The translations under genes and the position numbers were made by a program. Under the pieces are notes generated by a model that saw only the letters and a program-made list of their open reading frames with translations, did not search any database and had not been told where the DNA came from. This document shows, piece by piece, positions 1 to 64,000 of a stretch of 64,000 bases of DNA. This DNA comes from Pseudohaliea sp. (GTDB taxonomy: Bacteria; Pseudomonadota; Gammaproteobacteria; Pseudomonadales; Halieaceae). The DNA lies in contig NZ_JAVJOA010000001.1 in the NCBI RefSeq assembly GCF_040217025.1, positions 104,528 to 168,527 on the forward strand, read 5' to 3'. Position 1 is the first letter of the stretch, and every line of letters starts with the position of its first letter.

Positions 1-19
1 TTCCCTGGCTGCGACTGTT

Positions 20-1222
20 TCATGATGCGAGCTCCGCGGTCTCCTCAAGAAACGCCGAGGCGAGCCGCTCGGCAATGGTCGCCGTTGCGAGTTCTTCGCG
101 ACTGAAGCTGTCGAGGCCGGTCGCTTCCAGGGCCTCCCGGCGCTGCAGGGGAGACGCAGACAGCAGCCCCGAGAGGGCAAGCACGGGCACCGGCTGCCCG
201 GCGAGGGCAGCCACACCGGCGCTGGCGCCCATCGCGTCGCGGGCGGCAAGCACGATGCCAGCGACTGAGGCGGCAAAGCGCGGCGAGCGGATCAGCCGGG
301 ACGTTTCCCGCTGGTACACACCGTCGGCCACTTCCATGACCACCGTGTCGATACCGTCGGCGCCCATGACCGCGAGCAGCCGCTCCATGGCCGCCTCGAT
401 CTTCTCGAGGGGCTGAAGGTAGGTTGTCGGCAGGCCGGCATCGGTGAAGTCGAGTACCCGGTCGGCACCCGCATCCTCGAGCAGCCAGGTGTCGCCACCG
501 GCCCCGGTCCCGGTGATCTTGATATAGCCCGTCCGCCGCCCCGCCGCACGCAGGCCGCGCACGAGATGCGCCGCGGTCTGGGTCTTGCCGGCATCCATCG
601 CCGTACCGAGCACAGCGAGCACACACGGCCGCTGAGGCGGCGACTTCGGCGCCGCGACCGCAAAGTCGGCAAGATTCAACGGCCGCCCCTCGGCGTCAGC
701 CAGCAGTCCGAGGGGCTTGATCGCCGTCGGCCCCTTGTTGATCCGGTCGTGCCAGGACAGGGCGCGGGCCGCGATACCGCCGCCTGCAACCAGGTGACAG
801 GCGGCGAGGCCGGCCGGTACTTCCGCCTCGAACTGCTCACAGGCATAGCGGTTGCCGTAGGCGACGATGACCTCGTCGCCCGGGAACAGGCGACGACGGC
901 GTCCATCGACCAGCTGCAGGTTGCAGTGGTGGCCCAGCCGTTCGACGCGGGCCAGCACCAGGTCACCGACGCGGGGCCGAACCGTGCCACAGAGCAGCGC
1001 GGCGGCGGCAGCGCGATCCACCCGACGCGTGGTGTAGGCCCAGCTGCGATGCGCGTTGACCGCTACGGGCAGCGGCTTCAGGTGCGCATCACGCCGTTCG
1101 CCACCCCCTGCACCGGCGTCCTCCACGTTCTCCATCAGCGCGCGCGTCGCCGCGGCCACCGCTGCTTCGCTGCTTTCCGCAAGGGCCGCCTGCCAGGCTG
1201 CCAGGTGCTCGATGTTGGTCAT
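20..1222 (-). CDS. P-loop domain protein of unknown function (dethiobiotin-synthetase/CobQ/DUF1611-like GxxxxGKT loop)
   Basis: 417-aa track ORF. I place the start at the internal ATG (MTNIEHL...) because GAGGAG lies 7 nt upstream. The Walker-A-like VLGTAMDAGKTQTA resembles the GTDxxxGKT loop of SIMIBI-type P-loop proteins. I recognise no closer family. Confidence 0.6.
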   Translation of the reverse strand: MTNIEHLAAWQAALAESSEAAVAAATRALMENVEDAGAGGGERRDAHLKPLPVAVNAHRSWAYTTRRVDRAAAAALLCGTVRPRVGDLVLARVERLGHHCNLQLVDGRRRRLFPGDEVIVAYGNRYACEQFEAEVPAGLAACHLVAGGGIAARALSWHDRINKGPTAIKPLGLLADAEGRPLNLADFAVAAPKSPPQRPCVLAVLGTAMDAGKTQTAAHLVRGLRAAGRRTGYIKITGTGAGGDTWLLEDAGADRVLDFTDAGLPTTYLQPLEKIEAAMERLLAVMGADGIDTVVMEVADGVYQRETSRLIRSPRFAASVAGIVLAARDAMGASAGVAALAGQPVPVLALSGLLSASPLQRREALEATGLDSFSREELATATIAERLASAFLEETAELAS

Positions 1223-1257
1223 GCTGTCTCTCCTCGGGTTTTTGGCTGGCACTGAAT

Positions 1258-1310
1258 GGGAAAATAATCCCAATCAAGGAATCGGTCAAGTGAATTAGGA
1301 TTTTTTTCCC
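1258..1310. promoter_or_regulatory. 13-bp inverted repeat (GGGAAAATAATCC ... GGATTTTTTTCCC, 12/13 complementary) in an AT-rich divergent promoter region
   Basis: Read directly. The arms are at 1258-1270 and 1298-1310, between the divergent starts at 1222 (-) and 1397 (+). It is an AT-rich patch in an otherwise GC-rich window. Confidence 0.35.
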
Positions 1311-1396
1311 AAATCATCGCAATGACAGGCGGACGTGCACGCAAGGGCCCGCCGGGCTCATTACAATGGAGGCTCCGACAGCCTGCGGAGTGACCC

Positions 1397-2311
1397 ATGT
1401 TACGAATGCCGTACCAGTTGCTGTTTCCCAGCATCCTGTGCCTGGTGGCCAGCAGCGGGATAGCGGCTCGCGAGCCGTATGCACCGACACGCTACTGGTC
1501 CACCGCGACGGGAACGTGGCTGAGCGTCGGGCGCGTGGCCGAAGCCGTGGCCGGGGCCGACTATCTCCTCCTCGGCGAAATCCACGACAACCCGGCGCAC
1601 CACCTCGGACAGGCGGACCTGCTGAGGCGCTTCCCCGGCGAGGAGGTCGCGGTAGGTTTCGAGCAGTTGGACAGCGCGCAGGCCGCGGGGCTCGAGGCGG
1701 CGCTCGCCAGTGACGACCCGCTCGCGGCGCTGCCCGCCAGCGTGGCCTGGGCAGACGCCGGCTGGCCGCCCTGGGCGCTCTATGCACCGGTGTTCGCCGC
1801 CGCGCTGGACAGCGGCTACGCCCTCGTCCCCCTCTCCTTCCCCCGGCGCGAAGCCTTTGCCGTTGCGGATTCGGGCTTCAGCGCGGTACTACCCCCGGAC
1901 GCGCTCACCACCCTGGCGCCGGAGAGCCTGCTCGATGCACAGGCACAGGAGACCCTGGAACAGGAACTGGCCGATGCCCACTGCGGCAAGCTGCCCGCCG
2001 AGATGCTGCCCGCCATGGCGACGGTACAGGTCGCGCGGGACGCGCACATGGCCTGGCGCCAGGTCAGCGCCGGTGAGCGCGGCGTACTGGTGCTGGGTGC
2101 AGGCCACGCGCGTCGGGACCGTGCCGTCCCGCGTTTCCTCGCGCGCCTGGTGCCCGACGCCCGCATCGCGGTGGTCGTCTTCATCGAGGAGCGCCCGGAC
2201 GCGACCTTCCCCGCCGACTACCCGGAAGCGCAGCCCGGCTTCGCCGACTTCGTCGCCGTGACCGATGCAGCAGAACGCCCCGACCCCTGCGCGGGCATCG
2301 GCGAACATTGA
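1397..2311 (+). CDS. ChaN-family (Tiki/erythromycin-esterase superfamily) haem-binding lipoprotein-like protein
   Basis: Signal peptide MLRMPYQLLFPSILCLVASSG. The LLLGEIHDNPAHH motif (GExH) is typical of ChaN/DUF399. GGAG lies 6 nt upstream of the ATG. Confidence 0.75.
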   Translation: MLRMPYQLLFPSILCLVASSGIAAREPYAPTRYWSTATGTWLSVGRVAEAVAGADYLLLGEIHDNPAHHLGQADLLRRFPGEEVAVGFEQLDSAQAAGLEAALASDDPLAALPASVAWADAGWPPWALYAPVFAAALDSGYALVPLSFPRREAFAVADSGFSAVLPPDALTTLAPESLLDAQAQETLEQELADAHCGKLPAEMLPAMATVQVARDAHMAWRQVSAGERGVLVLGAGHARRDRAVPRFLARLVPDARIAVVVFIEERPDATFPADYPEAQPGFADFVAVTDAAERPDPCAGIGEH

Positions 2312-2335
2312 ACGGCCAACATTGAAAGGCGGGCA

Positions 2336-2929
2336 TTGAAAGTCGGCGTCCTGCTGCTCGCGGCCGGCCGCGGTACCCGCTTCGGCAGCGACAAGCGACG
2401 TGCGCGCCTACCGGACGGCGAGCTGCTCCTGGACCGCAGCATCGCCGCCATCGAGCAGACCGGCCTCCCACTCCGGGTAGCCCTAGGCCCCGACGACAGC
2501 GCCCTGGCGCGGGCGCTGCGCGCACGGGCCATCGAAACGATCCGCTGTGCCGCCGCGCCCCGCGGCATGGGCGCGACCCTCGCCGACGCCGTGCGGCAAC
2601 TGCCGGCCTGGGACGCGGTACTGGTCGCCCTGGGCGATATGCCCTGGCTGCGTCCGGAGAGCATCGCCGCGGTGGCGCGGGCGGCCGGGCCGTCAGCGAT
2701 CTGCATTCCCTGCCACGGCGGGCGCCGGGGCCACCCGGTGGCCTTCGGGGCCCGCTTCCTGCCCGAGCTGGGCGCGCTCGATGGCGACCGCGGTGCGCGA
2801 GACCTGCTGCTGCAACACTCGGCGGTAGTGCGAGAACTGCCTGTCGACGACCCGGGCATTCTGCGCGATGTGGACCGCCCGGCGGACCTGCAACGCCCGC
2901 CGCTATACCACGGGCCGCAGCGGAGCTAA
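2336..2929 (+). CDS. MobA/MocA-like nucleotidyltransferase (molybdenum cofactor cytidylyl/guanylyl-transferase family)
   Basis: The N-terminal LLLAAGRGTRFGSDK signature matches MobA-like NTP transferases. The TTG start is taken from the ORF track. Confidence 0.75.
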   Translation: MKVGVLLLAAGRGTRFGSDKRRARLPDGELLLDRSIAAIEQTGLPLRVALGPDDSALARALRARAIETIRCAAAPRGMGATLADAVRQLPAWDAVLVALGDMPWLRPESIAAVARAAGPSAICIPCHGGRRGHPVAFGARFLPELGALDGDRGARDLLLQHSAVVRELPVDDPGILRDVDRPADLQRPPLYHGPQRS

Positions 2930-2961
2930 ACTAAAGCGCGAACTGCGAAGAGGGATGCCGC

Positions 2962-4569
<1,608 letters not shown>

Positions 4570-4590
<21 letters not shown>

Positions 4591-5235
4591 GGTTTCCCTG
4601 GGCTGGCGATCGTTCGAGCAGCCGGTCTCGCCGTCCTCGCAGCCGTTCGCGGGTGCTTCCGGCGCGGTGGCGGGCAGCGCCGGCAGCACCGCCGGGCGCA
4701 CGCCGGCCTCGCGCAGGTCGGTAAAGCGGCGCCACGCTTCGCGGTTCCCCGCCATGGCAGCGCGTGCATACCAGGCGGCGGCAACCGGCAGGTCCTTTTC
4801 GACGCCGCTGCCCTGCTCGTAGGAGTAGGCCAGGTTCACCTGCGCGGGAAGATGCCCGCGCTCCGCCGCGGCGCGAAACAGGCGCACCGTCTCCTCGAGG
4901 TCCTGCTCCACGCCGCGGCCGTCGAGGTAGAGCAGCGCGAGGTTGTACTCGGCGTCGGCCAGCCCCTGCGCGGCGGCGCGGCGATACCAGCGCGCCGCCG
5001 TCGCCGCGTCGCGAGCGACGCCCTGTCCCCGCTCGTGGGCGAGGCCCACGGCGAACTGCGCGCGGGCCTGTCCCGCCTCGGCGAGCGGCAGCCACTGCGC
5101 AAGCGCCGCCGCATGCTCGCCCCGCTGCCAGGCCGCCTCGCCGGCCGCGTAGTCCTCCGCAGCCGCGCCGGACGCCAGCACCGCCAGCAGCAGCGCTGCC
5201 AGCCAGCGGCCTTCAGTCGATCCTTTCAAGAGCAC
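4570..5235 (-). CDS. Sel1/TPR-like repeat protein, exported
   Basis: Repeated AxxWYRRAAxQGxAxAQxNLAxxY Sel1 units and a signal-like RWLAALLLAVLASGAAA. The start is GTG 5235 or TTG 5229. The Arg/Gly-rich N-terminal part of the track ORF is rejected. Confidence 0.8.
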
Positions 5236-5276
5236 TGTTCCTTCAGCTGCAGGACGCGGCCAGTGTAGCGGAGCGG

Positions 5277-6623
5277 TCACGGCAGGCGCACAAGCACCCG
5301 CGCTCCACCGAGCTCGCTGTCCTCGAGCGCGAGCTCGCCCCGCTGCGCGTTGACGATCTCCAGCACGACGGCAAGGCCAATGCCCTGGCCCTCCCGCCGC
5401 GTATCCGCCCGGGCGCCGCGGTGCAGCAGCAGGTCGCGCAGTTCCGGCGAGATGCCGGCGCCGTCGTCCTCCACCGTGAGCACCAGGCCCTCGCCGCCGT
5501 TGCCGCCGGCAACCCTGGCCCGCACCCGGCTCTCCGCGTACTTGCAAGCGTTGTCGAGCACGTTGCCCAGCAGCTCCATGAGGTCGCGTTCGTCACCGCG
5601 GAAACGCGCCTCCGCGGGGCAGTGCGTCTCCAGGGTCAGCTGCCGGTCGGCGTAGACCTTGAGCAGCGTCGTGCGCAGCCGCTCCAGCACCGGCGCCACC
5701 GGCACGCGCTGCAGCAGGCGGCTGCTGCCGCCCGCGGCGCGCTGCAGGTGCCAGCCGATCACCTGTTCCATGCGCTCCAGCTGCTCATTGAGGAGCTGCG
5801 GATAGGCGGCATCCCTCGGCTCCGCGTTGCGCAGCACCGCAAGCGGTGTCTTCAGGCTGTGGGCCAGGTCAGCCAGCGTGTTGCGCATGCGCTCCCGTCG
5901 CTGCTGCTCCCCGCTGAGCAGCAGCTGCAGGTTCTCGGTTACCGGGCGCACCTCCCGCGGCCAGGGCCCGTCGAGGCGCACGGCCTCCCCGGCCTCGATG
6001 CGGGCGATATCCCCCGCCAGCCGCCCGAGCGGGCGCAGACCCCAGGCGAGGATCAGCCCCTGCACCGCCAGCAGCACCAGGGTCGTCGCACCCAGCCAGA
6101 GCCAGAGGCTGCGGCGGAAGGCAGCGATATCCGCATCGCGGGGCGCGGTGCTCTCGGCGACGATGAAGCGCAGCGGAACGGCGGCGCCACCTTCCATTTC
6201 CCAGAGCACCTGGTAGGCATGGCGCAAAAGCCCGTCGCGCTGCGAGCGATGCCGCTGCCCCGGGCCCAGGGCGGGGATGCCAGCGGTGAGCGCGGCCAGC
6301 GGCTGCGGCAGCAGCGCCGCCGAAGGCGACAGCCAGAGCGGTTCGCCGCTGCCGGCCGTGACCAGCGCGTAGAGGCCGGAATTCGGTTGCGCGAGCCGTG
6401 GCTCCAGCGGCACCAGCGGCAGCGACAGCGACAGGTCCCCGTCGAAGTCGGCCTGCGCCAGCAGCGCCAGCACCTGCAGCTGCAGCCGTTCGCCGGCGGC
6501 CGCGTCCAGGGCCAGCCGGTGCGCGCGCTCGAGGGACCAGCCGGTGAGCCCCAGGGCCAGCGGCAGGAGCAGCGCCGAGGCAAGGAACAACCGTGCCGCG
6601 AGGGACAGGGGGCGGCGACTCAT
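5277..6623 (-). CDS. Two-component sensor histidine kinase (PhoQ/QseC-like)
   Basis: Two TM segments, the H-box LADLAHSLKTPLAVL and a C-terminal HATPase (GNVLDNACKY ... GQGIGLAVV). The start overlaps the regulator stop (ATGA). Confidence 0.9.
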   Translation of the reverse strand: MSRRPLSLAARLFLASALLLPLALGLTGWSLERAHRLALDAAAGERLQLQVLALLAQADFDGDLSLSLPLVPLEPRLAQPNSGLYALVTAGSGEPLWLSPSAALLPQPLAALTAGIPALGPGQRHRSQRDGLLRHAYQVLWEMEGGAAVPLRFIVAESTAPRDADIAAFRRSLWLWLGATTLVLLAVQGLILAWGLRPLGRLAGDIARIEAGEAVRLDGPWPREVRPVTENLQLLLSGEQQRRERMRNTLADLAHSLKTPLAVLRNAEPRDAAYPQLLNEQLERMEQVIGWHLQRAAGGSSRLLQRVPVAPVLERLRTTLLKVYADRQLTLETHCPAEARFRGDERDLMELLGNVLDNACKYAESRVRARVAGGNGGEGLVLTVEDDGAGISPELRDLLLHRGARADTRREGQGIGLAVVLEIVNAQRGELALEDSELGGARVLVRLP

Positions 6624-7303
6624 GCGCTCGCCCGCTCCAGGGTGAAACGGTAGCCGGCGCCGCGCACGGTCTCGATCGGGGTGAGGCTGCCCTCCGGGTC
6701 GAGCTTGCGCCGCAGGCGGGCGATGAACTGCTCGATCACGTTGCCGTCGCGGTCATGGTCGTGGTCGTAGAGGTGATCGAGGAGCTCGCTGCGCGAGATG
6801 ACCTCGCCGGCCCGGTGCGCGAGGTAGGCGAGAGTGTTGTACTCGTAGGCCGTGAGGGTCAGTTCCTCGTCGCCGCGGCACACCCGGCGCGCGCTGAAAT
6901 CGATGCGCAGCGGTCCGTAGTCCGCCACGCTCGAGCGCCGGCCCTCCACGCGTCGGAGCAGCGCACGCACCCGCGCCTCCACCTCCTCCAGGTAGAACGG
7001 CTTGGTCACGTAGTCGTCGGCACCTGCCTCGAGCCCACCGACCTTGTCCTGCCAGTCGGCGCGGGCCGTGAGAATGAGGATGGGCATGGCGCGCCCGGCT
7101 TCCCGCCAGCCGCGGACCAGGTCCATGCCGGCCACATCGGGCAGGCCGAGGTCGACGATGGCGATGTCGCAGGGATACTCGCTCGCCAGCCACGCGGCCT
7201 CGCGGCCGTCCGGCGCCTCGTCGACGACGAAACCCGCGGCGCGGAAGTGGCCCGCGAGGCGTTCGCGCAACCGGGCATCGTCCTCGACGATGAGCAGCCG
7301 CAC
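6620..7303 (-). CDS. OmpR/PhoB-family response regulator
   Basis: Receiver domain (LLIVEDD ... DLGLPD ... DDYVTKPF) plus a winged-helix C-terminus (TVRGAGYRF). GTG start. Confidence 0.92.
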   Translation of the reverse strand: MRLLIVEDDARLRERLAGHFRAAGFVVDEAPDGREAAWLASEYPCDIAIVDLGLPDVAGMDLVRGWREAGRAMPILILTARADWQDKVGGLEAGADDYVTKPFYLEEVEARVRALLRRVEGRRSSVADYGPLRIDFSARRVCRGDEELTLTAYEYNTLAYLAHRAGEVISRSELLDHLYDHDHDRDGNVIEQFIARLRRKLDPEGSLTPIETVRGAGYRFTLERASA

Positions 7304-7306
7304 CGC

Positions 7307-7681
7307 TCAGTCCTCGATGGTCACGGTGGTCACGCGGCCGTCCTCGCCGAGGAGCCGGACCCGGTAGCCGTCGCGGGAGCGGCCGACCGCGAGCGCGCGG
7401 CCGCCGTAGCGACGCTGTGCTTCCGCCGCCGCAGCGCGCGCGCCGCTATCGCCGCCGCCCGGCGCCACGAGCGACTCTCGCGGCGGACGCTCGCGGCTGT
7501 CGTAGCGCTTCCCGTCCCGATTCTCATCGCGGTCCCCGTCGCGCGCGTCGCGGTCGCGCTCGAGCGCGCGCAGGATGCGCTCCTGCCAGGCCTCGAGCCC
7601 GTTGTCATCGGCACGGGTGCCGGCGCTGCCCGCAAACAGGGCGAAGACGAGCAGTGGCAGGCAGAGCCAGCGAGCAGGCAT
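7307..7681 (-). CDS. PepSY-domain exported protein
   Basis: Signal peptide, a charged linker and a C-terminal GGRALAVGRSRDGYRVRLLGEDGRVTTVTIED resembling PepSY. It sits directly upstream of the two-component pair, as is common for PepSY genes. Confidence 0.65.
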   Translation of the reverse strand: MPARWLCLPLLVFALFAGSAGTRADDNGLEAWQERILRALERDRDARDGDRDENRDGKRYDSRERPPRESLVAPGGGDSGARAAAAEAQRRYGGRALAVGRSRDGYRVRLLGEDGRVTTVTIED

Positions 7682-7721
7682 GGGTACGGTCCAGCGGCAG
7701 GCCGCCCCGGAGCCCGGGGGC

Positions 7722-8237
7722 TCAGGGCAGCGGTTTCAGCTCCACACGGACCGGGATGGTGGCACCGGGATCCCGGGCCGTGCGCGTCTCATAAATGGTA
7801 TCGCCATAGCGGTAGCTGACGCGATAGCCGCTGACACGCTCCCGTTCCCGAAGTTCGTACTCGACGGTGCACACATCCTCCGTGACGTAGTAGCCGTCGT
7901 CGCGCTGCTGGCGCCGGCCGATGTCGTTCCCGACCGACGCGCCGAGCACCGCGCCCGCCCCGGCGATGACGCCCTGGTGGCCGGTGTCATCGCCGATGGC
8001 GCCGCCGAGCGTCCCGCCGAGCACCGCGCCGAGGATGGCCGGCGTCGCCGAGCGGCTGTGGCCGCGCTCGACCACGCGCACGCGCTCGGCGCGGCAGGTC
8101 TCGTGCGGAATGCGCTCAGAGACCACCTCGACCAGCGGCTGCACGGACACCACCGGCGCGTCGATGACCGTGCTGTGGGTCTGCCCCAGGGCAAGAGCCG
8201 GGGCGCTGAGAGCAAGGGCAAGCAGAGTCTTTTTCAC
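7722..8237 (-). CDS. Glycine-zipper 2TM domain outer-membrane/lipoprotein-like protein
   Basis: Signal peptide MKKTLLALALSAPALALG and the glycine zipper ILGAVLGGTLGGAIGDDTGHQGVIAGAGAVLGASVG. Confidence 0.8.
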   Translation of the reverse strand: MKKTLLALALSAPALALGQTHSTVIDAPVVSVQPLVEVVSERIPHETCRAERVRVVERGHSRSATPAILGAVLGGTLGGAIGDDTGHQGVIAGAGAVLGASVGNDIGRRQQRDDGYYVTEDVCTVEYELRERERVSGYRVSYRYGDTIYETRTARDPGATIPVRVELKPLP

Positions 8238-8283
8238 GGATGCATCCTCCTGTTCAACCTGCCTGCCATGATGCGACCGCGAT

Positions 8284-8343
8284 GCTGAACGGACGCTGAA
8301 CGGCGCACGGAAATTCAGCGGCTTTGTTCAGGCTGGGTTCAGG
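8284..8343. promoter_or_regulatory. Four CTGAAC hexamers: two direct repeats at 11-bp phasing, mirrored by two inverted copies (candidate response-regulator binding array)
   Basis: CTGAAC at 8285 and 8296. GTTCAG at 8326 and 8337. All lie in the divergent intergenic region between 8237 (-) and 8405 (+). Confidence 0.4.
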
Positions 8344-8404
8344 GAGGGGCGGGCAGCATGGGACCGTGCACTGTACCGGTGTACGCGAGTGAAGGAGGCA
8401 ACCC

Positions 8405-8935
8405 ATGGTACGCAGCATCACCACCCTTGCCCTGGCAGCGGCGCTGGTCGCCGCTGCACCGGGTCCCGCGCTGGCGGACCGCGATGAGCGCTGGGATGAC
8501 CGTCGGGATCACCGTTGGGATGACAGGGCCCACCGGGGCCATTACGGACGCTGGGACCGCGACGACCGGCGACACCGGGGCTGGCGGTCGAACCACTGGC
8601 GCCGCGATCACTGGCGGGACTACCGGCGCTGGCAGTGGTACCGCGGCGCGCCGCGCCACCGTTGGTACGGCGGCTGGTATACGGCCCCGCGGCATCCCTG
8701 GTACCCGCGCTACGGATACCGGGATCGCTGGCACTGGGGGCCGGGCGTGATCGGCGGGGCCATCATCGGCTCGGCCATTACCGGCTCACTGCTCGACGGC
8801 GACGACTGCCGCGACTGCGTGCGCTACCGCGACAGGCAGCCCTCGCGGTTAGTCACCGGCTGCTACCGCCTCGAGCGCGGAGCGGACGGCTACGAGCGGC
8901 GCATCGAGCTGCCGGCGAGCGAGTGCCGGCGCTAG
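8405..8935 (+). CDS. Exported Arg/Trp/His/Asp-rich low-complexity protein with glycine zipper and Cys-containing C-terminal domain (unknown function)
   Basis: Strong AGGAGG RBS, signal peptide MVRSITTLALAAALVAAAPGPALA and GC-rich third codon positions. An about 80-aa RDHRW-type region is followed by GVIGGAIIGSAITGSLL and four Cys. Confidence 0.75.
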   Translation: MVRSITTLALAAALVAAAPGPALADRDERWDDRRDHRWDDRAHRGHYGRWDRDDRRHRGWRSNHWRRDHWRDYRRWQWYRGAPRHRWYGGWYTAPRHPWYPRYGYRDRWHWGPGVIGGAIIGSAITGSLLDGDDCRDCVRYRDRQPSRLVTGCYRLERGADGYERRIELPASECRR

Positions 8936-8948
8936 CCGGCCGCGCGAC

Positions 8949-10664
8949 TCAGGGCGCGACGCTGCGCACGGTGCCCTCGCGCCGCGGGTCCGCCGCACCG
9001 ACGAGGCCCTGCGCCGTGACCCGGATGACGTGCAGCCCGGAGTTCTCCCCCTCGCGCTCCTGCACCGGGTAGCCCCGCTCTGCCAGCGCGTCGGCGAGCG
9101 TATCGCCGGCATCCGTGCCGACCTCTACCCGCACGGAGCGGCCGCGGGCGATGATGTTCGGGAACGCCACGGCCTCGTCGACGGAGAGCCCCCAGTCGAA
9201 GACGCCGAGCAGGCTCTTGGCCACGTAGGCCGGGATGGAATTGCCCCCGGGCGAACCGGTGACCATGGCCAGTTCACCACTGGCGTCGTCGAAGACCAGC
9301 GTCGGCGACATGGACGAGCGCGGCCGCTTCCCGGGGCCCACGGCGTTGGCCGGGTGCGGCCCGCTGTCCGGGACCTCGCGGGCGAAATCCGTCATCTCGT
9401 TGTTGAGGAGGAACCCGGCGGCCCAGCGGGCACTGCCGAAGGGCGCTTCCACCGTCGCCGTGAAGGAGACGGCGTTGCCCTCCCCGTCGACGATCGACAG
9501 GTGCGTGGTACCGGCAATCTCCTGCGTGGTATCCGCGCCGTGGCGCGCCGCCCGCGGCAGGCCCAGCAGCACCGCGTCGGGGTCGCCGTGCACCGCCTCG
9601 GCGTCCGGCGCCGCCCGGTCACCGGCGCGCGCTTCGATGTAGCGCGGGTCGAGCAGGTGGCGCAGCGACAGCGTCATCGCATCCGGGTCGCCGAAGTAGT
9701 GGTCCCGGTCGGCGTAGGCGAGGCGCTGCGCGTCGACGAAGCTGGCGATGCGCTCTTCTCGATCGGCGTCCTCGGGCAGCAGCGCGTCGTAGAGGCTGGC
9801 GACGAGAATCTCCATGGCCCCGGAACTCGGCGGCGTCGCGCTGCAGATGCGCAGGGAACGCCAGGGCCCGCAGACCGCGTCGCGCTCCACGGGGCGATAG
9901 GCCGCGATATCGCCGAGGCTCAGCGTACCGGGGTCGGGCTCCCGGGCCACCGCGGCAACGATCTCGGCGGCGACGTGACCGCCATAGAACGCGTGGATGC
10001 CCTCATCGGCCAATGCTTTCAGCGTCTTCGCATACTCGGGGTTCGCGCGGCGATCGCCCGCCTGCAGCGCCTCGCCATCCGGATAGAAATAGGCCGCCGT
10101 CTCCGGGTTCTCGTCGAGGCGCGTGTACTGCTTCATGCGCTCGAGCAGCCCGGCGAGCCGCGGCGACACCTCGAAGCCCGCCTCCGCCAGGCGGATCGCC
10201 GGCTGGAACAGGTCGGCCCAGGGCAGCTTGCCGTGGCGGTCGTGCGCCTGCCTGTACATGGCCACCACGCCCGGCACCCCCACCGCGAGACCGGACTGCC
10301 AGGCATCGAGGAAACCCATGACCTCGCCGTCGCGCATGAACATGTCGACCCGGGCGCCGGCGGGTGCGGTCTCGCGGCCGTCGTGGAAGACGATACGGTC
10401 CGGCGCGCGGTCATAGACCAGCATGAAGCCGCCACCGCCGAGGCCGGAGCTCTGCGGCTCCACCAGCCCGAGCACGGCGTGCGCCGCGATCGCCGCATCC
10501 ACCGCGTGGCCGCCGCGCTCGAGCATCGCGATGGCGGCGTCCGTGGCGTAGGGGTTGGCGACCGCCGCCATGGCGCCGTGGGGCCAGCTCTCATCGGCCG
10601 TCGCAGCGCGCAGCTGCAAGGCCGTGGCTACTGCGACCAGCAACAGGATTTTCAGTCGTGACAT
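8949..10664 (-). CDS. ggt: Gamma-glutamyltransferase
   Basis: Signal peptide MSRLKILLLVAVATA, GLGGGGFMLVY and the autoprocessing site TTHLSIVDGEGNAVSFT. The start could also be 10694. Confidence 0.93.
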   Translation of the reverse strand: MSRLKILLLVAVATALQLRAATADESWPHGAMAAVANPYATDAAIAMLERGGHAVDAAIAAHAVLGLVEPQSSGLGGGGFMLVYDRAPDRIVFHDGRETAPAGARVDMFMRDGEVMGFLDAWQSGLAVGVPGVVAMYRQAHDRHGKLPWADLFQPAIRLAEAGFEVSPRLAGLLERMKQYTRLDENPETAAYFYPDGEALQAGDRRANPEYAKTLKALADEGIHAFYGGHVAAEIVAAVAREPDPGTLSLGDIAAYRPVERDAVCGPWRSLRICSATPPSSGAMEILVASLYDALLPEDADREERIASFVDAQRLAYADRDHYFGDPDAMTLSLRHLLDPRYIEARAGDRAAPDAEAVHGDPDAVLLGLPRAARHGADTTQEIAGTTHLSIVDGEGNAVSFTATVEAPFGSARWAAGFLLNNEMTDFAREVPDSGPHPANAVGPGKRPRSSMSPTLVFDDASGELAMVTGSPGGNSIPAYVAKSLLGVFDWGLSVDEAVAFPNIIARGRSVRVEVGTDAGDTLADALAERGYPVQEREGENSGLHVIRVTAQGLVGAADPRREGTVRSVAP

Positions 10665-10744
10665 CGTGGCTTTCCGCTCTGCTGTGGGGCGCATGGTACC
10701 GGATGGAAGGAGCTAGCGCAGGGGCGCGTGCTGCGACACTGACC

Positions 10745-11173
10745 TCAGCGCTGCAGCTTCGTTTCGAGGATCACGGACGACTTGGTGCGCAGCACCCCGC
10801 GCAGTTCGCTGATGCGATCGAGGAGCTGGCTGAGAGCGCCCGTGCTAGGGGCGGAGAGCACCACGATGAGGTCGAAATCGCCGCTGATGGCGTAGAGCGC
10901 CTGCACCTCGCTGATGCGGCCGAGCTGCCCGGTCACCTGGGCGGTGAGCCGCTGCTCCACCTCCACCAGCACGTGCGCCGCGACCTGCCCGGCACGGTAG
11001 GCCTCGCCGAGGGTCACCGTGTAGCCGGTGATAACCCCCTCGCGCTCGAGGCGGGCCATGCGGTTGTGCACCGTCGCCCGGGACACGCCGAGGCGGCGCG
11101 CGAGGGCCGTGGAGCTCAGGCGGGCGTCCTCGCGCAGGGCGGCGATGATACGTTCATCCAGCGAATCTGACAT
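10745..11173 (-). CDS. Lrp/AsnC-family transcriptional regulator
   Basis: N-terminal HTH (LDERIIAALREDARLSSTALARRLGVSRATVHNRMARLEREGVI) plus a C-terminal RAM-like domain. Confidence 0.9.
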   Translation of the reverse strand: MSDSLDERIIAALREDARLSSTALARRLGVSRATVHNRMARLEREGVITGYTVTLGEAYRAGQVAAHVLVEVEQRLTAQVTGQLGRISEVQALYAISGDFDLIVVLSAPSTGALSQLLDRISELRGVLRTKSSVILETKLQR

Positions 11174-11263
11174 TCCGTCATAATAGGCTGACGAAACGTC
11201 AAACTGAAGGACAAATCCGCACGGTTCGGCTATTCAGTATGACAGGGGCCGCGCGTAGACTGA

Positions 11264-12613
<1,350 letters not shown>

Positions 12614-12617
12614 CGCC

Positions 12618-15154
<2,537 letters not shown>

Positions 15155-15162
15155 CCCGCCCC

Positions 15163-15957
15163 ATGGACCCGAACACCTTCTTCGCCCGCCTCTGGGACGA
15201 TTTCCTCGCGCACGCACCGAGCGCCGAGGGCATCCACGCCCTGCTCGGCGGCGGCGCGCCCATCGTCAACGATCACGTCGCCCTGCGCACCTTCGCGACA
15301 GAAGAGCTCGGCGTCGATGCCCTGCACCCGCTGTTCGAGGCCCTGGGCTACGAGCTCGGCGACCACTACCGGTTCCGTGCCAAGAAGCTCCGCGCACGCT
15401 ACTACCGCCACCCGGACCCGGCCCAGCCGAAGATCTTCATCAGCGAGCTGCTGCTCGACGAGTGCTCAGGCGCGCTGCGCGACACCGTGCTGCCGCTCTG
15501 CGAGCAGGTGCCGGCCGGTGCCGCGGACCAGCCAGCCTTCCTGTTCGGCGGTCGCCCCTGGGACCTGCCCTTCGCCAGCTATACCGCGCTGCGAAAGGAG
15601 AGCGAGTACGCCGCCTGGCTCGCCGCCCACGGCTACCGCGCTAACCACTTCACCGTGAGCGTGAACGACCTGCCGGGCTTCGACTCGGTCGCCGCGGTGA
15701 ACGCCGCGCTGAAGCGCGCCGGCTATGCGCTCAACGACTCCGGGGGTGAGATCAAGGGCTCCCCGGCGGTGCTGCTGGAGCAGTCCTCGACCCTCGCCGA
15801 CCGGGTGCCGGTGCGCTTCAGCGACGGCGAGCAGGTCATTCCCGGCTGCTTCTACGAGTTCGCCTGCCGCTACCCGCAGGCCGACGGCAGCCTCTACCAG
15901 GGCTTCGTGGAGGCGAGCGCCGACAAGATCTTCGAAAGCACGGACGCGGGCGCATGA
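15163..15957 (+). CDS. DUF1338-family protein (2-oxoadipate dioxygenase/decarboxylase HglS/YdcJ superfamily)
   Basis: NDHVALRTF, ANHFTVSVNDL and CFYEFACRY segments match my recollection of the DUF1338 metal-site motifs. The size is about 264 aa. Confidence 0.7.
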   Translation: MDPNTFFARLWDDFLAHAPSAEGIHALLGGGAPIVNDHVALRTFATEELGVDALHPLFEALGYELGDHYRFRAKKLRARYYRHPDPAQPKIFISELLLDECSGALRDTVLPLCEQVPAGAADQPAFLFGGRPWDLPFASYTALRKESEYAAWLAAHGYRANHFTVSVNDLPGFDSVAAVNAALKRAGYALNDSGGEIKGSPAVLLEQSSTLADRVPVRFSDGEQVIPGCFYEFACRYPQADGSLYQGFVEASADKIFESTDAGA

Positions 15958-17183
15958 GCGGTCTCGACGCCAGGGCCCGCGACGATGCCCTCGCCTTCGT
16001 GGCCGAGGGCGCTGACACCATGCGCGCGGAAACCATCGCGCTGGCCGAGATCAATTCCGGCAGCTACCACGCCGCGGGCGTGAATCGCGTGCGGGAGGCG
16101 CTCGCAGCGCTGTTCGCGGACCTCGACGCAGAGAGCACCGTGCTGCCCTCACCGCCCCTGGAAGTGCTCGACGACGACGGCGCCCTGCGCGAGCGCAGTC
16201 TCGGCGACGGACTGCGCCTGCGCAAGCGCCCGGACGCGCCCTTCCAGGTGTTCCTCTGCGGGCACATGGATACCGTGTTCCCGAAAGACCACCCCTTCCA
16301 GGCCGTGCGTGAAATCGACGGCGACACGCTCGGCGGCCCGGGCGTGGCCGACCTCAAGGGCGGCCTGGTGCTCATGCACCGCGCCCTCCTCGCCCTCGAG
16401 CGCAGCCCGCTCGCGGGGAAGATCGGCTGGGAGGTGCTGCTGAACCCGGACGAGGAGATCGGCTCGCCGGTGTCCGCGCCGTGGATCCGCGAGGCCGCCG
16501 AGCGCGCCGACGTGGGCCTGATCTACGAGCCGAGCTTCCCCGACGGCAGCCTCGCCGGCCGCCGCAAGGGCTCCGGCAACTTCGCCCTGCTCGCAGCCGG
16601 CCGCGCCGCCCATGCGGGCCGGGAACACCACCTCGGCCGCAACGCCATCCGCCTGCTCAGCGAGGCGCTGGTGGCGATTGACGAGCTCAACGGACAGCGC
16701 CCCGGCGTCACCTTCAACCCGGGCTTCGTGCACGGTGGCGGCGCCGTGAACATCGTCCCGGACACGGCCGTGGGCCGCTTCAATATCCGCGTGGAGGAGC
16801 CCGAGGACACGGCCTGGTGCGAGCGGGAGCTCGCGGCGATCATCGACACTTTGAACGCGCGCGACGGCCTCTCCCTCGAGCTGCACGGCGGTTTCACCCG
16901 CCCGCCCAAGGTACCGGGGCCCGCCAATGAACGCCTCTTCGACCTGGCCCGGGCCTGCGGTGCGAGCCTCGGCGTGGAGCTCGCCGTGAAGCCGACCGGC
17001 GGCTGCTGCGACGGCAACAACCTCGCCGCCGCCGGTGTGCCCAACATCGATACGCTCGGGGTACACGGCGGCAACATCCATTCGAGCGACGAGTGGATGC
17101 GTGTTTCCAGCCTGGTCGAGCGCGGACAGCTGAGCGCGCTGCTGCTGCTGCGGCTGGCGGCGGGGGACTGGTCACCGGCCTGA
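15954..17183 (+). CDS. M20-family metallohydrolase (carboxypeptidase G2 / desuccinylase-like)
   Basis: CGHMDTVFP, GPGVADLKGG and NPDEEIGSP metal-ligand motifs. The start overlaps the DUF1338 stop. Confidence 0.85.
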   Translation: MSGLDARARDDALAFVAEGADTMRAETIALAEINSGSYHAAGVNRVREALAALFADLDAESTVLPSPPLEVLDDDGALRERSLGDGLRLRKRPDAPFQVFLCGHMDTVFPKDHPFQAVREIDGDTLGGPGVADLKGGLVLMHRALLALERSPLAGKIGWEVLLNPDEEIGSPVSAPWIREAAERADVGLIYEPSFPDGSLAGRRKGSGNFALLAAGRAAHAGREHHLGRNAIRLLSEALVAIDELNGQRPGVTFNPGFVHGGGAVNIVPDTAVGRFNIRVEEPEDTAWCERELAAIIDTLNARDGLSLELHGGFTRPPKVPGPANERLFDLARACGASLGVELAVKPTGGCCDGNNLAAAGVPNIDTLGVHGGNIHSSDEWMRVSSLVERGQLSALLLLRLAAGDWSPA

Positions 17184-17204
17184 CCGGTTCAGCAAACGAC
17201 AGGC

Positions 17205-17234
17205 AAAAAAAAGGCCCGCTCGCGCGGGCCTTTT
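17205..17234. terminator. Bidirectional rho-independent terminator
   Basis: A-run, then GGCCCGC-tcgc-GCGGGCC (17213-17230), then a T-run, between the convergent M20 and cspA genes. Confidence 0.85.
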
Positions 17235-17251
17235 CTGTCAACCTGGCTGGC

Positions 17252-17458
17252 TCAGACGACTTCGATGTTCGACGCCTGCGGGCCTTTCTGGCCCTGGGTC
17301 ACCTCGAAGGAGACCTTCTGGCCCTCGAGGAGGGTCTTGAAGCCGCTGCCGTTGATCGCGCTGAAGTGCGCGAACACGTCCGGGCCGTTGTCCTGCTCGA
17401 TGAAGCCGAAGCCCTTGGACTCGTTGAACCACTTAACCGTGCCGGTGGAAGTTGCCAT
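17252..17458 (-). CDS. cspA: Cold-shock protein, CspA family
   Basis: [15 protein letters not shown] (RNP1) and DVFAHFS (RNP2). 68 aa. Confidence 0.97.
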
Positions 17459-17827
17459 GATGTCTATCCTTTCTTTCCAATACTATCCAATAAGGTTTGC
17501 CCACGAGGGGCGGTCGTGCTTGAAGTCTTGCGGGGCCTTATGGACAAATCGGACGTGGGCCGCAGGGGCCGGGACGAACTCAGAGGACATAGTGCTGCAA
17601 TTCTCAAACGTAACCAGCATAGCACCGATCGCGGCAAAAAGATCGCACTTTTTCACAAGAGTTTTCTCACGGCAGCCCCGAAGGCACCGGAGGCCCGACG
17701 CACCGTGGCATAATCGGGGGCGCGGCGCCGCGAAAGCCAAGACCCAGCCCCCTGCGTAACAGCATGCGGGCGACGGGAAGGCGCGTCGCAAACCATTAGC
17801 ACCACAGCCAACGGAACGCAGCTCCTG

Positions 17828-18889
17828 ATGTCACGACTCCTGGGCCTCGCAAGGCCCCTGCTCATTCTCGCGGTCGCAGCCGCCATCGCCGTGTTCATGA
17901 TCAAGAGCCGGCCCCAGCTGGAGGCGCGCAACGTGGCCACGCCGCCGCCCCTGGTGGAGGTGGACACCATCCGCCTCGGCACCGTGCCGGTCACCGTCGT
18001 CGCCCACGGCAACGTCACCGCCTGGCGGGAGCTGGAGCTGGCCGCGCAGGTATCCGGGCGTATCCTCTGGCAGTCGCCGAAGTTCGAACCCGGCGTCGTG
18101 GTCGAGGCCGGCGAGCCGCTCCTTCGCATCGACCGCACCGATTACGAGCTGGCCCTGGCCGAAGCGCGGCAGGCCCTCGCCAGCGCCGAGCTGGCCCTGG
18201 CCGATGCGAAGGCCCTGCGCCAGTCCGCCCGCATCGACGAGGCGGAGGCGACCGTCGCCGCCGCGCGGGCGCGCATCGCCCGCGCCGAGCGCGATCTCAC
18301 CAACACGGAAATCACGGCGCCCTACCGCGCCGTGATCGACGAGCAGCGCGTGGAGCTGGGCCAGTTCATCAGCGCCGGCACCGCCGTCGGCCGGGTGCTC
18401 GGTGCCGAGCGGGCCGAGATTCGCCTGCCCGTCCTCGCGAAGGACATCGCATTCATCGACGGCGACGCGCCGGCGCCGGTGGCGCTGTTCGCCGAGGGCG
18501 GCACCCGGGAAGCACGCTGGACCGGCAGGCTCGTGCGCATCGAGGCACGCCTCGACACCGCGACGCGGGTCGTGCCCGTGGTGCTGGAGGTCGAGGACCC
18601 GCTGGACGGCAGCCGCCATGAGCAGACGCTGCCCTTCGGCCTCTTCGTTCGCGCCGAGATCCCCGGTCAACCGGTGGAGCGTGCCGTGGAGCTGCCGCAG
18701 GACGCCCTGCACGGGGAGGACGTTTTCGTTTTTGCTGACGGGGCGCTGGAGCGCCGCGCCGTGACCGTGGCACGCCTGAGCGATGGCCGCGCCCTGGTAA
18801 CGGACGGCCTCACAGACGGCGACCGGGTGGTGACCACCCGCCTCGACCTGATGTTCGACGGCATGGCGGTCGCGCTCCTCGATGGCTGA
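17828..18889 (+). CDS. RND efflux periplasmic adaptor (membrane fusion protein)
   Basis: N-terminal TM anchor, a coiled-coil hairpin (ELALAEARQALASAELALADAKAL) and beta-barrel segments. It overlaps the downstream pump gene. Confidence 0.88.
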   Translation: MSRLLGLARPLLILAVAAAIAVFMIKSRPQLEARNVATPPPLVEVDTIRLGTVPVTVVAHGNVTAWRELELAAQVSGRILWQSPKFEPGVVVEAGEPLLRIDRTDYELALAEARQALASAELALADAKALRQSARIDEAEATVAAARARIARAERDLTNTEITAPYRAVIDEQRVELGQFISAGTAVGRVLGAERAEIRLPVLAKDIAFIDGDAPAPVALFAEGGTREARWTGRLVRIEARLDTATRVVPVVLEVEDPLDGSRHEQTLPFGLFVRAEIPGQPVERAVELPQDALHGEDVFVFADGALERRAVTVARLSDGRALVTDGLTDGDRVVTTRLDLMFDGMAVALLDG

Positions 18890-21800
18890 ATACACCCCGC
18901 CCGACCGCCGGCGCGGCGCCGTCGCATGGATGGCGCGCAACCCCGTCGCCGCCAACCTGCTCCTGCTCATCGTGGTGGTCGCGGGCCTCTACGCCATGCA
19001 GGCCCTCGACAAGGAGGTTTTCCCCTCCTTCCCCACGGAGACCTTCACGGTCACCGTGCCCTACCCCGGCAGCTCCCCGGAAGAGGTAGAACGCGGCATC
19101 ATCCTGCGCATCGAGGAGGCGGTGCGCGATATCGTCGGCATCAAGGAGATCCGCAGCGAGGCCCGGGAAGGGGTGGGCGTGGTGACGGTGCGCATGGAGC
19201 CCGGCAGCGACATGGCAAAGGCCGTGAACCTCGCCAAGGTGCGCGTCGACGGCATCTCCTCCTTCCCCGCCGACGCCGAGAAGCCCATCGTCGAGGAGAT
19301 CGAGGCCGCCACCGGGGCGATCCGCGTGAGCCTGTTCGGCGAGATCGAGCCGACGAAACTCAAGGAACTCGCCGAGGAAATCCGCGAAGAGATTCTCGCC
19401 CTCGGCAACATCAGCGAGATCGCGGTGCTCGGCGAGCGCGACTACGAGATTTCGATCGAGCTGTCAGACGAGCGCATGCGCCGCTACGGACTCACCTTCG
19501 ATGCCGTGGTGAACGCCATCCAGCAGCGCTCCCGGGACCTGCCCGGGGGCCTCCTGCGCACCGATGCCGGCGCGATCACCCTGCGCTCGACGTCCCAGGC
19601 CTACCGCGGCCGGGAGTTCGAGCAGCTCACGCTCATCAGCCGCGACGACGGCACGCGCATCCGCCTCGGCGACATCGCCACGGTCCGCGACGGTTTCGCC
19701 GATCAGCCGGTGCTATCGCGGGTGAACGGCGAACCCGCGCTGACCTTCGATATCGATCGCGTCGGGGCGCAGGACGTCCTCGAGATCACCGCGCTGGTAA
19801 AGGACTACGTGGCGGAGAAGCGGGCGGAACTGCCGGAGGGCATCGGACTTCAGGCCTGGGGTGACCAGAGCCGGATCCTCCGCGGCCGTATCGAGCTCAT
19901 GCTGCGCAACGCCGCGTCCGGGGCGATCCTGGTGATCATTGCCCTCGCCCTGTTTCTCGACCTCGCCCTGGCTTTCTGGGTCGTCGTCGGCCTCCCCTTC
20001 GCCGTGCTCGGCTGCCTGGCGACCATCGGCTTCCTCGGCCTGCCCGTGTCCATCAACGTGCTCTCGGTCTTCGGCTTCATCCTCGTGCTCGGCCTGCTGG
20101 TGGATGACGCCATCGTCACCTCGGAGAGCGCCTATACCTCGCTCGAGAATGAGGGCCGTGGCGTCGACAGCGTCGTCGGCGGGGTGCAGCGCGTGACCAC
20201 CGCCACGGTCTTCGGCGCCCTGACTACCGCCGTGGCCTTCGGGCCGAGCCTGTTCCTCACCGAGGGTTTTGCGCGCATCCTGTCGCAGCTGGGCTACGTG
20301 GTGATTTTCTGCGTGGTCTTCTCGCTCATCGAGACCAAGCTGGTGCTCCCCGCGCACCTGCGCCACATCCGCGTCCCGCAGCCGGGCGACCGGCTGGGCC
20401 CCGTGCGGCGCTTCCAGCAGCGCGTCTCCCGGGGCATGATCGCCTTCGCCCGCGGGCCCTACCGCCGAATGCTGGCGAAGGCCGTGCATTACCGCTACAC
20501 CACCCTGGCCCTGTTCCTCGCCGGCCTCATGGTCTGCCTCGCCCTGGTGCCCGCGGGAATCCTGCGCGTGGTGTTCTTCCCCTCCGTGCCCTCGGACGCC
20601 ATCGAGATCAACCTCGACATGCCCCAGGGCACGCCCTGGCAGCGGACCCACGACTATGCCGGGCGCATCGAGGACGCGGCCCGGGCGATGAACGAGCGCT
20701 TCAAGGCCCAGGACCCCGCGGGCCGCGATGTCATCCGCACGCTGCACCTGCTCTCGGAGACCGACACCTCGGCGCGGCTGATCATCGAGCTCATCGTGAG
20801 CGAAGAGCGTGACATCGACTCGGTGGAACTCGGCGGCTGGCTGCGCGAGGAGCTCGGCACGCTGCATGGGGTGCGCTCCTTCCGCCTCGACGCGGCGGCT
20901 GGCCCCGGCGGTTCGCCGATCGATGTGCAGCTGCGTGGCCGCGACCTCGAGCAGCTGCGCCAGGCGGCGAGCGAGCTCAAGCTGCAGATGGCCCAGGTCG
21001 ACGGCGTGCGCGACATCCGCGACAGCTTCAATGCCGGCGGCCGGGAGCTGGATATCCGCGTGACGCCCGAGGGCGAGGCCCTGGGCCTCACGGACGTGGA
21101 GCTGGCCCGGCAGGTGCGCCAGGCCTTCTTCGGCGCCGAGGTGCAGCGGGTGCAGCGCGGCCGCGACGAGGTGCGCGTCTACGTGCGCCTTCCGGAAGAG
21201 GACCGCACGCAGCTCGACACGCTGCAGGAACTCTGGATCAGCCTGCCGAACGGCAACCGCGCCCCCTTCTCCGTGGTCGGCCACGCGCGGGAACAGGCGG
21301 GCCTCAGCGTGATCAACCGCATCGACCTGTCGCGGGTCGTGGACGTGCAGGCCGACGTCGACAAGGCGCTGATCTCCACCACGGAGGTGATGGACCTGAT
21401 CGAGCGCGACATGCTGCCCGACATCCTCGCCCGGCACCCCTCCGTGCGCTACACCGTTGCCGGCGAAGTGGAAGAGCAGCGCGACACCTCCCAGGCCCTG
21501 CTCTACGGCGGCCTGCTGGTGCTGCTGCTCATCTACGCGGCGCTGGCGATTCCGCTGAAGAGTTACCTCGAGCCGCTGCTGATCATGTCCGTGATCCCCT
21601 TCGGCGTTACCGGTGCCTTCCTCGGCCACCTGATTCTCGGCATGGACGTGAGCATCCTCTCGGCCATCGGCATCATCGGGCTGGTGGGCGTGGTGGTCAA
21701 CGACAGCCTCGTGCTGGTGGACTTCATCAACCACTTCATCGACGAGGGACATGACTGGGAGGAGGCGGTGCTGGAGGCAGGCCCGACCCGGTTCCGCGCC

Positions 21801-22016
21801 GTCATGCTGACCTCCCTCACCACCTTCATCGGCCTGCTGCCGATCCAGCTGGAGACGTCGATCCAGGCCCAGTTCGTCAAACCCATGGCCACCTCCGTGG
21901 CCTTCGGCGTGTTCTTCTCGACGGCGGTCACGCTGTTCCTGGTGCCGACGCTGTACTACGTGTCACAGGATATCCGGCGGGCCGTCGCCCGGCCCCGGCT
22001 GGCGCGGACATCCTGA
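18882..22016 (+). CDS. RND efflux permease (AcrB/AcrD/AcrF family)
   Basis: 1044 aa with a 12-TM/2-loop architecture. NPVAANLLLLIVVVAG at the N-terminus and typical GLLVDDAIV and VVNDSLVLVD motifs. Confidence 0.93.
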   Translation: MAEYTPPDRRRGAVAWMARNPVAANLLLLIVVVAGLYAMQALDKEVFPSFPTETFTVTVPYPGSSPEEVERGIILRIEEAVRDIVGIKEIRSEAREGVGVVTVRMEPGSDMAKAVNLAKVRVDGISSFPADAEKPIVEEIEAATGAIRVSLFGEIEPTKLKELAEEIREEILALGNISEIAVLGERDYEISIELSDERMRRYGLTFDAVVNAIQQRSRDLPGGLLRTDAGAITLRSTSQAYRGREFEQLTLISRDDGTRIRLGDIATVRDGFADQPVLSRVNGEPALTFDIDRVGAQDVLEITALVKDYVAEKRAELPEGIGLQAWGDQSRILRGRIELMLRNAASGAILVIIALALFLDLALAFWVVVGLPFAVLGCLATIGFLGLPVSINVLSVFGFILVLGLLVDDAIVTSESAYTSLENEGRGVDSVVGGVQRVTTATVFGALTTAVAFGPSLFLTEGFARILSQLGYVVIFCVVFSLIETKLVLPAHLRHIRVPQPGDRLGPVRRFQQRVSRGMIAFARGPYRRMLAKAVHYRYTTLALFLAGLMVCLALVPAGILRVVFFPSVPSDAIEINLDMPQGTPWQRTHDYAGRIEDAARAMNERFKAQDPAGRDVIRTLHLLSETDTSARLIIELIVSEERDIDSVELGGWLREELGTLHGVRSFRLDAAAGPGGSPIDVQLRGRDLEQLRQAASELKLQMAQVDGVRDIRDSFNAGGRELDIRVTPEGEALGLTDVELARQVRQAFFGAEVQRVQRGRDEVRVYVRLPEEDRTQLDTLQELWISLPNGNRAPFSVVGHAREQAGLSVINRIDLSRVVDVQADVDKALISTTEVMDLIERDMLPDILARHPSVRYTVAGEVEEQRDTSQALLYGGLLVLLLIYAALAIPLKSYLEPLLIMSVIPFGVTGAFLGHLILGMDVSILSAIGIIGLVGVVVNDSLVLVDFINHFIDEGHDWEEAVLEAGPTRFRAVMLTSLTTFIGLLPIQLETSIQAQFVKPMATSVAFGVFFSTAVTLFLVPTLYYVSQDIRRAVARPRLARTS

Positions 22017-22100
22017 GCGCGACGCCAACCCCCGGGGTGAACTCGGGGACGATGCCCTGAGCTGCTATGCTCCCGGCGTTGTCGGCCCGGGAGACCGCCC

Positions 22101-22583
22101 ATGGATTTCAGCTACAGCCCACGCGTCGAAGCCCTGCGCCAGCAGCTCTGGCAGTTCATGGACCGTTACATTCTCCCGCGGCTCGGGGCCTGGCGCGCGG
22201 AGGTAAGCGCCGGGCAGTACCCGGTGTCCTTCATGGAGGACCTGAAGGAACTCGCCCGCGACGAGGGGCTGTGGAACCTGTTCCTGCCCTCCCTGAAAGA
22301 CGGAGAGCCCGGCACGCGCCTCAGCAACCTCGAGTATGCGCCGCTCGCCGAGATCATGGGCCGCGTGCCCTGGGCCTCGGAGGTGTTCAACTGCAACGCG
22401 CCGGACACGGGCAACATGGAGGTGCTGCACATGTTCGGCAGCGAGGCCCAGAAAGCGCACTGGCTCGAGCCGCTGATGCGCGCTGAGACGCGCTCCGCCT
22501 TCGCCATGACCGAGGTCGCGCTGGAGCTGAAGCAGCAACAGGAACAGCTCGACCGGGTCAGCGCCTATCTCGCCGGCGCCTGA
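22101..22583 (+). pseudogene. Truncated acyl-CoA dehydrogenase (N-terminal about 145 aa of a FadE/ACAD10-like enzyme)
   Basis: MDFSYSPRVEALRQQLWQFM ... LEYAPLAEIMGR ... FNCNAPDTGNMEVL ... RSAFAMTE matches ACAD N-terminal domains. It then diverges (VALELKQQQEQLDRV...) and stops. The middle and C-terminal domains are absent, and the 3' end overlaps the convergent acpH. Confidence 0.75.
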
Positions 22584-23161
22584 ACCCCTTCTGCGGCGAT
22601 CGCCGCCTGGACGTCGGCGAAGACCAGCAGGAAGCACGCCTCAAGGCCCGCCTCTTCGCTGGCCACCGTGTCCACGAGAGCCGCCACCGGCAGCGGCCGC
22701 CGGCGCCGTTCGGCAAGCCGTTCCAGCACGGCGGCGACGCCCTCGAGGGTCTCGTAGGCGCGCAGCCACTGCGCGTCCGCCCAGGCCGGCCCCAGGCTCG
22801 CAAAACCCGCGGGCAGCCAGGGGCGGTACTCGTGGATGACCCGGTAGACCGCCTGGCGGAACGGTTCCAGGGGCTCCGCGGCAAAGCGATGCCAGTGGCG
22901 ACACAGAAAGTAGTCAAAAGCGATGTCCAGGGCCACGCCCGCGAAACGCCTCTGGCCTGCGGGGAAAACGGCCAGGGCCTCGCCATAGGCGTCGTGTGCG
23001 TCGGTCAGCGCATCGACCCGGCGGTGCCGGCGGACACCGGCCGCAACGCGCGGGTGCAGCGCCTGCCCCTCGAGCGGGCCCTTGACATGGTCGCCGGCGA
23101 CATTGCCGATCAGCGCGCCCGGGTCGGGCTGGGCAAGCAGGGCGTGGGCGAGGTAGTTCAC
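22565..23161 (-). CDS. acpH: Acyl carrier protein phosphodiesterase
   Basis: GTG start giving VNYLAHALLA. HRRVDALTD, DIAFDYFLCRHW and AQWLRAYE align with my recollection of E. coli AcpH (HRRIDVLTD, DVMWDHFLSRHW, EQWLVRYR). Confidence 0.85.
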   Translation of the reverse strand: MNYLAHALLAQPDPGALIGNVAGDHVKGPLEGQALHPRVAAGVRRHRRVDALTDAHDAYGEALAVFPAGQRRFAGVALDIAFDYFLCRHWHRFAAEPLEPFRQAVYRVIHEYRPWLPAGFASLGPAWADAQWLRAYETLEGVAAVLERLAERRRRPLPVAALVDTVASEEAGLEACFLLVFADVQAAIAAEGVQAPAR

Positions 23162-23174
23162 GAGGAACCCGCGC

Positions 23175-24311
23175 TCAGGCGACGCCCGCCGCGCGCAGCG
23201 CCTCCAGCGCCCGGTCGATGTCCGGCTCATCGTTGTAGATGTGCGGCGACAGGCGGAAGCCCAGGGCCCGCCGATCCACCTGTACGTCGGCGGCGGCGAA
23301 GGCATCGGCCACGCTGTCGTTGGCGCTGCCGAAATCGAGGATCACCGTCCCGCTGCGCGCGTCCGGATCCGCCGGAGAGACGCGGCCTTCGGCGGGCACG
23401 CCCGCGCGCAGCCGGTCGCCCAGGGCAAGGTTGTGGCCGCGGATGCGGGTCAGGCCGATCTCCTGCAGGCGCTCGATGCTGTGCGCCGCAATCGCGTAGG
23501 GAGCGATCGACGGCGTGCCGCCCCAGAAACGCAAGGCTCCCGGGTGGTAGCGGAAGTCATGGATGTCGAAGGCAAACGGGTCTGCGTGGGAGAACCAGCC
23601 GACCGCATCCGGCTCGCAGCGCTCGACCAGCGCCGGGGCTACCCAGAGGAAACCGGCACCCGGCCCGCCGCAGAGCCACTTCACGCAGGAGCCGAGCAGA
23701 AAGTCCGCGCCGATGGCCCGCACGTCGACCGGCAGGATGCCCACCGCCTGCGCCGCATCCACGACGCTGAGCGCACCGGCCTCGCGGGCGGCTGCGCAGA
23801 CGGCCTGCACCGGCACCTGGACGCCCGTGTTCGACTGCACCTGCGTCACCAGCACGAGCGCCGTGTCGTCGCCAAGCGCTGCCCGCCAGGCCGCCGGGTC
23901 GCGCTCGTCGACAGCCGCCGGTAGAAAGCGCGGCGCGAGGCCGAGACTGCGCGCCCGCTCTGCCACAAAGCCCAGGGAGGGGAAGGCGCGCTCGCTGAGC
24001 AGGATTTCCCGGCGCGTGGTGAGGCCGGGCACACACTGGAGCACCCGCGCAAAGCCGGTGGAAACGTCCGGTTGCGGGCAGAGGTCGTCACCGCGCGCGC
24101 CCAGCAGCTCGCCCAGCGCGGCCCGAAAGCGCTCCACCGCCTGCAGCCAGGCGGGCCAGGGTTCGCCGGCGCCGCCCGCCCAGGGATCGTAGAACGCCGC
24201 CGCGAAGGCCTCCCGGCTATCCACCGGCGGTCGACCGACGGAATGGTTGAGCAGGTAGGTACCCGGGCCAAGATCAAAACGGTCGCGCAGGGCCGAGGCT
24301 TCCGGGCTCAT
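23175..24311 (-). CDS. Kynureninase-family PLP-dependent hydrolase (aminotransferase class V fold)
   Basis: DFLLGSCVKWLCGGPGAGFLWV matches the kynureninase PLP-lysine segment (CxYKYLNGGPGA). 378 aa. The start overlaps the upstream stop (ATGA). Confidence 0.75.
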   Translation of the reverse strand: MSPEASALRDRFDLGPGTYLLNHSVGRPPVDSREAFAAAFYDPWAGGAGEPWPAWLQAVERFRAALGELLGARGDDLCPQPDVSTGFARVLQCVPGLTTRREILLSERAFPSLGFVAERARSLGLAPRFLPAAVDERDPAAWRAALGDDTALVLVTQVQSNTGVQVPVQAVCAAAREAGALSVVDAAQAVGILPVDVRAIGADFLLGSCVKWLCGGPGAGFLWVAPALVERCEPDAVGWFSHADPFAFDIHDFRYHPGALRFWGGTPSIAPYAIAAHSIERLQEIGLTRIRGHNLALGDRLRAGVPAEGRVSPADPDARSGTVILDFGSANDSVADAFAAADVQVDRRALGFRLSPHIYNDEPDIDRALEALRAAGVA

Positions 24312-25477
24312 GCCAGGCTCTCCCGCAGCCGCCGGATATCGGGGTGGCGCGAGGGGATATCCTCGCGGTCGGCCGCCTGGCGCAGGTCCCGCAGTCTCGC
24401 CAGCGCGCGCATGAGCACCGGCAGCGGCGGCCCGCTCGCGGTGAGGTTGTCCTGGTGCTGCTCGCCGATATGCTCGGCCGGCTTCTCGATGAACTTCGCC
24501 ACCAGCTGGTCGTGGTGCTGTGCCGCCGTCTGCCCATGCAGTTCGCAGACCTCGAGGAACAGGGCGAGGTTCTCCCGGCAGGGTGACGCCCGGCGCGCCG
24601 CCTCCGGCAGGTCGAGAAAATCATCCATCAGGCTGCGCCGGCGCATGCAGTCGCGGAGGATGACCTGGTCCTCGGGCATCATGTAGAGGAACTTGTCCAC
24701 GAGCAGCTGCGAGTAGTACGCATGGTCGGCACGGCAGAGGCCGAGGAGCATGTCGATGACGTTGATGCCTGCGAAGTCACCCGCGTTGGCGCCGCGGTAC
24801 ACGTGCTGGGCGACCCGGTGCGGCTTGAAGTAGGGGCGCACGCAGTAAAAGAAGCGGTCCGTGTCGAGCTCGGCGAAGAGACGCTCATTGGAAGCGACCA
24901 CACCGGCCAGCGCGCTCTTCGCCATGCGCAGGAGGTCCGCGGTCACCGGGTGCCGCACGCCCAGGGGCAGACTGCGCAGCAGCGCATCGGCCGCGGCCTT
25001 GTAACCGAGGATGCCGCGCGTGTTGTAGTCGGTGAACAGGTACTCGTCGCGGAGCGTGGTGAAGCTCTTGTAGCGGCCATCCACGGCGCGGTTGTGGGTG
25101 GTGAGGTGGCTGGTGGCAAAGCGCGGCGTCACGCCCAGGCTGGCGCCGAGCTGCAGGGCCAGGGCCGAGGCCTCGGGCAGCCCGCCATCCTTCGCGTCCT
25201 GGTCCGCCGCACCGTGGCGGGCACAGGCGGCCATGAACAGGCCGACGTTGCCGAGCAGGTCGAAGCCCGCATCGAAGCCCTCGTCCGTGTTGCCCTCGGC
25301 CAGCAGGCGGGCGACGTGTTCGTTGCCCTCGACCTTGAGCCGGGCCTTCAGGTCCTCCCCGACCCCGGCGACCTGTGCGCGGTCTGCCTGCGCGAAATAG
25401 GCTTCTTCGAGCCGTGTATTGAGTTCCGCAAAGGTGCTGCGAATCCAGTGGTCGAAGCGTTCGGCGTTGGTGGTCAT
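24308..25477 (-). CDS. PrnB/IDO-like haem-dependent aromatic oxygenase family protein (DUF1864-like)
   Basis: RFFYCVRPYFKPHRVAQHVYRGANAGDFAG resembles the PrnB segment [21 protein letters not shown] as I recall it. All-helical composition. Start at the internal ATG (MTTNAERF). Confidence 0.6.
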   Translation of the reverse strand: MTTNAERFDHWIRSTFAELNTRLEEAYFAQADRAQVAGVGEDLKARLKVEGNEHVARLLAEGNTDEGFDAGFDLLGNVGLFMAACARHGAADQDAKDGGLPEASALALQLGASLGVTPRFATSHLTTHNRAVDGRYKSFTTLRDEYLFTDYNTRGILGYKAAADALLRSLPLGVRHPVTADLLRMAKSALAGVVASNERLFAELDTDRFFYCVRPYFKPHRVAQHVYRGANAGDFAGINVIDMLLGLCRADHAYYSQLLVDKFLYMMPEDQVILRDCMRRRSLMDDFLDLPEAARRASPCRENLALFLEVCELHGQTAAQHHDQLVAKFIEKPAEHIGEQHQDNLTASGPPLPVLMRALARLRDLRQAADREDIPSRHPDIRRLRESLA

Positions 25478-25568
25478 GCGGGGATTATACGTGTGAAGCA
25501 CCGTGGGAGCTGTATCCTCCGCCCCGGCGGCAAACTTGCACGGTGAGCCGAAGATGATCACCTACGGA

Positions 25569-25584
25569 TAGCACAGCTGTGCTA
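25569..25584. promoter_or_regulatory. Perfect 16-bp palindrome TAGCACAGCTGTGCTA (candidate antitoxin operator)
   Basis: Read directly, 34 nt upstream of the antitoxin ATG. An extra ATAGCA half-site lies at 25595-25600. Confidence 0.5.
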
Positions 25585-25617
25585 CATTCTTCGCATAGCA
25601 TGGAAGGGGAACGCAGC

Positions 25618-25896
25618 ATGAGCACGACAACGATTCGCCTGCCGGAACAACTCAAGAAACGCCTTGGTGAGGCGGCGCGGAAGGCAGGCCTGACGCCCCA
25701 TGCCCTGATCATCCAGGCCATCGCGGAACGTGTCGACGCCGAGGAAAAGCAAGGGAGTTTCATCGCCGAGGCGGAAGCGCGCTACGATAACCTTGTCTCG
25801 ACGGGCGAGGCCATTTCCTGGCCGGAGATGCGTAACTACCTCGAAAACCGCCGCGCCGGCAAACGCACCAGGCGGCCTCGCACTCGCAAGCTGTAG
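25618..25896 (+). CDS. Ribbon-helix-helix (CopG/ParD-like) antitoxin
   Basis: MSTTTIRLPEQLKKRLGEAARKAGLTPHALIIQAIAERV is an RHH motif. GGAAGGGGA RBS. It lies 16 nt upstream of the toxin gene. Confidence 0.8.
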   Translation: MSTTTIRLPEQLKKRLGEAARKAGLTPHALIIQAIAERVDAEEKQGSFIAEAEARYDNLVSTGEAISWPEMRNYLENRRAGKRTRRPRTRKL

Positions 25897-25912
25897 CCCG
25901 GCCCGGGAAACA

Positions 25913-26206
25913 GTGGCCCGCATCGAACTGGCACCAGAGGTCGGCGACGATATCGAGCGCATTCTGCAGCATCTGGAGGACCACGACGCCGCCCATCTCC
26001 AGCAGAGACTGCGCGAACTGATTGACGCGCTTTCTGTACTGGAGCACAACCCGGCGATCGGACGCCTCGTGCAGGGCGACCTCCGGGAGCTCATCATCGG
26101 TAGCAACGCCCGCGGCTACGTCGCCCTCTATTGCTACATCGCTGCCATTGACACGGTCTTCGTACTGGCGCTGCGAAGCCAGCGGGAGGCCGGCTACTCG
26201 CGCTGA
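25913..26206 (+). CDS. RelE/ParE-family type II toxin
   Basis: GTG start. 97 aa. The pattern DDIERILQHL ... NPAIGR ... LRELII ... YVALYCY ... VFVLALRSQREAGY fits ParE-like toxins. Confidence 0.75.
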   Translation: MARIELAPEVGDDIERILQHLEDHDAAHLQQRLRELIDALSVLEHNPAIGRLVQGDLRELIIGSNARGYVALYCYIAAIDTVFVLALRSQREAGYSR

Positions 26207-26211
26207 CTGCG

Positions 26212-28374
26212 CTAGAGGTGCTCGCGGAAGTAGCGCGTCATGGTGCTGAAGACATGCAGGCGATGGTCGGCGATGCCGTGGCGCTGGTTGGGGTAGACCA
26301 GCATATCGAACTGCTTGTTCGCGCGGATCAGGGCATCCGCGAACTGCAGCGTGAAAGCGAACTTCACGTTCTCGTCGCCGGTGCCGTGGATGAGCAGCAG
26401 CTTGCCCTGCAGCCGGTCTGCGTAGTTCACCAGGTTCACCCGGGCGTAGCCTTCGGGGTTCTCCGCGGGGGTTCCCATCCAGCGTTCCACGCCCACCGCC
26501 TGGTAGCGGGTGAGGTCGATCACCGGCGCTACACTCACCGCCACCTTGAACAGCGGCGCGGCCTTGGTCATGAGTGCTGCCGCTAGGTAACCGCCGCCGC
26601 TCCAGCCCCAGAAGCCGATACGGTCGCCGTCGATCCAGGGCAGCGAGTTCAGGTAGTCGACCCCCTCGATGTAGTCGAGCACCGCCCACTTGCCATACTC
26701 GCCGTAGGTCAGGTTCTTCGCCGCTTTGCCGCGCCCGGTCGTGGTGCGGTTGTCCATGGCGAACACCACGTAACCTTCCTGCGCCAGGTAGCGGTGCCAC
26801 AGGTCCTGGGTAGGACCGCGCTGCGTGCCCCAGCGGTTCACGACGACCTGCGAGCCGGCGTTGCCGTAGCCATAGGCGATCACAGGGTAACGCTTCGCCG
26901 GGTCGAAATCCGGCGGCTTGATGACGAAGGCATTGAGCTCGATGCCGTCGTCTGTCTCGAAGGAGACGAACTCCGTGTGCGCCATGGCGTAGTCGTCGAA
27001 GGCCGGAACCGCGTCATCCGCGAGCACCGACAGGCGCTCGCCGTCCGCAGCAAGCAGCTGCAGCGTGGGTGGCGTGCGCGCATCTGAGTGGGTGGCCAGG
27101 GCGTAGCGGCCGTCCGGCGAGAGCTGCCACCGGTGCCAGCCCGGCGCGCTGGTCACGCGCTCCACCGCCCCCCCGTTCAGCGCAACGCGGTAGACGTGCT
27201 GGTCGATCAGCGACTCGCGCTTGGCGTAGAAGTATGCCCACCCTTCCTTCTCGTCGACGCCGATCACGTCGCCCACGGTCCACTCACCCGAGGTGAGCGG
27301 TTGGGCCTTGCCATCCGCTGTAATGCGGTAGAGATGCCGCCAGCCGCTGTCTTCGCTGGTCCAGAGCACGGAACCGTCGGCGAGGGGGGTCAAATCATCG
27401 GTGATATCGATCCAGGCGGGATCCGTATCCGTGTGCAGGAGTTCCACGCCTTCCCCGTCCGCTCCCGCGCGCCACAGGCGCAGGGTCTTGTGGTCCCGGG
27501 TCAGGTGCTGGACGTAGAGGTGCTCGCCGGTAGAGTCCCAGTGCAGCTGGGGCAGGTAATCATCGGCATCGTGGCCGATGTCGATCGCGCTGGTCTTCGC
27601 CGTGCGCAGGTCGTAGACACGCACCGCATTCACGGCGTGCACCTCACCCGTATTCGGGTAGTGGAAATCGCGCACACGCGGGTAGCTGTGCAGCTCGTCG
27701 ATCAGCGGATAGCGCGGTACCGCGCCGGCGTCCATGCGCCAGTAGGCAATCCGCCCCCCGGTAGGGGACCAGCGCCAGCCGTCCAGCCAGCCGAACTCGG
27801 TGCTGCCGTAGTCAAAGATGCCGTTGAAGACAGCTTCGTCGCCGTCACCGGTGACCGCCGTGGTCTCGCCCGTGCGCAGGTCGACCACGTAGAGGTTGTT
27901 GTCGAGGACGTAACCGGCATGCAGCCCGTCCGGGGACAGCTTGACCAGCTGCACCGGCCGATCGTCATCGCGCAGCGGGCGGGCGCGCCCGGCTTCGACA
28001 GCATAGTGGTACCAGCGGGCGCTGCCGTGGCCCTGCCAGTCGTTGGTGACCGGGCCGCGCAGCAGCAGCACATCGCGGCCGGCATGCCACTGGTAGTCCG
28101 TTACTTGCAATCCCGCCGGCAGCCCCGGCACCGCGGCAAGGGACAGCACACGCCCCCTGCCCTTGACGACGTCGTGGCTGATGAGGGCCGGACCGTCGGC
28201 GCCACTGTCGAGATAGGCGTAGCGCGCATCCGTCGGCAGCCACTGGAGGGCGCCGGGCATCCTGGCGGTGAAGGTATCGCTGGTGAAGATCGTCGCCAGG
28301 TCCAGTGCTTTGCCGTCCAGTGCCGCGGCTGGAAGCGCCAGCGCGAGTCCGAGCGCGGCCCCGCAGCGGAGCAT
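26212..28374 (-). CDS. Dipeptidyl-peptidase IV (S9B family), exported
   Basis: DPPIV N-terminal beta-propeller region plus the S9 catalytic domain (GFWGWSGGGYLAA, HGTGDENV). The signal peptide starts at MLRCGAALGLALALPAAA. Confidence 0.9.
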   Translation of the reverse strand: MLRCGAALGLALALPAAALDGKALDLATIFTSDTFTARMPGALQWLPTDARYAYLDSGADGPALISHDVVKGRGRVLSLAAVPGLPAGLQVTDYQWHAGRDVLLLRGPVTNDWQGHGSARWYHYAVEAGRARPLRDDDRPVQLVKLSPDGLHAGYVLDNNLYVVDLRTGETTAVTGDGDEAVFNGIFDYGSTEFGWLDGWRWSPTGGRIAYWRMDAGAVPRYPLIDELHSYPRVRDFHYPNTGEVHAVNAVRVYDLRTAKTSAIDIGHDADDYLPQLHWDSTGEHLYVQHLTRDHKTLRLWRAGADGEGVELLHTDTDPAWIDITDDLTPLADGSVLWTSEDSGWRHLYRITADGKAQPLTSGEWTVGDVIGVDEKEGWAYFYAKRESLIDQHVYRVALNGGAVERVTSAPGWHRWQLSPDGRYALATHSDARTPPTLQLLAADGERLSVLADDAVPAFDDYAMAHTEFVSFETDDGIELNAFVIKPPDFDPAKRYPVIAYGYGNAGSQVVVNRWGTQRGPTQDLWHRYLAQEGYVVFAMDNRTTTGRGKAAKNLTYGEYGKWAVLDYIEGVDYLNSLPWIDGDRIGFWGWSGGGYLAAALMTKAAPLFKVAVSVAPVIDLTRYQAVGVERWMGTPAENPEGYARVNLVNYADRLQGKLLLIHGTGDENVKFAFTLQFADALIRANKQFDMLVYPNQRHGIADHRLHVFSTMTRYFREHL

Positions 28375-28712
28375 GCGCCCGACGCGGGGAAAGGCAGCAG
28401 GGAAAAGACCCCCACGGTTACCGGCTATCACGTTCACGTCCCCCTGTCGTAGCGACCGTGGCACCTGCCCCAGGTCAATATCCAGCGAGCATAGCAGGAA
28501 GCTCACCGAAACGGATGCGGGTCGCAATATGCGAGCCCGTTCAACCTGCCGGGGTCGCTAACGCAGGGGCGCCCACCCGGGAGCGGACAGCAGATCGGTG
28601 GGAGGGCCTACCGCATGATCATCTTCTGCGAGGAAGAGCGCGCGCTGCACGAGTTCCCCTACGGCAACTTTGAGGGCAGGAACGCATCGGCAAAACGAGC
28701 TGCGGCTTGTCC

Positions 28713-29519
28713 TCAGGCGGGTTTCCGGGAAATCACGCGGGCCTGTGAGGCGGGATAGCGGCGCACGGCGAGGCAGTCGAGCGACGCGCCCCAGAGCTCC
28801 TTTAGCCTGTCTTCCGTCAGCAGGGCACGCATGTGGATGCCGCGCGCCTTCCCCGTCTCGTGCCAGCCCCGCGCCCGCGACCGCTTCGGCACCTTGCCCG
28901 GGTCGTGCACGGTGACCGAGACGTAGCCGCCGGGCTTGAGGATGCGCTGGAACTCGGCGATCCAGCCCGGTTGCAGGGCCAGGGGAATGTGCGTGAATAC
29001 CGAGGTGGCGATGATCAGGTCGAAGTGGTTGTCCGGGTAGGCAAGCGGCGGCTCCAGCCGGGACATGGACAGGTCTGCATGCGCGCCGAGAGTTTGCTTC
29101 GTCCAGTCGTAGGACACCTGGTTGACGTCACAACCGCAGCGCTCGAGCTTGAGGGGCAGGAAGTGCACGAGCACGCGCCCGGTGCCGAAGCCGAAATCCA
29201 GCATGCGCTCGGCCCGGGTGATATCGAAGCCCAGCTCGGCGAGCTCGGTCAGGTAGCGGTAGGCGTCCATCGCCCCGCTGCCGCGGAAGGTCACCGGGTC
29301 GGCCTTGCTCGGGCCCTGCACCTGGTCCACCACCGCCGTGCTGGGCACGATGGCGGGGTCTGTCTGCAGCGGGTGGAACTCCAGCTCCCCGAGGTCCCGA
29401 TAGACGTTCCGCAGCTTGTCGAGCCAGTCCTCTGCAACCGCGGGCGGCATGAGCTTGACCTTTTTGCGGAACACGCGCTTGACGGCGCGCACGTGCAGGT
29501 TACCGGTATGTACTTCCAT
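28713..29519 (-). CDS. Class I SAM-dependent methyltransferase
   Basis: MLDFGFGTGRVLVHF (motif I) and ILKPGGYV (post-II). The start is uncertain (29450, 29519 or 29651). Codons upstream of 29519 have poorer GC3. Confidence 0.7.
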   Translation of the reverse strand: MEVHTGNLHVRAVKRVFRKKVKLMPPAVAEDWLDKLRNVYRDLGELEFHPLQTDPAIVPSTAVVDQVQGPSKADPVTFRGSGAMDAYRYLTELAELGFDITRAERMLDFGFGTGRVLVHFLPLKLERCGCDVNQVSYDWTKQTLGAHADLSMSRLEPPLAYPDNHFDLIIATSVFTHIPLALQPGWIAEFQRILKPGGYVSVTVHDPGKVPKRSRARGWHETGKARGIHMRALLTEDRLKELWGASLDCLAVRRYPASQARVISRKPA

Positions 29520-29675
29520 GGGCGGGTCGCTCTGCAGCTGTTTTTCTAGGGCCGCAAGCCGGAGCACGCCGGCAGGCCGCGCGGAAGCATACACCAAAAC
29601 AGGCACAGGTGGCCGGTCGCTGTGCTGCCCTGTGCTACGCTGACCCTTCATCTAAGGAGCGCAACCCATACCGCG

Positions 29676-30239
29676 ATGCATCCTCGCCTTTTCGCCAGCC
29701 TGCCCCTTGTGGCGATGCTGTCAGCCCGCACCCGGTCCCCGGCCCCCGGGCGGCGTCGCAGCTGGCTGGCAGCATTCGGTTGCAGTCTCGCGCTATCCGT
29801 TCTCCCGGGAGTCGCCATGGCACAGGCAGAAGCAAAGGCAGCGACAGGGCTGGCCCGTCCATCGATCGACGAAACGGTCATCATGCTCTACTACCGGGAC
29901 CTCGGCCCGGCGTCGGCTTTCTACGGCGACGCGCTCGGGCTGGAGACTATCTACGAGTCCGCGTCGGCAAAACTGTTCCGCCTGACGTCGACGGCGGTCG
30001 TCGGCATCGTGCGGGAGGGTGAGCAGGCCTACCACCCGGCTCGCGAGGAGAACGCGGTCATGCTCAGCATCGTAACGGCCGACGTGGACGCGTGGTACGA
30101 ACGCCTGCGGGACCGCGGCGATATCGAGATCCTGAAGCCCGTTGCGAACAGCACGGACAACCCGATTCGCGCCTTCCTGGTCGCTGACCCCGGGGGGTAC
30201 ACGGTGGAGTTCTTCAGCTGGCTGAACGAACGGCCCTGA
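29676..30239 (+). CDS. VOC (glyoxalase/bleomycin-resistance fold) protein with N-terminal export signal, possibly Tat
   Basis: GRRRSWLAAFGCSLALSVLPGVAMA is followed by a VOC-like domain (MLYYRDLGPASAFYGDALGLE ... FLVADPGGYTVEFF). Confidence 0.7.
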   Translation: MHPRLFASLPLVAMLSARTRSPAPGRRRSWLAAFGCSLALSVLPGVAMAQAEAKAATGLARPSIDETVIMLYYRDLGPASAFYGDALGLETIYESASAKLFRLTSTAVVGIVREGEQAYHPAREENAVMLSIVTADVDAWYERLRDRGDIEILKPVANSTDNPIRAFLVADPGGYTVEFFSWLNERP

Positions 30240-30294
30240 CAGGCCGGCGCCCCTGCCCTGCTGCACTGGCTTGCCTCGCCTTGACCCAGATCAA

Positions 30295-30323
30295 TTGCAA
30301 ATGCGAATTGTTCGCATTATCTT
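30295..30323 (+). promoter_or_regulatory. Sigma70-like promoter TTGCAA-17-TATCTT whose spacer is a perfect 8-3-8 palindrome AATGCGAA-ttg-TTCGCATT
   Basis: Read directly. The palindrome is at 30300-30318, in an AT-rich patch 50 nt upstream of the ATG at 30374. Confidence 0.45.
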
Positions 30324-30373
30324 ATTGCTGAAGGACCCCCGACCGGGGCCTGTGCCAGACAACGGGGGCGACC

Positions 30374-30841
30374 ATGCGCTTGAAATTCCTTTGCAAAACA
30401 CACCGTCACTCACTGCTCGAAGACACGGAAGCGGCCCGATCGCTGTGGCTCGGCCTCTGTGACCAAATGCAGGCAGAACCGGCAGTCCCCACACCGCAGC
30501 GCGTGCGGGCTGCCGGCACCGCGCTGGAGGCGGCGGGCATCTACCTCATGGCCAACCCGGTGGCCGATGCCGGCCTTCTGCACCGCTACCACGAGACGGC
30601 ACAGCAGCTCATCGAGCTGCTGGTGCAGCTACGCGAAACACGGCTGGCCATCGTCGTGATCTCCGGTGCCAGTGCCCTGGTCGAACACCTCGCCCGCAAC
30701 GGCGCTGACCGCGAGGCCGCCCTCGCCGTCTGCCGCCGGCTGACGCTGCAGGGCATGGGCCGCATCGAGCAGAGTGGCCGCCACAGGCCGGCGACCGGCG
30801 CGCAGCGCCCGGCCATGGTGCGCACTGCCACCGTCCACTGA
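30374..30841 (+). CDS. Hypothetical helical protein, no recognised family
   Basis: 155-aa ORF with GC-rich third positions through most of its length. No motif recognised. Confidence 0.55.
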   Translation: MRLKFLCKTHRHSLLEDTEAARSLWLGLCDQMQAEPAVPTPQRVRAAGTALEAAGIYLMANPVADAGLLHRYHETAQQLIELLVQLRETRLAIVVISGASALVEHLARNGADREAALAVCRRLTLQGMGRIEQSGRHRPATGAQRPAMVRTATVH

Positions 30842-30867
30842 AGAACCGGGCCCGCCGGCGGCGCAGG

Positions 30868-31710
30868 TCACCCGGCGCGCTGCGTCTCCCCGAAGGTGGC
30901 CCCGGCGACCATGAACGCCTCGTAGTCATCGAGCAGCTCGGGGCGCTCGAAATGCAGGAAGTGGCCCACGCCGTCGACCAGCAGGCATTGGCAATCCGGT
31001 ATCATCCGCTCGGCGAGCCACATGTCGTCGAGGTCGATGATGCGGTCCTCGGCGCCGTTGACGATGAGCGTTCGCGCGCGGATGCGGGACAAGTCCACGG
31101 TTTCCTGAAGGTGGCCAAGCTTCAGGATGTTCCGGCAGTGCTCGTAGAACACGTCGGCATTGTCGTCGCTCAGGTTGGCGAACTGCGCGGTAATCTGGCG
31201 CTTGTAGGTCGGACCGATCTGCTGGCCGAACATGTCGATGATGAGGTCCGCACCCGCGGCGTAGTCGCGCGCATCGTAGAGCGCCTGTGCATGGGCGACG
31301 ATACCCTCCATCACCGCATTGGGCTTCATGCCGAAGCTGCTCAGCACCAGCTGGTGCACCGCCTCCGGGTAGCGGGCCGCATACGCGGCGGCGATCGCGG
31401 TGCCCCAGCTGCTGCCAGCCAGCGTCAGTGCTCCGCAGGGGGCAGCGTGTTCGACCAGCGCGTGCACTACCTCGAGTTGCTCTTCGACGGTAACGTGCGG
31501 GTTGCCGTGGAGAATGCGCGAGCGGCCAACGCCCGGCATGTCGAAGACGATAACCCGGAAATGGGGCGAGAAACGGCGGGTAATCGAGCGCCACACGGCC
31601 ATGGTCTGCAGCACGCCGCTGACGCAGAGCAATACGTTCGGGTGGTCGCCGTAGACCCGGAAGGGAATCTCGAAGCGACCGTACTGGAGCAGCTGTTTTC
31701 CCGTCTTCAT
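30868..31710 (-). CDS. RhlA/PhaG-family alpha/beta hydrolase-fold 3-hydroxyacyl-ACP acyltransferase-like protein
   Basis: Whole-length similarity to my recollection of P. aeruginosa RhlA and P. putida PhaG: FRVIVFDMPGVGRS, the nucleophile elbow GSSWG (RhlA SASWGG, PhaG SFSWGG), LIVNGAEDRI and GVGHFLHFE (RhlA GTGHFLDLE). Confidence 0.8.
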   Translation of the reverse strand: MKTGKQLLQYGRFEIPFRVYGDHPNVLLCVSGVLQTMAVWRSITRRFSPHFRVIVFDMPGVGRSRILHGNPHVTVEEQLEVVHALVEHAAPCGALTLAGSSWGTAIAAAYAARYPEAVHQLVLSSFGMKPNAVMEGIVAHAQALYDARDYAAGADLIIDMFGQQIGPTYKRQITAQFANLSDDNADVFYEHCRNILKLGHLQETVDLSRIRARTLIVNGAEDRIIDLDDMWLAERMIPDCQCLLVDGVGHFLHFERPELLDDYEAFMVAGATFGETQRAG

Positions 31711-32669
31711 ACCTGCGTTCCTTCCTTTGCCGCCCCGGCGGCGATAAGCGCCTCTGCGCGTCGCGCAGCGCTACGGCATTTCCAGCGGTACCAGGCTTTC
31801 GCAGCCAGGCGATTGGCGAGGCGGTCCAGCGGCGAAGTGACGAGCAGGTTGCGCGCGCTGAGCGCACGCAGCCGGAGCCGGGCCGGCGCCGCACGCAGGG
31901 AGACGCCCATGCCCGCCTCGAGATAGTGGAACTCGTGCCACCACCCCGGCGGCATGTACAGGGCCTGGCCCGGCTCCAGCACCACCTCGAAGCCCGCGGC
32001 ACAAGCAAGGGCGGGAAAGCGGCCGAGGTCCGGGGTGTCTAGATCGACGTAGCTGCGCACGGTACAGGGATGGCGGTAGAGCGCCGTGGAGGCCTCCGGC
32101 GGAAACAGGCGAACCCTTCGCCGGCCGCGGATTACCGCATGGAGCACATGAGCCATGTCGATGTCGAAATGCAGCGGCGTCGTGCTGCCGCGACAGCCGA
32201 AAAAGCTGAACACGAAGCGGCGGGAGAAGCGCAGCCCGACGTCAGGGAGGCAGACATCATCGAGAAGCTCCGGCAGCTGCCGCGAGAGATTGTAGAGAAA
32301 CATGCGCAGGTCGCGCCCGCGGGTCTGGGTCTCCTCGAGGAACGCCGCGAAGCTCATGGTCGCGATGCTGCCCATGTAGTGCCGCCCAGGGGCGCCGAAG
32401 CTGGCGTCGTAGACTCGAACGCTGCGCTGGCCGAAGCGCTCGGCAAGCCGTTCCGGGGTCCAGCGCCGGAAGGCGGGCCAGTCGACAGCGAAGTCATTCA
32501 CGACGACCGGCCGGCCAGCGGCGATCGCCTCGCGCAACGCCGCACCGCCCTCGTGGCTGACCGGCGGAAGCGGCTGCCAGCGAAGCCCGGTGACGCAGGC
32601 CCCCGCCGGTGCTGCGGCGGGCTGGCCGGAAAACACCGACTGTGCCGGGACGCCCTGCGACAGTGTCAC
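31707..32669 (-). CDS. JmjC/cupin-8 domain Fe(II)/2-oxoglutarate oxygenase-like protein
   Basis: VVNDFAVDWPAFRRWTPERL, the HxD motif in TPLHFDID and the distal His in PPGWWHEF. The GTG start overlaps the upstream stop (GTGA), and its stop overlaps the downstream ATG (ATGA). Confidence 0.8.
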   Translation of the reverse strand: MTLSQGVPAQSVFSGQPAAAPAGACVTGLRWQPLPPVSHEGGAALREAIAAGRPVVVNDFAVDWPAFRRWTPERLAERFGQRSVRVYDASFGAPGRHYMGSIATMSFAAFLEETQTRGRDLRMFLYNLSRQLPELLDDVCLPDVGLRFSRRFVFSFFGCRGSTTPLHFDIDMAHVLHAVIRGRRRVRLFPPEASTALYRHPCTVRSYVDLDTPDLGRFPALACAAGFEVVLEPGQALYMPPGWWHEFHYLEAGMGVSLRAAPARLRLRALSARNLLVTSPLDRLANRLAAKAWYRWKCRSAARRAEALIAAGAAKEGTQV

Positions 32670-33307
32670 GGTGACGGCTCCGCGCTCAAGCCGGCCAGCA
32701 GTGCCTCCCGGTCGCAGACCGGGTCCGCGCCGAACCAGATCGACCAGAGCAGCCGGGCAAAGGCGATATCCGCCACCTCGAAAGCTCGCTCGCCGTTGAA
32801 CTCGACCCGCAGGCGTCCACCCTCGAGCCAATAGAAAACCAGCCGGTCGCCGGCCGTGACCCCGCGGTCGATGCCGGCGAGGAACCGCTCGATGGTGTCA
32901 TCGGCCGCCTCAAGCCAGGCAGGCTGCGCATTGCGCCGCAGGCTCTTTGCGAATTCGCTGCGGATCCGCTCCACGCCGAGGTCCCGCTGAAAGTGAAGCA
33001 TCAGCGCCTTGCTGCGGTCATCCGCCAGCACGGCCTCCGGAGTGAGTGCCGGGCGGTCCTCGATCGCAGCATAGTGAGCGATTTCATAGACCCGGAAGAC
33101 GAAAACCACACGCGCGGACTCGCCCGTGAACTGCAGCTGGTGGCGCTCTCCGTCCAGGTGCAGGCTGAGGGCCTGAGGAAACGCCGCAGCCCACACGGTC
33201 TCGCAGGCAAACAACAGAGCGAGGACCGGCAGCGCGCGGAGCGGCCACAAACGGCGGTCTCCCGCGGACCGGCGCGAGGTCGAGGGCGTTGCTAGGGACG
33301 CTACCAT
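32666..33307 (-). CDS. Chalcone-isomerase-like (fatty-acid-binding fold) exported protein
   Basis: Signal peptide ...LRALPVLALLFACETVWA. FRVYEIAHY and the C-terminal FARLLWSIWFGADPVCDREALLAGL match the bacterial Chalcone_3-type pattern. Confidence 0.7.
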   Translation of the reverse strand: MVASLATPSTSRRSAGDRRLWPLRALPVLALLFACETVWAAAFPQALSLHLDGERHQLQFTGESARVVFVFRVYEIAHYAAIEDRPALTPEAVLADDRSKALMLHFQRDLGVERIRSEFAKSLRRNAQPAWLEAADDTIERFLAGIDRGVTAGDRLVFYWLEGGRLRVEFNGERAFEVADIAFARLLWSIWFGADPVCDREALLAGLSAEPSP

Positions 33308-33607
33308 GGCTCCAGCCTTTACCTGACAGCCCAGTGTAGCGCACATTCGCCCGGCAACGACGATGGGAGAGGCGCAGGCAGGCAGTCGATCTCGACGCTG
33401 CACCCCCCGCATCCCGCGATCTGCAGCTCGTCATCGTGGCCGCCTGCGATAGCCTTAGAGCGGACGCCCGGGCACGCCGCGCAGCTAGGGCCTGACGGTG
33501 CGCAAGGTCTTCGAGGATGCACCGGCGCGGGCCGTTCCGGGCGTCGACGGGCGCGGCCGAGGCATTTCCGGTAGGATCGAAGCGTCGGCCCTGCGGGCCT
33601 CACCGAG

Positions 33608-34864
33608 GTGCTTCCCGTGTCAAAACTGCGTTTTCCTGTCGCCCTGGTGGCACCGCTGTCGATCTTCGCCGTGGCTGCCGCGAGCAACGCCGAGGTCACG
33701 GTCGGCAACCCCGCAGTAGCCTGTGCCGAGGACCCGGCCTGCATGAACCGGATCCATCCCGCCATACCGATGGTCGCCACGGCGGAGCCGGGGGAGCGCA
33801 TCGTGTTCGTCGGTCGCGATGCCTTCGACCTCTCCCTGGACCCCGACGAACTGTCCAGCGCGCCGGCCATCCCGCGTGAAGGCATCGGCATCGTCCACGC
33901 GCTGACCGGCCCGGTCGCCATTCGTGGGGCACGGGCGGGCGATGTGCTGGCGGTCACCATCGAGGCGCTGGAGCCGGCGGCCGTAGGCTGGACCGAGGCC
34001 GGCCCCTTCGGCTTTGCCGGGGAGCAGTTCGGACAGGACGGGCGCTTCATCGTCTGGCGCATCAATGAGGAATACGCGGTCAGCGATGCGTTACCGGGGG
34101 TGCGTATCCCCAATGCCGCATTCCCCGGCGTCGTGACCACGCTGCCCGGGGAGCGCCTGCTGGCGGAAGTGCTCGAGCGGGAAGGGGAACTGCTGGCACT
34201 GGGCGGCACAGTGCTGCCCCCCGATCCCGTTGAGGCGCAGCCCGCAGCGCTGTGCGGCCCCGGGGGAACGCGGGCTTCCGAGTGCCTGCGCACGATCCCG
34301 CCGAGGGAGCACGGCGGCAACATGGATATCCGCTACATCACCACGGGGACCACCGTCTACCTGCCCTGCCAGATCGATGGCTGCGGCCTGGCGGTGGGTG
34401 ACTTTCACTACGCCCAGGGCGATGGCGAGGTGTCCGGGACGGCCATCGAAATGGGCGGCGAGCTCACCGTGACCACGCGCATTGTGAACGGTGGGCCGGA
34501 CCTGTCCCACGGCCCGCACTATGAAGGTCCCGCGTCGGTGCTGCGCATCCCCTCCGAACGCTTCTATGCGGTCACGGGTTTCCCGCTCAAAGCGCCGGGC
34601 AGCGTTCCCGCGAACATGGCCTACCTGGCTTCGGACCGGGTCGCCGGCCTCTCGAACCTCTCCGCTGATGTTCACCTCGCCGCACGCAACGCGCTGGCTG
34701 CGATGATCGATTACATCGTGACGGAGTACGGCTACGACCGGGCTCAGGCCTACATGATCGCCAGCGTCGCAGTCGATCTGCGGATCGGGCAGCTGGTCGA
34801 CGTGCCGAACGTCGGCGTCACCGCCGTGCTGCCGCTGGACATCTTTACCGGCGAACGGCACTGA
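33608..34864 (+). CDS. Acetamidase/formamidase-family amidohydrolase with signal peptide
   Basis: GNMDIRYITTGTTVYLPCQIDGCGLAVGDFHYAQGDGEVSGTAIE is the FmdA/AmdA core. The N-terminal LRFPVALVAPLSIFAVAAASNA looks like a Sec signal. Confidence 0.85.
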   Translation: MLPVSKLRFPVALVAPLSIFAVAAASNAEVTVGNPAVACAEDPACMNRIHPAIPMVATAEPGERIVFVGRDAFDLSLDPDELSSAPAIPREGIGIVHALTGPVAIRGARAGDVLAVTIEALEPAAVGWTEAGPFGFAGEQFGQDGRFIVWRINEEYAVSDALPGVRIPNAAFPGVVTTLPGERLLAEVLEREGELLALGGTVLPPDPVEAQPAALCGPGGTRASECLRTIPPREHGGNMDIRYITTGTTVYLPCQIDGCGLAVGDFHYAQGDGEVSGTAIEMGGELTVTTRIVNGGPDLSHGPHYEGPASVLRIPSERFYAVTGFPLKAPGSVPANMAYLASDRVAGLSNLSADVHLAARNALAAMIDYIVTEYGYDRAQAYMIASVAVDLRIGQLVDVPNVGVTAVLPLDIFTGERH

Positions 34865-35040
34865 CCGCTCGTGCCGCTGCCGTCGTGATCCGCGCCGCCG
34901 TCGACACGCCGAAGGTCCCCGGAGGCGCGACCAGCAGGGCTATCTGCTAAGTACACAGGCCGGGGCAGTAGTCAGAGTGGCAGGCAAGGGGTCGGTAGGA
35001 GTCTTTCTGGTCCGCTAGCCACCTGATTTCAGGCGATTAA

Positions 35041-35130
35041 TGGCGGAGGGGGTGGGATTTGAACCCACGGTACGCTCGCGCGTACACCTGATTTCGAGTC
35101 AGACCCGTTCGACCACTCCGGCACCCCTCC
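35041..35130 (-). tRNA. tRNA-Ser (anticodon CGA)
   Basis: The reverse complement folds as GGAGGGG acceptor, D-arm GCCGGAGTGGTCGAACGG and anticodon stem-loop TCTGA-CT CGA AA-TCAGG. It also has a long variable arm, TPsiC GGTTCAAATCC and an encoded CCA. Confidence 0.93.
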
Positions 35131-35186
35131 GTGAGATCCCGCGACGGGGCGGCGATGATACCAGCACGCTTGCCGCGATGCCTACC

Positions 35187-35228
35187 CCGGACGCCTGCTA
35201 ATGGTCCGACCGCCGGACCGGCGTCCGG
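35187..35228. repeat. Nested GC-rich hairpin (9-bp outer and 6-bp inner stems)
   Basis: CCGGACGCC-tgctaat-GGTCCG-accgc-CGGACC-GGCGTCCGG, read directly, between the tRNA-Ser and MFS genes. Confidence 0.4.
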
Positions 35229-35367
35229 CGTTGTGCCAGGCGCCACGTCGCCGTGCTAACCTCCGGACTGACGCTCGTGGGGCCAGCTCGTGGCAGCGCT
35301 GCCACTGCGCAGTCCGTCCTGGCATGGCTGCGCCGGCTCAGAACGATAACAAGACAGGTTCATCGCT

Positions 35368-36675
35368 ATGGAGCAGCCAAGGGCTACCCCTGCAGGCCCC
35401 GACGACAACCCCTACCGGAGCACAGCGGCCTGCTGGTACGCGCTGGGACTGCTGACCGTCGTCTACACCTTCAACTTCATCGACCGGCAGCTGCTCGCGA
35501 TCCTGCAGGAAGCGATCAAGGCCGAGCTGTCCCTGTCGGACAGTCAGCTGGGGCTGCTGACAGGTTTTGCCTTCGCGATCTTCTACGTGACAGCGGGGAT
35601 ACCCATCGCCCGCTGGGCGGACCGCAGCAACCGGCGCAACATCGTCGCCCTGTCGCTGTTCATCTGGAGCGGGATGACGGCGCTAAGCGGTTACGTGCAG
35701 AACTTCCTGCAGCTGCTGCTCGCGCGGATCGGCGTGGGCGTCGGCGAGGCCGGCGGCAGCCCGCCCTCGCACTCGATGATCTCCGATATCTTTCCGCCGA
35801 ACCGGCGCGCCACGGCCATCGGCTTCTACTCCATGGGCGTGAACATCGGCATCCTCTTCGGGTTCCTGGCCGGGGGCTGGCTGAACGAGTTCTTCGGCTG
35901 GCGTGTCGCCTTCCTGGTCGTGGGCATTCCCGGGGTCGCCCTCGCCCTGCTGCTGCGCCTGACGCTGCGCGAGCCGATCCGGGGGCTGCACGACAATACG
36001 GGCGCCAACCCGGACCCGGTGCCCTTCGGCGAAGTGCTCAGGGTGCTGCGCACGCGGCGCACGTTCATACACATGGCGCTGGGCGCGGGCCTGAATGCCT
36101 TCTGCGGTTACGGCATCGCCAACTGGACCGCCTCCTTCATGATCCGCAGCTACCAGATGCCGACCGGTGAACTGGGCACCTGGCTGGCGGCGATCATCGG
36201 CCTCGGTGGCGCCGCGGGCGTGTTCCTGGGGGGTATGCTGGCGGACCGGCTGGCGCCCCGCGACCAGCGCTGGTACACGTGGGTACCGTGCATCGCCGGC
36301 TTCGTCGCCGTCCCCTTCATGGCCGCTGTCTACCTCGTCGACGGCGCCTACCTCGCCCTCGGCATGTCGATCGTCCCCGGCCTGCTGTTCCAGACCTACC
36401 TGGGCAACACCATCGCGACCACGCACGCCATCGTCGGCCCGCGCATGCGCGCCACCGCCTCGGCGCTGCTGTTCCTCGTGATCAATATCATCGGTCTCGG
36501 TGCCGGGCCCTATACCGTGGGCCTGGTAAGCGACCTGCTGGCACCGACCCTGGGCAGCGAATCGCTGCGCTACGCCATGCTCTACGTGCTGCCGCCGGTC
36601 ATGACCTGGTCGGCCCTGCACTTCTGGCTGGCCGGGCGGAGCCTGCGCGAGGACCTGGCGGCGGCGCCGGCCTAG
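35368..36675 (+). CDS. MFS transporter (Spinster-like subfamily)
   Basis: 12 predicted TM segments. FNFIDRQLLAILQEAIKAELSLSDSQLGLL and GIPIARWADRSNRRN are MFS motif-A-like. Confidence 0.88.
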   Translation: MEQPRATPAGPDDNPYRSTAACWYALGLLTVVYTFNFIDRQLLAILQEAIKAELSLSDSQLGLLTGFAFAIFYVTAGIPIARWADRSNRRNIVALSLFIWSGMTALSGYVQNFLQLLLARIGVGVGEAGGSPPSHSMISDIFPPNRRATAIGFYSMGVNIGILFGFLAGGWLNEFFGWRVAFLVVGIPGVALALLLRLTLREPIRGLHDNTGANPDPVPFGEVLRVLRTRRTFIHMALGAGLNAFCGYGIANWTASFMIRSYQMPTGELGTWLAAIIGLGGAAGVFLGGMLADRLAPRDQRWYTWVPCIAGFVAVPFMAAVYLVDGAYLALGMSIVPGLLFQTYLGNTIATTHAIVGPRMRATASALLFLVINIIGLGAGPYTVGLVSDLLAPTLGSESLRYAMLYVLPPVMTWSALHFWLAGRSLREDLAAAPA

Positions 36676-36697
36676 GCGCTCCCGGGCCGGGAGCGCC
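36675..36697. terminator. GC-rich hairpin between convergent genes (10-bp stem, 3-nt loop, no U tract)
   Basis: GGCGCTCCCG-ggc-CGGGAGCGCC, starting at the last base of the MFS stop codon. Confidence 0.4.
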
Positions 36698-36708
36698 CTG
36701 CCCAGTCC

Positions 36709-39700
36709 TCACCCATCCGCCGCGAGCGGCGGGACGACGTGGGGAATCCCGTTGTCACCCGCCCAGCCGTTGACCGGTTCAAGGTACTCGTCCTCGATCC
36801 GGGTCAGCTCGGCGCGCAGCGCCTCCCACTGCGTTTCCAGGTCCGCCAGGCGCTCCCGCGCGCCGTCGGTAATCGGCGCACCGCCATCCTCGACCACGTC
36901 CAGGAGGTGGCGCAGCTGCCCGTCGAGCTTCATGACCCAGGCGTCCTCGTCCTCGAAGGTCTCGTGGCGTAGCTCGGTAAGCTCCGCTTCCCAGGCATCG
37001 ATGGCCTTGATGGCCGCCGCGCCCCATTCGGCGAGCGCCGGGTCATCGTGATCGGCGAGCAGTCCCCGCACCTGGCGACGGGCCTCGCGGGCGCCATCCA
37101 GGGCACCGAGGACGGCCTCCAGCATGGTGGCCACGCGCGCCTGCATCGCGACCCAGGCGGCGAGTTCCTCGCCGGTCGCGTCCGAGCGCGGATCCGGCAG
37201 CACTTCGACGGGCGCGGTCGCCGACGACTCACCGGCGCTTACCCGCACCGTGTAGCGCCCCGGCGCGACGGGCGGGCCGTCGTAACCTTCGAAGAGGATG
37301 TGGTTGTCGATGCAGCGCACGTCGTCCCTGTGCAGGTCCCAGGCCCAGCGCTGCAGACCGGCCTCCGTGGCCGGATAGTCGATCGTCAGTGGGCGCCGCG
37401 GGTCCTGGTTGTCCAGGCGGCAGCGATCGTGGTCTGTCTCCTCGCTGCTGTAGCGGCGCAGTACGGTGCCGTCGGCATCCAATACCTCGATCGTCAGCGC
37501 GGCGTCGGCCGGCACGGTCTCGCCGAGGTAATAGTAGATCGGCAGGTCCGGCGACGGGTTCTCGCCCTCGAAGTTGCCCGCGCTGCTCCCCGGGCGACCC
37601 ATGGCCAGCGCCGGCGGCGCGTACACGTGTACCGAAGCCTCTGCGTTGGCCGCCACTGCCTGGCGCACGACGAACAGGTCGTCCAGCACCCAGAAAGCCC
37701 GACCCTGCGTGGCCACCGCCAGGGCGTCCTCGCGAACGCGCAGGTCGGTGATCGGTACCGCCGGCAGGTTGAGATCCAGGGACTGCCAGCTGTCGCCGTC
37801 GTTGTAGGAAACGAACAGTCCCTTCTCCGTGCCGGCATAGAGCAGCCCGGGCACTTCCCGGTCCTCGCGGACCACGCGCACGAAGGCGCCGTCGGGGATG
37901 TTGCCCTCGATGCGCTCCCAGCGCTTGCCGTAATTCGTGGTCCTGTAGATGTAGGGCGCAAAATCGTCCAGCTTGTAACCCGTGACGGCGACGTAGGCAG
38001 TCCCCTCGGCATGGGGTGACAGCTCGATTGCGTTGATCATCGCCTCGCCGCGGTGCGGCGGAGAGATGTCAGTCCAGTTTTCGCCGCCGTCACGGGTCAG
38101 ATGCACGAGGCCGTCGTCGGCGCCGACCCAGAGCGTGCCCTCCTCCCGCTCGGACTCCACGATGTAGAAGATGTTGTGGTAGAACTCCGCGCCGACGTTC
38201 TCCGGCGTCAGCGGACCGCCGTTCCGGCCGAGGTGCTCCGGGTTGTTGCGCGTGAGGTCCGGGCTGACCCGTTCCCAGCTCATGCCGCGGTCCGTGCTCT
38301 TCAGCAGGTACTGGGTGCCGTAGTAGATCACCGAGTGGTCGTGCGGCGAGGTGATGACCGGCGCGTTCCAGTTGGTGCGGTACTTGAGATCCTTCGCGTC
38401 CGCGCCGTAGACCCGCTCCGGATAGGGCACGATGTAGCGCTTCTTCTGGTTTGCCTCGTTGAACTCGGTGAGCGTGCCGTTGATGGTCGTGGCATAGATG
38501 AGTGTCGGGTCGTCCGGGTCGAAGGCGATGTGCGCGCTCTCGCCGCCGCCCACCGCGTGATAATCGTCGCGGCCGATGGCGCCGTCCCAGGCCCAGGCGG
38601 CGATGGAGACCGTGGAGTTGTCCTGCTGGCCGCCGTAGAGGCGCCAGGGCACCTGGTTGTCGGTGATGAGCCGGTAGAACTGCGCCGTGGGCTGGTTATC
38701 GATCGGCGACCAGGTCTCGCCGCCGTCGAAGGTCACGGTAGCGCCGCCGTCGTTGCCGTTGATCATGTTGCGGCTGTCGTCCGGGTTGATCCAGTGGTCG
38801 TGGTGGTCGCCGTGCGGCGTGGACACCTTGCTGAAAGTCTCACCGCCGTCGATGGACTTCATCAGCGGCACGTTGAGCACCCAGACCGTGTCCGGATCGT
38901 TCGGATCCGCGGTGAGGTGGATGTAGTACCACGCCCGGGTATGCAGCACCCGGTGCGGGTTGATGTGCTGCCAGCTCTCGCCGTAATCGTCGCTGCGCCA
39001 GAGGCCGCCCTCGCCGGGCTCGGCCTCGATGACGGCGTAGATACGCGACGGCTGGCTGGCGGATACGTCGAGCCCGACCTTGCCGATCAGGCCGGGCAGA
39101 CCCCCTTCGAGCTTCTCCCAGCTGTCGCCGCCGTCGCTGGACTTGTAGATGCCGCCGCCCTCGCCGCCGGACTCGATGTACCAGGGCTTGCGGCCGTGGT
39201 GCCACAGGCCGGCGTAGAGGATGCGCGGGTTGGTAGGGTCGAGGGAGAGATCGGTCGCGCCGGTGCTGGCGTTGACCTTGAGCACGTGCTCCCAGGTCGC
39301 GCCGCCGTCGCGGGTGCGGTAGACACCGCGTTCCTCGTTGGGCGCCCAGATCTGCCCCTGCACGGCGACCCAGGCCGTGTCCGGATCCGTCGGGTGCACC
39401 TCGATCTTCGCGATCTGCCCGGCCTTCGGCAGCCCCATGAAGGTAAAGCTCCGGCCCGCATCGGTGGACTTCCACAGTCCCTCACCCTGGCTCGTGGTCA
39501 CGCCGCGGATGGGCGCCTCACCGGTGCCGACGTAGATCACGTTCGGATCGGAGGGGGCAACGGCGATGGCGCCGATGGTGCCGACGGGAATCTCGCCGTC
39601 GGAGATGTTGTCCCAGGTCGCGCCGGCATTCTCCGTCTTCCACACGCCACCACCGGCGGCGCCCATGTAATAGAGCTGTGGATTGCCCGGCACGCCGGTC

Positions 39701-39855
39701 ACCGCGGTGACGCGGCCGCCGCGCCAGGGGCCGATGAGGCGGTATTCCAGGCCGTCGACCAGGGAGGCATCGACAGCGGATACCGCTTGTGGGATCAGTG
39801 CCGCGCCGCCGACGGCGGCGGCCAGGCAGACGGTGCGATACAGGGAACGCAGCAT
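36709..39855 (-). CDS. Large exported BNR/Asp-box (sortilin/VPS10-like) beta-propeller protein
   Basis: Signal peptide MLRSLYRTVCLAAAVGGAALIPQAVSA. It has at least 8 SxDxGxTW-type Asp-boxes (STDAGRSF, TRDGGATWE, SSDGGDSWE, SIDGGETFS, TFDGGETWS, STDRGMSWE, TRDGGENWT, YNDGDSWQ). Confidence 0.85.
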   Translation of the reverse strand: MLRSLYRTVCLAAAVGGAALIPQAVSAVDASLVDGLEYRLIGPWRGGRVTAVTGVPGNPQLYYMGAAGGGVWKTENAGATWDNISDGEIPVGTIGAIAVAPSDPNVIYVGTGEAPIRGVTTSQGEGLWKSTDAGRSFTFMGLPKAGQIAKIEVHPTDPDTAWVAVQGQIWAPNEERGVYRTRDGGATWEHVLKVNASTGATDLSLDPTNPRILYAGLWHHGRKPWYIESGGEGGGIYKSSDGGDSWEKLEGGLPGLIGKVGLDVSASQPSRIYAVIEAEPGEGGLWRSDDYGESWQHINPHRVLHTRAWYYIHLTADPNDPDTVWVLNVPLMKSIDGGETFSKVSTPHGDHHDHWINPDDSRNMINGNDGGATVTFDGGETWSPIDNQPTAQFYRLITDNQVPWRLYGGQQDNSTVSIAAWAWDGAIGRDDYHAVGGGESAHIAFDPDDPTLIYATTINGTLTEFNEANQKKRYIVPYPERVYGADAKDLKYRTNWNAPVITSPHDHSVIYYGTQYLLKSTDRGMSWERVSPDLTRNNPEHLGRNGGPLTPENVGAEFYHNIFYIVESEREEGTLWVGADDGLVHLTRDGGENWTDISPPHRGEAMINAIELSPHAEGTAYVAVTGYKLDDFAPYIYRTTNYGKRWERIEGNIPDGAFVRVVREDREVPGLLYAGTEKGLFVSYNDGDSWQSLDLNLPAVPITDLRVREDALAVATQGRAFWVLDDLFVVRQAVAANAEASVHVYAPPALAMGRPGSSAGNFEGENPSPDLPIYYYLGETVPADAALTIEVLDADGTVLRRYSSEETDHDRCRLDNQDPRRPLTIDYPATEAGLQRWAWDLHRDDVRCIDNHILFEGYDGPPVAPGRYTVRVSAGESSATAPVEVLPDPRSDATGEELAAWVAMQARVATMLEAVLGALDGAREARRQVRGLLADHDDPALAEWGAAAIKAIDAWEAELTELRHETFEDEDAWVMKLDGQLRHLLDVVEDGGAPITDGARERLADLETQWEALRAELTRIEDEYLEPVNGWAGDNGIPHVVPPLAADG

Positions 39856-40028
39856 GAGCAGGTCTCCGAAGGAAAAGGCCCGTCAGCGAGCCACAGGGGG
39901 CCAAAGCTACCGGCAGCTTCGCCCTGACTCAAGGGCCATGGTTCCTTGACGCCGCAGCAGGCCATCCCCCTTCCGGGTAGGGACGGGATGGTGATTGCCA
40001 GGCCCCGGCGCAGGACGGACAATGCGTC

Positions 40029-41873
40029 ATGCCCTTCCGCTTTTTCGAGAAACTGGTCGACCCGTTCCCGCCGGTTGCGCCGGGCCGGTCGCCGCGCTCC
40101 ATCTACCGCTTCTGCCGGCATTACTCGCGCGGCCTGGAGCCCTGGCTGCTGCTGCTGGCGCTGTTCAGCACCGCCATCGCCATCGTCGAGGTGGCGCTGT
40201 TCGACGTGCTCGCCGATGTCATCGACCTGCTCGGTGAGTTCAGCCCGGCCGAGGTTCGCGCGGGCGAGGGGCGGGACCTGCTCTGGCTCGCACTGGGCAT
40301 CCTGGCCGCTTACCCCACGCTGATCGGCCTGCAGTCCCTGCTGCTGCACCAGACGCTCATGGGCAACTTCCCGATGATCGTGCGCTGGCTGGCGCACCGC
40401 TACCTGCTGCGCCAGAGCCTGTCGTTCTTCCACGACGAGTTTGCAGGGCGCATCGCGACAAGAGTGATGCAGACCGCCCTGGCGGTGCGCCAGACCGTGA
40501 TCAAGCTGCTCGACATCATGGTCTACGTGGTCGTGTACTTCGTCTCCGTGCTCGTGCTGTTCGCGGGCATCGACCTGCGCCTCGCGATGCCGATGGCCGC
40601 CTGGCTGGTGCTCTACGTGGCGATTCTCTGGGTCGTCCTGCCGCGGCTGCAGCGGGTCTCGGAGCGGCAGGCAGATGCCCGCGCACTGATGACCGGGCGC
40701 GTTGCGGACTCCTACACCAATATCGCCACCGTCAAGCTGTTCTCCCACGCCCGCCGCGAGTCCGCCTACGCCCGCGAGGGCATGGAGGAGTTTCTCGGCA
40801 CCGTGCACCCGCAGATGCGCCTGGTCACGATCATGGACACGGCGGTGATTCTCAACAACGCGGTGATGGTGCTCGCGGTCGGGGCGATGTCGCTCTACCT
40901 GTGGCTGAACGGCGCCATCACCCCCGGCGCCATCGCCGCGGCCATCGGCCTGTGCCTGCGGGTCACCGGCATCAGCGAGTGGATCATGTGGGAAGTCTCG
41001 GACCTGTTCGAGAACATCGGCACGGTACAGGACGGGATGAGTACCCTGTCCCGGCCCATCGCCGTGCAGGATGCGCCGGAGGCGAAACCGCTCAGCGTCC
41101 CGGCCGGGCACATCGCCTTCCGCGGGGTCGACTTCTCCTATGGCGGAGTGCGCGGCGAGAGCAAGCCGGTCTTCCAGGGGCTGGACCTCGATATCCCGGC
41201 GGGGACCAAGCTCGGCCTCATCGGCCGTTCCGGCGCCGGCAAGTCGACGCTGGTGAACCTGCTGCTGCGCTTCTACGACGTCGACGGCGGGCGCATCGAG
41301 ATCGATGGACAGGACGTGCGCGCGGTCACGCAGGAAAGCCTGCGCGCCAGCATTGGCATGGTCACCCAGGACACCTCGCTCCTGCACCGCACCGTGCGCG
41401 AGAACATCCTCTACGGCCGCGAAGATGCCACCGAGGACGAGCTCATGAGCGCCATCGAGCGCGCGAGGGCCTGGGACTTCATCCAGTCGCTGGAAGACGC
41501 GAAGGGCAACCGGGGCCTGGACGCCATGGTCGGTGAACGCGGCGTCAAGCTCTCCGGCGGTCAGCGCCAGCGTATCGCCATCGCCCGGGTCATCCTCAAG
41601 GACGCACCCATCCTCATCCTCGACGAGGCGACCTCGGCGCTGGACTCAGAGGTGGAAGTGGCGATCCAGGAAAGCCTCTACGAACTCATGGAGGGCAAGA
41701 CGGTACTGGCCATCGCCCACCGCCTGTCCACCATCGCCGCCCTGGACAAGCTCGTCGTGCTCGAGCAGGGGCAGGTCGTCGAGGCCGGGAGCCACGACGA
41801 GCTGCTGGCCGCGGGCGGCATCTACAAGCGGTTGTGGGACTACCAGTCCGGGGGCTTCCTGGCCGCGGACTGA
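40029..41873 (+). CDS. ABC exporter, fused permease/ATPase (MsbA-like half transporter)
   Basis: Six-TM N-terminal domain. Walker A GRSGAGKST, signature LSGGQRQRIAIARV and Walker B ILILDEATSALD. Confidence 0.92.
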   Translation: MPFRFFEKLVDPFPPVAPGRSPRSIYRFCRHYSRGLEPWLLLLALFSTAIAIVEVALFDVLADVIDLLGEFSPAEVRAGEGRDLLWLALGILAAYPTLIGLQSLLLHQTLMGNFPMIVRWLAHRYLLRQSLSFFHDEFAGRIATRVMQTALAVRQTVIKLLDIMVYVVVYFVSVLVLFAGIDLRLAMPMAAWLVLYVAILWVVLPRLQRVSERQADARALMTGRVADSYTNIATVKLFSHARRESAYAREGMEEFLGTVHPQMRLVTIMDTAVILNNAVMVLAVGAMSLYLWLNGAITPGAIAAAIGLCLRVTGISEWIMWEVSDLFENIGTVQDGMSTLSRPIAVQDAPEAKPLSVPAGHIAFRGVDFSYGGVRGESKPVFQGLDLDIPAGTKLGLIGRSGAGKSTLVNLLLRFYDVDGGRIEIDGQDVRAVTQESLRASIGMVTQDTSLLHRTVRENILYGREDATEDELMSAIERARAWDFIQSLEDAKGNRGLDAMVGERGVKLSGGQRQRIAIARVILKDAPILILDEATSALDSEVEVAIQESLYELMEGKTVLAIAHRLSTIAALDKLVVLEQGQVVEAGSHDELLAAGGIYKRLWDYQSGGFLAAD

Positions 41874-41957
41874 CGCGTGGTTGCAGACACCATCGGCGTC
41901 GTCCGCTTGTTACACTGCCACGCTTGAGAAGTGGGTTCAGGAGGCCCGTCAAGGCAC

Positions 41958-42566
41958 ATGAGCGACACCGAGCTGGAAGTCTTCGATCGCGATGCGCTCA
42001 ACCGGGCGCGTCGCCGCGCCCTGCTCAACGAAGCCGGCAGGCAGTTCGCCGAGAAGGGCTTCCACGGCACATCGCTGGCCAGCATCGCCAGGGGCGTAAA
42101 ACTGACCAAGTCAGGACTGTTCCACTACGTGGACAACAAGGAGGAGTTACTTTTCGCCTGCTACCGCGATGCGCTGCGCTCCGCAGAGGAGTGCCTGGAG
42201 GCCGCGGAGGAAAAAGAAGGCGATGCTCCGGCAAAGCTCGCCCATTACCTTCGCAGTCACCTCACCCGTATCGGCAAACCCGGGGGCTACTTCACGATCC
42301 TGAGTGAACTGTACGTCCTCAATGCGGCGCAGCAACGGGAACTCCGCGCCACGGCGCGGCGCATCGACGCTCGCCTCCGCGCCATCATCGAAGCCGGCAT
42401 CGAGGAGGGAAGTATCGGCTACGATAATCCGCGCATGGCAGTGTACGCCATCGATGGAGCGCTCAACTGGCTACCCAAGTGGTATTCCACCGATGGGGCC
42501 GAGAGCATCGAGGAGATCGCCGAGGATTTCATCCGCTTCTTCCTCGACGGCCTTCGCAAGCGCTGA
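41958..42566 (+). CDS. TetR/AcrR-family transcriptional regulator
   Basis: HTH FAEKGFHGTSLASIARGVKLTKSGLFHYVDNKEELL. Start at the internal ATG (MSDTELEV). Confidence 0.88.
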   Translation: MSDTELEVFDRDALNRARRRALLNEAGRQFAEKGFHGTSLASIARGVKLTKSGLFHYVDNKEELLFACYRDALRSAEECLEAAEEKEGDAPAKLAHYLRSHLTRIGKPGGYFTILSELYVLNAAQQRELRATARRIDARLRAIIEAGIEEGSIGYDNPRMAVYAIDGALNWLPKWYSTDGAESIEEIAEDFIRFFLDGLRKR

Positions 42567-42569
42567 GGG

Positions 42570-44129
42570 TCAACAGATCTTCGGCCAGGACGCCATCAGC
42601 CGGCGACTGCGCTGGCCCTCTCCATGGCTGCCTCGCGCCAGGGCAAAGGCACGTGCCAGCTCCGAGCGGGTCTCCGCCGGGTCGATCACCTTGTCAATGA
42701 GATTCAGGGCGGCGGGCTCCCAGCATTCACTGCCCAGGGCGAGTTCGTCGCGGTAGCGGGCTGCCAATGCCTCCGGATCATCCGACGTCTCGAGCTGCCG
42801 GCCGTACATGACGTTCACCGCGACCTCCGGCGCCATGAAAGACACCTCAGCCGATGGCCAGGCGAGCAACTGGTCGCTGAGCATGTTGCCACCGGACATG
42901 GTGAAGTGCGCCATGCCGTAGGACTTGCGCAGGATCAGGCTCACCCGGGGCACCGTGCAGTGGTGAAGGGCCTCGATCAGTCGCATGATCTGGATCGGCA
43001 TCTTGTGCTCTTCAGCCTCGCGACAGAGCAGGAAGCCGGGCGTGTCATGAATGAAAAGCAGGGGGATGTGAAAGGAGTCGCAGAGCGTGAGGAAGCTCGT
43101 GGCCTTTTCGCAGGCGCCATGACCCATGGCGCCGGCCGTGACCTGCGGGTTGTTGGCCAGTACTCCGACCACCTGTCCATCGAGCCTGGCCAGCGCGGTG
43201 ATCAGGCTGCCATCGTACTCCGGCTTGAGTTCAAGCAGGCTGTCGGGGTCACAGAGCATCGCCAGGAACAGGCGCATGTCATAGCCCTGGCGGGCATCGG
43301 CCGGCACGAGTTCACAGAGCTGCTCACCGTCATGCAGCGCAGGGTCGGGGGCGGGTGCCGACGGCGGCAGCGCGCCGGCATGACTGGGCAGGTAGCTCAA
43401 CGCGCGACGGACTAGCGCAAGGCACTCGAGGTCGTCTTCCGCGAACAGGTCAACAGCGCCCGTCGTGCGCGCGTGCAGTTCCCAGCCCCCCAGTTCCTGG
43501 TCGCTGACCTGCTCGCCCGTGGCCACCGCGATGATCGAGGCACCACCCACGGCGTAGACCGTGCCGCGGACCTGGATAACGATGTCAGACGTCGCGGCAT
43601 TCCAGGAGGGCAGGCCGAAACACTCGCCCATGATCGCCGAGATCAGCGGCACGCGCCGATCGCGGGGCGCATGGTCGATGGGCCAGGCGGTACTCATGAG
43701 TCCCCGGGAGCCGAGGATGTCGGGCATGCGGGCACCGCCGGCGTCACCGAGGTTGATCAGTGGCAGCCCCTTCTCCACGGCGTAGGCTTTCGCCCGCCAG
43801 GCTTTCTTCATGCCAACAGAGCCTCCGGCGCCGGCGAGCACGGTCACGTCGTCGGCCGTCACGAACGCCTGCCGGCCGAGGATCGACGCGAAGCCGGCCA
43901 GCTTGCCGTCGGCAGGGGTCCGGCCCCGCATCTCCGGGCGTTCGCTGGCCGCGAGGAGACCGAACTCATCAAAGCTGCCGGGGTCGACCAGCGCATCAAC
44001 GCGCTCCCGAGCCGTGAGCCGGCCCTTGGCGTGCTGCCGGGCGATCCGCTCCGGCCCGCCCATGGCCAGCGCCTCCTCCCTGCGCGCAGCCAGTTTCTTC
44101 CGCCCCTTCGGATCACCACCTGTACTCAT
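42570..44129 (-). CDS. Acyl-CoA carboxylase carboxyltransferase (beta) subunit
   Basis: Carboxyl-transferase domain: QHAKGRLTARERVDALVDPGSFDEF and GGARMP. The size matches PccB/MccB-type subunits. Confidence 0.85.
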   Translation of the reverse strand: MSTGGDPKGRKKLAARREEALAMGGPERIARQHAKGRLTARERVDALVDPGSFDEFGLLAASERPEMRGRTPADGKLAGFASILGRQAFVTADDVTVLAGAGGSVGMKKAWRAKAYAVEKGLPLINLGDAGGARMPDILGSRGLMSTAWPIDHAPRDRRVPLISAIMGECFGLPSWNAATSDIVIQVRGTVYAVGGASIIAVATGEQVSDQELGGWELHARTTGAVDLFAEDDLECLALVRRALSYLPSHAGALPPSAPAPDPALHDGEQLCELVPADARQGYDMRLFLAMLCDPDSLLELKPEYDGSLITALARLDGQVVGVLANNPQVTAGAMGHGACEKATSFLTLCDSFHIPLLFIHDTPGFLLCREAEEHKMPIQIMRLIEALHHCTVPRVSLILRKSYGMAHFTMSGGNMLSDQLLAWPSAEVSFMAPEVAVNVMYGRQLETSDDPEALAARYRDELALGSECWEPAALNLIDKVIDPAETRSELARAFALARGSHGEGQRSRRLMASWPKIC

Positions 44130-46096
44130 TGCCCGGCAGACTCCATGCGAACCAGCAGCTGTCCCTTGCTGACACTATCGCCAACGGCAACCGCGACTCT
44201 ACTGACTCTGGACGCCTCCGCTGCGCACACGGCATGCTCCATTTTCATGGACTCGAGCACGCAGAGGCAGTCGCCCAGCGCTACGGAACGCCCCTCACTC
44301 GCCGGTACCGCAATGACCCGTCCGGGCATGGGTGCGAGGTAGGCGCCGGGCTCGGTGCCAGCCATGGCGCCTGCGCCCCCCGCCGCTCCCCTGGCGACAA
44401 GGACAGCGTCGCCCTCGGCGAAGAAGTGATACTCACCGCCCGCCTCCGCAAAATGCCAGCGGCGGGCCTGACCCTCGATGTCGATGAGGAGGGGACCATC
44501 GCCACTACCCTCCAGCAGGGAGACATCCAGGCCGACCCCGTCCATTTCCACCCGGGCGCTGCGGTCACCCCGATGCAGCACCCGAAGCACCAGGTCACGC
44601 AAGGCACCCGGGCGACGGTAGCCGTAGCACGCATCCTTCATGCCCAGGGACCGCCGCCGCTCTGACTCCCTGAGCCACTGCCACAACGCCAGCGCCGGCA
44701 GAGCGGCAACCCATTCCGCTTCGCCCGGCCGACACGCGAGCGCCGGGCGGGCTTCGAGATAGGCTGTCGTCGTGCGTGCAGCCTGAAAGTCACCGTCACG
44801 CAGCACGGAAAGCAGCAGCTCCCGGTTGGTTGCTACGCCGAGGACTACCGATCGCGCCAGGGACCAGCGGAGCAGGCGGCATGCTTCGGCGCGGGTATCG
44901 GCCGCTGCGACGAACTTCGCCAGCATCGGATCGTAGCGCGAGGATATCTCCATACCCTCGGTCACGCTGCTCATGACCTCGCCGCCGCGGGCGGCGACGG
45001 GCACCCAGCGCGCCAGGCAGCCGGCAGCGGGAAGGAAGCCCTCTGCGGGGTCCTCGGCGTAAAGGCGGGCCTCGATGGCGTGGCCCTGCAGCTCAAGATC
45101 ATCGAGTAGCGCGCCCAGGGCCGCTCCCTCGGCCAGCCGCAACTGCCAGTCCACGAGGTCCAGCCCGGTTACCTTCTCGGTCACCGCGTGCTCCACCTGC
45201 AGGCGCGTGTTCATCTCCAGGAAGTAGTGGGTCCCGGTACCTGGCTGAACAATGAATTCCACCGTACCGAGACCGCAGTAGCCCACGGCCGATGCAATCT
45301 GCACGGCCGCGTCGCACAAGCGCGCGCGCTGCTCGGAGGAGAGATTGGGCGAGGGGGCCTCCTCGATCACTTTCTGCCGGCGCCGCTGCACCGAGCATTC
45401 GCGATCGAACGCATGGGCAACGGTGCCGTAGCGATCCCCGAGCACCTGCACTTCAACGTGGTGCACGTTCTCGACAAAACGCTCGAGGAGTACGCGCGGA
45501 TCACCGAACGCTGCCTCGGCCTCGCGGCGAACGGCAGACAGCGCATCAGGAAAGGCCGCTGGGTCCACCACCACCCGCATACCCATGCCGCCACCGCCGG
45601 CAACTGCCTTGACCAGCAAGGGAAAGCCGACACGATCAGCCGCCCGCCGCAGGTAGTCGTCACCCTGCTCCACCGGGTTTTCTCCCGGGATGACGGGCAG
45701 ACCGATGCTGGCCACCAGCGCCCGCGCGGCCTGCTTGTCCGCCATGGTCTCGATCGTGCCGGGGTCGGGGCCGATGAAGCGAAGGCCCGCCTCGCCGACG
45801 GCGCGTGCAAAGGCTGTACTCTCGGCCAGGAACCCGTACCCGGGGTGTACGGCATCGGCGCCGGACGCCAGGGCGACCGCGAGCAAGCGATCGATAGCGA
45901 GGTACGTCTCGCTCGCCTTGCTGCCGGCCAGCCGGAAGGCCTGATCCCCCGCCAGTCGATGCGGGCTGCCGGCGTCGGCGTCGGAGTAGACCACGACCGT
46001 ATCGATACCGCGGCGACGGCAGGCCTCTGCAATACGGATAGCAACCTCGCCCCGGTTGGCGATGAGAATGCGGCGCAGGGGGGCCGGCACGTTCAT
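44126..46096 (-). CDS. Acyl-CoA carboxylase biotin carboxylase/biotin-carrier (alpha) subunit
   Basis: ILIANRGEVAIRI, an ATP-grasp core and the C-terminal biotinyl motif LESMKME. Overlaps both neighbours by 4 nt. Confidence 0.92.
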   Translation of the reverse strand: MNVPAPLRRILIANRGEVAIRIAEACRRRGIDTVVVYSDADAGSPHRLAGDQAFRLAGSKASETYLAIDRLLAVALASGADAVHPGYGFLAESTAFARAVGEAGLRFIGPDPGTIETMADKQAARALVASIGLPVIPGENPVEQGDDYLRRAADRVGFPLLVKAVAGGGGMGMRVVVDPAAFPDALSAVRREAEAAFGDPRVLLERFVENVHHVEVQVLGDRYGTVAHAFDRECSVQRRRQKVIEEAPSPNLSSEQRARLCDAAVQIASAVGYCGLGTVEFIVQPGTGTHYFLEMNTRLQVEHAVTEKVTGLDLVDWQLRLAEGAALGALLDDLELQGHAIEARLYAEDPAEGFLPAAGCLARWVPVAARGGEVMSSVTEGMEISSRYDPMLAKFVAAADTRAEACRLLRWSLARSVVLGVATNRELLLSVLRDGDFQAARTTTAYLEARPALACRPGEAEWVAALPALALWQWLRESERRRSLGMKDACYGYRRPGALRDLVLRVLHRGDRSARVEMDGVGLDVSLLEGSGDGPLLIDIEGQARRWHFAEAGGEYHFFAEGDAVLVARGAAGGAGAMAGTEPGAYLAPMPGRVIAVPASEGRSVALGDCLCVLESMKMEHAVCAAEASRVSRVAVAVGDSVSKGQLLVRMESAGQ

Positions 46097-47931
46097 CTGC
46101 CGAGCCCCGCCTCGGGCGTACTAGCAGCGCCAGCGAAGGCCCCGTCCCCGGACCTCAGAAAGGGATCGGTCACGGCGACAAGTGGCCCTGCGCCCGAGCC
46201 GACCATTTGTCGCAGGCCTGCCACGCGCGGAAAAATCCGCGAGAAATAAAAGACTGCGGTGAGCAGCTTGCTTTCGTGGAGGTCATCGGCCTGTGCTGTC
46301 GCTAGAGCATCCGCGGCCGCCTCCGCTGCACGTAGCCAGGCATGTCCAAGAAGCAGGTAGCCGGAATACATGAGGTAATCCGTTGCTGCCGCGGGAACAG
46401 CGAACGGGTCCCGCCCGGCATCGGCGACCAGGGCCTCCGTCAGGGCGACCCATTGCGTGCACTCAGCCTTCAGCGCCTGCGCGTGGGTGGCGATGTGGCC
46501 GTGGCGTGCCGCCCTGTCGCAGCTGGCGGCAATGGTCTCGGCCTCGCGCTTCACGGCCCGGCCATCATCGCGCACCACCTTGCGACCGAGCAGGTCCAGC
46601 GCCTGAATGCCGGTGGTACCTTCGTAGATGGTCGCGATGCGCGCATCGCGGAGATTCTGTTCAAGACCCCACTCGCGGATATAGCCGTGACCACCCAGGC
46701 ATTGCAGCGCCAGGCCGGCCGCCTCGACACCGAGCTCGGTCAGGAATCCCTTGATGATGGGGGTAAGGAAGGCCAGCCGCTCCCGCGCCGCCGAACGGGA
46801 TGTCTCGCTGTCTCCATGATCGGCCGTGTCGAGAAGGCAGGCGGCCTCCAGCACCAGCAGGCGCCCGCCCTCGGCGATCGCCCGCTGCTGCAGCAGCATC
46901 CGGCGAACATCGGGGTGCAGGACGATGGGGGCGGGACCGTCGCCACCGCCGGGGGCGCGCATGGCTCGGCGGTCCTTCGCATAGGCCAGCGCGTTCTGGT
47001 AGCCCAGCTCCGCATGCACCACACCCTGCTGACCGGCACCGATTCGCGCCGCGTTCATGAAGACGAACATGCACTGGAGGCCGCGGTGCGGCTCCCCCAG
47101 CAGCTCGGCCTGCGCAGCGTCGAAATGCAGTGTGCAGGTGGCCGACCCCTTGAGGCCCATCTTGTCCTCGAGGCCGCCGCAGCGCACCGCGTTGCGAGAA
47201 ACCGGGCGGCCCGTGTCATCCGGAATAAACTTGGGCACGAGGAAGAGAGAAAGGCCGGCCGTGCCCGCTGGCGCGTCGGGCAGACGGGCGAGAACGATAT
47301 GCACGATGTTCTCGGCGAGATCGTGTTCGCCCGCGGTAATGAAGATCTTGCTGCCCGTGAGCGTATAGCGCCCGTCTTCGGCCGGTTCCGCGCGCATGCG
47401 CACCTGGGCGAGATCCGAACCGCACTGCGGCTCGGTCAGACACATGGTGGCGGTCCAGCGCCCACTCACCAGCGGCGGCAGATAGCGCGCCTGCTGCGAC
47501 CGCGTGCCGTGGGCTTCAAGCGTGTCCATGGCACCGGGGGCAAGGCCCGGGTACATGCTCCAGGACCAGTTCGCCGTCGCAAACAGCTCGGTCACCGCTA
47601 CTCCGAGGGACGCGGGCAGGCCCGAGCCGCCCCACTCCGCGGGCCGGGACAGACCGGCCCAGCCGCCGTCGCACCAGGCCGCATAGGCCTCGCGAAAGCC
47701 CGCGGGCGTCTGCACGTTGCCTTCGACAAACCGGCAACCCTCCGCGTCTGCCGACTGGTAGAGCGGGACCAGGGCCTGCTCGGCAAACGCCGCCGCGGCC
47801 TCGAAGATGGCCCGGGCCTGTTCCCGGTCCAGGGGCGCGCGCCCCTGTAAGGAGTCCAGGTGATGCTCATAGCCGAGCACCTCGTAGAGCAGAAACTCGA
47901 AGTCGCGCAGCGGGCAGTCGTAGTGAATCAT
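46093..47931 (-). CDS. Long-form (about 610 aa) acyl-CoA dehydrogenase
   Basis: MIHYDCPLRDFEFLLYEVLG N-terminus, MCLTEPQCGSD and GGHGYIREWGLEQNLRDARI. Start at the internal ATG 47931, leaving 85 nt to the upstream gene. Confidence 0.88.
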   Translation of the reverse strand: MIHYDCPLRDFEFLLYEVLGYEHHLDSLQGRAPLDREQARAIFEAAAAFAEQALVPLYQSADAEGCRFVEGNVQTPAGFREAYAAWCDGGWAGLSRPAEWGGSGLPASLGVAVTELFATANWSWSMYPGLAPGAMDTLEAHGTRSQQARYLPPLVSGRWTATMCLTEPQCGSDLAQVRMRAEPAEDGRYTLTGSKIFITAGEHDLAENIVHIVLARLPDAPAGTAGLSLFLVPKFIPDDTGRPVSRNAVRCGGLEDKMGLKGSATCTLHFDAAQAELLGEPHRGLQCMFVFMNAARIGAGQQGVVHAELGYQNALAYAKDRRAMRAPGGGDGPAPIVLHPDVRRMLLQQRAIAEGGRLLVLEAACLLDTADHGDSETSRSAARERLAFLTPIIKGFLTELGVEAAGLALQCLGGHGYIREWGLEQNLRDARIATIYEGTTGIQALDLLGRKVVRDDGRAVKREAETIAASCDRAARHGHIATHAQALKAECTQWVALTEALVADAGRDPFAVPAAATDYLMYSGYLLLGHAWLRAAEAAADALATAQADDLHESKLLTAVFYFSRIFPRVAGLRQMVGSGAGPLVAVTDPFLRSGDGAFAGAASTPEAGLGR

Positions 47932-48016
47932 GGAGAAGGGCTCGCAGCAGGCTAAAACAGCCAAGGGCCTGGGCGGAAAAAAAGAGGGCGCCGGAACGCC
48001 CTCACAGGGGTACTGC

Positions 48017-50230
48017 TCAGAACCGGTATTGCAGCTCGACACCGACGGTGCGGGGCGGCCCGAGCACGCTGAAGTACTGGCTCACGAAGGGGTTCGTGAA
48101 GAGATCGAAAGTGCTGACGAGATAGGTTTCGTCGGACAGGTTGTAGCCCCACAGCGCGGCATACCAGTTCTCCGCATTGAGCGTTATCCGCGCGTTGTAG
48201 AGGCTGTAGCCCGGCTGCTCGTTGAAGGGGTCGATCGAGGAGGGCCGGGCGTCGAGGTACATGTCGCCCTGCCGGCGCCACTCGCCGCGAAGTACCAGTT
48301 CAAGGTCTGCCGGTAACGGTATGGCGTACTCCACGTCCGCGGACGCAGTGTAGTCAGGCACGCGGGTAAAGTGATCCAGGGGGATGCCCTGACCCACACC
48401 CGTCGGCAGCTCGCCATCATCGTAGCCGGCGTCCAGGTAGTTGCCCATGAGGTTCACGGTCAGGCGGTCGGACAGCAGGGCCTTCACCTCGATCTCGACG
48501 CCGTTCGAATGGGCTTCACCCGCGTTGTCGATCCGCGGGTCGAAGGACTGCGGTGTCGTCGGGTCATCGGCGCGGATGTGAATGTCCTCCCACTGCATCG
48601 CATACAGCGACGCATTGACCAGCAGCCGCTGGTCGAACCAGGTGGATTTCAGACCGAGCTCGTAGTTGTCGAGGAATTCCGGGTCGAAGCCTTCCGCCTG
48701 CTGAGAAGGTACGCCGGAATCGACGTTGTAGCCCCCGCTCTTGAAGCCGCGGCTGTAGGTGGCATAGAGCATCACGTCATCGGAGTGATGGTAGCGGAGC
48801 GTGACCGTCGGCGTTGTCTCGTCCCAGGAGTCGCTGGCTTCCGCAGACCCGGTACCACCCAGGATCGGCGCGCCGAAGATGGCCTCGAGGTCGTTCTGTA
48901 CCCAAAAGAAGTCCTTCTCCTCCCAGGTATGGCGTGCACCGACGGTGAGCTCGAACTGCTCGTTGAAGCGGTAGTCGACGCTGGCAAAGACCGCGTAGGT
49001 TTTCGCCGTATGGTCGCCCCGGGAACCCCCTTCCACCTCGCCCAGGAACCCGGCACCCAGCAGGGTGAGCAGGTCGTTCTGGATGAGGATGCCGCCGTCA
49101 TTCACCGAGTCGAGCTCTGAGTAGTAGACGCCTGCCAGCCACTGCAGCGGTGCATCGGTCTGCGAGGCGATGCGCAGCTCGCTGGTGAACAGGTCAAGTT
49201 CCTCCGGGTCGAAGTTGCGTCCGATGCCGAACGGCAGCAGGTCCGACTCACCGTCGACGAAGTACTTGTAGGTCCGGTAACCACCGATACCCACGACCTC
49301 GTAACCGTCGCCACTGTAGACGCCGCGGAGGGAAACGCCGTACGCATCCTCGAGGGTCTCTTCACCGGCAAAGTCACCGAAGGTGACCCGGTCTTCCGGG
49401 TCCCGGTTGACCAGCAGGCCGAGGGAGCCGAGCAGGGAGTTGTCGTCGTTCGCGAGCGTTTCGAAGGTCTGCGCCTTCTGGTCTGCCTCGCGGACATCCG
49501 CACTCAACAGGAACTCGAGGCGGTCGGTCGGCGTGAACAGTAGCGAGCCGCGAAGGCCCCACTGGTTGCGATCGTTGGTGTCGGTATTGAGAAACGCGTT
49601 GTCCAGGTAGCCTTCGCGCTCGTGGTAAAGACCGGTGATCAAGCCGCTCAGCTTTCCGGGGACCAGCGGACCCGAGACGGTACCGAAGTAGCGCTGCATG
49701 TTGTAGTTGCCAAGCTGCGCGGTGAACTTGCCGGTCAGTTCGTCCGTAGGCCGCTTCGACGTGATGTTGATTACACCGCCGATGGTATTGCGTCCGTACA
49801 ATGTGCCCTGGGGCCCACGCAGCACCTCGATCCGCTCCGCGTCGTAAAGGTCGATGACACTTCCCACGGTGTTGCCGAGGTACACTTCGTCGATGTAGTA
49901 GCCTACCGAGGGGTCCGCCCCGGCCGAGCCGGACACAGGCGCGATGCCGCGGATCGTCGTCGACGACGACTTCATGCGCTCGCCTTCGCGAAAATACAGG
50001 CCCGGGGTCGCCCGAGCGACACGGTCCATGGTTATCGCGCCGAGTTTCTCGAGGTCATCCTCCGACCAGGCCGTGACGGCGATGGCGACATCCTGCAGGC
50101 TCTCTTCGCGGCGCTGGGCGGTCACGATCACCTCCTCGATGCGAAGGCTCGTTTCCTGCGCTTTCAGCACGCTGCCATAACCCCCTGAAACGGCCGCAAC
50201 GATCGCACCGACTAGTACCTGTCTGTTCAT
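48017..50230 (-). CDS. TonB-dependent outer-membrane receptor
   Basis: Signal peptide, the plug motif IEEVIVTAQRREESLQDV and a C-terminal beta-barrel ending GVELQYRF. Confidence 0.93.
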   Translation of the reverse strand: MNRQVLVGAIVAAVSGGYGSVLKAQETSLRIEEVIVTAQRREESLQDVAIAVTAWSEDDLEKLGAITMDRVARATPGLYFREGERMKSSSTTIRGIAPVSGSAGADPSVGYYIDEVYLGNTVGSVIDLYDAERIEVLRGPQGTLYGRNTIGGVINITSKRPTDELTGKFTAQLGNYNMQRYFGTVSGPLVPGKLSGLITGLYHEREGYLDNAFLNTDTNDRNQWGLRGSLLFTPTDRLEFLLSADVREADQKAQTFETLANDDNSLLGSLGLLVNRDPEDRVTFGDFAGEETLEDAYGVSLRGVYSGDGYEVVGIGGYRTYKYFVDGESDLLPFGIGRNFDPEELDLFTSELRIASQTDAPLQWLAGVYYSELDSVNDGGILIQNDLLTLLGAGFLGEVEGGSRGDHTAKTYAVFASVDYRFNEQFELTVGARHTWEEKDFFWVQNDLEAIFGAPILGGTGSAEASDSWDETTPTVTLRYHHSDDVMLYATYSRGFKSGGYNVDSGVPSQQAEGFDPEFLDNYELGLKSTWFDQRLLVNASLYAMQWEDIHIRADDPTTPQSFDPRIDNAGEAHSNGVEIEVKALLSDRLTVNLMGNYLDAGYDDGELPTGVGQGIPLDHFTRVPDYTASADVEYAIPLPADLELVLRGEWRRQGDMYLDARPSSIDPFNEQPGYSLYNARITLNAENWYAALWGYNLSDETYLVSTFDLFTNPFVSQYFSVLGPPRTVGVELQYRF

Positions 50231-50312
50231 TCCCTCAACTCCCCCTGGAGCGGACGCCATGCGCCCATCTGAATGGTTTTTTTACCAACCGCATGGTCTT
50301 TTTGGCAGACGA

Positions 50313-50327
50313 TTGACACTGTGTCAA
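50313..50327. promoter_or_regulatory. Palindrome TTGACA-ctg-TGTCAA upstream of the TonB-receptor gene (candidate operator overlapping a -35-like hexamer)
   Basis: Read directly, 83 nt upstream of the receptor ATG, in an AT-rich intergenic patch. Confidence 0.4.
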
Positions 50328-50342
50328 GTTTTATTCATTAAG

Positions 50343-51659
50343 TCAGAGGCTTTGCTGAGGGCTGCCGCGGCGAACCGACAAAGCATGGACGAGCCCGCCA
50401 AGTCCCAGGAATGCCCCGGCCAACGCGGCCTGGCGAGGGCTCCCCGCCACCACGAGCAGCGCAATTGCCGCAGAAGCAACGACAAGCAGCCCGGCAGATG
50501 CGCGAAGCGCGACGGAAGGCAGGACAAAGCCGGCGGTTGCGAGCCTGTGCGGATCCCGCCGGGGCAGCTGCCACAGGGCGAGACCGAGGAGCACCTGCGC
50601 AAAGAGAATACCGAGCACGGCCTGGGTCGCGAGCGCCGTGATATCCCCGCTGCTCATCACGGCGACGAGGGCCAGGAGCGTCATCGGGACAACGCCGGCG
50701 GTACGGTCCGGCAGGCTTCGCGCGTGCAACAGGAGTTTCCGGGGGAGCAGGCCGCGCTCAGCCAGGGCATGCAGGTCGCGGGAGTAGGCGAGAAGGATTC
50801 CATTGATCGAACTCGCGCCGGCCGCCACCGCGGTAAGCGCAAGCGGCAGCATCAGCGCTTCCGGGAGCACGCGACGGGCAGCCGTGACCACCGGCGCAGG
50901 ATCGCCCCCCAGCGCTTCCCAGGGGACCAGCCCTACCAGCGTCAACGCAACCGCCAGGTAGGTGACGACGACCAGGACAAAGCTGATCGCCATGGCTCGC
51001 GGGATGGTCTGCGCCGGGCTTTCAATCTCACCCGCGAGTTCAATGATCACGAAGAAGCCGGCATAGGAAAAATAGGCGGGGACGATGGCGGCAAAAACCG
51101 GACCGGCTCCGCGTGGCAAGAACGGGCTGAGAAGGTCACCGTCCACGGCCGGGAGCCCCGCACCCACGAACAGGAACAGCGCAGCGAGGAATGCGACCAC
51201 CAGTACCAGCTGCAGGCCGGCGCCCGCCCGCGCGCCACACAGATTGACCGCGCCGGACACCAGCACGGCGCCGACCGCCACACCGCGCACCTCGACCGTG
51301 AGAACGTTGCCGAGGTAGTTCGCGAGCCCGAGCGCCAGCAGCCCGACGCCGATGGCGCTGGCCCCCACGATCATCCAGACGAGCAGGAAACCCCAGCGCA
51401 CGCCCAGCAGCTGCGACACAGCAACGAAACTGGCGGCGTCGGTCTGGTAGGCACAGCCGAGCTGCGCGCCGACCACACCGGCCAGCAGACCAAGCAGGGA
51501 AGCCGCCGCGTAGCTCACCACCACCCCGGGACCGGTACTGCCGGCCAGGGAACCGGGCAGGACGAACACCGATACGCCGATGACAAAGCCGACGATAATC
51601 GCCGTGGCACCGACGACCCCCACGGTGCGTGCAACTTCGCTTTGACCGGATTCAGCCAC
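50343..51659 (-). CDS. APC-superfamily amino acid/polyamine permease
   Basis: 12 TM segments. The N-terminal GATAIIVGFVIGVSVFVLPG is typical of APC permeases. Confidence 0.85.
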   Translation of the reverse strand: MAESGQSEVARTVGVVGATAIIVGFVIGVSVFVLPGSLAGSTGPGVVVSYAAASLLGLLAGVVGAQLGCAYQTDAASFVAVSQLLGVRWGFLLVWMIVGASAIGVGLLALGLANYLGNVLTVEVRGVAVGAVLVSGAVNLCGARAGAGLQLVLVVAFLAALFLFVGAGLPAVDGDLLSPFLPRGAGPVFAAIVPAYFSYAGFFVIIELAGEIESPAQTIPRAMAISFVLVVVTYLAVALTLVGLVPWEALGGDPAPVVTAARRVLPEALMLPLALTAVAAGASSINGILLAYSRDLHALAERGLLPRKLLLHARSLPDRTAGVVPMTLLALVAVMSSGDITALATQAVLGILFAQVLLGLALWQLPRRDPHRLATAGFVLPSVALRASAGLLVVASAAIALLVVAGSPRQAALAGAFLGLGGLVHALSVRRGSPQQSL

Positions 51660-51676
51660 GGGCCGGCGTCGGCATG

Positions 51677-52414
51677 CTAGACGGCCTGCTGGCAGATCGC
51701 GGCGACGAGGGCATCCGCTTCCAGGTCCAGCGTCTCCTCGAGTGACAGCGTCGAGGACTCGCGCAGCGCGCGTTTCCAGCGGGCGACAGCGCTGGCGGGC
51801 AGCTCGAGCAGTTGCTCCGCAATGCCGAGGGCAGCCTCGAGTACCTGCTCATCGGGGACGACCCGGTTGGCCAGGCCCAGGCCCTGCAGCGTGTCCGCGT
51901 CGTACTTCTCGCCGAGCAGGAACATCTCCCGAGCGCGCGCCAGCCCCACGATACGCGGCAGCAGGGAGAGTACGCCACCCGTGGGGAAGAGACCGAGACC
52001 GAGCTCCGGGAAGAACGCCCGCGCTTCCTGGCCCCAGACCGTCAGGTCGCAGTTGAGCGCCCATTCGAAGCCAGCGCCGACAGCCCAGCCGTGGATGGCA
52101 CCGACCACCGGCTTGTCGCCCAGCAGAAGCTTGCGGGAGATGGCCTGCAGGGCCTCGGCATGGGCCTGCACGTCTGCCCGGGCAATGCCGCCGGCAGCCT
52201 GAGCGTCGCTCGCCTCCAGGTCATTCCCTGCACAGAATGCCCTGCCCTCCCCCCGCAGCAGGATGACCCGGTCGTCGGGGCACTCCAGCGCCGCCGCAAG
52301 CGCGTCATTCAAAGCGGAAATCAACGCGGCGTCGATCGCGTTGAGCTTGTCGGGACGGTTCAGTGACAGGATGCAGATGCCGTCGCGATGTTCGCGCGTG
52401 ACTGGCTGGTTCAA
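51677..52414 (-). CDS. Enoyl-CoA hydratase/isomerase (crotonase) family protein
   Basis: TTG start with GAGGAG 7 nt upstream. ILSLNRPDKLNAID, FCAGNDL and GAIHGWAVGAGFEWAL (oxyanion hole). Confidence 0.85.
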   Translation of the reverse strand: MNQPVTREHRDGICILSLNRPDKLNAIDAALISALNDALAAALECPDDRVILLRGEGRAFCAGNDLEASDAQAAGGIARADVQAHAEALQAISRKLLLGDKPVVGAIHGWAVGAGFEWALNCDLTVWGQEARAFFPELGLGLFPTGGVLSLLPRIVGLARAREMFLLGEKYDADTLQGLGLANRVVPDEQVLEAALGIAEQLLELPASAVARWKRALRESSTLSLEETLDLEADALVAAICQQAV

Positions 52415-52430
52415 GCGTGTACTCCTCTGT

Positions 52431-53990
52431 TCAACCGGGGCTGTCCAGCTGCTCGGCGGCAAGCCGCTGGAGCCGGGCCTTGTCGATTTTTCCAACGGGC
52501 AGCAGCGGCAGCTCACTGACGATGCGGTAGTGCTTGGGTACCTTGTAGTTCGCCAGCTGATCGCGGCAGGCGTCGCGCAGCAGCGACTCGCTCAGCCGGG
52601 TGCCCGCCTCCGGCACGACCCAGGCATAGCCCACCTCCTGGTAGAGCGGGTCGGGGACACCGACCACCGCCGCCGCGGCGACACCCGGTATCGCTTCCAG
52701 TGCGGCTTCGAGTTCCCGGGGGTAGACGTTGTAGCCACCGGATTTGAACATCTCTGAGCGGCGGCCTTTCAGGCGCAGGCGGCCATCGACGTCGAGCGTT
52801 CCGATGTCGCCACTTCGAAACCAGCCATCGTGCGTCCAGGCATCCCGCGTCGCCTGCTCGCGTTCCCAGTAGCCGATGAAGAAGAAGTCAGCACGGAACT
52901 GAAGCTCCCCGGCTGCTCCCGGCGCGCAGGGATGGCCCTGCTCATCGACGACGCGGCAGGCGACAGAGGGGTCGGCTCTGCCGACGCTGTCAAAGAGCGC
53001 TGCGGGATCCTCGCGACTGTCGCCGAACGCAATGTTGGCGGACGTCTCCGTCAGGCCATAGAGCGTCATCAGCCGGGGCGCGAGCTCGTTCAGCCGCCCG
53101 AGGTACTCCCGGGGCATGGCGGCGCCGCCCCAGGCAATCAGCTCGAGTGACGACAGGTCCAGGGTGGGCAGCAGGGGATCTTCGAGCAGCAGTTGCAGCA
53201 TGGTCGGCACGCCGCCGAGCATGGTACAGCCCTCCTCGGCCGTCGCCTCGAGGAGCGCCCGCGGGTCGAAGCGCTCCTGGAATACGATCTTGCCGCCGCT
53301 GACCAGGGTGGTCGCACAGGTGTCGGCCAGGCAGGCGACGTGATTGATCGGGAAGCTGACGACCATGGACTGGACCGATACGTCGAGCTGGGCCACCTGC
53401 ATGCCCGCACCGGTTACCAGACCGTGGTGGCTCAGCAGCGCACCCTTGGGTTTGCCGCTGCTGCCGGAAGTGTACACGAGCGCTGCCGGGCGTTCCGGCG
53501 AGCGCGCTGCCCGGGCCCGGTCCCGCAGGCGTGGTGCGGCGGTCGCCGTCGCGCCCGTGTGTCCCGCCGTGAACTCGTCGATCGCTACAAGCTCGTAGCC
53601 GTCCGGCGGCGCGCCCTCGAGGCGCTCGAGTTCGCGCAGGTAATCCCTGTCCTCAAACGCCGCGATAGCGAGAACCAGCTTTGGACGGCTGTCGGCGAGC
53701 AAATAGGCCAGCTCCGCAGGTCGGTAACGGGGATTCAACCCCATCCAGATTGCGCCGACGCGCATGACAGCCAGGGCACTGCACCAGAACTCAAGGCTCG
53801 GGCAGGCCAGCACGGCGACCCGGTCGCCCGCCTCGATGCCCCTGCCCACCAGCGCAGCAGCACACTGATCGACCCGCTCTTCCAGCTGAGCGTAGCTCAG
53901 CCGTCTACCGCTGCAGACGACCGCCGTGTCAGCGGGCCTCTCTGCCGCGTGATGACTCAACCAGTCATCGAGGTAGGCAATCGCAGTCAT
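52431..53990 (-). CDS. AMP-forming acyl-CoA synthetase/ligase
   Basis: LVYTSGSSGKPKGALLSH (A3), YGLTET and the C-terminal GKIDKARL lysine motif. Confidence 0.9.
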   Translation of the reverse strand: MTAIAYLDDWLSHHAAERPADTAVVCSGRRLSYAQLEERVDQCAAALVGRGIEAGDRVAVLACPSLEFWCSALAVMRVGAIWMGLNPRYRPAELAYLLADSRPKLVLAIAAFEDRDYLRELERLEGAPPDGYELVAIDEFTAGHTGATATAAPRLRDRARAARSPERPAALVYTSGSSGKPKGALLSHHGLVTGAGMQVAQLDVSVQSMVVSFPINHVACLADTCATTLVSGGKIVFQERFDPRALLEATAEEGCTMLGGVPTMLQLLLEDPLLPTLDLSSLELIAWGGAAMPREYLGRLNELAPRLMTLYGLTETSANIAFGDSREDPAALFDSVGRADPSVACRVVDEQGHPCAPGAAGELQFRADFFFIGYWEREQATRDAWTHDGWFRSGDIGTLDVDGRLRLKGRRSEMFKSGGYNVYPRELEAALEAIPGVAAAAVVGVPDPLYQEVGYAWVVPEAGTRLSESLLRDACRDQLANYKVPKHYRIVSELPLLPVGKIDKARLQRLAAEQLDSPG

Positions 53991-54047
53991 GACCAGCCGC
54001 CGCCCAAACCCGCTTTCGATCCAAGGAACATAAACTATAGTTTTATT

Positions 54048-54064
54048 TTTGACATGTCGTCAAA
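54048..54064. promoter_or_regulatory. Palindrome TTTGAC-atgtc-GTCAAA (with nested GACATGTC) in the divergent TetR/acyl-CoA-synthetase promoter region
   Basis: Read directly in the most AT-rich stretch of the window. A further TGTCAA lies at 54078-54083. Confidence 0.45.
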
Positions 54065-54119
54065 TTATGCCATAGTTGTCAACATCCACGGCCCAGGGGC
54101 GACAACCGGAGAAGGAAGG

Positions 54120-54752
54120 ATGGCGAGAGAAAAGCAGCCAGCGAAGAGCAAGAGCCGCCGCGGCGGCGATCCGACTTTCACGGAGCGGGCGCGCCGGACA
54201 CAGATCATCGACGCCGCGGCTGCCCTCTTCAGTAGCCAGGGTTTCGCCAACACGTCCATGGACGATATAGCCAAAGCGGTCGGCGTCAGCCGCGGCGTCC
54301 TGTTCTACTACTTTGACGGCAAGGCCGAGATCGGTGAGCACACGCTGAGGCTGGCGGTGCGGGCCTACAGTGACTACGTACGCGACAGGGTACGGCGTCG
54401 CCGTACGGCGCGGGGAAAGCTTCACGAGTTCGCCGAGGCGTGCCTCGACTACCAGGCCGAACATCCGGACCTGTACATCGCCTTTGTGGAACTGCTCGGG
54501 TGCCTGGGTGAAGACGAGGAAAAGTACCGCCTGACCCGCTCCCTCAACCAGCGTACGCGAAATCAGCTCATCGAGATCATCCAGGCCGGCGTCGACCGTG
54601 GCGAACTGGCCGCGGTCGATGCGGGGGCACTGGCGGACATCATCCAGGCCTTCATTGACGGCATGATGGAGATGATGGCCATGGAGCCGGGGGCCGTAGC
54701 GGTGCCCGCCACAAAACGCCTGTGGCGGCAGATGCTGGACAGCGTGCTGTAA
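54120..54752 (+). CDS. TetR/AcrR-family transcriptional regulator
   Basis: Last 211 codons of the 519-aa track ORF. GGAGAAGGAAGG RBS and HTH LFSSQGFANTSMDDIAKAVGVSRGVLFYYFDGK. Confidence 0.88.
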   Translation: MAREKQPAKSKSRRGGDPTFTERARRTQIIDAAAALFSSQGFANTSMDDIAKAVGVSRGVLFYYFDGKAEIGEHTLRLAVRAYSDYVRDRVRRRRTARGKLHEFAEACLDYQAEHPDLYIAFVELLGCLGEDEEKYRLTRSLNQRTRNQLIEIIQAGVDRGELAAVDAGALADIIQAFIDGMMEMMAMEPGAVAVPATKRLWRQMLDSVL

Positions 54753-54789
54753 ACGTTCCTATCGATGTACTGACCCGGGAGATGACCCC

Positions 54790-55983
54790 ATGCTCATGCC
54801 CTTCCGATCGATTGCTCTCTACCTGTTCACTGCGCTTCTCCTGACGGCCCGGGCTGAGGACGTCACGCGGGCGAGGGATCTCGGCGTGCCTTTCGAGGGC
54901 GTGCCGGGGCCAGTGAACGCCATCACCGATGTGGCAGGCGTGATGGTCGGTCACAGCACCCTCATCCACGGCAGTGGAGAGGTCGTCATCGGCGAAGGCC
55001 CCGTGCGCACCGGCGTCACGGCAATCCTGCCGCGGGGGAGAGATTTTTCGCAGCTGGTCGCTGCGGGCCGGGCCGTGATCAACGGCACCGGGGAAATGAC
55101 CGGTAGCTGGCTCATCGACGAGACCGGCTACTTCGGCGGCCCCATCATGCTTACGGGCACGACCAGCGTCGGCATGGTGCACCACGCCACGACACGCTGG
55201 ATCCGCGACCAGCTGCCACCGTCGCAGTGGTTCTCGGGCCTGATCCCCGTTGTCGCCGAAACCCTGGATATCCATCTCAATGACGTGTGGGGCTTCCACG
55301 TTAAGCCGGAGCATGTCTTCGAGGCCCTCGACAGCGCCAGCGCCGGCCGCGTCGCGGAAGGCAACGTCGGCGGCGGCACCGGGATGATCGCCTACGCCTT
55401 CAAGGGCGGCATCGGCACGGCGTCGCGAAGGATCGCGGTGGGCGATGACACGTACACGGTCGGTGTGCTGCTGCAGGCGAACCACGGCAAGCGGGAGAAC
55501 CTCAAGATCGCGGGCGTCCCGGTGGGCCGCGAGATTCCCGACATGATGCCGAGCCGTGATTCCGCCGAGGCAGAGAAAAACTCCCTGGTGATCATCCTGG
55601 CCACTGACGCACCGCTGACGCCGACGCAGCTTCGCCGGCTGGCCCGCCGGGCCGCGCTCGGCGTCGGCCGCGGTGGCAGTATCGGTGGCTACATGTCCGG
55701 CGAACTCGCGCTAGCCTTCTCCACGGGCAATACCATCTCCATCGGCCAGCAGCAGCAGACCCTCACATCGCCCACAGCGTGGCACGGTGAGGCGCTGAAC
55801 GGCCTGTTCAAGGCGGCGATTCAGGCAACAGAGGAAGCGCTGGCCAACGCCCTGGTGGCGGCGGAGACCATGACCGGGGCCAATAATCTCACCGTGCATG
55901 CACTGCCTGAGGAACGCCTGCAGTCGGTGCTGCGCCGCTACAATCGCCTTGACGAAGCGGCTTCCGCCCCTTCTTCGCCGTAG
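54790..55983 (+). CDS. P1/S58-family (DmpA/BapA-like) aminopeptidase, exported
   Basis: Signal peptide. GPVNAITDVAGVMVGHSTL and GGGTGMIAYAFKGGIGTASR are typical of DmpA-type Ntn hydrolases. Confidence 0.82.
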   Translation: MLMPFRSIALYLFTALLLTARAEDVTRARDLGVPFEGVPGPVNAITDVAGVMVGHSTLIHGSGEVVIGEGPVRTGVTAILPRGRDFSQLVAAGRAVINGTGEMTGSWLIDETGYFGGPIMLTGTTSVGMVHHATTRWIRDQLPPSQWFSGLIPVVAETLDIHLNDVWGFHVKPEHVFEALDSASAGRVAEGNVGGGTGMIAYAFKGGIGTASRRIAVGDDTYTVGVLLQANHGKRENLKIAGVPVGREIPDMMPSRDSAEAEKNSLVIILATDAPLTPTQLRRLARRAALGVGRGGSIGGYMSGELALAFSTGNTISIGQQQQTLTSPTAWHGEALNGLFKAAIQATEEALANALVAAETMTGANNLTVHALPEERLQSVLRRYNRLDEAASAPSSP

Positions 55984-56042
55984 CGCCCAAAAGATCCCGC
56001 CAGCTTACTCGTCTCGACAGACACGACAGAAAGGGTACCCAC

Positions 56043-57467
56043 ATGCACAGGTTGTTCTCCTTCGTTGCGCTACTCTCCCTCCTGCTCACGCTGCCCTCGC
56101 CGTCGGGTGCGGCTCCGCTGACGGCGGCGCAGACCGAGGCCCTCGAGGCAATTCTCACCCAGGCCCAGGAAGGATCGCGCATGCCATCGCTGGTCGCGGT
56201 GGTAGATAAAGGTGGCGAAACGCTCTATGCAGGCGCTCTCGGTCATGCGGAGCTTTCCCACAAGGTCCCGACCACGGTCGGCACGGCCTATGCCATCGGC
56301 TCGATCACCAAGACCTTCACCGGGCTCGCCGTTGCGCAACTGGTGGACGCGGGCCGCATCGAGCTCGACGCCACGGTGGCTGACTACCTGCCTGACTACG
56401 CAGGCCCGGGACGGGTCGCGACGGTGGCACAGTTGCTGACCCACAGCTCCGGCATCCCCAGCTACAACACCGAGATTCCGGGCGTCCGCGAGGCCCTGAG
56501 CCGCAATGCCTGGACGCGCGATGAGCTGGTCGCCCTGTTCGAGGAGCTGCCGCTCAACTTCGAGCCCGGGGAGCGTTTCAGCTACAGCAATTCCGGCTAC
56601 TACCTGCTCGGCCTGATCATCGAGACGGTCACCGGCACGGATTACTACAGCTACCTGCAGGCGCAGGTCTTCGAACCGCTGGGCATGGACCGCAGCTTCG
56701 GCGGGGACCTCACCGAGGTGATCCCGGACATGGCCCGTGGCTACGAGCTGGGTGACGGCGCGTACAGCCACGCGCCGCAATGGCACCAGCTCGTGCCGTT
56801 TTCGGCGGGCTCGCTGGTGTCGACCGCCGCCGACGTGATTGCCTACCGCCGCGGCGTCTTCCACTCTCCGGCCATCCCGGATTCAGTGCGGGAACAGCTG
56901 CTGAGCACGACAACGCTCGCAAACGGTGTGGAGAACACCTACAGCCTGGGCGGCTTGGTACTGTCCGAATTCCACGGCCATCGCAAGATCTCCCACGCCG
57001 GCGATATCTGGGGTTATTCATCGAACCATGCGTACTATCCGGAGGAAGACCTCACCATCGTGCTGCTCGCCAACCGGCAGGGCGGCAACCCGACGCTGTC
57101 CTCCATCGAGGCGAAGCTGGCGCGCGTTATCCTGGGTATTCCGCCGCTCGAGGTACGCCAGCTGACTCTGCCCGAGGCAGAGCTGCGTCGCTACGCCGGT
57201 GACTTCGAGGTTCACCCGTTCCTGATCGGCTTCGAGCGGCTTGGCTTCATCGCCGGCGACGACGGCCAGCTGCTGCTGCGCTTCGGCGGCACCGCGGCGG
57301 CCGGCCCCGCTATTCCGTTGCTCGCCCAGGGCGACGGCGTTTTCCGGGCGCCCTTCGACGACGAGTGGGTCTTCCGGTTCAGCGACGAGACGCCCCGCGC
57401 ATTGCGCCTGACGTCACAGTACCGGGACGGCACGATCACCGCACAGCGCATCGACCCGGCACAATGA
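56043..57467 (+). CDS. Beta-lactamase-fold serine hydrolase (DD-peptidase/D-aminopeptidase-like), exported
   Basis: Signal peptide, SxxK (GSITKTF), YxN (YSNSGY) and a C-terminal extra domain. Confidence 0.85.
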   Translation: MHRLFSFVALLSLLLTLPSPSGAAPLTAAQTEALEAILTQAQEGSRMPSLVAVVDKGGETLYAGALGHAELSHKVPTTVGTAYAIGSITKTFTGLAVAQLVDAGRIELDATVADYLPDYAGPGRVATVAQLLTHSSGIPSYNTEIPGVREALSRNAWTRDELVALFEELPLNFEPGERFSYSNSGYYLLGLIIETVTGTDYYSYLQAQVFEPLGMDRSFGGDLTEVIPDMARGYELGDGAYSHAPQWHQLVPFSAGSLVSTAADVIAYRRGVFHSPAIPDSVREQLLSTTTLANGVENTYSLGGLVLSEFHGHRKISHAGDIWGYSSNHAYYPEEDLTIVLLANRQGGNPTLSSIEAKLARVILGIPPLEVRQLTLPEAELRRYAGDFEVHPFLIGFERLGFIAGDDGQLLLRFGGTAAAGPAIPLLAQGDGVFRAPFDDEWVFRFSDETPRALRLTSQYRDGTITAQRIDPAQ

Positions 57468-59197
57468 AGGAACGCGGGCAGGCCGCCCTCCGACGGCAGC
57501 GGTGCCACAGGCCGTGGGCCGTGATGCCGCTCGTGGTTCTGCTCTCCTCTCCTTCCCTCGGGGCGGCGCCCGCAAACGGTGCGCGCTTCTCGGTCGTGGA
57601 GAAGAGCTTTGCCGAGCTGCAGGAGTCCATGGCGGAGGGGAGGACCACTGCCCGCGCCATCACCACGCAGTACCTCCAGCGTATTGCCCGCTACAACGAC
57701 GACCTTAAGGCGGCACTGGCGGTCAATGACCGGGCATTGGAGTACGCGGACCTGTTGGACCGGGAGCGGGCCGCGGGCCGGCTCCGCGGGCCACTCCACG
57801 GCATCCCCATCGCACTCAAGGATCTGATCCAGACTACCGACATGCCCACCACCGGCGGCGCACAGGCCCTTCGCGGCTACCTGCCCCCCTACGACGCGAC
57901 CCTCACCCGCAAGCTCAGGGACGCCGGCGCGGTCATCATTGCCAAGACCACCCTGACCGAGCTGGCGAACTGGATGGGCACGGATTTTCCCAACGGCTAC
58001 AACGCGATCGCCGGCCACAGCTACAACCCCTACGATCCGCGGCTCCATCCGACCATCGCCGACGGCCGGGGTCGGCTGGACACCGGTGGCTCGAGCTCGG
58101 CGATCGGCACGGCCGCCAACCTCTGGGCGGCGAACGTCGGCACGGAAACCTCCGGCTCCATCATGTCGCCGGCCAGCACCAGTTGGCTGGTCGGCATCAA
58201 ACCGACCGTCGGGCGCATCAGCCGCTACGGCGTGATACCGCTCACTGCCGACCAGGACACGCCGGGGCCGATGGCCCGGAGCCTCGCCGATGCGGCGGTG
58301 CTGCTCGCTGCCATGGAAGGACCTGACCCCGCGGACCCAGCCACCGGTGCCTGTCGGCCCCTGGCCGGGAACGGCGCCTGGACCGGTGATGCAATCGAAG
58401 ACCTGTCCGGCCTGCGCATCGGTATTCCGCAGGCCTTCTATGTCGAACCCGTCACGCCACCCGGACAGCAGGCGCCGGTCGGCGGTCTGTCCGCCGCAGG
58501 CGCCGAGCGCCTGCGCGAGGCGGGTGCGGCGCTCGAGGCGCTCGGCGCGACGGTCATCGAACCGGCCGACATACCGAGCATCACGGCGCCGCGGGCAGTC
58601 GACAACTTTCTAAGCTTCGGCATCTGCGCCTATCCGTCACAGGTACGCGGTGCGGACGGCGATTGCTCGCTGGTCGCAAAATACGGGATGAAGCGCGACT
58701 TCAACCGATGGCTGGCCACCCAGCAAGGCGCCGCACCGTTCGCCTCGCTGGACGGGCTGATCGCAATGAACCGCACCCTCGCCCCTTTCGGAGCGACTCG
58801 CTACGGCCAGGCGCGGCTTGAACTCTCCGCCACCGTGGACCTCGCGCGGGACCGGGAGCGTTACCTGCGCGACCGGGCGCGGGATCTTCGCCTTGCCCGC
58901 GCGGAGGGCATCGACGCCGCGCTCGAGATCCACGCGCTGGACGCGCTGCTGTTCCCCGCAGCTGCCGGCGCCCGATTGATCAACAAGGCCGGCTACCCGG
59001 CCGTCACGGTTCCCTTCGGCAGCGTGTCACTTTCCCCGGATGGCGCTGACGGCGATGACCCTGCGAGCGCCGTCGCGACCCGGCCCTGGGCGGTAACGTT
59101 CGCCGGCGGCGCCTGCGAGGAGCCGAAGCTCCTGCGCATCGCCGCCGCGTTCGAGCGGGTAACCCGCGCCCGGCAGCCCCCGCCGGCCTTCCCGTGA
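57464..59197 (+). CDS. Amidase-signature family amidase, exported
   Basis: GGSSSAIGTAANLWAANVGTETSGSIMSPAS. The start at 57464 overlaps the upstream stop (ATGA); 57524 is an alternative. Signal-like MPLVVLLSSPSLGAAPA. Confidence 0.85.
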   Translation: MKERGQAALRRQRCHRPWAVMPLVVLLSSPSLGAAPANGARFSVVEKSFAELQESMAEGRTTARAITTQYLQRIARYNDDLKAALAVNDRALEYADLLDRERAAGRLRGPLHGIPIALKDLIQTTDMPTTGGAQALRGYLPPYDATLTRKLRDAGAVIIAKTTLTELANWMGTDFPNGYNAIAGHSYNPYDPRLHPTIADGRGRLDTGGSSSAIGTAANLWAANVGTETSGSIMSPASTSWLVGIKPTVGRISRYGVIPLTADQDTPGPMARSLADAAVLLAAMEGPDPADPATGACRPLAGNGAWTGDAIEDLSGLRIGIPQAFYVEPVTPPGQQAPVGGLSAAGAERLREAGAALEALGATVIEPADIPSITAPRAVDNFLSFGICAYPSQVRGADGDCSLVAKYGMKRDFNRWLATQQGAAPFASLDGLIAMNRTLAPFGATRYGQARLELSATVDLARDRERYLRDRARDLRLARAEGIDAALEIHALDALLFPAAAGARLINKAGYPAVTVPFGSVSLSPDGADGDDPASAVATRPWAVTFAGGACEEPKLLRIAAAFERVTRARQPPPAFP

Positions 59198-59214
59198 CGC
59201 GGGCGCGGGCGGGG

Positions 59215-60426
59215 CTAGCCCGCAGGCGCGGCTGTGAGGCGCCGGGCGACCTGCTCCGCTGTGCGCAGGGCGCGCAGGATGTTGCCGTTGGCCAGCGTGG
59301 CAAGCTGTTCCTCCGTCCAGCCGCGCCGGATCAGCTCCGCGAACAGCTTCGGGTAATCGTCCGCCTCCGAGAGCTCCGGCACCATCCAGTCGGGTTCACC
59401 GAACAGGTCCGCGCCGATACCGACGTGACCCCGGCCGGCCACGGCGGCAATGTGCTCGATGTGGTCGGCGACATCGGCCACCGTGGCATCGGGCACCGGA
59501 TGTTCCGCCGTGTACGCGTCGAGCGCCTCGTCATAGCCTGGCTCTCCCCATTCGACATCGCCGCGGAAGGCCTTGAAGCCGGCCTCCCACTCCGCGAAGC
59601 CCGGCGTGTTGAAGCTGTTGACGAAAGAAACCATGACCACACCGCCATTGAGACGGAGCCGCTCGAGCACCGCGTCGGGCACATTGCGACGGTGCGGTGT
59701 CAGTGCGTAGGCGTTGGAGTGGGAAAAGATCACCGGTGCCTCGCTCAGGTCCAGTGCGTCGTTCATCACCGCCGGCGAGACATGGGACAGGTCGATCAAC
59801 ATGCCGAGACGATTCATTTCACGGATGACGTCGCGGCCGAAATCCGTGAGCCCGCCGTGCTCGTCCTGGCCCGCAGCGTCAGCCCAGTCCACGCTCTGCG
59901 AGTGCGTCAGTGTCATGTAGCGCACGCCGAGGTCGTAGTAGGCGCGAAGGGCACCCAGGGAATTCTCGATCGCATGGCCGCCCTCGATGCCGTAGAGCGA
60001 TGCGATCCTGCCCTCGGCCATGGCGGCTTCCACCTCGTCGGCAGTACCGGTAAACGCGAATACTTCCGGGTACCTTGCTACCAACGCACGGGCAACGGCG
60101 AGCTGCTCGAGCTGGGTCTTGGCAAAACCCTCAGCTCTCATGGCCTCGGTGCCGGGAATGAATACGGACCAGAACTGGCCGCCCACGCCACCGGCGCGCA
60201 GCCGGGGGATATCTGTGTCACCGGGAACTTCACCATGGAAGTCCCAGTCCGCCACTTCCGCCCCGTATTCCCGGATCACCCACGGCAGATCGTTGTGACC
60301 GTCGATGATCGGGTGCGCCTCGAGCAGCGCCCGGGCACGCTCCAGCGCATCGTCGGCGCGCCCGGGCAGTGCCAGGAAGAACAGGAACGTGCAGGCGGTG
60401 GCACGGAAAACAGGGGACAGTTTCAT
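59215..60426 (-). CDS. Membrane/periplasmic dipeptidase (M19, renal-dipeptidase family)
   Basis: Signal peptide. IIDGHNDLPWVIRE, MTLTHSQS and IDLSHVS metal-site motifs. Confidence 0.9.
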   Translation of the reverse strand: MKLSPVFRATACTFLFFLALPGRADDALERARALLEAHPIIDGHNDLPWVIREYGAEVADWDFHGEVPGDTDIPRLRAGGVGGQFWSVFIPGTEAMRAEGFAKTQLEQLAVARALVARYPEVFAFTGTADEVEAAMAEGRIASLYGIEGGHAIENSLGALRAYYDLGVRYMTLTHSQSVDWADAAGQDEHGGLTDFGRDVIREMNRLGMLIDLSHVSPAVMNDALDLSEAPVIFSHSNAYALTPHRRNVPDAVLERLRLNGGVVMVSFVNSFNTPGFAEWEAGFKAFRGDVEWGEPGYDEALDAYTAEHPVPDATVADVADHIEHIAAVAGRGHVGIGADLFGEPDWMVPELSEADDYPKLFAELIRRGWTEEQLATLANGNILRALRTAEQVARRLTAAPAG

Positions 60427-60586
60427 GGGGAGAACTCACTATCTTGGGGGCGTGACCATGCCGCAAACGATTCGCGGCTGGTGTCTAGTCTCCGCATCGA
60501 AGCGCGCCTTGGCAAGGCAGCGCCCCATCCCTGCCGAGGCGCCCCACGCCCCCGCCCTGGTCCCTAACGGAAAAGAGGAACGCGTC

Positions 60587-62314
60587 ATGCAAGCTCCCGG
60601 CGCCAAAATCCGCCTTGTCACCCTCCTCCTGGCTGTCGTCCTGGGCACTCCACTGGGCGCCGGTCAGACCCTCGCCGACACACAGGAATTTGACCTGGTG
60701 CTTCTCGGCGGGACCGTCGTGGACGGCACCGGGGCACCGCCACGACGGGCGGATGTCGGCTTCCGCGATGGACACATTGCGGCAATCGGAGACCTCGGCA
60801 CTGCAAGCGGCGCAGAGCGGCTGGCGGTCGCGGGCAAGGTCGTGGCACCCGGGTTTATCGACGTCCACAGCCACGCGGATCGCGCGTTCGCTGACGAGCA
60901 GGCCGCAGCCATGGAGGGCTTTCTTCGCCAGGGCGTTACAACCACGGTCTTCGGAGTCGACGGTTACCAGGGGCTCGAGGATCTGAAAGAAACGGCTGCA
61001 CGTGCGGCGGCGGGGCAATCCGGGCTGAACTTCCTGTCCTACATCGGCCACAACGCGGTAAGGGCCTCGGTGATGGGCAACGCGCAGCGCGCGCCCACGG
61101 AGGCGGAGCTTGACCAGATGAAGGCACAGGTCCGTGAAGCCATGGAATTCGGCGCCGTCGGGCTTTCATCCGGGCTCATGTACCTGCCGGGTCGCTACGC
61201 CGACCAGGCTGAACTGATCGCCCTGGCCAGGGTCGTCGCCCCCTACGGCGGTCGCTATGATTCGCATGTCCGCGACCCCGCCAACAACCTGATCGCCTCT
61301 CACCGGGAGTGCCTCGAAACCGGAGCCGCTGCCGGCGTTCACGCACACCCGGCACACATGAAAGCCGTGGGTGGGAAAAACTTCGGCAGCGCTGAGGCGC
61401 TTGTCGAGCTGGTCAACGACTTCCGCAGAGCAGGGCATGAGGTGACCGTCGACGTCTACCCCTACGACGGCGCCGCCACTGCACCTGTCGTCAACCTCCT
61501 GTACCCCGGAACGGACCCCGCCGGCGAGGCTTTGATGCAGCGCCTCGATCCGCTGCTCTCAGGCAAGAGCATCCCGGCGGAGAGCATTGCGCAGCTGTTG
61601 ACGGACCTCCGCAGCTACTGGCGCGAAAGCGCTGACAACCCGCAGGCGCTCGCCACTGCCCGTGCCAGGACCGAGGATCCACCGGCAGGTGTCTTCAGCT
61701 GGATTGCTACGGTCGGGTACGCATCGTTGCGTATCGTGGTCAGCGCCGAAGGATCCTACGAGGGCCGCCTCGTCACGGAACTGGCAGCCGAGCAGGGGAT
61801 CGGGCCCTTCGAACTGCTGCGCCGTATCGTCGTCGCCGAAGGCACTGATGCCATGGTCACGCTGGGCGCGATCCTCGAGGAGGATGTCCGCCGGGTGCTC
61901 AGTCAGCCCTGGGCTATGGTCGCCTCCGACGGCGAGGAGCTGGCTCCCTCCCATCCGCGCGGGCGTGGTACCTTTGCGCGTCTTCTGGGCCGCTACGTGC
62001 GTGAGTGGCAGGTGCTGTCCCTCGAGGAGGCCGTCTACAAGGTGACCGGGCTGCCTGCCAGCTACCTTCGCCTCGAGAACCGGGGCGTCCTCCGCGAAGG
62101 CGCCGTCGCGGACGTCGTCGTTTTCGACCCCGGGGAGATCATTGACCGCGCCACCTGGGCGCAGCCCCAGCGCTACGCGACGGGCGTCAGCCACGTCTTC
62201 ATCAGGGGCCGGCCGGCGATCGCCGACGGTGTCCTGCAACCGCAGCGCCTGGGACGTTACCTTCCCTTCAAAGGCGACAGCATGACCGGGGCAGGGACCA
62301 TCCCGTCACCGTGA
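60587..62314 (+). CDS. N-acyl-D-amino-acid deacylase (D-aminoacylase) family amidohydrolase, exported
   Basis: AAGAGGAA RBS, signal peptide, DLVLLGGTVVDGTGAPPRRADVGFRDGHIAAIGDLG and APGFIDVHSHAD. The upstream part of the track ORF is rejected. Confidence 0.85.
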   Translation: MQAPGAKIRLVTLLLAVVLGTPLGAGQTLADTQEFDLVLLGGTVVDGTGAPPRRADVGFRDGHIAAIGDLGTASGAERLAVAGKVVAPGFIDVHSHADRAFADEQAAAMEGFLRQGVTTTVFGVDGYQGLEDLKETAARAAAGQSGLNFLSYIGHNAVRASVMGNAQRAPTEAELDQMKAQVREAMEFGAVGLSSGLMYLPGRYADQAELIALARVVAPYGGRYDSHVRDPANNLIASHRECLETGAAAGVHAHPAHMKAVGGKNFGSAEALVELVNDFRRAGHEVTVDVYPYDGAATAPVVNLLYPGTDPAGEALMQRLDPLLSGKSIPAESIAQLLTDLRSYWRESADNPQALATARARTEDPPAGVFSWIATVGYASLRIVVSAEGSYEGRLVTELAAEQGIGPFELLRRIVVAEGTDAMVTLGAILEEDVRRVLSQPWAMVASDGEELAPSHPRGRGTFARLLGRYVREWQVLSLEEAVYKVTGLPASYLRLENRGVLREGAVADVVVFDPGEIIDRATWAQPQRYATGVSHVFIRGRPAIADGVLQPQRLGRYLPFKGDSMTGAGTIPSP

Positions 62315-63387
62315 ACTGGCGCGCCTACCTGCTGCCCGGGCTCGTGTTTCAGTCCGTGATCATCGGTGGCGGCTACGCCACCGGGCGGGAGTTGGTCGAG
62401 TTCTTCCTGCCGGCGGGTCCACTCGGCGGGATCCTCGGCCTGCTCGTCGCCGGATTGGTCTTCGCCGTGGTGATGGGCACCGCCTACGAGTTCGCGCGAA
62501 TCACCGGCGCTCACGACTACCGCACCTTTACCCGCGCCCTGCTCGGCCGTGCCTGGCCGGTCTACGAACTGGCCTACCTGGTCCTGGTCATCCTGATCCT
62601 CGCCGTCATCGGCTCCGCAGCCGGTGAACTGGCGAACAGCGCCCTGGGCTGGCCAGCCTGGGCCGGTACCGTCGGCATGATGCTGCTGGTGGGCGTGCTG
62701 ACCTTCCTGGGGTCGTCGGCGATCGGCGGTGTGCTCGCGGGGTGGTCCGTGCTGCTCTACGCGGTCTACCTTCTCCTGTTCGGCCTGACCTTCCTCGACC
62801 ACGGACCGGCCATCGAGGCCGCGCTGCGCCAGCCCCCGGAGACGCGGGACTGGGCGCTCGCCGGCGTGCGCTATGCGGCCTACAACGCGAGTATTCCGGC
62901 GGTCCTGTTCTGCATGACCCTGCTCACCAACCGGCGCGAGGCCGTCGGCGCCGGTGTGATGACCGGGGTGATTGCCATCATTCCGGCACTTCTCTTCTAT
63001 CTCGCCATGCTGGCACACTACCCGCACATCGCGGCGGAGCCTGTGCCCGCGCTGTACCTGATGAGCGAACTGAATATTCCCTGGCTCGAGGCGCTGTTCC
63101 AGCTTGTCGTTTTCGGCACTTTCGTCGAGACCGGGGCCGGGGTGCTGCACGCGATCAACGAGCGGCTCGACGTCACCGCGAGGGAGCGAGGCGCAGGCCT
63201 GCCCCGCCGGGCCCGTGCCGCCGTTGCCCTGGGACTGTTCGTGCTGTCCGTTTACGGCGCAACAAGCTTTGGTATCGTGGCGCTCATCGCCCGGGGCTAC
63301 GGTCTGCTGAGCTGGACTTTCATCGTCGTCCTGATTCTGCCGCTCATGACCGTGGGGCTATGGCGCATCGTGCGCGGAACTGCTTGA
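62311..63387 (+). CDS. YkvI-family polytopic membrane protein (putative transporter)
   Basis: About 10 TM segments. IIGGGYATGRELVEFF resembles the YkvI N-terminal motif. The GTG start overlaps the upstream stop (GTGA). Confidence 0.7.
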   Translation: MNWRAYLLPGLVFQSVIIGGGYATGRELVEFFLPAGPLGGILGLLVAGLVFAVVMGTAYEFARITGAHDYRTFTRALLGRAWPVYELAYLVLVILILAVIGSAAGELANSALGWPAWAGTVGMMLLVGVLTFLGSSAIGGVLAGWSVLLYAVYLLLFGLTFLDHGPAIEAALRQPPETRDWALAGVRYAAYNASIPAVLFCMTLLTNRREAVGAGVMTGVIAIIPALLFYLAMLAHYPHIAAEPVPALYLMSELNIPWLEALFQLVVFGTFVETGAGVLHAINERLDVTARERGAGLPRRARAAVALGLFVLSVYGATSFGIVALIARGYGLLSWTFIVVLILPLMTVGLWRIVRGTA

Positions 63388-63396
63388 GGAGCTGAC

Positions 63397-64000
63397 ATGC
63401 CCACGCTGACCCTGAGAACACCGTTCCTGATCTTCGTCGGCGACGAGAGCCGGGTCACCTATGCCAAGACCGGCCGCGGCATCGTCGACTGGCGCCGGGA
63501 CCACTGCGCCGGCCAGCTGCGGCTGAGCGCCGGGGCCTGCGACCTGGGCCTGCCCGACATGACCGTGGCCGAGGCGGCGGGCGCCGGCGTCGGCTCCCTC
63601 GTCATCGGCACCGCGCTGGTCGGCGGCAGCATTCCGCCAGCCTGGATCGCCACCCTCACCGAGGCCGCGCGCGCCGGGCTCGATATCGTCGCCGGCCTGC
63701 ATACCCGCCTCGCCGGCATCCCCGAGCTGGCCGCAGCCGCCGCCGAAGGTGGCGCGAAGCTGGTCGATGTTCGCACGGCGCCTGCTGACCTGCCCGTCGG
63801 CAGCGGCAGGAAGCGCACCGGCATGCGGCTGCTCACGGTTGGCACGGACTGCGCGCTGGGCAAAAAGTACACCGCATTGCAGCTCGAGCGCGATATGCGC
63901 GCTGCAGGATTGTCGGCGGACTTCCGCGCGTCCGGCCAGACGGGGATCATGATCGCGGGCGAGGGCGTGCCCATCGACTGCGTCGTCGCCGATTTCATCT
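63397..64000 (+). CDS. DUF1611-family protein (DgcN-like D-glutamate N-acetyltransferase family), 3'-truncated by the window edge
   Basis: Not in the ORF track because no stop is reached. I translated it as MPTLTLRTPFLIFVGDE...GRGIVDWRRD...LLTVGTDCALGKKYTAL...GQTGIMIAG, which matches the DUF1611 pattern. GAGGA RBS. Confidence 0.75.
   Translation, partial: MPTLTLRTPFLIFVGDESRVTYAKTGRGIVDWRRDHCAGQLRLSAGACDLGLPDMTVAEAAGAGVGSLVIGTALVGGSIPPAWIATLTEAARAGLDIVAGLHTRLAGIPELAAAAAEGGAKLVDVRTAPADLPVGSGRKRTGMRLLTVGTDCALGKKYTALQLERDMRAAGLSADFRASGQTGIMIAGEGVPIDCVVADFI

Follow-up and report, generated by a model that had tools for sequence, protein, structure and literature searches.

A conserved pair of an SO4414-type predicted haem protein and a kynureninase-like PLP enzyme in Pseudohaliea, followed by a lineage-specific AcpH gene

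Do three adjacent genes of Pseudohaliea sp., encoding a PrnB/IDO-like protein, a kynureninase-like enzyme and an ACP phosphodiesterase, make up one pathway, as an earlier note on this DNA had proposed, or is the conserved unit smaller? The locus lies in a 64,000-nucleotide stretch of contig NZ_JAVJOA010000001.1, here called the window, whose numbering is used throughout. Its relevant features are as follows.

22101-22583, plus strand: acyl-CoA dehydrogenase remnant, N-terminal domain only, 160 aa (Acyl-CoA_dh_N, 42 bits)
22565-23161, minus strand: gene 3, AcpH-family ACP phosphodiesterase, 198 aa (full-length ACP_PD match)
23175-24311, minus strand: gene 2, kynureninase-like class-V PLP enzyme, 378 aa (Aminotran_5 and 1QZ9 matches)
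24308-24311, minus strand: ATGA stop/start overlap of genes 1 and 2 (sequence read)
24308-25477, minus strand: gene 1, SO4414-type PF08933 / DUF1864 predicted haem protein, 389 aa (Pfam and PDB matches)
25484-25489, minus strand: TATAAT -10-like box upstream of gene 1 (sequence read)
25618-26206, plus strand: RHH antitoxin / ParE toxin pair, divergent from gene 1 (RHH_1 and ParE_toxin matches)

The open reading frames place genes 1-3 co-directionally on the minus strand at 22565-25477, and a direct reading of the sequence confirms the layout given in the earlier note. The ATGA overlap at the gene 1/gene 2 junction (...CTG GCA TGA / ATG AGC CCG) is consistent with translational coupling of the two genes. 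Between the TGA stop of gene 2 and the start of gene 3 (GTG AAC TAC CTC GCC CAC) lie 13 nt (gcgcgggttcctc); no terminator-like site was found in this gap, and gene 3 is probably co-transcribed with genes 1 and 2. The peptides quoted earlier (RFFYCVRPYFKPHRV, YRGANAGDF, AAQHHDQLVAKF and SCVKWLCGGPGAGF) are all present in the translations. Gene 1 encodes 389 aa from its ATG; a longer ORF of 417 aa runs from a GTG at 25561, but within the 389-aa product the Pfam model begins at residue 2. The GTG start of gene 3 yields 198 aa, and the automatic gene call instead took an upstream ATG at 23230.

A TATAAT box ends 6 nt upstream of the ATG of gene 1, ahead of which the sequence read revealed no Shine-Dalgarno sequence. 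Five close relatives carry GCGTATAAT or GCGTATACT 6-9 nt before the ATG, with differing sequence further upstream. We regard the box as a candidate promoter of a leaderless gene 1 transcript; a consensus scan requiring both hexamers returned no promoter upstream of gene 1.

Judged from its sequence, gene 1 is a full-length PF08933 member and a predicted haem protein of the PrnB/IDO superfamily, in agreement with the earlier assignment. It matches the Pfam PrnB model at 568.9 bits (gathering cut-off, 27 bits; residues 2-388 on model positions 1-387 of 387), scores 658 bits against a profile of 12 members, and aligns with SO4414 of Shewanella oneidensis (PDB 2NWB/1ZEE) at E 1e-156 over residues 2-388, with about 60% identity in the Foldseek alignment. 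The 2NWB entry, entitled 'putative 2,3-dioxygenase in complex with ferric heme', is the holo form and 1ZEE the apo form (PMC3059290). The system is not an undescribed one, as had been supposed: the family is already known as DUF1864/SO4414, with crystal structures since 2005-2006, and the Shewanella IDO-like proteins were without known function as of 2008 (PMC2652831). Gene 1 appears only distantly related to true PrnB (E 8e-8, about 18% identity) or IDO1 (about 15% identity), and the Pfam IDO (PF01231) and TDO (PF03301) models gave no match at E <= 0.1.

Across 12 diverse members, F209, F210, R214, G229-F235, H321, H322 and T346-L352 of gene 1 are invariant. In a weak profile alignment to human IDO1 (E 0.27), H322 stands opposite the proximal His346, so that the proximal-His helix sits where the earlier note put it. 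The same E 0.27 alignment sets FFYCVR on F226-R231, with F209 and F210 opposite F226 and F227 and R214 on the substrate-carboxylate R231; GANAGDF (G229-F235) falls on G261-S267, and T346-L352 on the JK-loop segment.

Gene 2 is, on the evidence of its sequence and predicted fold, a class-V PLP enzyme with kynureninase as its closest relative, which bears out its kynureninase-like labelling. Pfam assigns it Aminotran_5 (95 bits) plus a weak KYNU_C match, and among PDB entries it comes closest to kynureninase 1QZ9 of P. fluorescens (E 8e-33; 26% identity; profile score, 124.6 bits). This is also the top Foldseek match of the AF2 model (pLDDT 91.5; TM 0.88), although SufS-type structures fit the model nearly as well (TM 0.84-0.86). 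Against the TIGR01814 kynureninase (EC 3.7.1.3) model, gene 2 reaches 81.7 bits, far under the equivalog cut-off of 246.4, with sufS at 75.6 and egtE at 62.2 bits.

K211, F110, G238-H242 and R353 of gene 2 are invariant and align to residues of the P. fluorescens and human kynureninases: K211 lies opposite PLP-Lys227 and F110 opposite the stacking Phe129. Three motifs, GWFSH, GGTP and D-x-R-x(2,3)-G-x-R-x-x-P, are likewise invariant; GWFSH stands opposite kynureninase GWFGH, GGTP opposite bacterial CGTQP, and DRRALGFRLSP opposite human DKRNPNGIRVAP, which carries the substrate-carboxylate Arg. Deviations were judged at positions conserved across the aligned P. fluorescens and human enzymes. 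Tyr226 before the PLP Lys becomes Val210 (CVK), the Asp of FP(T/S)D (FPTD) becomes Leu/Met (FPSLG / FPSMG), and DxAH becomes DxAQ, as in SufS; C78 and C214, the latter near the PLP lysine, are family-specific invariant cysteines. A plain cysteine desulfurase was considered for gene 2 and ruled out, as a gap lies opposite the SufS HH(C)A catalytic Cys loop in the profile alignment and all cysteine desulfurase models score far below their cut-offs.

The conserved unit is genes 1 and 2. Among 80 species loci around gene 1 relatives, a gene 2 orthologue lies immediately downstream of gene 1 in 48, with extrapolated junction gaps mostly of -15 to +30 nt, and nearby in 4 more (52/80 in total). A second class-V PLP type, with cysteine desulfurases as its nearest relatives, occurs within 6 kb of gene 1 in 11 further loci and is accompanied by a CDGSH iron-sulfur/cupin protein in 3; 12 of the 75 loci having enough flank hold gene 1 without any class-V partner nearby. 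Between Gammaproteobacteria and Bacteroidota, gene 1 is 61-65% identical and gene 2 only 40-50%. The two genes also occur as a natural 767-aa fusion of PrnB, Aminotran_5 and KYNU_C domains, whose 90%-identity cluster has 315 members (JGI, NCBI, ENA). The pair is a widespread two-gene module, first seen in Shewanella (SO4414/SO4413), common in marine Gammaproteobacteria and Bacteroidota, and fused in a group including Candidatus Thioglobus sp. In 28/80 loci a divergent Lrp/AsnC regulator lies 45-219 bp upstream of gene 1, and in 7/80 a MarR regulator is directly upstream of the module; NSS or APC amino-acid transporters stand beside it in several related loci. The operon contains no kynurenine formamidase or TDO, as the earlier note had observed, and neither recurs beside the pair in the 80 related loci.

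AcpH is a lineage-specific passenger of a narrow Pseudohaliea lineage and lies outside the module. Membership of gene 3 in the AcpH family holds (ACP_PD, 182 bits, residues 1-183 on model positions 1-182 of 183), with 83 bits against the E. coli-type AcpH equivalog model (cut-off 331). The trio as one unit does not: AcpH was found within 6 kb of gene 1 in none of the 80 species loci, and among the four close relatives with a readable gene downstream of the pair (Pseudohaliea rubra and three metagenome contigs) it occurs in one, L083, a contig with 90% gene 1 identity that keeps the gene 1 - gene 2 - AcpH order. The position of AcpH is taken by a small ORF, PhoD and a TonB receptor in P. rubra, whose gene 1 is 88% identical, and by an unrelated ORF in the relative with 77% gene 1 identity. 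The acyl-CoA dehydrogenase remnant, whose middle and C-terminal domains were not found, is convergent with AcpH and overlaps its 3' end. L083 lacks a counterpart of roughly 600 bp (about 22006-22605), and its AcpH gene directly abuts an RND pump gene. In P. rubra a DPP-IV gene directly precedes gene 1, with the toxin-antitoxin pair not at that position, and the DPP-IV ... RND-pump neighbourhood of the pair is kept. The local insertions comprise the dehydrogenase fragment, AcpH and the toxin-antitoxin pair; the truncation junction and TA module described earlier are real, and the accessory status drawn from them does not apply to genes 1 and 2. Of the earlier interpretation, the three gene-family calls stand, while the trio unit, the carrier link, the accessory status and the undescribed family gain no support.

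Beyond the family identities, conserved residues, synteny and fusion observed here, we infer a substrate, an oxygen chemistry and products for the module, and consider the chances about evenly balanced that genes 1 and 2 oxidise, then cleave, a free tryptophan-like amino acid. Gene 1, as a predicted His-ligated haem protein, would bind the free L-amino acid, with Arg214 holding its carboxylate as in IDO1 and PrnB, and would oxidise its aromatic ring, most probably through IDO-like ring opening that gives a gamma-keto amino acid of the N-formylkynurenine type. Gene 2 would form an external aldimine with this product, hydrolytically cleave the C-beta/C-gamma bond, and release L-alanine and an (N-formyl)anthranilate-type acid, with no need for a dedicated formamidase. 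AcpH, downstream, would probably be read through from the pair. Elsewhere the module would be under a divergent Lrp/AsnC or upstream MarR regulator, sometimes with an amino-acid transporter, and with these regulators and transporters it resembles an inducible operon for amino-acid catabolism or salvage. Several observations run against oxidation and cleavage of this kind: activity has not been shown for any member of the gene 1 family; gene 2 combines its sub-threshold score (81.7 vs 246.4 bits) with residue changes and SufS-like fold scores; 12/75 loci have gene 1 without a class-V partner nearby; and the alignment to IDO1 is weak (E 0.27). Candidatus Thioglobus is a streamlined sulfur-oxidising lineage, and a fusion in its genome fits a catabolic role poorly.

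SO4414 was reportedly found by Forouhar et al., in PNAS in 2007, to be without L-Trp dioxygenase activity in vitro, which likewise speaks against the preferred oxidation and cleavage. We tentatively suggest that the DUF1864 protein and its kynureninase-like partner may form an uncharacterised formamidase-independent route on tryptophan or a modified tryptophan, or a new haem/PLP chemistry; examples are halogenated or hydroxylated tryptophan as substrate, and C-S bond formation and cleavage. If so, a modified substrate or new chemistry would explain the apparent inactivity of SO4414 on L-Trp.

The same module could instead perform other chemistry, a reading we find doubtful but weighty, in which gene 1 would carry out a non-ring-opening oxidation (hydroxylation, 2-oxindole formation, PrnB-like rearrangement or oxidative cysteine-aromatic C-S coupling) and gene 2 would be a beta- or C-S lyase like EgtE/Egt2, C-DES or PvdN rather than a kynureninase-type hydrolase. 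PrnB, MarE, TyrH and SfmD, of the same haem superfamily, do such reactions (PMC11791213). The sufS and egtE scores of gene 2 come close to its kynureninase score, it carries the SufS-type DxAQ together with invariant Cys78 and Cys214 near the PLP lysine, the alternative partner in 11 loci is desulfurase-like (with the CDGSH iron-sulfur/cupin protein in 3), and one relative (86% gene 1 identity) has a rhodanese gene after gene 2. The inactivity that SO4414 is said to show with Trp would also fit. Kynureninase nevertheless tops both the sequence and the fold matches of gene 2, its specific motifs (GWFSH, GGTP and D-x-R-x(2,3)-G-x-R-x-x-P) are invariant there, the desulfurase catalytic Cys loop is missing, and the 80 loci show no recurring gene of sulfur metabolism.

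It is improbable that gene 1 is a haem-binding sensor or storage protein whose adjacency to the PLP gene reflects regulation rather than consecutive catalysis. Its unusually high conservation relative to gene 2, the 12 loci without a nearby PLP partner and the lack of a reported activity since the 2005-2006 structures would suit such a role; the invariant substrate Arg, GxxAG and JK-loop-like TASGPP are typical of catalytic IDO/PrnB pockets, and a fusion with the PLP enzyme, as in the 315-member cluster, is more usual for enzymes that act in succession. Very improbable is the earlier proposal of a three-gene pathway, with AcpH as a participant and an aromatic substrate borne by or linked to an acyl or peptidyl carrier protein. 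The 13-nt, terminator-free gap before gene 3 and the shared gene order in the 90% relative speak for it, but synteny has already largely refuted it: AcpH is near gene 1 in 0/80 species loci, and P. rubra and the 86% and 77% relatives have other genes in its place. Nor does a thioester-tethered substrate fit, as arginines known from characterised relatives to hold a free carboxylate are retained in both enzymes and the PLP chemistry of gene 2 needs a free alpha-amine. No carrier-protein, NRPS or PKS gene was found within 10 kb on either side.

Oxidation followed by cleavage of a free amino acid, our preferred reading, can be set beside several known systems. With PrnB (monodechloroaminopyrrolnitrin synthase; 2V7I, 9DFG), gene 1 shares its Pfam family, overall fold and the motif F-[FY]-x3-R-P-[FY]-x-P-x-R-V-G. 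Identification of gene 1 as a true PrnB was rejected on its E value and identity and on the missing prnABCD context within 10 kb; no halogenase-type (PrnA/PrnC-like) or recognisable pyrrolnitrin-pathway genes lie within 10 kb on either side. A class-V PLP enzyme is not known as a partner of true PrnB. Compared with IDO1/TDO plus kynureninase, gene 1 has in common a predicted His-ligated haem fold, with FF-x3-R, G-x-x-A-G and the proximal His aligning at E 0.27. A kynureninase-like PLP partner is common to the module and to kynA-kynB-kynU with KynR, and the divergent Lrp/AsnC in 28/80 relatives mirrors KynR-kynBU of P. aeruginosa (PMC8707732). Unlike the kynurenine pathway, the module has no linked formamidase in the 80 loci, and gene 2 scores below the kynureninase equivalog threshold. 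Gene 2 shares with 1QZ9 the PLP Lys, stacking Phe, GWF-x-H, G-T-P and C-terminal Arg; it is about 40 residues shorter and differs at Tyr226->Val, Asp->Leu/Met and His->Gln and in its invariant Cys78/Cys214.

Finally, the Shewanella oneidensis system is compared. Here the host is Pseudohaliea (Halieaceae; about 70% GC) rather than Shewanella, no Lrp/AsnC gene is adjacent, and the module is flanked by AcpH downstream and by a toxin-antitoxin pair upstream. SO_4413, by its locus number the probable direct neighbour of SO4414, is annotated as kynureninase. SO4414 (1ZEE apo, 2NWB ferric-haem) aligns end to end with gene 1, both being PF08933 / DUF1864 proteins, and related Shewanella loci have the same gene 1 - gene 2 order, with gene 2 orthologues 44-49% identical.

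By homology, the locus belongs to a known, functionally orphan kind, in which an SO4414/DUF1864 haem protein is accompanied by a kynureninase-like partner. Its three ORFs are co-directional on the minus strand within 22565-25477:

25477 to 24308, minus strand: gene 1, ORF of 389 aa (SO4414-type PF08933 protein)
24311 to 23175, minus strand: gene 2, ORF of 378 aa (kynureninase-like class-V PLP enzyme)
23161 to 22565, minus strand: gene 3, ORF of 198 aa with a GTG start (AcpH)

The gene 1 stop and gene 2 start have ATGA in common (…GCA TGA / ATG AGC…), and 13 nt lie between the gene 2 stop and the gene 3 start. With the ORFs, overlap and spacing all found, and all four quoted peptide motifs in the translations, the layout described in the earlier note is confirmed as written.

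Gene 1 is a full-length match to PF08933 (PrnB, formerly DUF1864; 568.9 bits) and matched no IDO or TDO model in Pfam. Among solved structures, SO4414 of Shewanella oneidensis (1ZEE, 2NWB) aligned with it end to end (E 1e-156), while true PrnB gave E 8e-8 (2V7I) and E 6e-4 (9DFG). The 2NWB entry is titled 'putative 2,3-dioxygenase (SO4414) in complex with ferric heme' and represents the holo form of 1ZEE in a haem-protein survey (PMC3059290). Human IDO1 aligned weakly (E 0.27) with a profile of 12 diverse gene 1 members; in this weak alignment, H322 falls on the proximal His346, F209, F210 … R214 on F226, F227 … R231, G229-F235 (GANAGDF) on the G261-S267 segment, and T346-P351 on the JK-loop segment, and all gene 1 residues so mapped are invariant across the 12 members. 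Because the AF2 model of gene 1 is poor (pLDDT 69; a TM of just 0.53 against its own close homologue), TM-scores from it were set aside and only the Foldseek ranking (SO4414 > PrnB > IDO1) was used. The full-length PF08933 match and the IDO1 mapping bear out the first reading of gene 1 as a 'PrnB/IDO-like haem protein'. More exactly, it is by these alignments an SO4414-type protein rather than a PrnB orthologue; true PrnB is ruled out by the weak E-values to 2V7I and 9DFG together with gene context.

Gene 2 is a class-V-fold PLP enzyme (Pfam Aminotran_5, 95 bits; KYNU_C, weak). Kynureninase is its best NCBIfam model; the score is 81.7 bits where the cut-off is 246.4, and sufS reaches 75.6 and egtE 62.2. 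The kynureninase of P. fluorescens (1QZ9) is its best PDB match (E 8e-33), scores 124.6 bits against a profile of 21 gene 2 orthologues, and ranks first (TM 0.88) for a confident AF2 model (pLDDT 91.5) built from an alignment of database homologues, SufS-type desulfurases being nearly as close (TM 0.84-0.86). The kynureninase hallmarks are kept: K211 corresponds to the PLP lysine and F110 to the stacking phenylalanine, GWFSH stands for GWFGH, GGTP for bacterial CGTQP, and DRRxxGFRLSP for human DKRNPNGIRVAP, including the substrate-carboxylate arginine (R353). Unlike SufS, gene 2 has no catalytic Cys loop, which rules out a plain cysteine desulfurase. Compared with the two aligned kynureninases, it replaces the Tyr before the PLP lysine with Val, the Asp of FPTD with Leu/Met and the His of DxAH with Gln, and it carries the invariant cysteines Cys78 and Cys214. 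The residue mapping and the score below cut-off thus describe an enzyme laid out 'like a kynureninase' yet outside the equivalog family, and the kynureninase-like label proposed earlier holds for both sequence and fold.

Relatives of gene 1 occur in at least 553 species-representative genomes, all at 61% identity or more, and in thousands of metagenomic proteins. Gammaproteobacterial hosts include Shewanella, Pseudoalteromonas, Vibrio, Thalassotalea, Halieaceae, Woeseiaceae, Lysobacterales and Candidatus Thioglobus; others are Betaproteobacteria (Chitinimonas) and Bacteroidota. The window comes from a Pseudohaliea sp. (Halieaceae); its gene 2 product matches an NCBI Pseudohaliea sp. protein at 100% identity, and the P. 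rubra copy of gene 1 is 88% identical to that of the window. Of the two, gene 1 is much the better conserved: identities of the window copies to those of Shewanella or Bacteroidota are 61-65% for gene 1 and 40-50% for gene 2. Clustered at 50% identity, the whole gene 1 family shrinks to roughly 100 representatives (E <= 1e-30), of which many are fragmentary.

Partners were counted over the best 80 of the at least 553 gene 1 loci. A gene 2 orthologue (40-52% identity) directly follows gene 1 on the same strand in 48 of the 80, with extrapolated gaps mostly of -15 to +30 nt, and is adjacent in another arrangement in four more. Eleven carry a more distant class-V PLP gene (27-31% identity) within 6 kb, 12 have gene 1 without a partner despite a downstream flank of at least 1.3 kb, and the remaining five contigs end too early for a call. 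The alternative PLP enzyme of the 11 loci (L003, L009, L018, L021-L023, L030, L044, L047, L055) is closest to the cysteine desulfurase 5B7S and keeps variable company: an NSS transporter, a CDGSH iron-sulfur/cupin protein, a luciferase-like oxidoreductase, a threonine-dehydratase-like PLP enzyme or MarR. The loci with no class-V PLP partner within 6 kb are that of Luminiphilus syltensis NOR5-1B (L002), where a 470-aa ORF follows gene 1 instead, and 11 others.

The top match of an exhaustive search of representatives was a 767-aa gene 1-gene 2 fusion protein (P0241), with PrnB at 4-386, Aminotran_5 at 423-758 and a KYNU_C score of 30.4 bits. Clustering at 90% identity places it in a group of 315 proteins, drawn from independent JGI, NCBI and ENA assemblies; many are full-length at 767 aa, and one is from Candidatus Thioglobus sp. 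This natural fusion and the ATGA overlap are strong evidence that the gene 1 and gene 2 proteins act together.

The third gene does not share this association. Although Pfam recognises a full-length ACP_PD domain in gene 3, AcpH lies beside the pair in none of the 80 species loci, and the expectation that all three genes would be syntenic elsewhere failed: the order gene 1-gene 2-AcpH recurs only in L083, a metagenomic contig whose gene 1 is 90% identical, where an RND pump gene comes directly next. Downstream of gene 2, P. rubra has a small ORF, PhoD and a TonB receptor, an 86% relative has a rhodanese, and a 77% relative has an unrelated ORF. Since the 13-nt gap holds no terminator-like site, AcpH is probably co-transcribed with the pair; judged by synteny, it is a passenger outside the conserved unit. 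Two further features flank the three genes:

22101-22583, plus strand: acyl-CoA dehydrogenase fragment, N-terminal domain alone, overlapping the AcpH stop by 19 bp
25618-26206, plus strand: toxin-antitoxin pair (RHH antitoxin, ParE toxin), flanked by gene 1 and the DPP-IV-type S9 peptidase gene

About 600 bp of the window (roughly 22006-22605), which include the dehydrogenase fragment, are missing from L083; homology stops about 40 bp ahead of the AcpH stop, leaving the final 13 or so AcpH codons different. The truncation junction and toxin-antitoxin module noted earlier are therefore both real, but the accessory status drawn from them did not stand. In P. rubra the pair sits in the same DPP-IV ... 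RND neighbourhood, with the RHH/ParE genes absent at the corresponding position and neither AcpH nor the dehydrogenase fragment present, which rules out an accessory or mobile pair. On comparison with L083 and P. rubra, the junction and module reflect indels in the immediate flanks of the pair, which itself holds a stable position and is not carried on an accessory island.

Upstream, the gene 1 start has no Shine-Dalgarno sequence, and a -10 box, GCGTATAAT or GCGTATACT, lies 6-9 nt 5' of the ATG (25478-25492, minus strand). Spotted by eye and alignment, the box is kept in five close relatives (L001, L082, L083, L084, L085), even where sequence farther upstream is unrelated; a consensus scan called no promoter 5' of gene 1. 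The conserved box and missing Shine-Dalgarno sequence suggest that, in this Pseudohaliea lineage, the transcript of gene 1 is leaderless. An Rfam scan of 21800-26400 gave no match.

From the protein identities, residues, synteny and fusion we infer a substrate, oxidant and products. In the best-supported model, which we consider an even call, the haem protein would bind a free Trp-like L-amino acid and oxidise its ring, most simply by IDO-type opening; the kynureninase-like enzyme would then hydrolyse the resulting gamma-keto amino acid to L-alanine and an (N-formyl)anthranilate-type acid. Such a route would need no dedicated formamidase, and the 80 loci show no recurring gene for a formamidase, TDO or other kynurenine-pathway enzyme. 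The window does hold an FmdA/AmdA-family formamidase/acetamidase gene (33608-34864, plus strand; 257.6 bits), about 8 kb from gene 1 and outside the operon, and nothing pointed to its acting as the missing formamidase. In P. rubra, the sequence beside the shared Chalcone_3-Cupin_8-hydrolase block contains HicA/DUF1902 and phage-integrase genes and none of FmdA type.

The main rival keeps the same two-gene module and gives it other chemistry, with hydroxylation, 2-oxindole formation, rearrangement or C-S coupling preceding a lyase step. The departures of gene 2 from canonical kynureninase, its family-specific cysteines and the desulfurase-like alternative partner speak for this reading, as does the original SO4414 structure paper (Forouhar and colleagues, PNAS 2007), which reportedly found no L-Trp dioxygenase activity; we hold it possible, if doubtful. 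That gene 1 serves as a sensor or storage protein is less likely again and seems improbable. Least probable is the ACP-linked trio of the earlier note: besides the absence of AcpH from all 80 loci, arginines suited to a free carboxylate are retained in both enzymes, PLP catalysis requires a free alpha-amine, and no carrier-protein gene lies nearby. Synteny and active-site logic thus speak against a carrier-tethered substrate and against a functional trio, which we reject, and the ACP link, the new element of that note, is not supported. For the window, the main effect is to remove this hypothesis and assign the locus to a known orphan family.

That family is widespread, unusually conserved and fused in a cluster containing Candidatus Thioglobus, and no reaction is assigned to it some two decades after its first structure, the crystal structures dating from 2005-2006. 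According to a review from TDO research, the IDO-like proteins of Shewanella 'to date have no known function' (PMC2652831), and our literature search on the SO4414/DUF1864 family found no functional assignment. With one specific kynureninase-like partner, a natural fusion, and regulators and transporters beside the pair in other genomes, function is now directly testable, the fused protein and the ligand of the regulator being practical handles. If true, an alternative tryptophan-cleaving route would supply a missing piece of how marine bacteria metabolise aromatic amino acids. Amino-acid transporters of NSS or APC type occur in several of the 80 loci and a MarR regulator lies directly 5' of gene 1 in seven; NCBIfam gave neighbouring regulators and transporters generic names, nothing more specific. 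Finally, an Lrp/AsnC regulator is divergent from gene 1, 45-219 bp upstream, in 28 of the 80 loci, a layout that parallels KynR-kynBU of P. aeruginosa (PMC8707732).

Follow-up and report, generated by a model that had tools for sequence, protein, structure and literature searches.

Synthesis of rhamnolipid surfactants and of PHA/3-hydroxy acids begins with RhlA and PhaG. In Pseudomonas PHA synthesis, PhaG serves as the 3-hydroxyacyl-ACP thioesterase/CoA transacylase; its substrate is 3-hydroxyacyl-ACP, and it gives monomeric hydroxy acids. To our knowledge, the two enzymes have until now looked isolated, found mostly in Pseudomonas and Burkholderia, and bacterial JmjC and CHI-fold proteins are almost uncharacterised. 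LpxO and OlsC are earlier examples of Fe/2OG-type enzymes that hydroxylate the ester-linked acyl chains of bacterial lipids. RhlA, the 3-(3-hydroxydecanoyloxy)decanoate synthase of P. aeruginosa, condenses two 3-hydroxyacyl-ACPs, with thioesterase and acyltransferase activities as given in the title of its structure entry (PDB 8ik2). The planctomycete ornithine-lipid O-acyltransferase OlsI is an alpha/beta hydrolase that makes acyloxyacyl esters (PMC12493201), which shows that lipid O-acylation has drawn on the alpha/beta-hydrolase fold more than once.

The locus described here lies in a window of 64,000 nucleotides (the whole stretch of DNA that was analysed) and is a chromosomal three-gene operon of Pseudohaliea sp. 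(Halieaceae), with g1, g2 and g3 on the minus strand (Table 1). RhlA is partnered by the rhamnosyltransferases RhlB and RhlC, whereas the partner of the RhlA-like protein g3 is a JmjC oxygenase. An identical trio is consecutive in a Pseudohaliea sp. assembly at NCBI (WP_350033523.1, WP_350033524.1, WP_350033526.1).

Table 1. Features of the g1-g2-g3 locus, in window coordinates.
Feature	Position	Strand	Basis
g1, exported CHI-fold (Chalcone_3) putative ligand-binding protein, 213 aa	32666..33307	-	Pfam Chalcone_3 2e-18; NCBI WP_350033526.1
Predicted Sec signal peptide of g1, residues 1-40	33188..33307	-	read from sequence
GTGA overlap (g1 stop TGA and g2 start GTG)	32666..32669	-	sequence
g2, cytoplasmic JmjC/Cupin_8 Fe(II)/2-oxoglutarate-type putative oxygenase, 320 aa	31707..32669	-	Cupin_8 3e-32
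g2 H167-F168-D169 codons, HxD of predicted metal triad	32163..32171	-	aligns with FIH H199/D201
g2 H245 codon, distal triad His in WWHEF	31935..31937	-	aligns with FIH H279
g2 conserved C-terminal extension, residues ~260-320	31710..31892	-	alignment of 58 sequences
ATGA overlap (g2 stop TGA and g3 start ATG)	31707..31710	-	sequence
g3, cytoplasmic alpha/beta hydrolase, family sister to RhlA/PhaG, 280 aa	30868..31710	-	Abhydrolase_1 6e-25
g3 S101 codon, predicted nucleophile in GSSWG	31408..31410	-	aligns with RhlA Ser102 in SASWG
g3 D222 codon, triad acid in NGAEDRI	31045..31047	-	aligns with Asp of RhlA NGSWDEY
g3 H250 codon, triad base in GVGHFLHFE	30961..30963	-	aligns with His of RhlA GTGHFLDLE

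Both stop/start overlaps described in the original prediction are present at their positions, as are all of the motifs it quoted for g1 (LALLFACETVWA, FARLLWSIWFGADP), g2 (TPLHFDID, GWWHEF) and g3 (FRVIVFDMPGVGRS, GSSWG, NGAEDRI, GVGHFLHFE). A GGAG sequence precedes the GTG start of g2 by 8 nt, and the NCBI annotation agrees with this start. In most genome loci ordered g2-then-g3 the two genes overlap by 4 nt or 1 nt. With stop/start overlaps on one strand that are kept in relatives, g1-g2-g3 is a translationally coupled unit. The start of g1 is uncertain by 19 codons because NCBI places it later, at a TTG (33250) that gives a protein of 194 aa; the hydrophobic signal segment is retained under both candidate starts.

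The g2-g3 pair was found in more than 100 genomes and metagenome contigs from several phyla, in lineages that include Halieaceae, other Pseudomonadales, Wenzhouxiangellaceae, Nitrospiraceae and Binatia. The two genes were adjacent in every assessable genome locus (57/57) and in 54 of the 59 assessable metagenome loci, and both orders of the pair were seen, g2-then-g3 and g3-then-g2. The loci span Gammaproteobacteria, Nitrospiraceae and Binatia, and since both orders exist, selection holds g2 and g3 together. The trio itself also occurs together in other genomes, and this conserved arrangement excludes a chance adjacency. A CHI-like gene accompanies the pair in 29/59 genome loci, in four arrangements (g1-g2-g3, g2-g1-g3, g1-g3-g2, and convergent downstream of g3), and in 24 metagenome loci, with a further four cut at the contig end. 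About half of the loci with the pair had neither a CHI nor a START gene within 6 kb. In two Pseudomonadales species with no CHI gene in the flank (locus L030, and L004/L053, which are one and the same contig), a START-domain gene lies convergent downstream of g3, and the protein translated from one such locus has a signal peptide. START is a fold unrelated to CHI that likewise binds hydrophobic ligands.

The original prediction had called the surroundings compatible with an accessory region, which the data do not bear out. GC content is uniform throughout (0.66-0.69), the trio is present in 20/20 Halieaceae-type loci fetched, and rearrangement among relatives is confined to the flanking genes. 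The tRNA-Ser(CGA) at 35041-35130, 1.7 kb from g1, is near the trio in the closest relatives only. A genomic island was therefore rejected, given the lack of atypical composition, of an integrase in the flanks of the trio, and of patchy presence in Halieaceae-type loci. As had been claimed, no rhlB/C-type rhamnosyltransferase, PHA synthase or CoA ligase was found in the neighbourhood of the trio in the window or in the related loci examined. More broadly, the loci examined show no recurrent ACP, FAS, CoA-ligase, glycosyltransferase or exporter gene near g2-g3. Lipid-related neighbours do occur in other loci: an LpxO/OlsC-type Asp_Arg_Hydrox gene lies divergent upstream of the pair in 11, a patatin-like gene is present in three and an enoyl-CoA hydratase in one. 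No LpxO/OlsC-type gene lies within ~10 kb of the Pseudohaliea trio, over the stretch with called genes. The cupin family of g2 is not that of LpxO and OlsC, which act on acyl chains of lipid A and ornithine lipids.

Among solved structures, the closest relative of g3 is RhlA. Like RhlA, g3 has a capped alpha/beta-hydrolase fold and is cytoplasmic, and its Ser-Asp-His triad, invariant across 39 diverse family members, sits within the xSWG, NGxxD and GHFL motifs of RhlA and PhaG. RhlA (8ik2) was the top solved match by sequence (3e-19; next 5e-14), by profile (4e-25; next 4e-18) and by fold of the g3 model (E 3e-19, TM 0.75/0.77), with an alignment near full length (residues 25-256 of 280). Identity is 26% to RhlA and ~26% to a PhaG-clade representative. 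With g3 as the query, RhlA/PhaG representatives scored 64-75 bits, and BLASTP scores between members of the g3 family averaged ~164 bits; in the reciprocal direction, the best out-of-family matches of RhlA/PhaG sequences were all g3-family members. In an NJ tree, built on a divergent alignment with outgroups picked by similarity to g3, the RhlA/PhaG clade (100% bootstrap) was sister to the g3 family and did not surround it. Apart from four pre-set intermediates, the joint clade took in no more than one other alpha/beta-hydrolase representative in 98 of 100 bootstraps. Sequence, profile, fold and tree thus put g3 nearer to RhlA/PhaG than to BioH or any other esterase. The description of g3 as RhlA/PhaG-type holds for its closest solved relative, its motifs and its triad, but it is no orthologue: at 26% identity g3 belongs to a separate family, and a position inside the RhlA/PhaG clade was rejected on that identity and on the sister placement in the tree. 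The model for OlsI matched g3 in the N-terminal part only, with 42 bits against a cut-off of 385, and the OlsH (GH3) partner of OlsI has no counterpart here.

For g2, the Cupin_8 profile scored 112.9 bits (cut-off 27.4) and JmjC_2 23.4 bits (cut-off 22), and the closest solved relatives were the human protein hydroxylases JMJD5 (2e-26) and FIH (6e-22) and the tRNA hydroxylase TYW5 (5e-13). These share with g2 the Cupin_8 double-stranded beta-helix and the HxD...H triad; in contrast to them, g2 comes from a bacterium and has an alpha/beta hydrolase as its obligate partner. The predicted JmjC facial triad is intact, and H167, D169 and H245 are invariant among 58 family members. What had been taken for an unusual basic tail is a family-conserved C-terminal segment in which D282, R283, N286, W293, W296 and K297 are kept in at least 95% of the 58 sequences; it is weakly alignable to the C-terminal region of FIH, which likewise has a C-terminal helical extension. 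In a distant alignment to FIH, g2 retains the Thr at the FIH T196 position (T164), but the FIH 2OG contacts Y145, K214 and N294 correspond to F124, R184 and R259. Because these three positions differ, 2OG is not certain as the co-substrate, although Arg could still bind its carboxylate.

A basic n-region, the hydrophobic segment ALPVLALLFA and a cleavage-type site VWA|AA, as read from the sequence, predict a Sec signal in g1, and an N-terminal hydrophobic segment is present in 28/28 aligned homologues, mostly followed by a small-x-Ala site. Conserved residues in the alignment of these 28 homologues include R66, Y74, H78, Y79 and K100; R66, Y79, His78 and Cys198 are invariant. R66 and Y79 are 13 residues apart, which we take to be the spacing of the carboxylate-binding Arg/Tyr of AtFAP1. 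The protein matches the Chalcone_3 family (67.4 bits, cut-off 27), and a sequence search of the PDB with g1 gave no match. Its AF2 model (pLDDT 78) matches the structures of CHIL, CHI, Aim18p and AtFAP1/3 with TM 0.5-0.6 and a Foldseek probability of 1.00. AtFAP1 and AtFAP3 (PDB 4doo, 4dol) and the fungal Aim18p and Aim46p share the CHI fold with the g1 model (TM ~0.55-0.6) at 12-17% identity to g1, which differs from them in being bacterial and predicted to be Sec-exported. In the fold search, FAP could not be told apart from CHI, CHIL or the heme-binding members, and one of the best structural matches is the CHI-fold hemoprotein Aim18p (PMC9996372). The fatty-acid-binding signature proposed for g1 demonstrates the CHI fold only: heme and chalcone binders have the same fold, which specifies no fatty-acid ligand, and this counts against a lipid role (PMC9996372).

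The analysis establishes how the genes are structured and linked across phyla, their folds and catalytic residues, and how the families are related; substrate, product, reaction order and carrier role we infer. The chemistry of g2 and g3 is assigned by analogy, for g3 at 26% identity to RhlA. Our preferred model, to which we give a probability of roughly 40%, is a two-enzyme module that would release or condense ACP-borne acyl chains and hydroxylate them, the product passing to a periplasmic carrier. By analogy with RhlA/PhaG, g3 would remove (3-hydroxy)acyl chains from acyl carrier protein, and would then free them as acids or esterify one chain onto another. g2 would hydroxylate the acyl chain, either carrier-bound or after release. 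The hydroxylated fatty-acyl product, which by pure conjecture might be a free hydroxylated 3-hydroxy fatty acid, would exit the cytoplasm, and the exported CHI-fold g1 would hold or ferry it in the periplasm. In other lineages an exported START-domain protein may take the carrier job. Counting against this model are the low identity of g3 to RhlA, the altered 2OG contacts of g2, the lack of recurrent lipid-synthesis or export genes beside the pair, and the pair-bearing loci with neither CHI nor START.

A scavenging or catabolic role is unlikely, though several observations are consistent with it. Here, g1 would bind an external hydrophobic ester or lipid in the periplasm, g3 would act as a plain esterase/lipase after uptake, and g2 would hydroxylate or demethylate the released moiety for degradation. 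Next after RhlA among the solved relatives of g3 come ordinary esterases and lipases (PlaF, ABHD6, MGS-M2 and a Thermogutta esterase), which speaks for catabolism and against the lipid model. The genes that vary around the module have a catabolic look (TauD, a metallo-beta-lactamase-fold protein and DUF6817 upstream in five loci; CoA-transferase III, EthD, TetR and Fe-ADH scattered among others), and the hosts are marine and sediment heterotrophs. However, the module is also present in chemolithoautotrophic-type Nitrospiraceae MAGs, no transporter is conserved beside it in the loci examined, and g3 has the RhlA/PhaG clade as its sister group rather than the esterases. Tight translational coupling, with a 1:1 pairing that stays fixed from phylum to phylum, is moreover more typical of a two-step biosynthetic unit.

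Somewhat less probable is protein modification, in which g2 would hydroxylate g3, ACP or another protein and g3 would be a hydrolase with a function unrelated to lipid synthesis. Among characterised proteins, g2 is closest to JMJD5 and FIH, which are protein Arg and Asn hydroxylases, an observation that also weighs against a lipid substrate; the conserved C-terminal segment of g2 resembles the C-terminal region of FIH, and strict pairing with coupling could fit an enzyme and its modifier. Against this, Cupin_8 includes hydroxylases such as TYW5 with a non-protein substrate, which supports the lipid model, no conserved candidate target residue was found, and the recurrent exported CHI/START ligand-binding partners would be left unexplained.

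We consider it improbable that g3 is a true RhlA-type synthase, making a 3-(3-hydroxyalkanoyloxy)alkanoic acid (HAA) biosurfactant exactly as RhlA does, with g2 only decorating the product; this is the strongest form of the original prediction. RhlA is the top match by three methods and shares the triad and motif positions, but identity is low, g3 falls in a separate clade, and the neighbourhood has no glycosyltransferase of the rhlB/rhlC type. PhaG, which shares the sister clade with RhlA, is a non-condensing thioesterase/transacylase, so condensation cannot be assumed for the more distant g3 family. PhaG-like chemistry is a plausible alternative for g3 by analogy, although no PHA synthase or CoA ligase lies near it. 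It is very improbable that g1 binds heme in the periplasm, as a counterpart of the fungal CHI-fold hemoproteins, with a tetrapyrrole or quinone as the substrate of the enzymes: Aim18p is a top match, His78 and Cys198 are invariant and Halieaceae are often aerobic anoxygenic phototrophs, but g3 is unconnected to tetrapyrrole enzymes, the trio is not adjoined by genes for heme or bacteriochlorophyll, and the module is also present in many lineages that are not known to be phototrophic, such as Nitrospiraceae, Binatia and Wenzhouxiangellaceae.

No description of the g1-g2-g3 module was found in the literature or in curated family models, in line with the original prediction, which knew of no characterised pathway with this trio. 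The module is real, widespread and previously undescribed, and is assembled from known folds. Returning to the lipid model, it is possible, if rather doubtful, that g2 is a lipid- or acyl-ACP-directed hydroxylase and the obligate partner of a hitherto unrecognised RhlA/PhaG sister family, giving a new class of hydroxylated fatty acids or estolide-type lipids for export to a periplasmic CHI/START carrier. If true, this would define a new substrate class for bacterial JmjC enzymes and a pathway widespread in marine Gammaproteobacteria, Nitrospiraceae and Binatia. A large sister family of RhlA/PhaG that is tied to a JmjC oxygenase, and often to an exported CHI-fold protein, would indicate unexplored acyl-ACP-derived lipid chemistry in abundant marine and sediment bacteria. 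The module would give bacterial JmjC and CHI-fold proteins a testable function, and is a possible source of new enzymes for hydroxy fatty acid production. Even if its function proves to be non-lipid, the strict cross-phylum pairing of g2 and g3 still flags a conserved pathway worth solving.

The three genes lie on the minus strand in the order g1 (an exported CHI-fold protein, predicted), g2 (a JmjC/Cupin_8 oxygenase, hereafter also the cupin gene) and g3 (an alpha/beta hydrolase). Their overlapping stop and start codons, noted in the original prediction, were read directly from the sequence as GTGA and ATGA, with Shine-Dalgarno-like GGAG and AGGAAGGA upstream of the two internal starts (g2 and g3); the motifs quoted from the three proteins were all found in the ORFs. 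An NCBI Pseudohaliea sp. assembly lists the same three proteins as consecutive entries. Because the NCBI start of g1 is a TTG located 19 codons downstream, this gene begins at either 33307 or 33250. The host belongs to the Halieaceae, the nearest named species being Pseudohaliea rubra (88% identity in g3). Among the NCBIfam models none was specific for g1 or g2, and g3 matched only generic hydrolase ones (PcaD, MenH, BioH, OlsI), all sub-threshold; the source annotations of module genes are generic ('pimeloyl-ACP methyl ester carboxylesterase', 'cupin-like domain-containing protein', 'hypothetical protein'). Rfam and promoter/terminator scans of the operon region returned nothing informative except the tRNA, and PADLOC gave no match, so that the trio is no known defence system. 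Facing g3 convergently is a 155-aa ORF that has no Pfam family; P. rubra and the closest MAG carry it at the corresponding place (71-77% identity), and it does not extend beyond the Pseudohaliea lineage.

Positions of the trio and of features discussed in the text. Coordinates count within the window unless preceded by a locus number (L) from the genome or metagenome scans.
Feature	Position	Strand	Details
Trio	30868-33307	minus	three ORFs called in the window
g1	32666-33307	minus	213 aa (194 aa from TTG at 33250); Pfam Chalcone_3, E 2e-18; WP_350033526.1, 'chalcone isomerase family protein'
g2	31707-32669	minus	320 aa; Pfam Cupin_8, E 3e-32; WP_350033524.1, 'cupin-like domain-containing protein'
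g3	30868-31710	minus	280 aa; Pfam Abhydrolase_1, E 6e-25; WP_350033523.1, 'alpha/beta hydrolase'
GTGA	32669-32666	minus	g1 stop overlaps GTG start of g2
ATGA	31710-31707	minus	g2 stop overlaps g3 start
Lipobox-like motif of g1	33203-33214	minus	residues 32-35 (LFAC)
155-aa ORF	30374-30841	plus	
Flanks of the trio	~28713-30239, 33608-34864		local rearrangement spot
ParE-toxin/RHH-antitoxin-like gene pair	~25600-26200 (L001 9836-10424)		
PrnB-like, class-V aminotransferase and ACP_PD genes	~22500-25500 (L001 10565-13477)		
START-domain gene	L004 8822-9481 (= L053 6822-7514); L030 6819-7481		convergent after hydrolase gene
Asp_Arg_Hydrox gene	L026, L027, L031, L033-L036, L040, L042, L044 (~4100-4900, minus), L064		
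UDG-superfamily gene	L059 8240-8869; related L056, L058		Pfam UDG, 2.5e-35
~169-aa gene, UDG-like by eye	L114 7726-8235 and 10 others		convergent
Apparently disrupted or mobilised pair amid mobile elements	L002 7605-7832; L003 2004-2231		

The assignment of g3 to the RhlA/PhaG type was upheld as far as grouping is concerned, by sequence, profile, fold and tree, but not as orthology with RhlA. RhlA (PDB 8ik2) was the top match among solved structures (3e-19, with PlaF next at 5e-14), and the gap was wider with the g3 family profile (4e-25 versus 4e-18 for the runner-up). It also ranked first by fold when the AlphaFold model of g3 (pLDDT 84) was compared (E 3e-19, TM 0.75/0.77; runner-up 6e-16). 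Ser101 (GSSWG), Asp222 (NGAEDRI) and His250 (GVGHFLHFE) fall on the triad positions of RhlA in the alignment and are invariant in 39 homologues, down to 29% identity; over 234 residues, g3 and RhlA share only 26% identity. When 1.8 billion cluster representatives were searched exhaustively, a discrete g3 family emerged, with 46 clusters at E<1e-30 (identity 30-61%, at most 56% among full-length members), with RhlA/PhaG-type representatives appearing only at 64-75 bits. In the reverse direction, RhlA, PhaG and their representatives found their best matches outside their own family exclusively among g3-family members.

In a distance-based NJ tree of 92 sequences (capped distances, outgroups picked by similarity to g3; RhlA sequence confirmed by PDB alignment over residues 28-257), RhlA/PhaG were monophyletic in 100/100 bootstraps and sister to the whole g3 family. 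Besides four pre-set intermediates, the joint clade admitted at most one other alpha/beta-hydrolase representative in 98 of 100 bootstraps, and its only extras in the main tree were five intermediate sequences; g3 did not cluster with BioH or other esterases. Rather than being an RhlA orthologue, g3 belongs to a new sister family of RhlA/PhaG. An apparent cupin-hydrolase fusion (protein cluster representative P0123, 546 aa) was rejected as a Rosetta-stone fusion, being a gene-calling artefact that joins the hydrolase to the cupin gene read through out of frame.

The best solved relatives of g2 were JMJD5 (2e-26), FIH (6e-22) and TYW5 (5e-13). Its residues H167, D169 and H245 align with FIH H199, D201 and H279 and do not vary among 58 family members spanning several phyla, identifying g2 by sequence as a JmjC oxygenase with a predicted intact metal site. 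As in FIH, where T196 is the equivalent residue, a threonine (Thr164) is present; unlike in FIH, three 2OG contacts are replaced (Y145 by F124, K214 by R184, N294 by R259). Use of 2OG is therefore likely but not certain. The basic C-terminal segment of about 70 aa noted in the original prediction is not unusual: conservation of D282, R283, N286, W293, W296 and K297 reaches at least 95% among the 58 sequences, and a weak alignment links the segment to the FIH C-terminus. It therefore belongs to the enzyme structurally and is no odd appendage. g2 and g3 (the pair) are coupled cytoplasmic enzymes with intact active sites.

Synteny provided the strongest result. Using one genome per species, 59 loci with g3 identity of at least 44% were collected, and g2 lies beside g3 in 57 of them, the remaining two being cut at a contig end. 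Most share the window's 4-nt overlap between g2 and g3 or have a 1-nt one. Among the hosts are Halieaceae, many other Pseudomonadales MAGs, Wenzhouxiangellaceae, 'Ca. Azophilus', Nitrospiraceae and Binatia. Distant g3-family members (~40% identity to g3) served as seeds for a metagenome scan, which yielded 80 loci, and g2 was found in 54 of the 59 that were assessable, in reversed order (g3 then g2). The linkage of these genes is under selection across phyla. Synteny of the trio in other genomes, a check proposed with the original prediction, was also observed: a CHI-like gene accompanies the pair in 29/59 genome loci and in 24 metagenome loci (a further 4 are cut at a contig end). The genome loci display four arrangements, namely g1-g2-g3 in Halieaceae, g2-g1-g3 in two gammaproteobacterial MAGs and Binatia, g1-g3-g2 in Nitrospiraceae, and a CHI-like gene convergent downstream of g3 in Wenzhouxiangellaceae.

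In a 6.6-Mb metagenome-assembled genome (L002, L003) the hydrolase gene sits amid IS66/DDE transposases and integrases, and all that is left of the cupin gene upstream is a fragment (residues 181-256); here the pair appears disrupted or mobilised. A 3.8-kb contig carrying the pair at ~60% identity (L048) was binned as a Klebsiella pneumoniae MAG; judging by its relatives, this is almost certainly a case of mis-binning, the contig coming from a marine gammaproteobacterium. Distant g3-like genes without g2 (L062, L066, L067, L101, L156, L164, L165) lie among unrelated genes (two-component systems, CheR/CheB, SpoIIE, asparagine synthase), which gave no functional clue. The nearest matches in a plasmid collection, a Fulvitalea cupin (36% identity) alone beside sulfatases and a Halomonas hydrolase (27%) in an unannotated record, were uninformative.

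The partner of the pair is a predicted exported ligand-binding protein. Each of the 28 aligned g1 homologues has a hydrophobic segment at its N-terminus, which in most of them precedes a small-x-Ala site, and R66 and Y79 are invariant; these two residues may correspond to the carboxylate clamp of FAP proteins. Neither the g1 sequence nor its family profile matched a solved structure and only fold comparison worked, the model (pLDDT 78) matching CHI-like, CHI, Aim18p and AtFAP1/3 structures at TM 0.5-0.6 and 12-17% identity. g1 is thus a predicted exported CHI-fold protein, as originally proposed, but its supposed fatty-acid-binding signature is not diagnostic because the CHI fold binds fatty acids, chalcones or heme (PMC9996372). 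A lipobox-like L-(F/L)-A-C closes the signal segment in the window and in its two closest relatives, so g1 could be a lipoprotein in this lineage; the Cys is absent from most other homologues.

In two Pseudomonadales species without CHI in the flank, a START-domain protein is encoded convergently after g3, with a signal peptide in the translated copy from L004 (the same contig as L053), and may take the carrier's place as an analogue. Two unrelated hydrophobic-ligand-binding folds at the same place, at least one of each with an export signal, argue for a hydrophobic product or substrate of the module that reaches the periplasm. An Asp_Arg_Hydrox gene (LpxO/OlsC-type, 2e-48; N-terminal hydrophobic segment) adjoins the pair in 11 Pseudomonadales/Gammaproteobacteria MAGs, divergently upstream in 10 and on the same strand in L064; it may encode a further acyl-chain hydroxylase acting in this pathway, or its presence there may be coincidental. 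Patatin genes (3 Nitrospiraceae loci) and a group of TauD, a metallo-beta-lactamase-fold protein and DUF6817 (5 loci) were also found near the pair. A UDG-superfamily (uracil-DNA-glycosylase) gene lies directly downstream in Nitrospiraceae, and a gene that by eye resembles this family occupies the same position in 11 low-GC marine metagenome loci; no functional connection to the pair is apparent. The loci examined contained no other conserved neighbours.

The proposed accessory region near a tRNA-Ser, or genomic island, was rejected: GC is flat around the trio (0.66-0.69), no mobility genes flank it in the window, the trio is present in 20/20 Halieaceae-type loci and the tRNA-Ser is nearby in the closest relatives only. 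Only the flanks vary, forming a local rearrangement spot. With L006, the closest relative, as reference, the window shows an FmdA/AmdA formamidase gene inserted between tRNA-Ser(CGA) and g1, and VOC/glyoxalase and methyltransferase genes, located between a small conserved ORF and a DPP-IV gene, differ in position. A ParE-toxin/RHH-antitoxin-like gene pair with weak or faint Pfam matches adjoins the DPP-IV peptidase gene. Roughly 5 kb separate the trio from successive PrnB-like, class-V aminotransferase and ACP-phosphodiesterase (ACP_PD) genes, the ACP link of the last being intriguing.

RhlA is a dual thioesterase and acyltransferase acting on 3-hydroxyacyl-ACP (title of PDB 8ik2), and OlsI is a further analogue for g3 chemistry (PMC12493201). 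By analogy with RhlA, PhaG and OlsI, g3 would remove or condense ACP-borne acyl chains, g2 would hydroxylate the acyl chain and the product would reach g1 in the periplasm, a reading to which we assign a probability of roughly 40%. A scavenging or catabolic esterase-hydroxylase module is an unlikely explanation, and a pair devoted to protein hydroxylation somewhat less likely again. That g3, in its sister family, acts as a strict RhlA-like HAA surfactant synthase is improbable, and a heme-related function, heme being among the ligands of the CHI fold, is very improbable. All three proteins come from known superfamilies, and no description of the pair or trio was found in the literature searched or among curated family models. 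Taken together, these results show the core of the trio to be an undescribed, widespread enzyme pairing, for which a lipid function is plausible.
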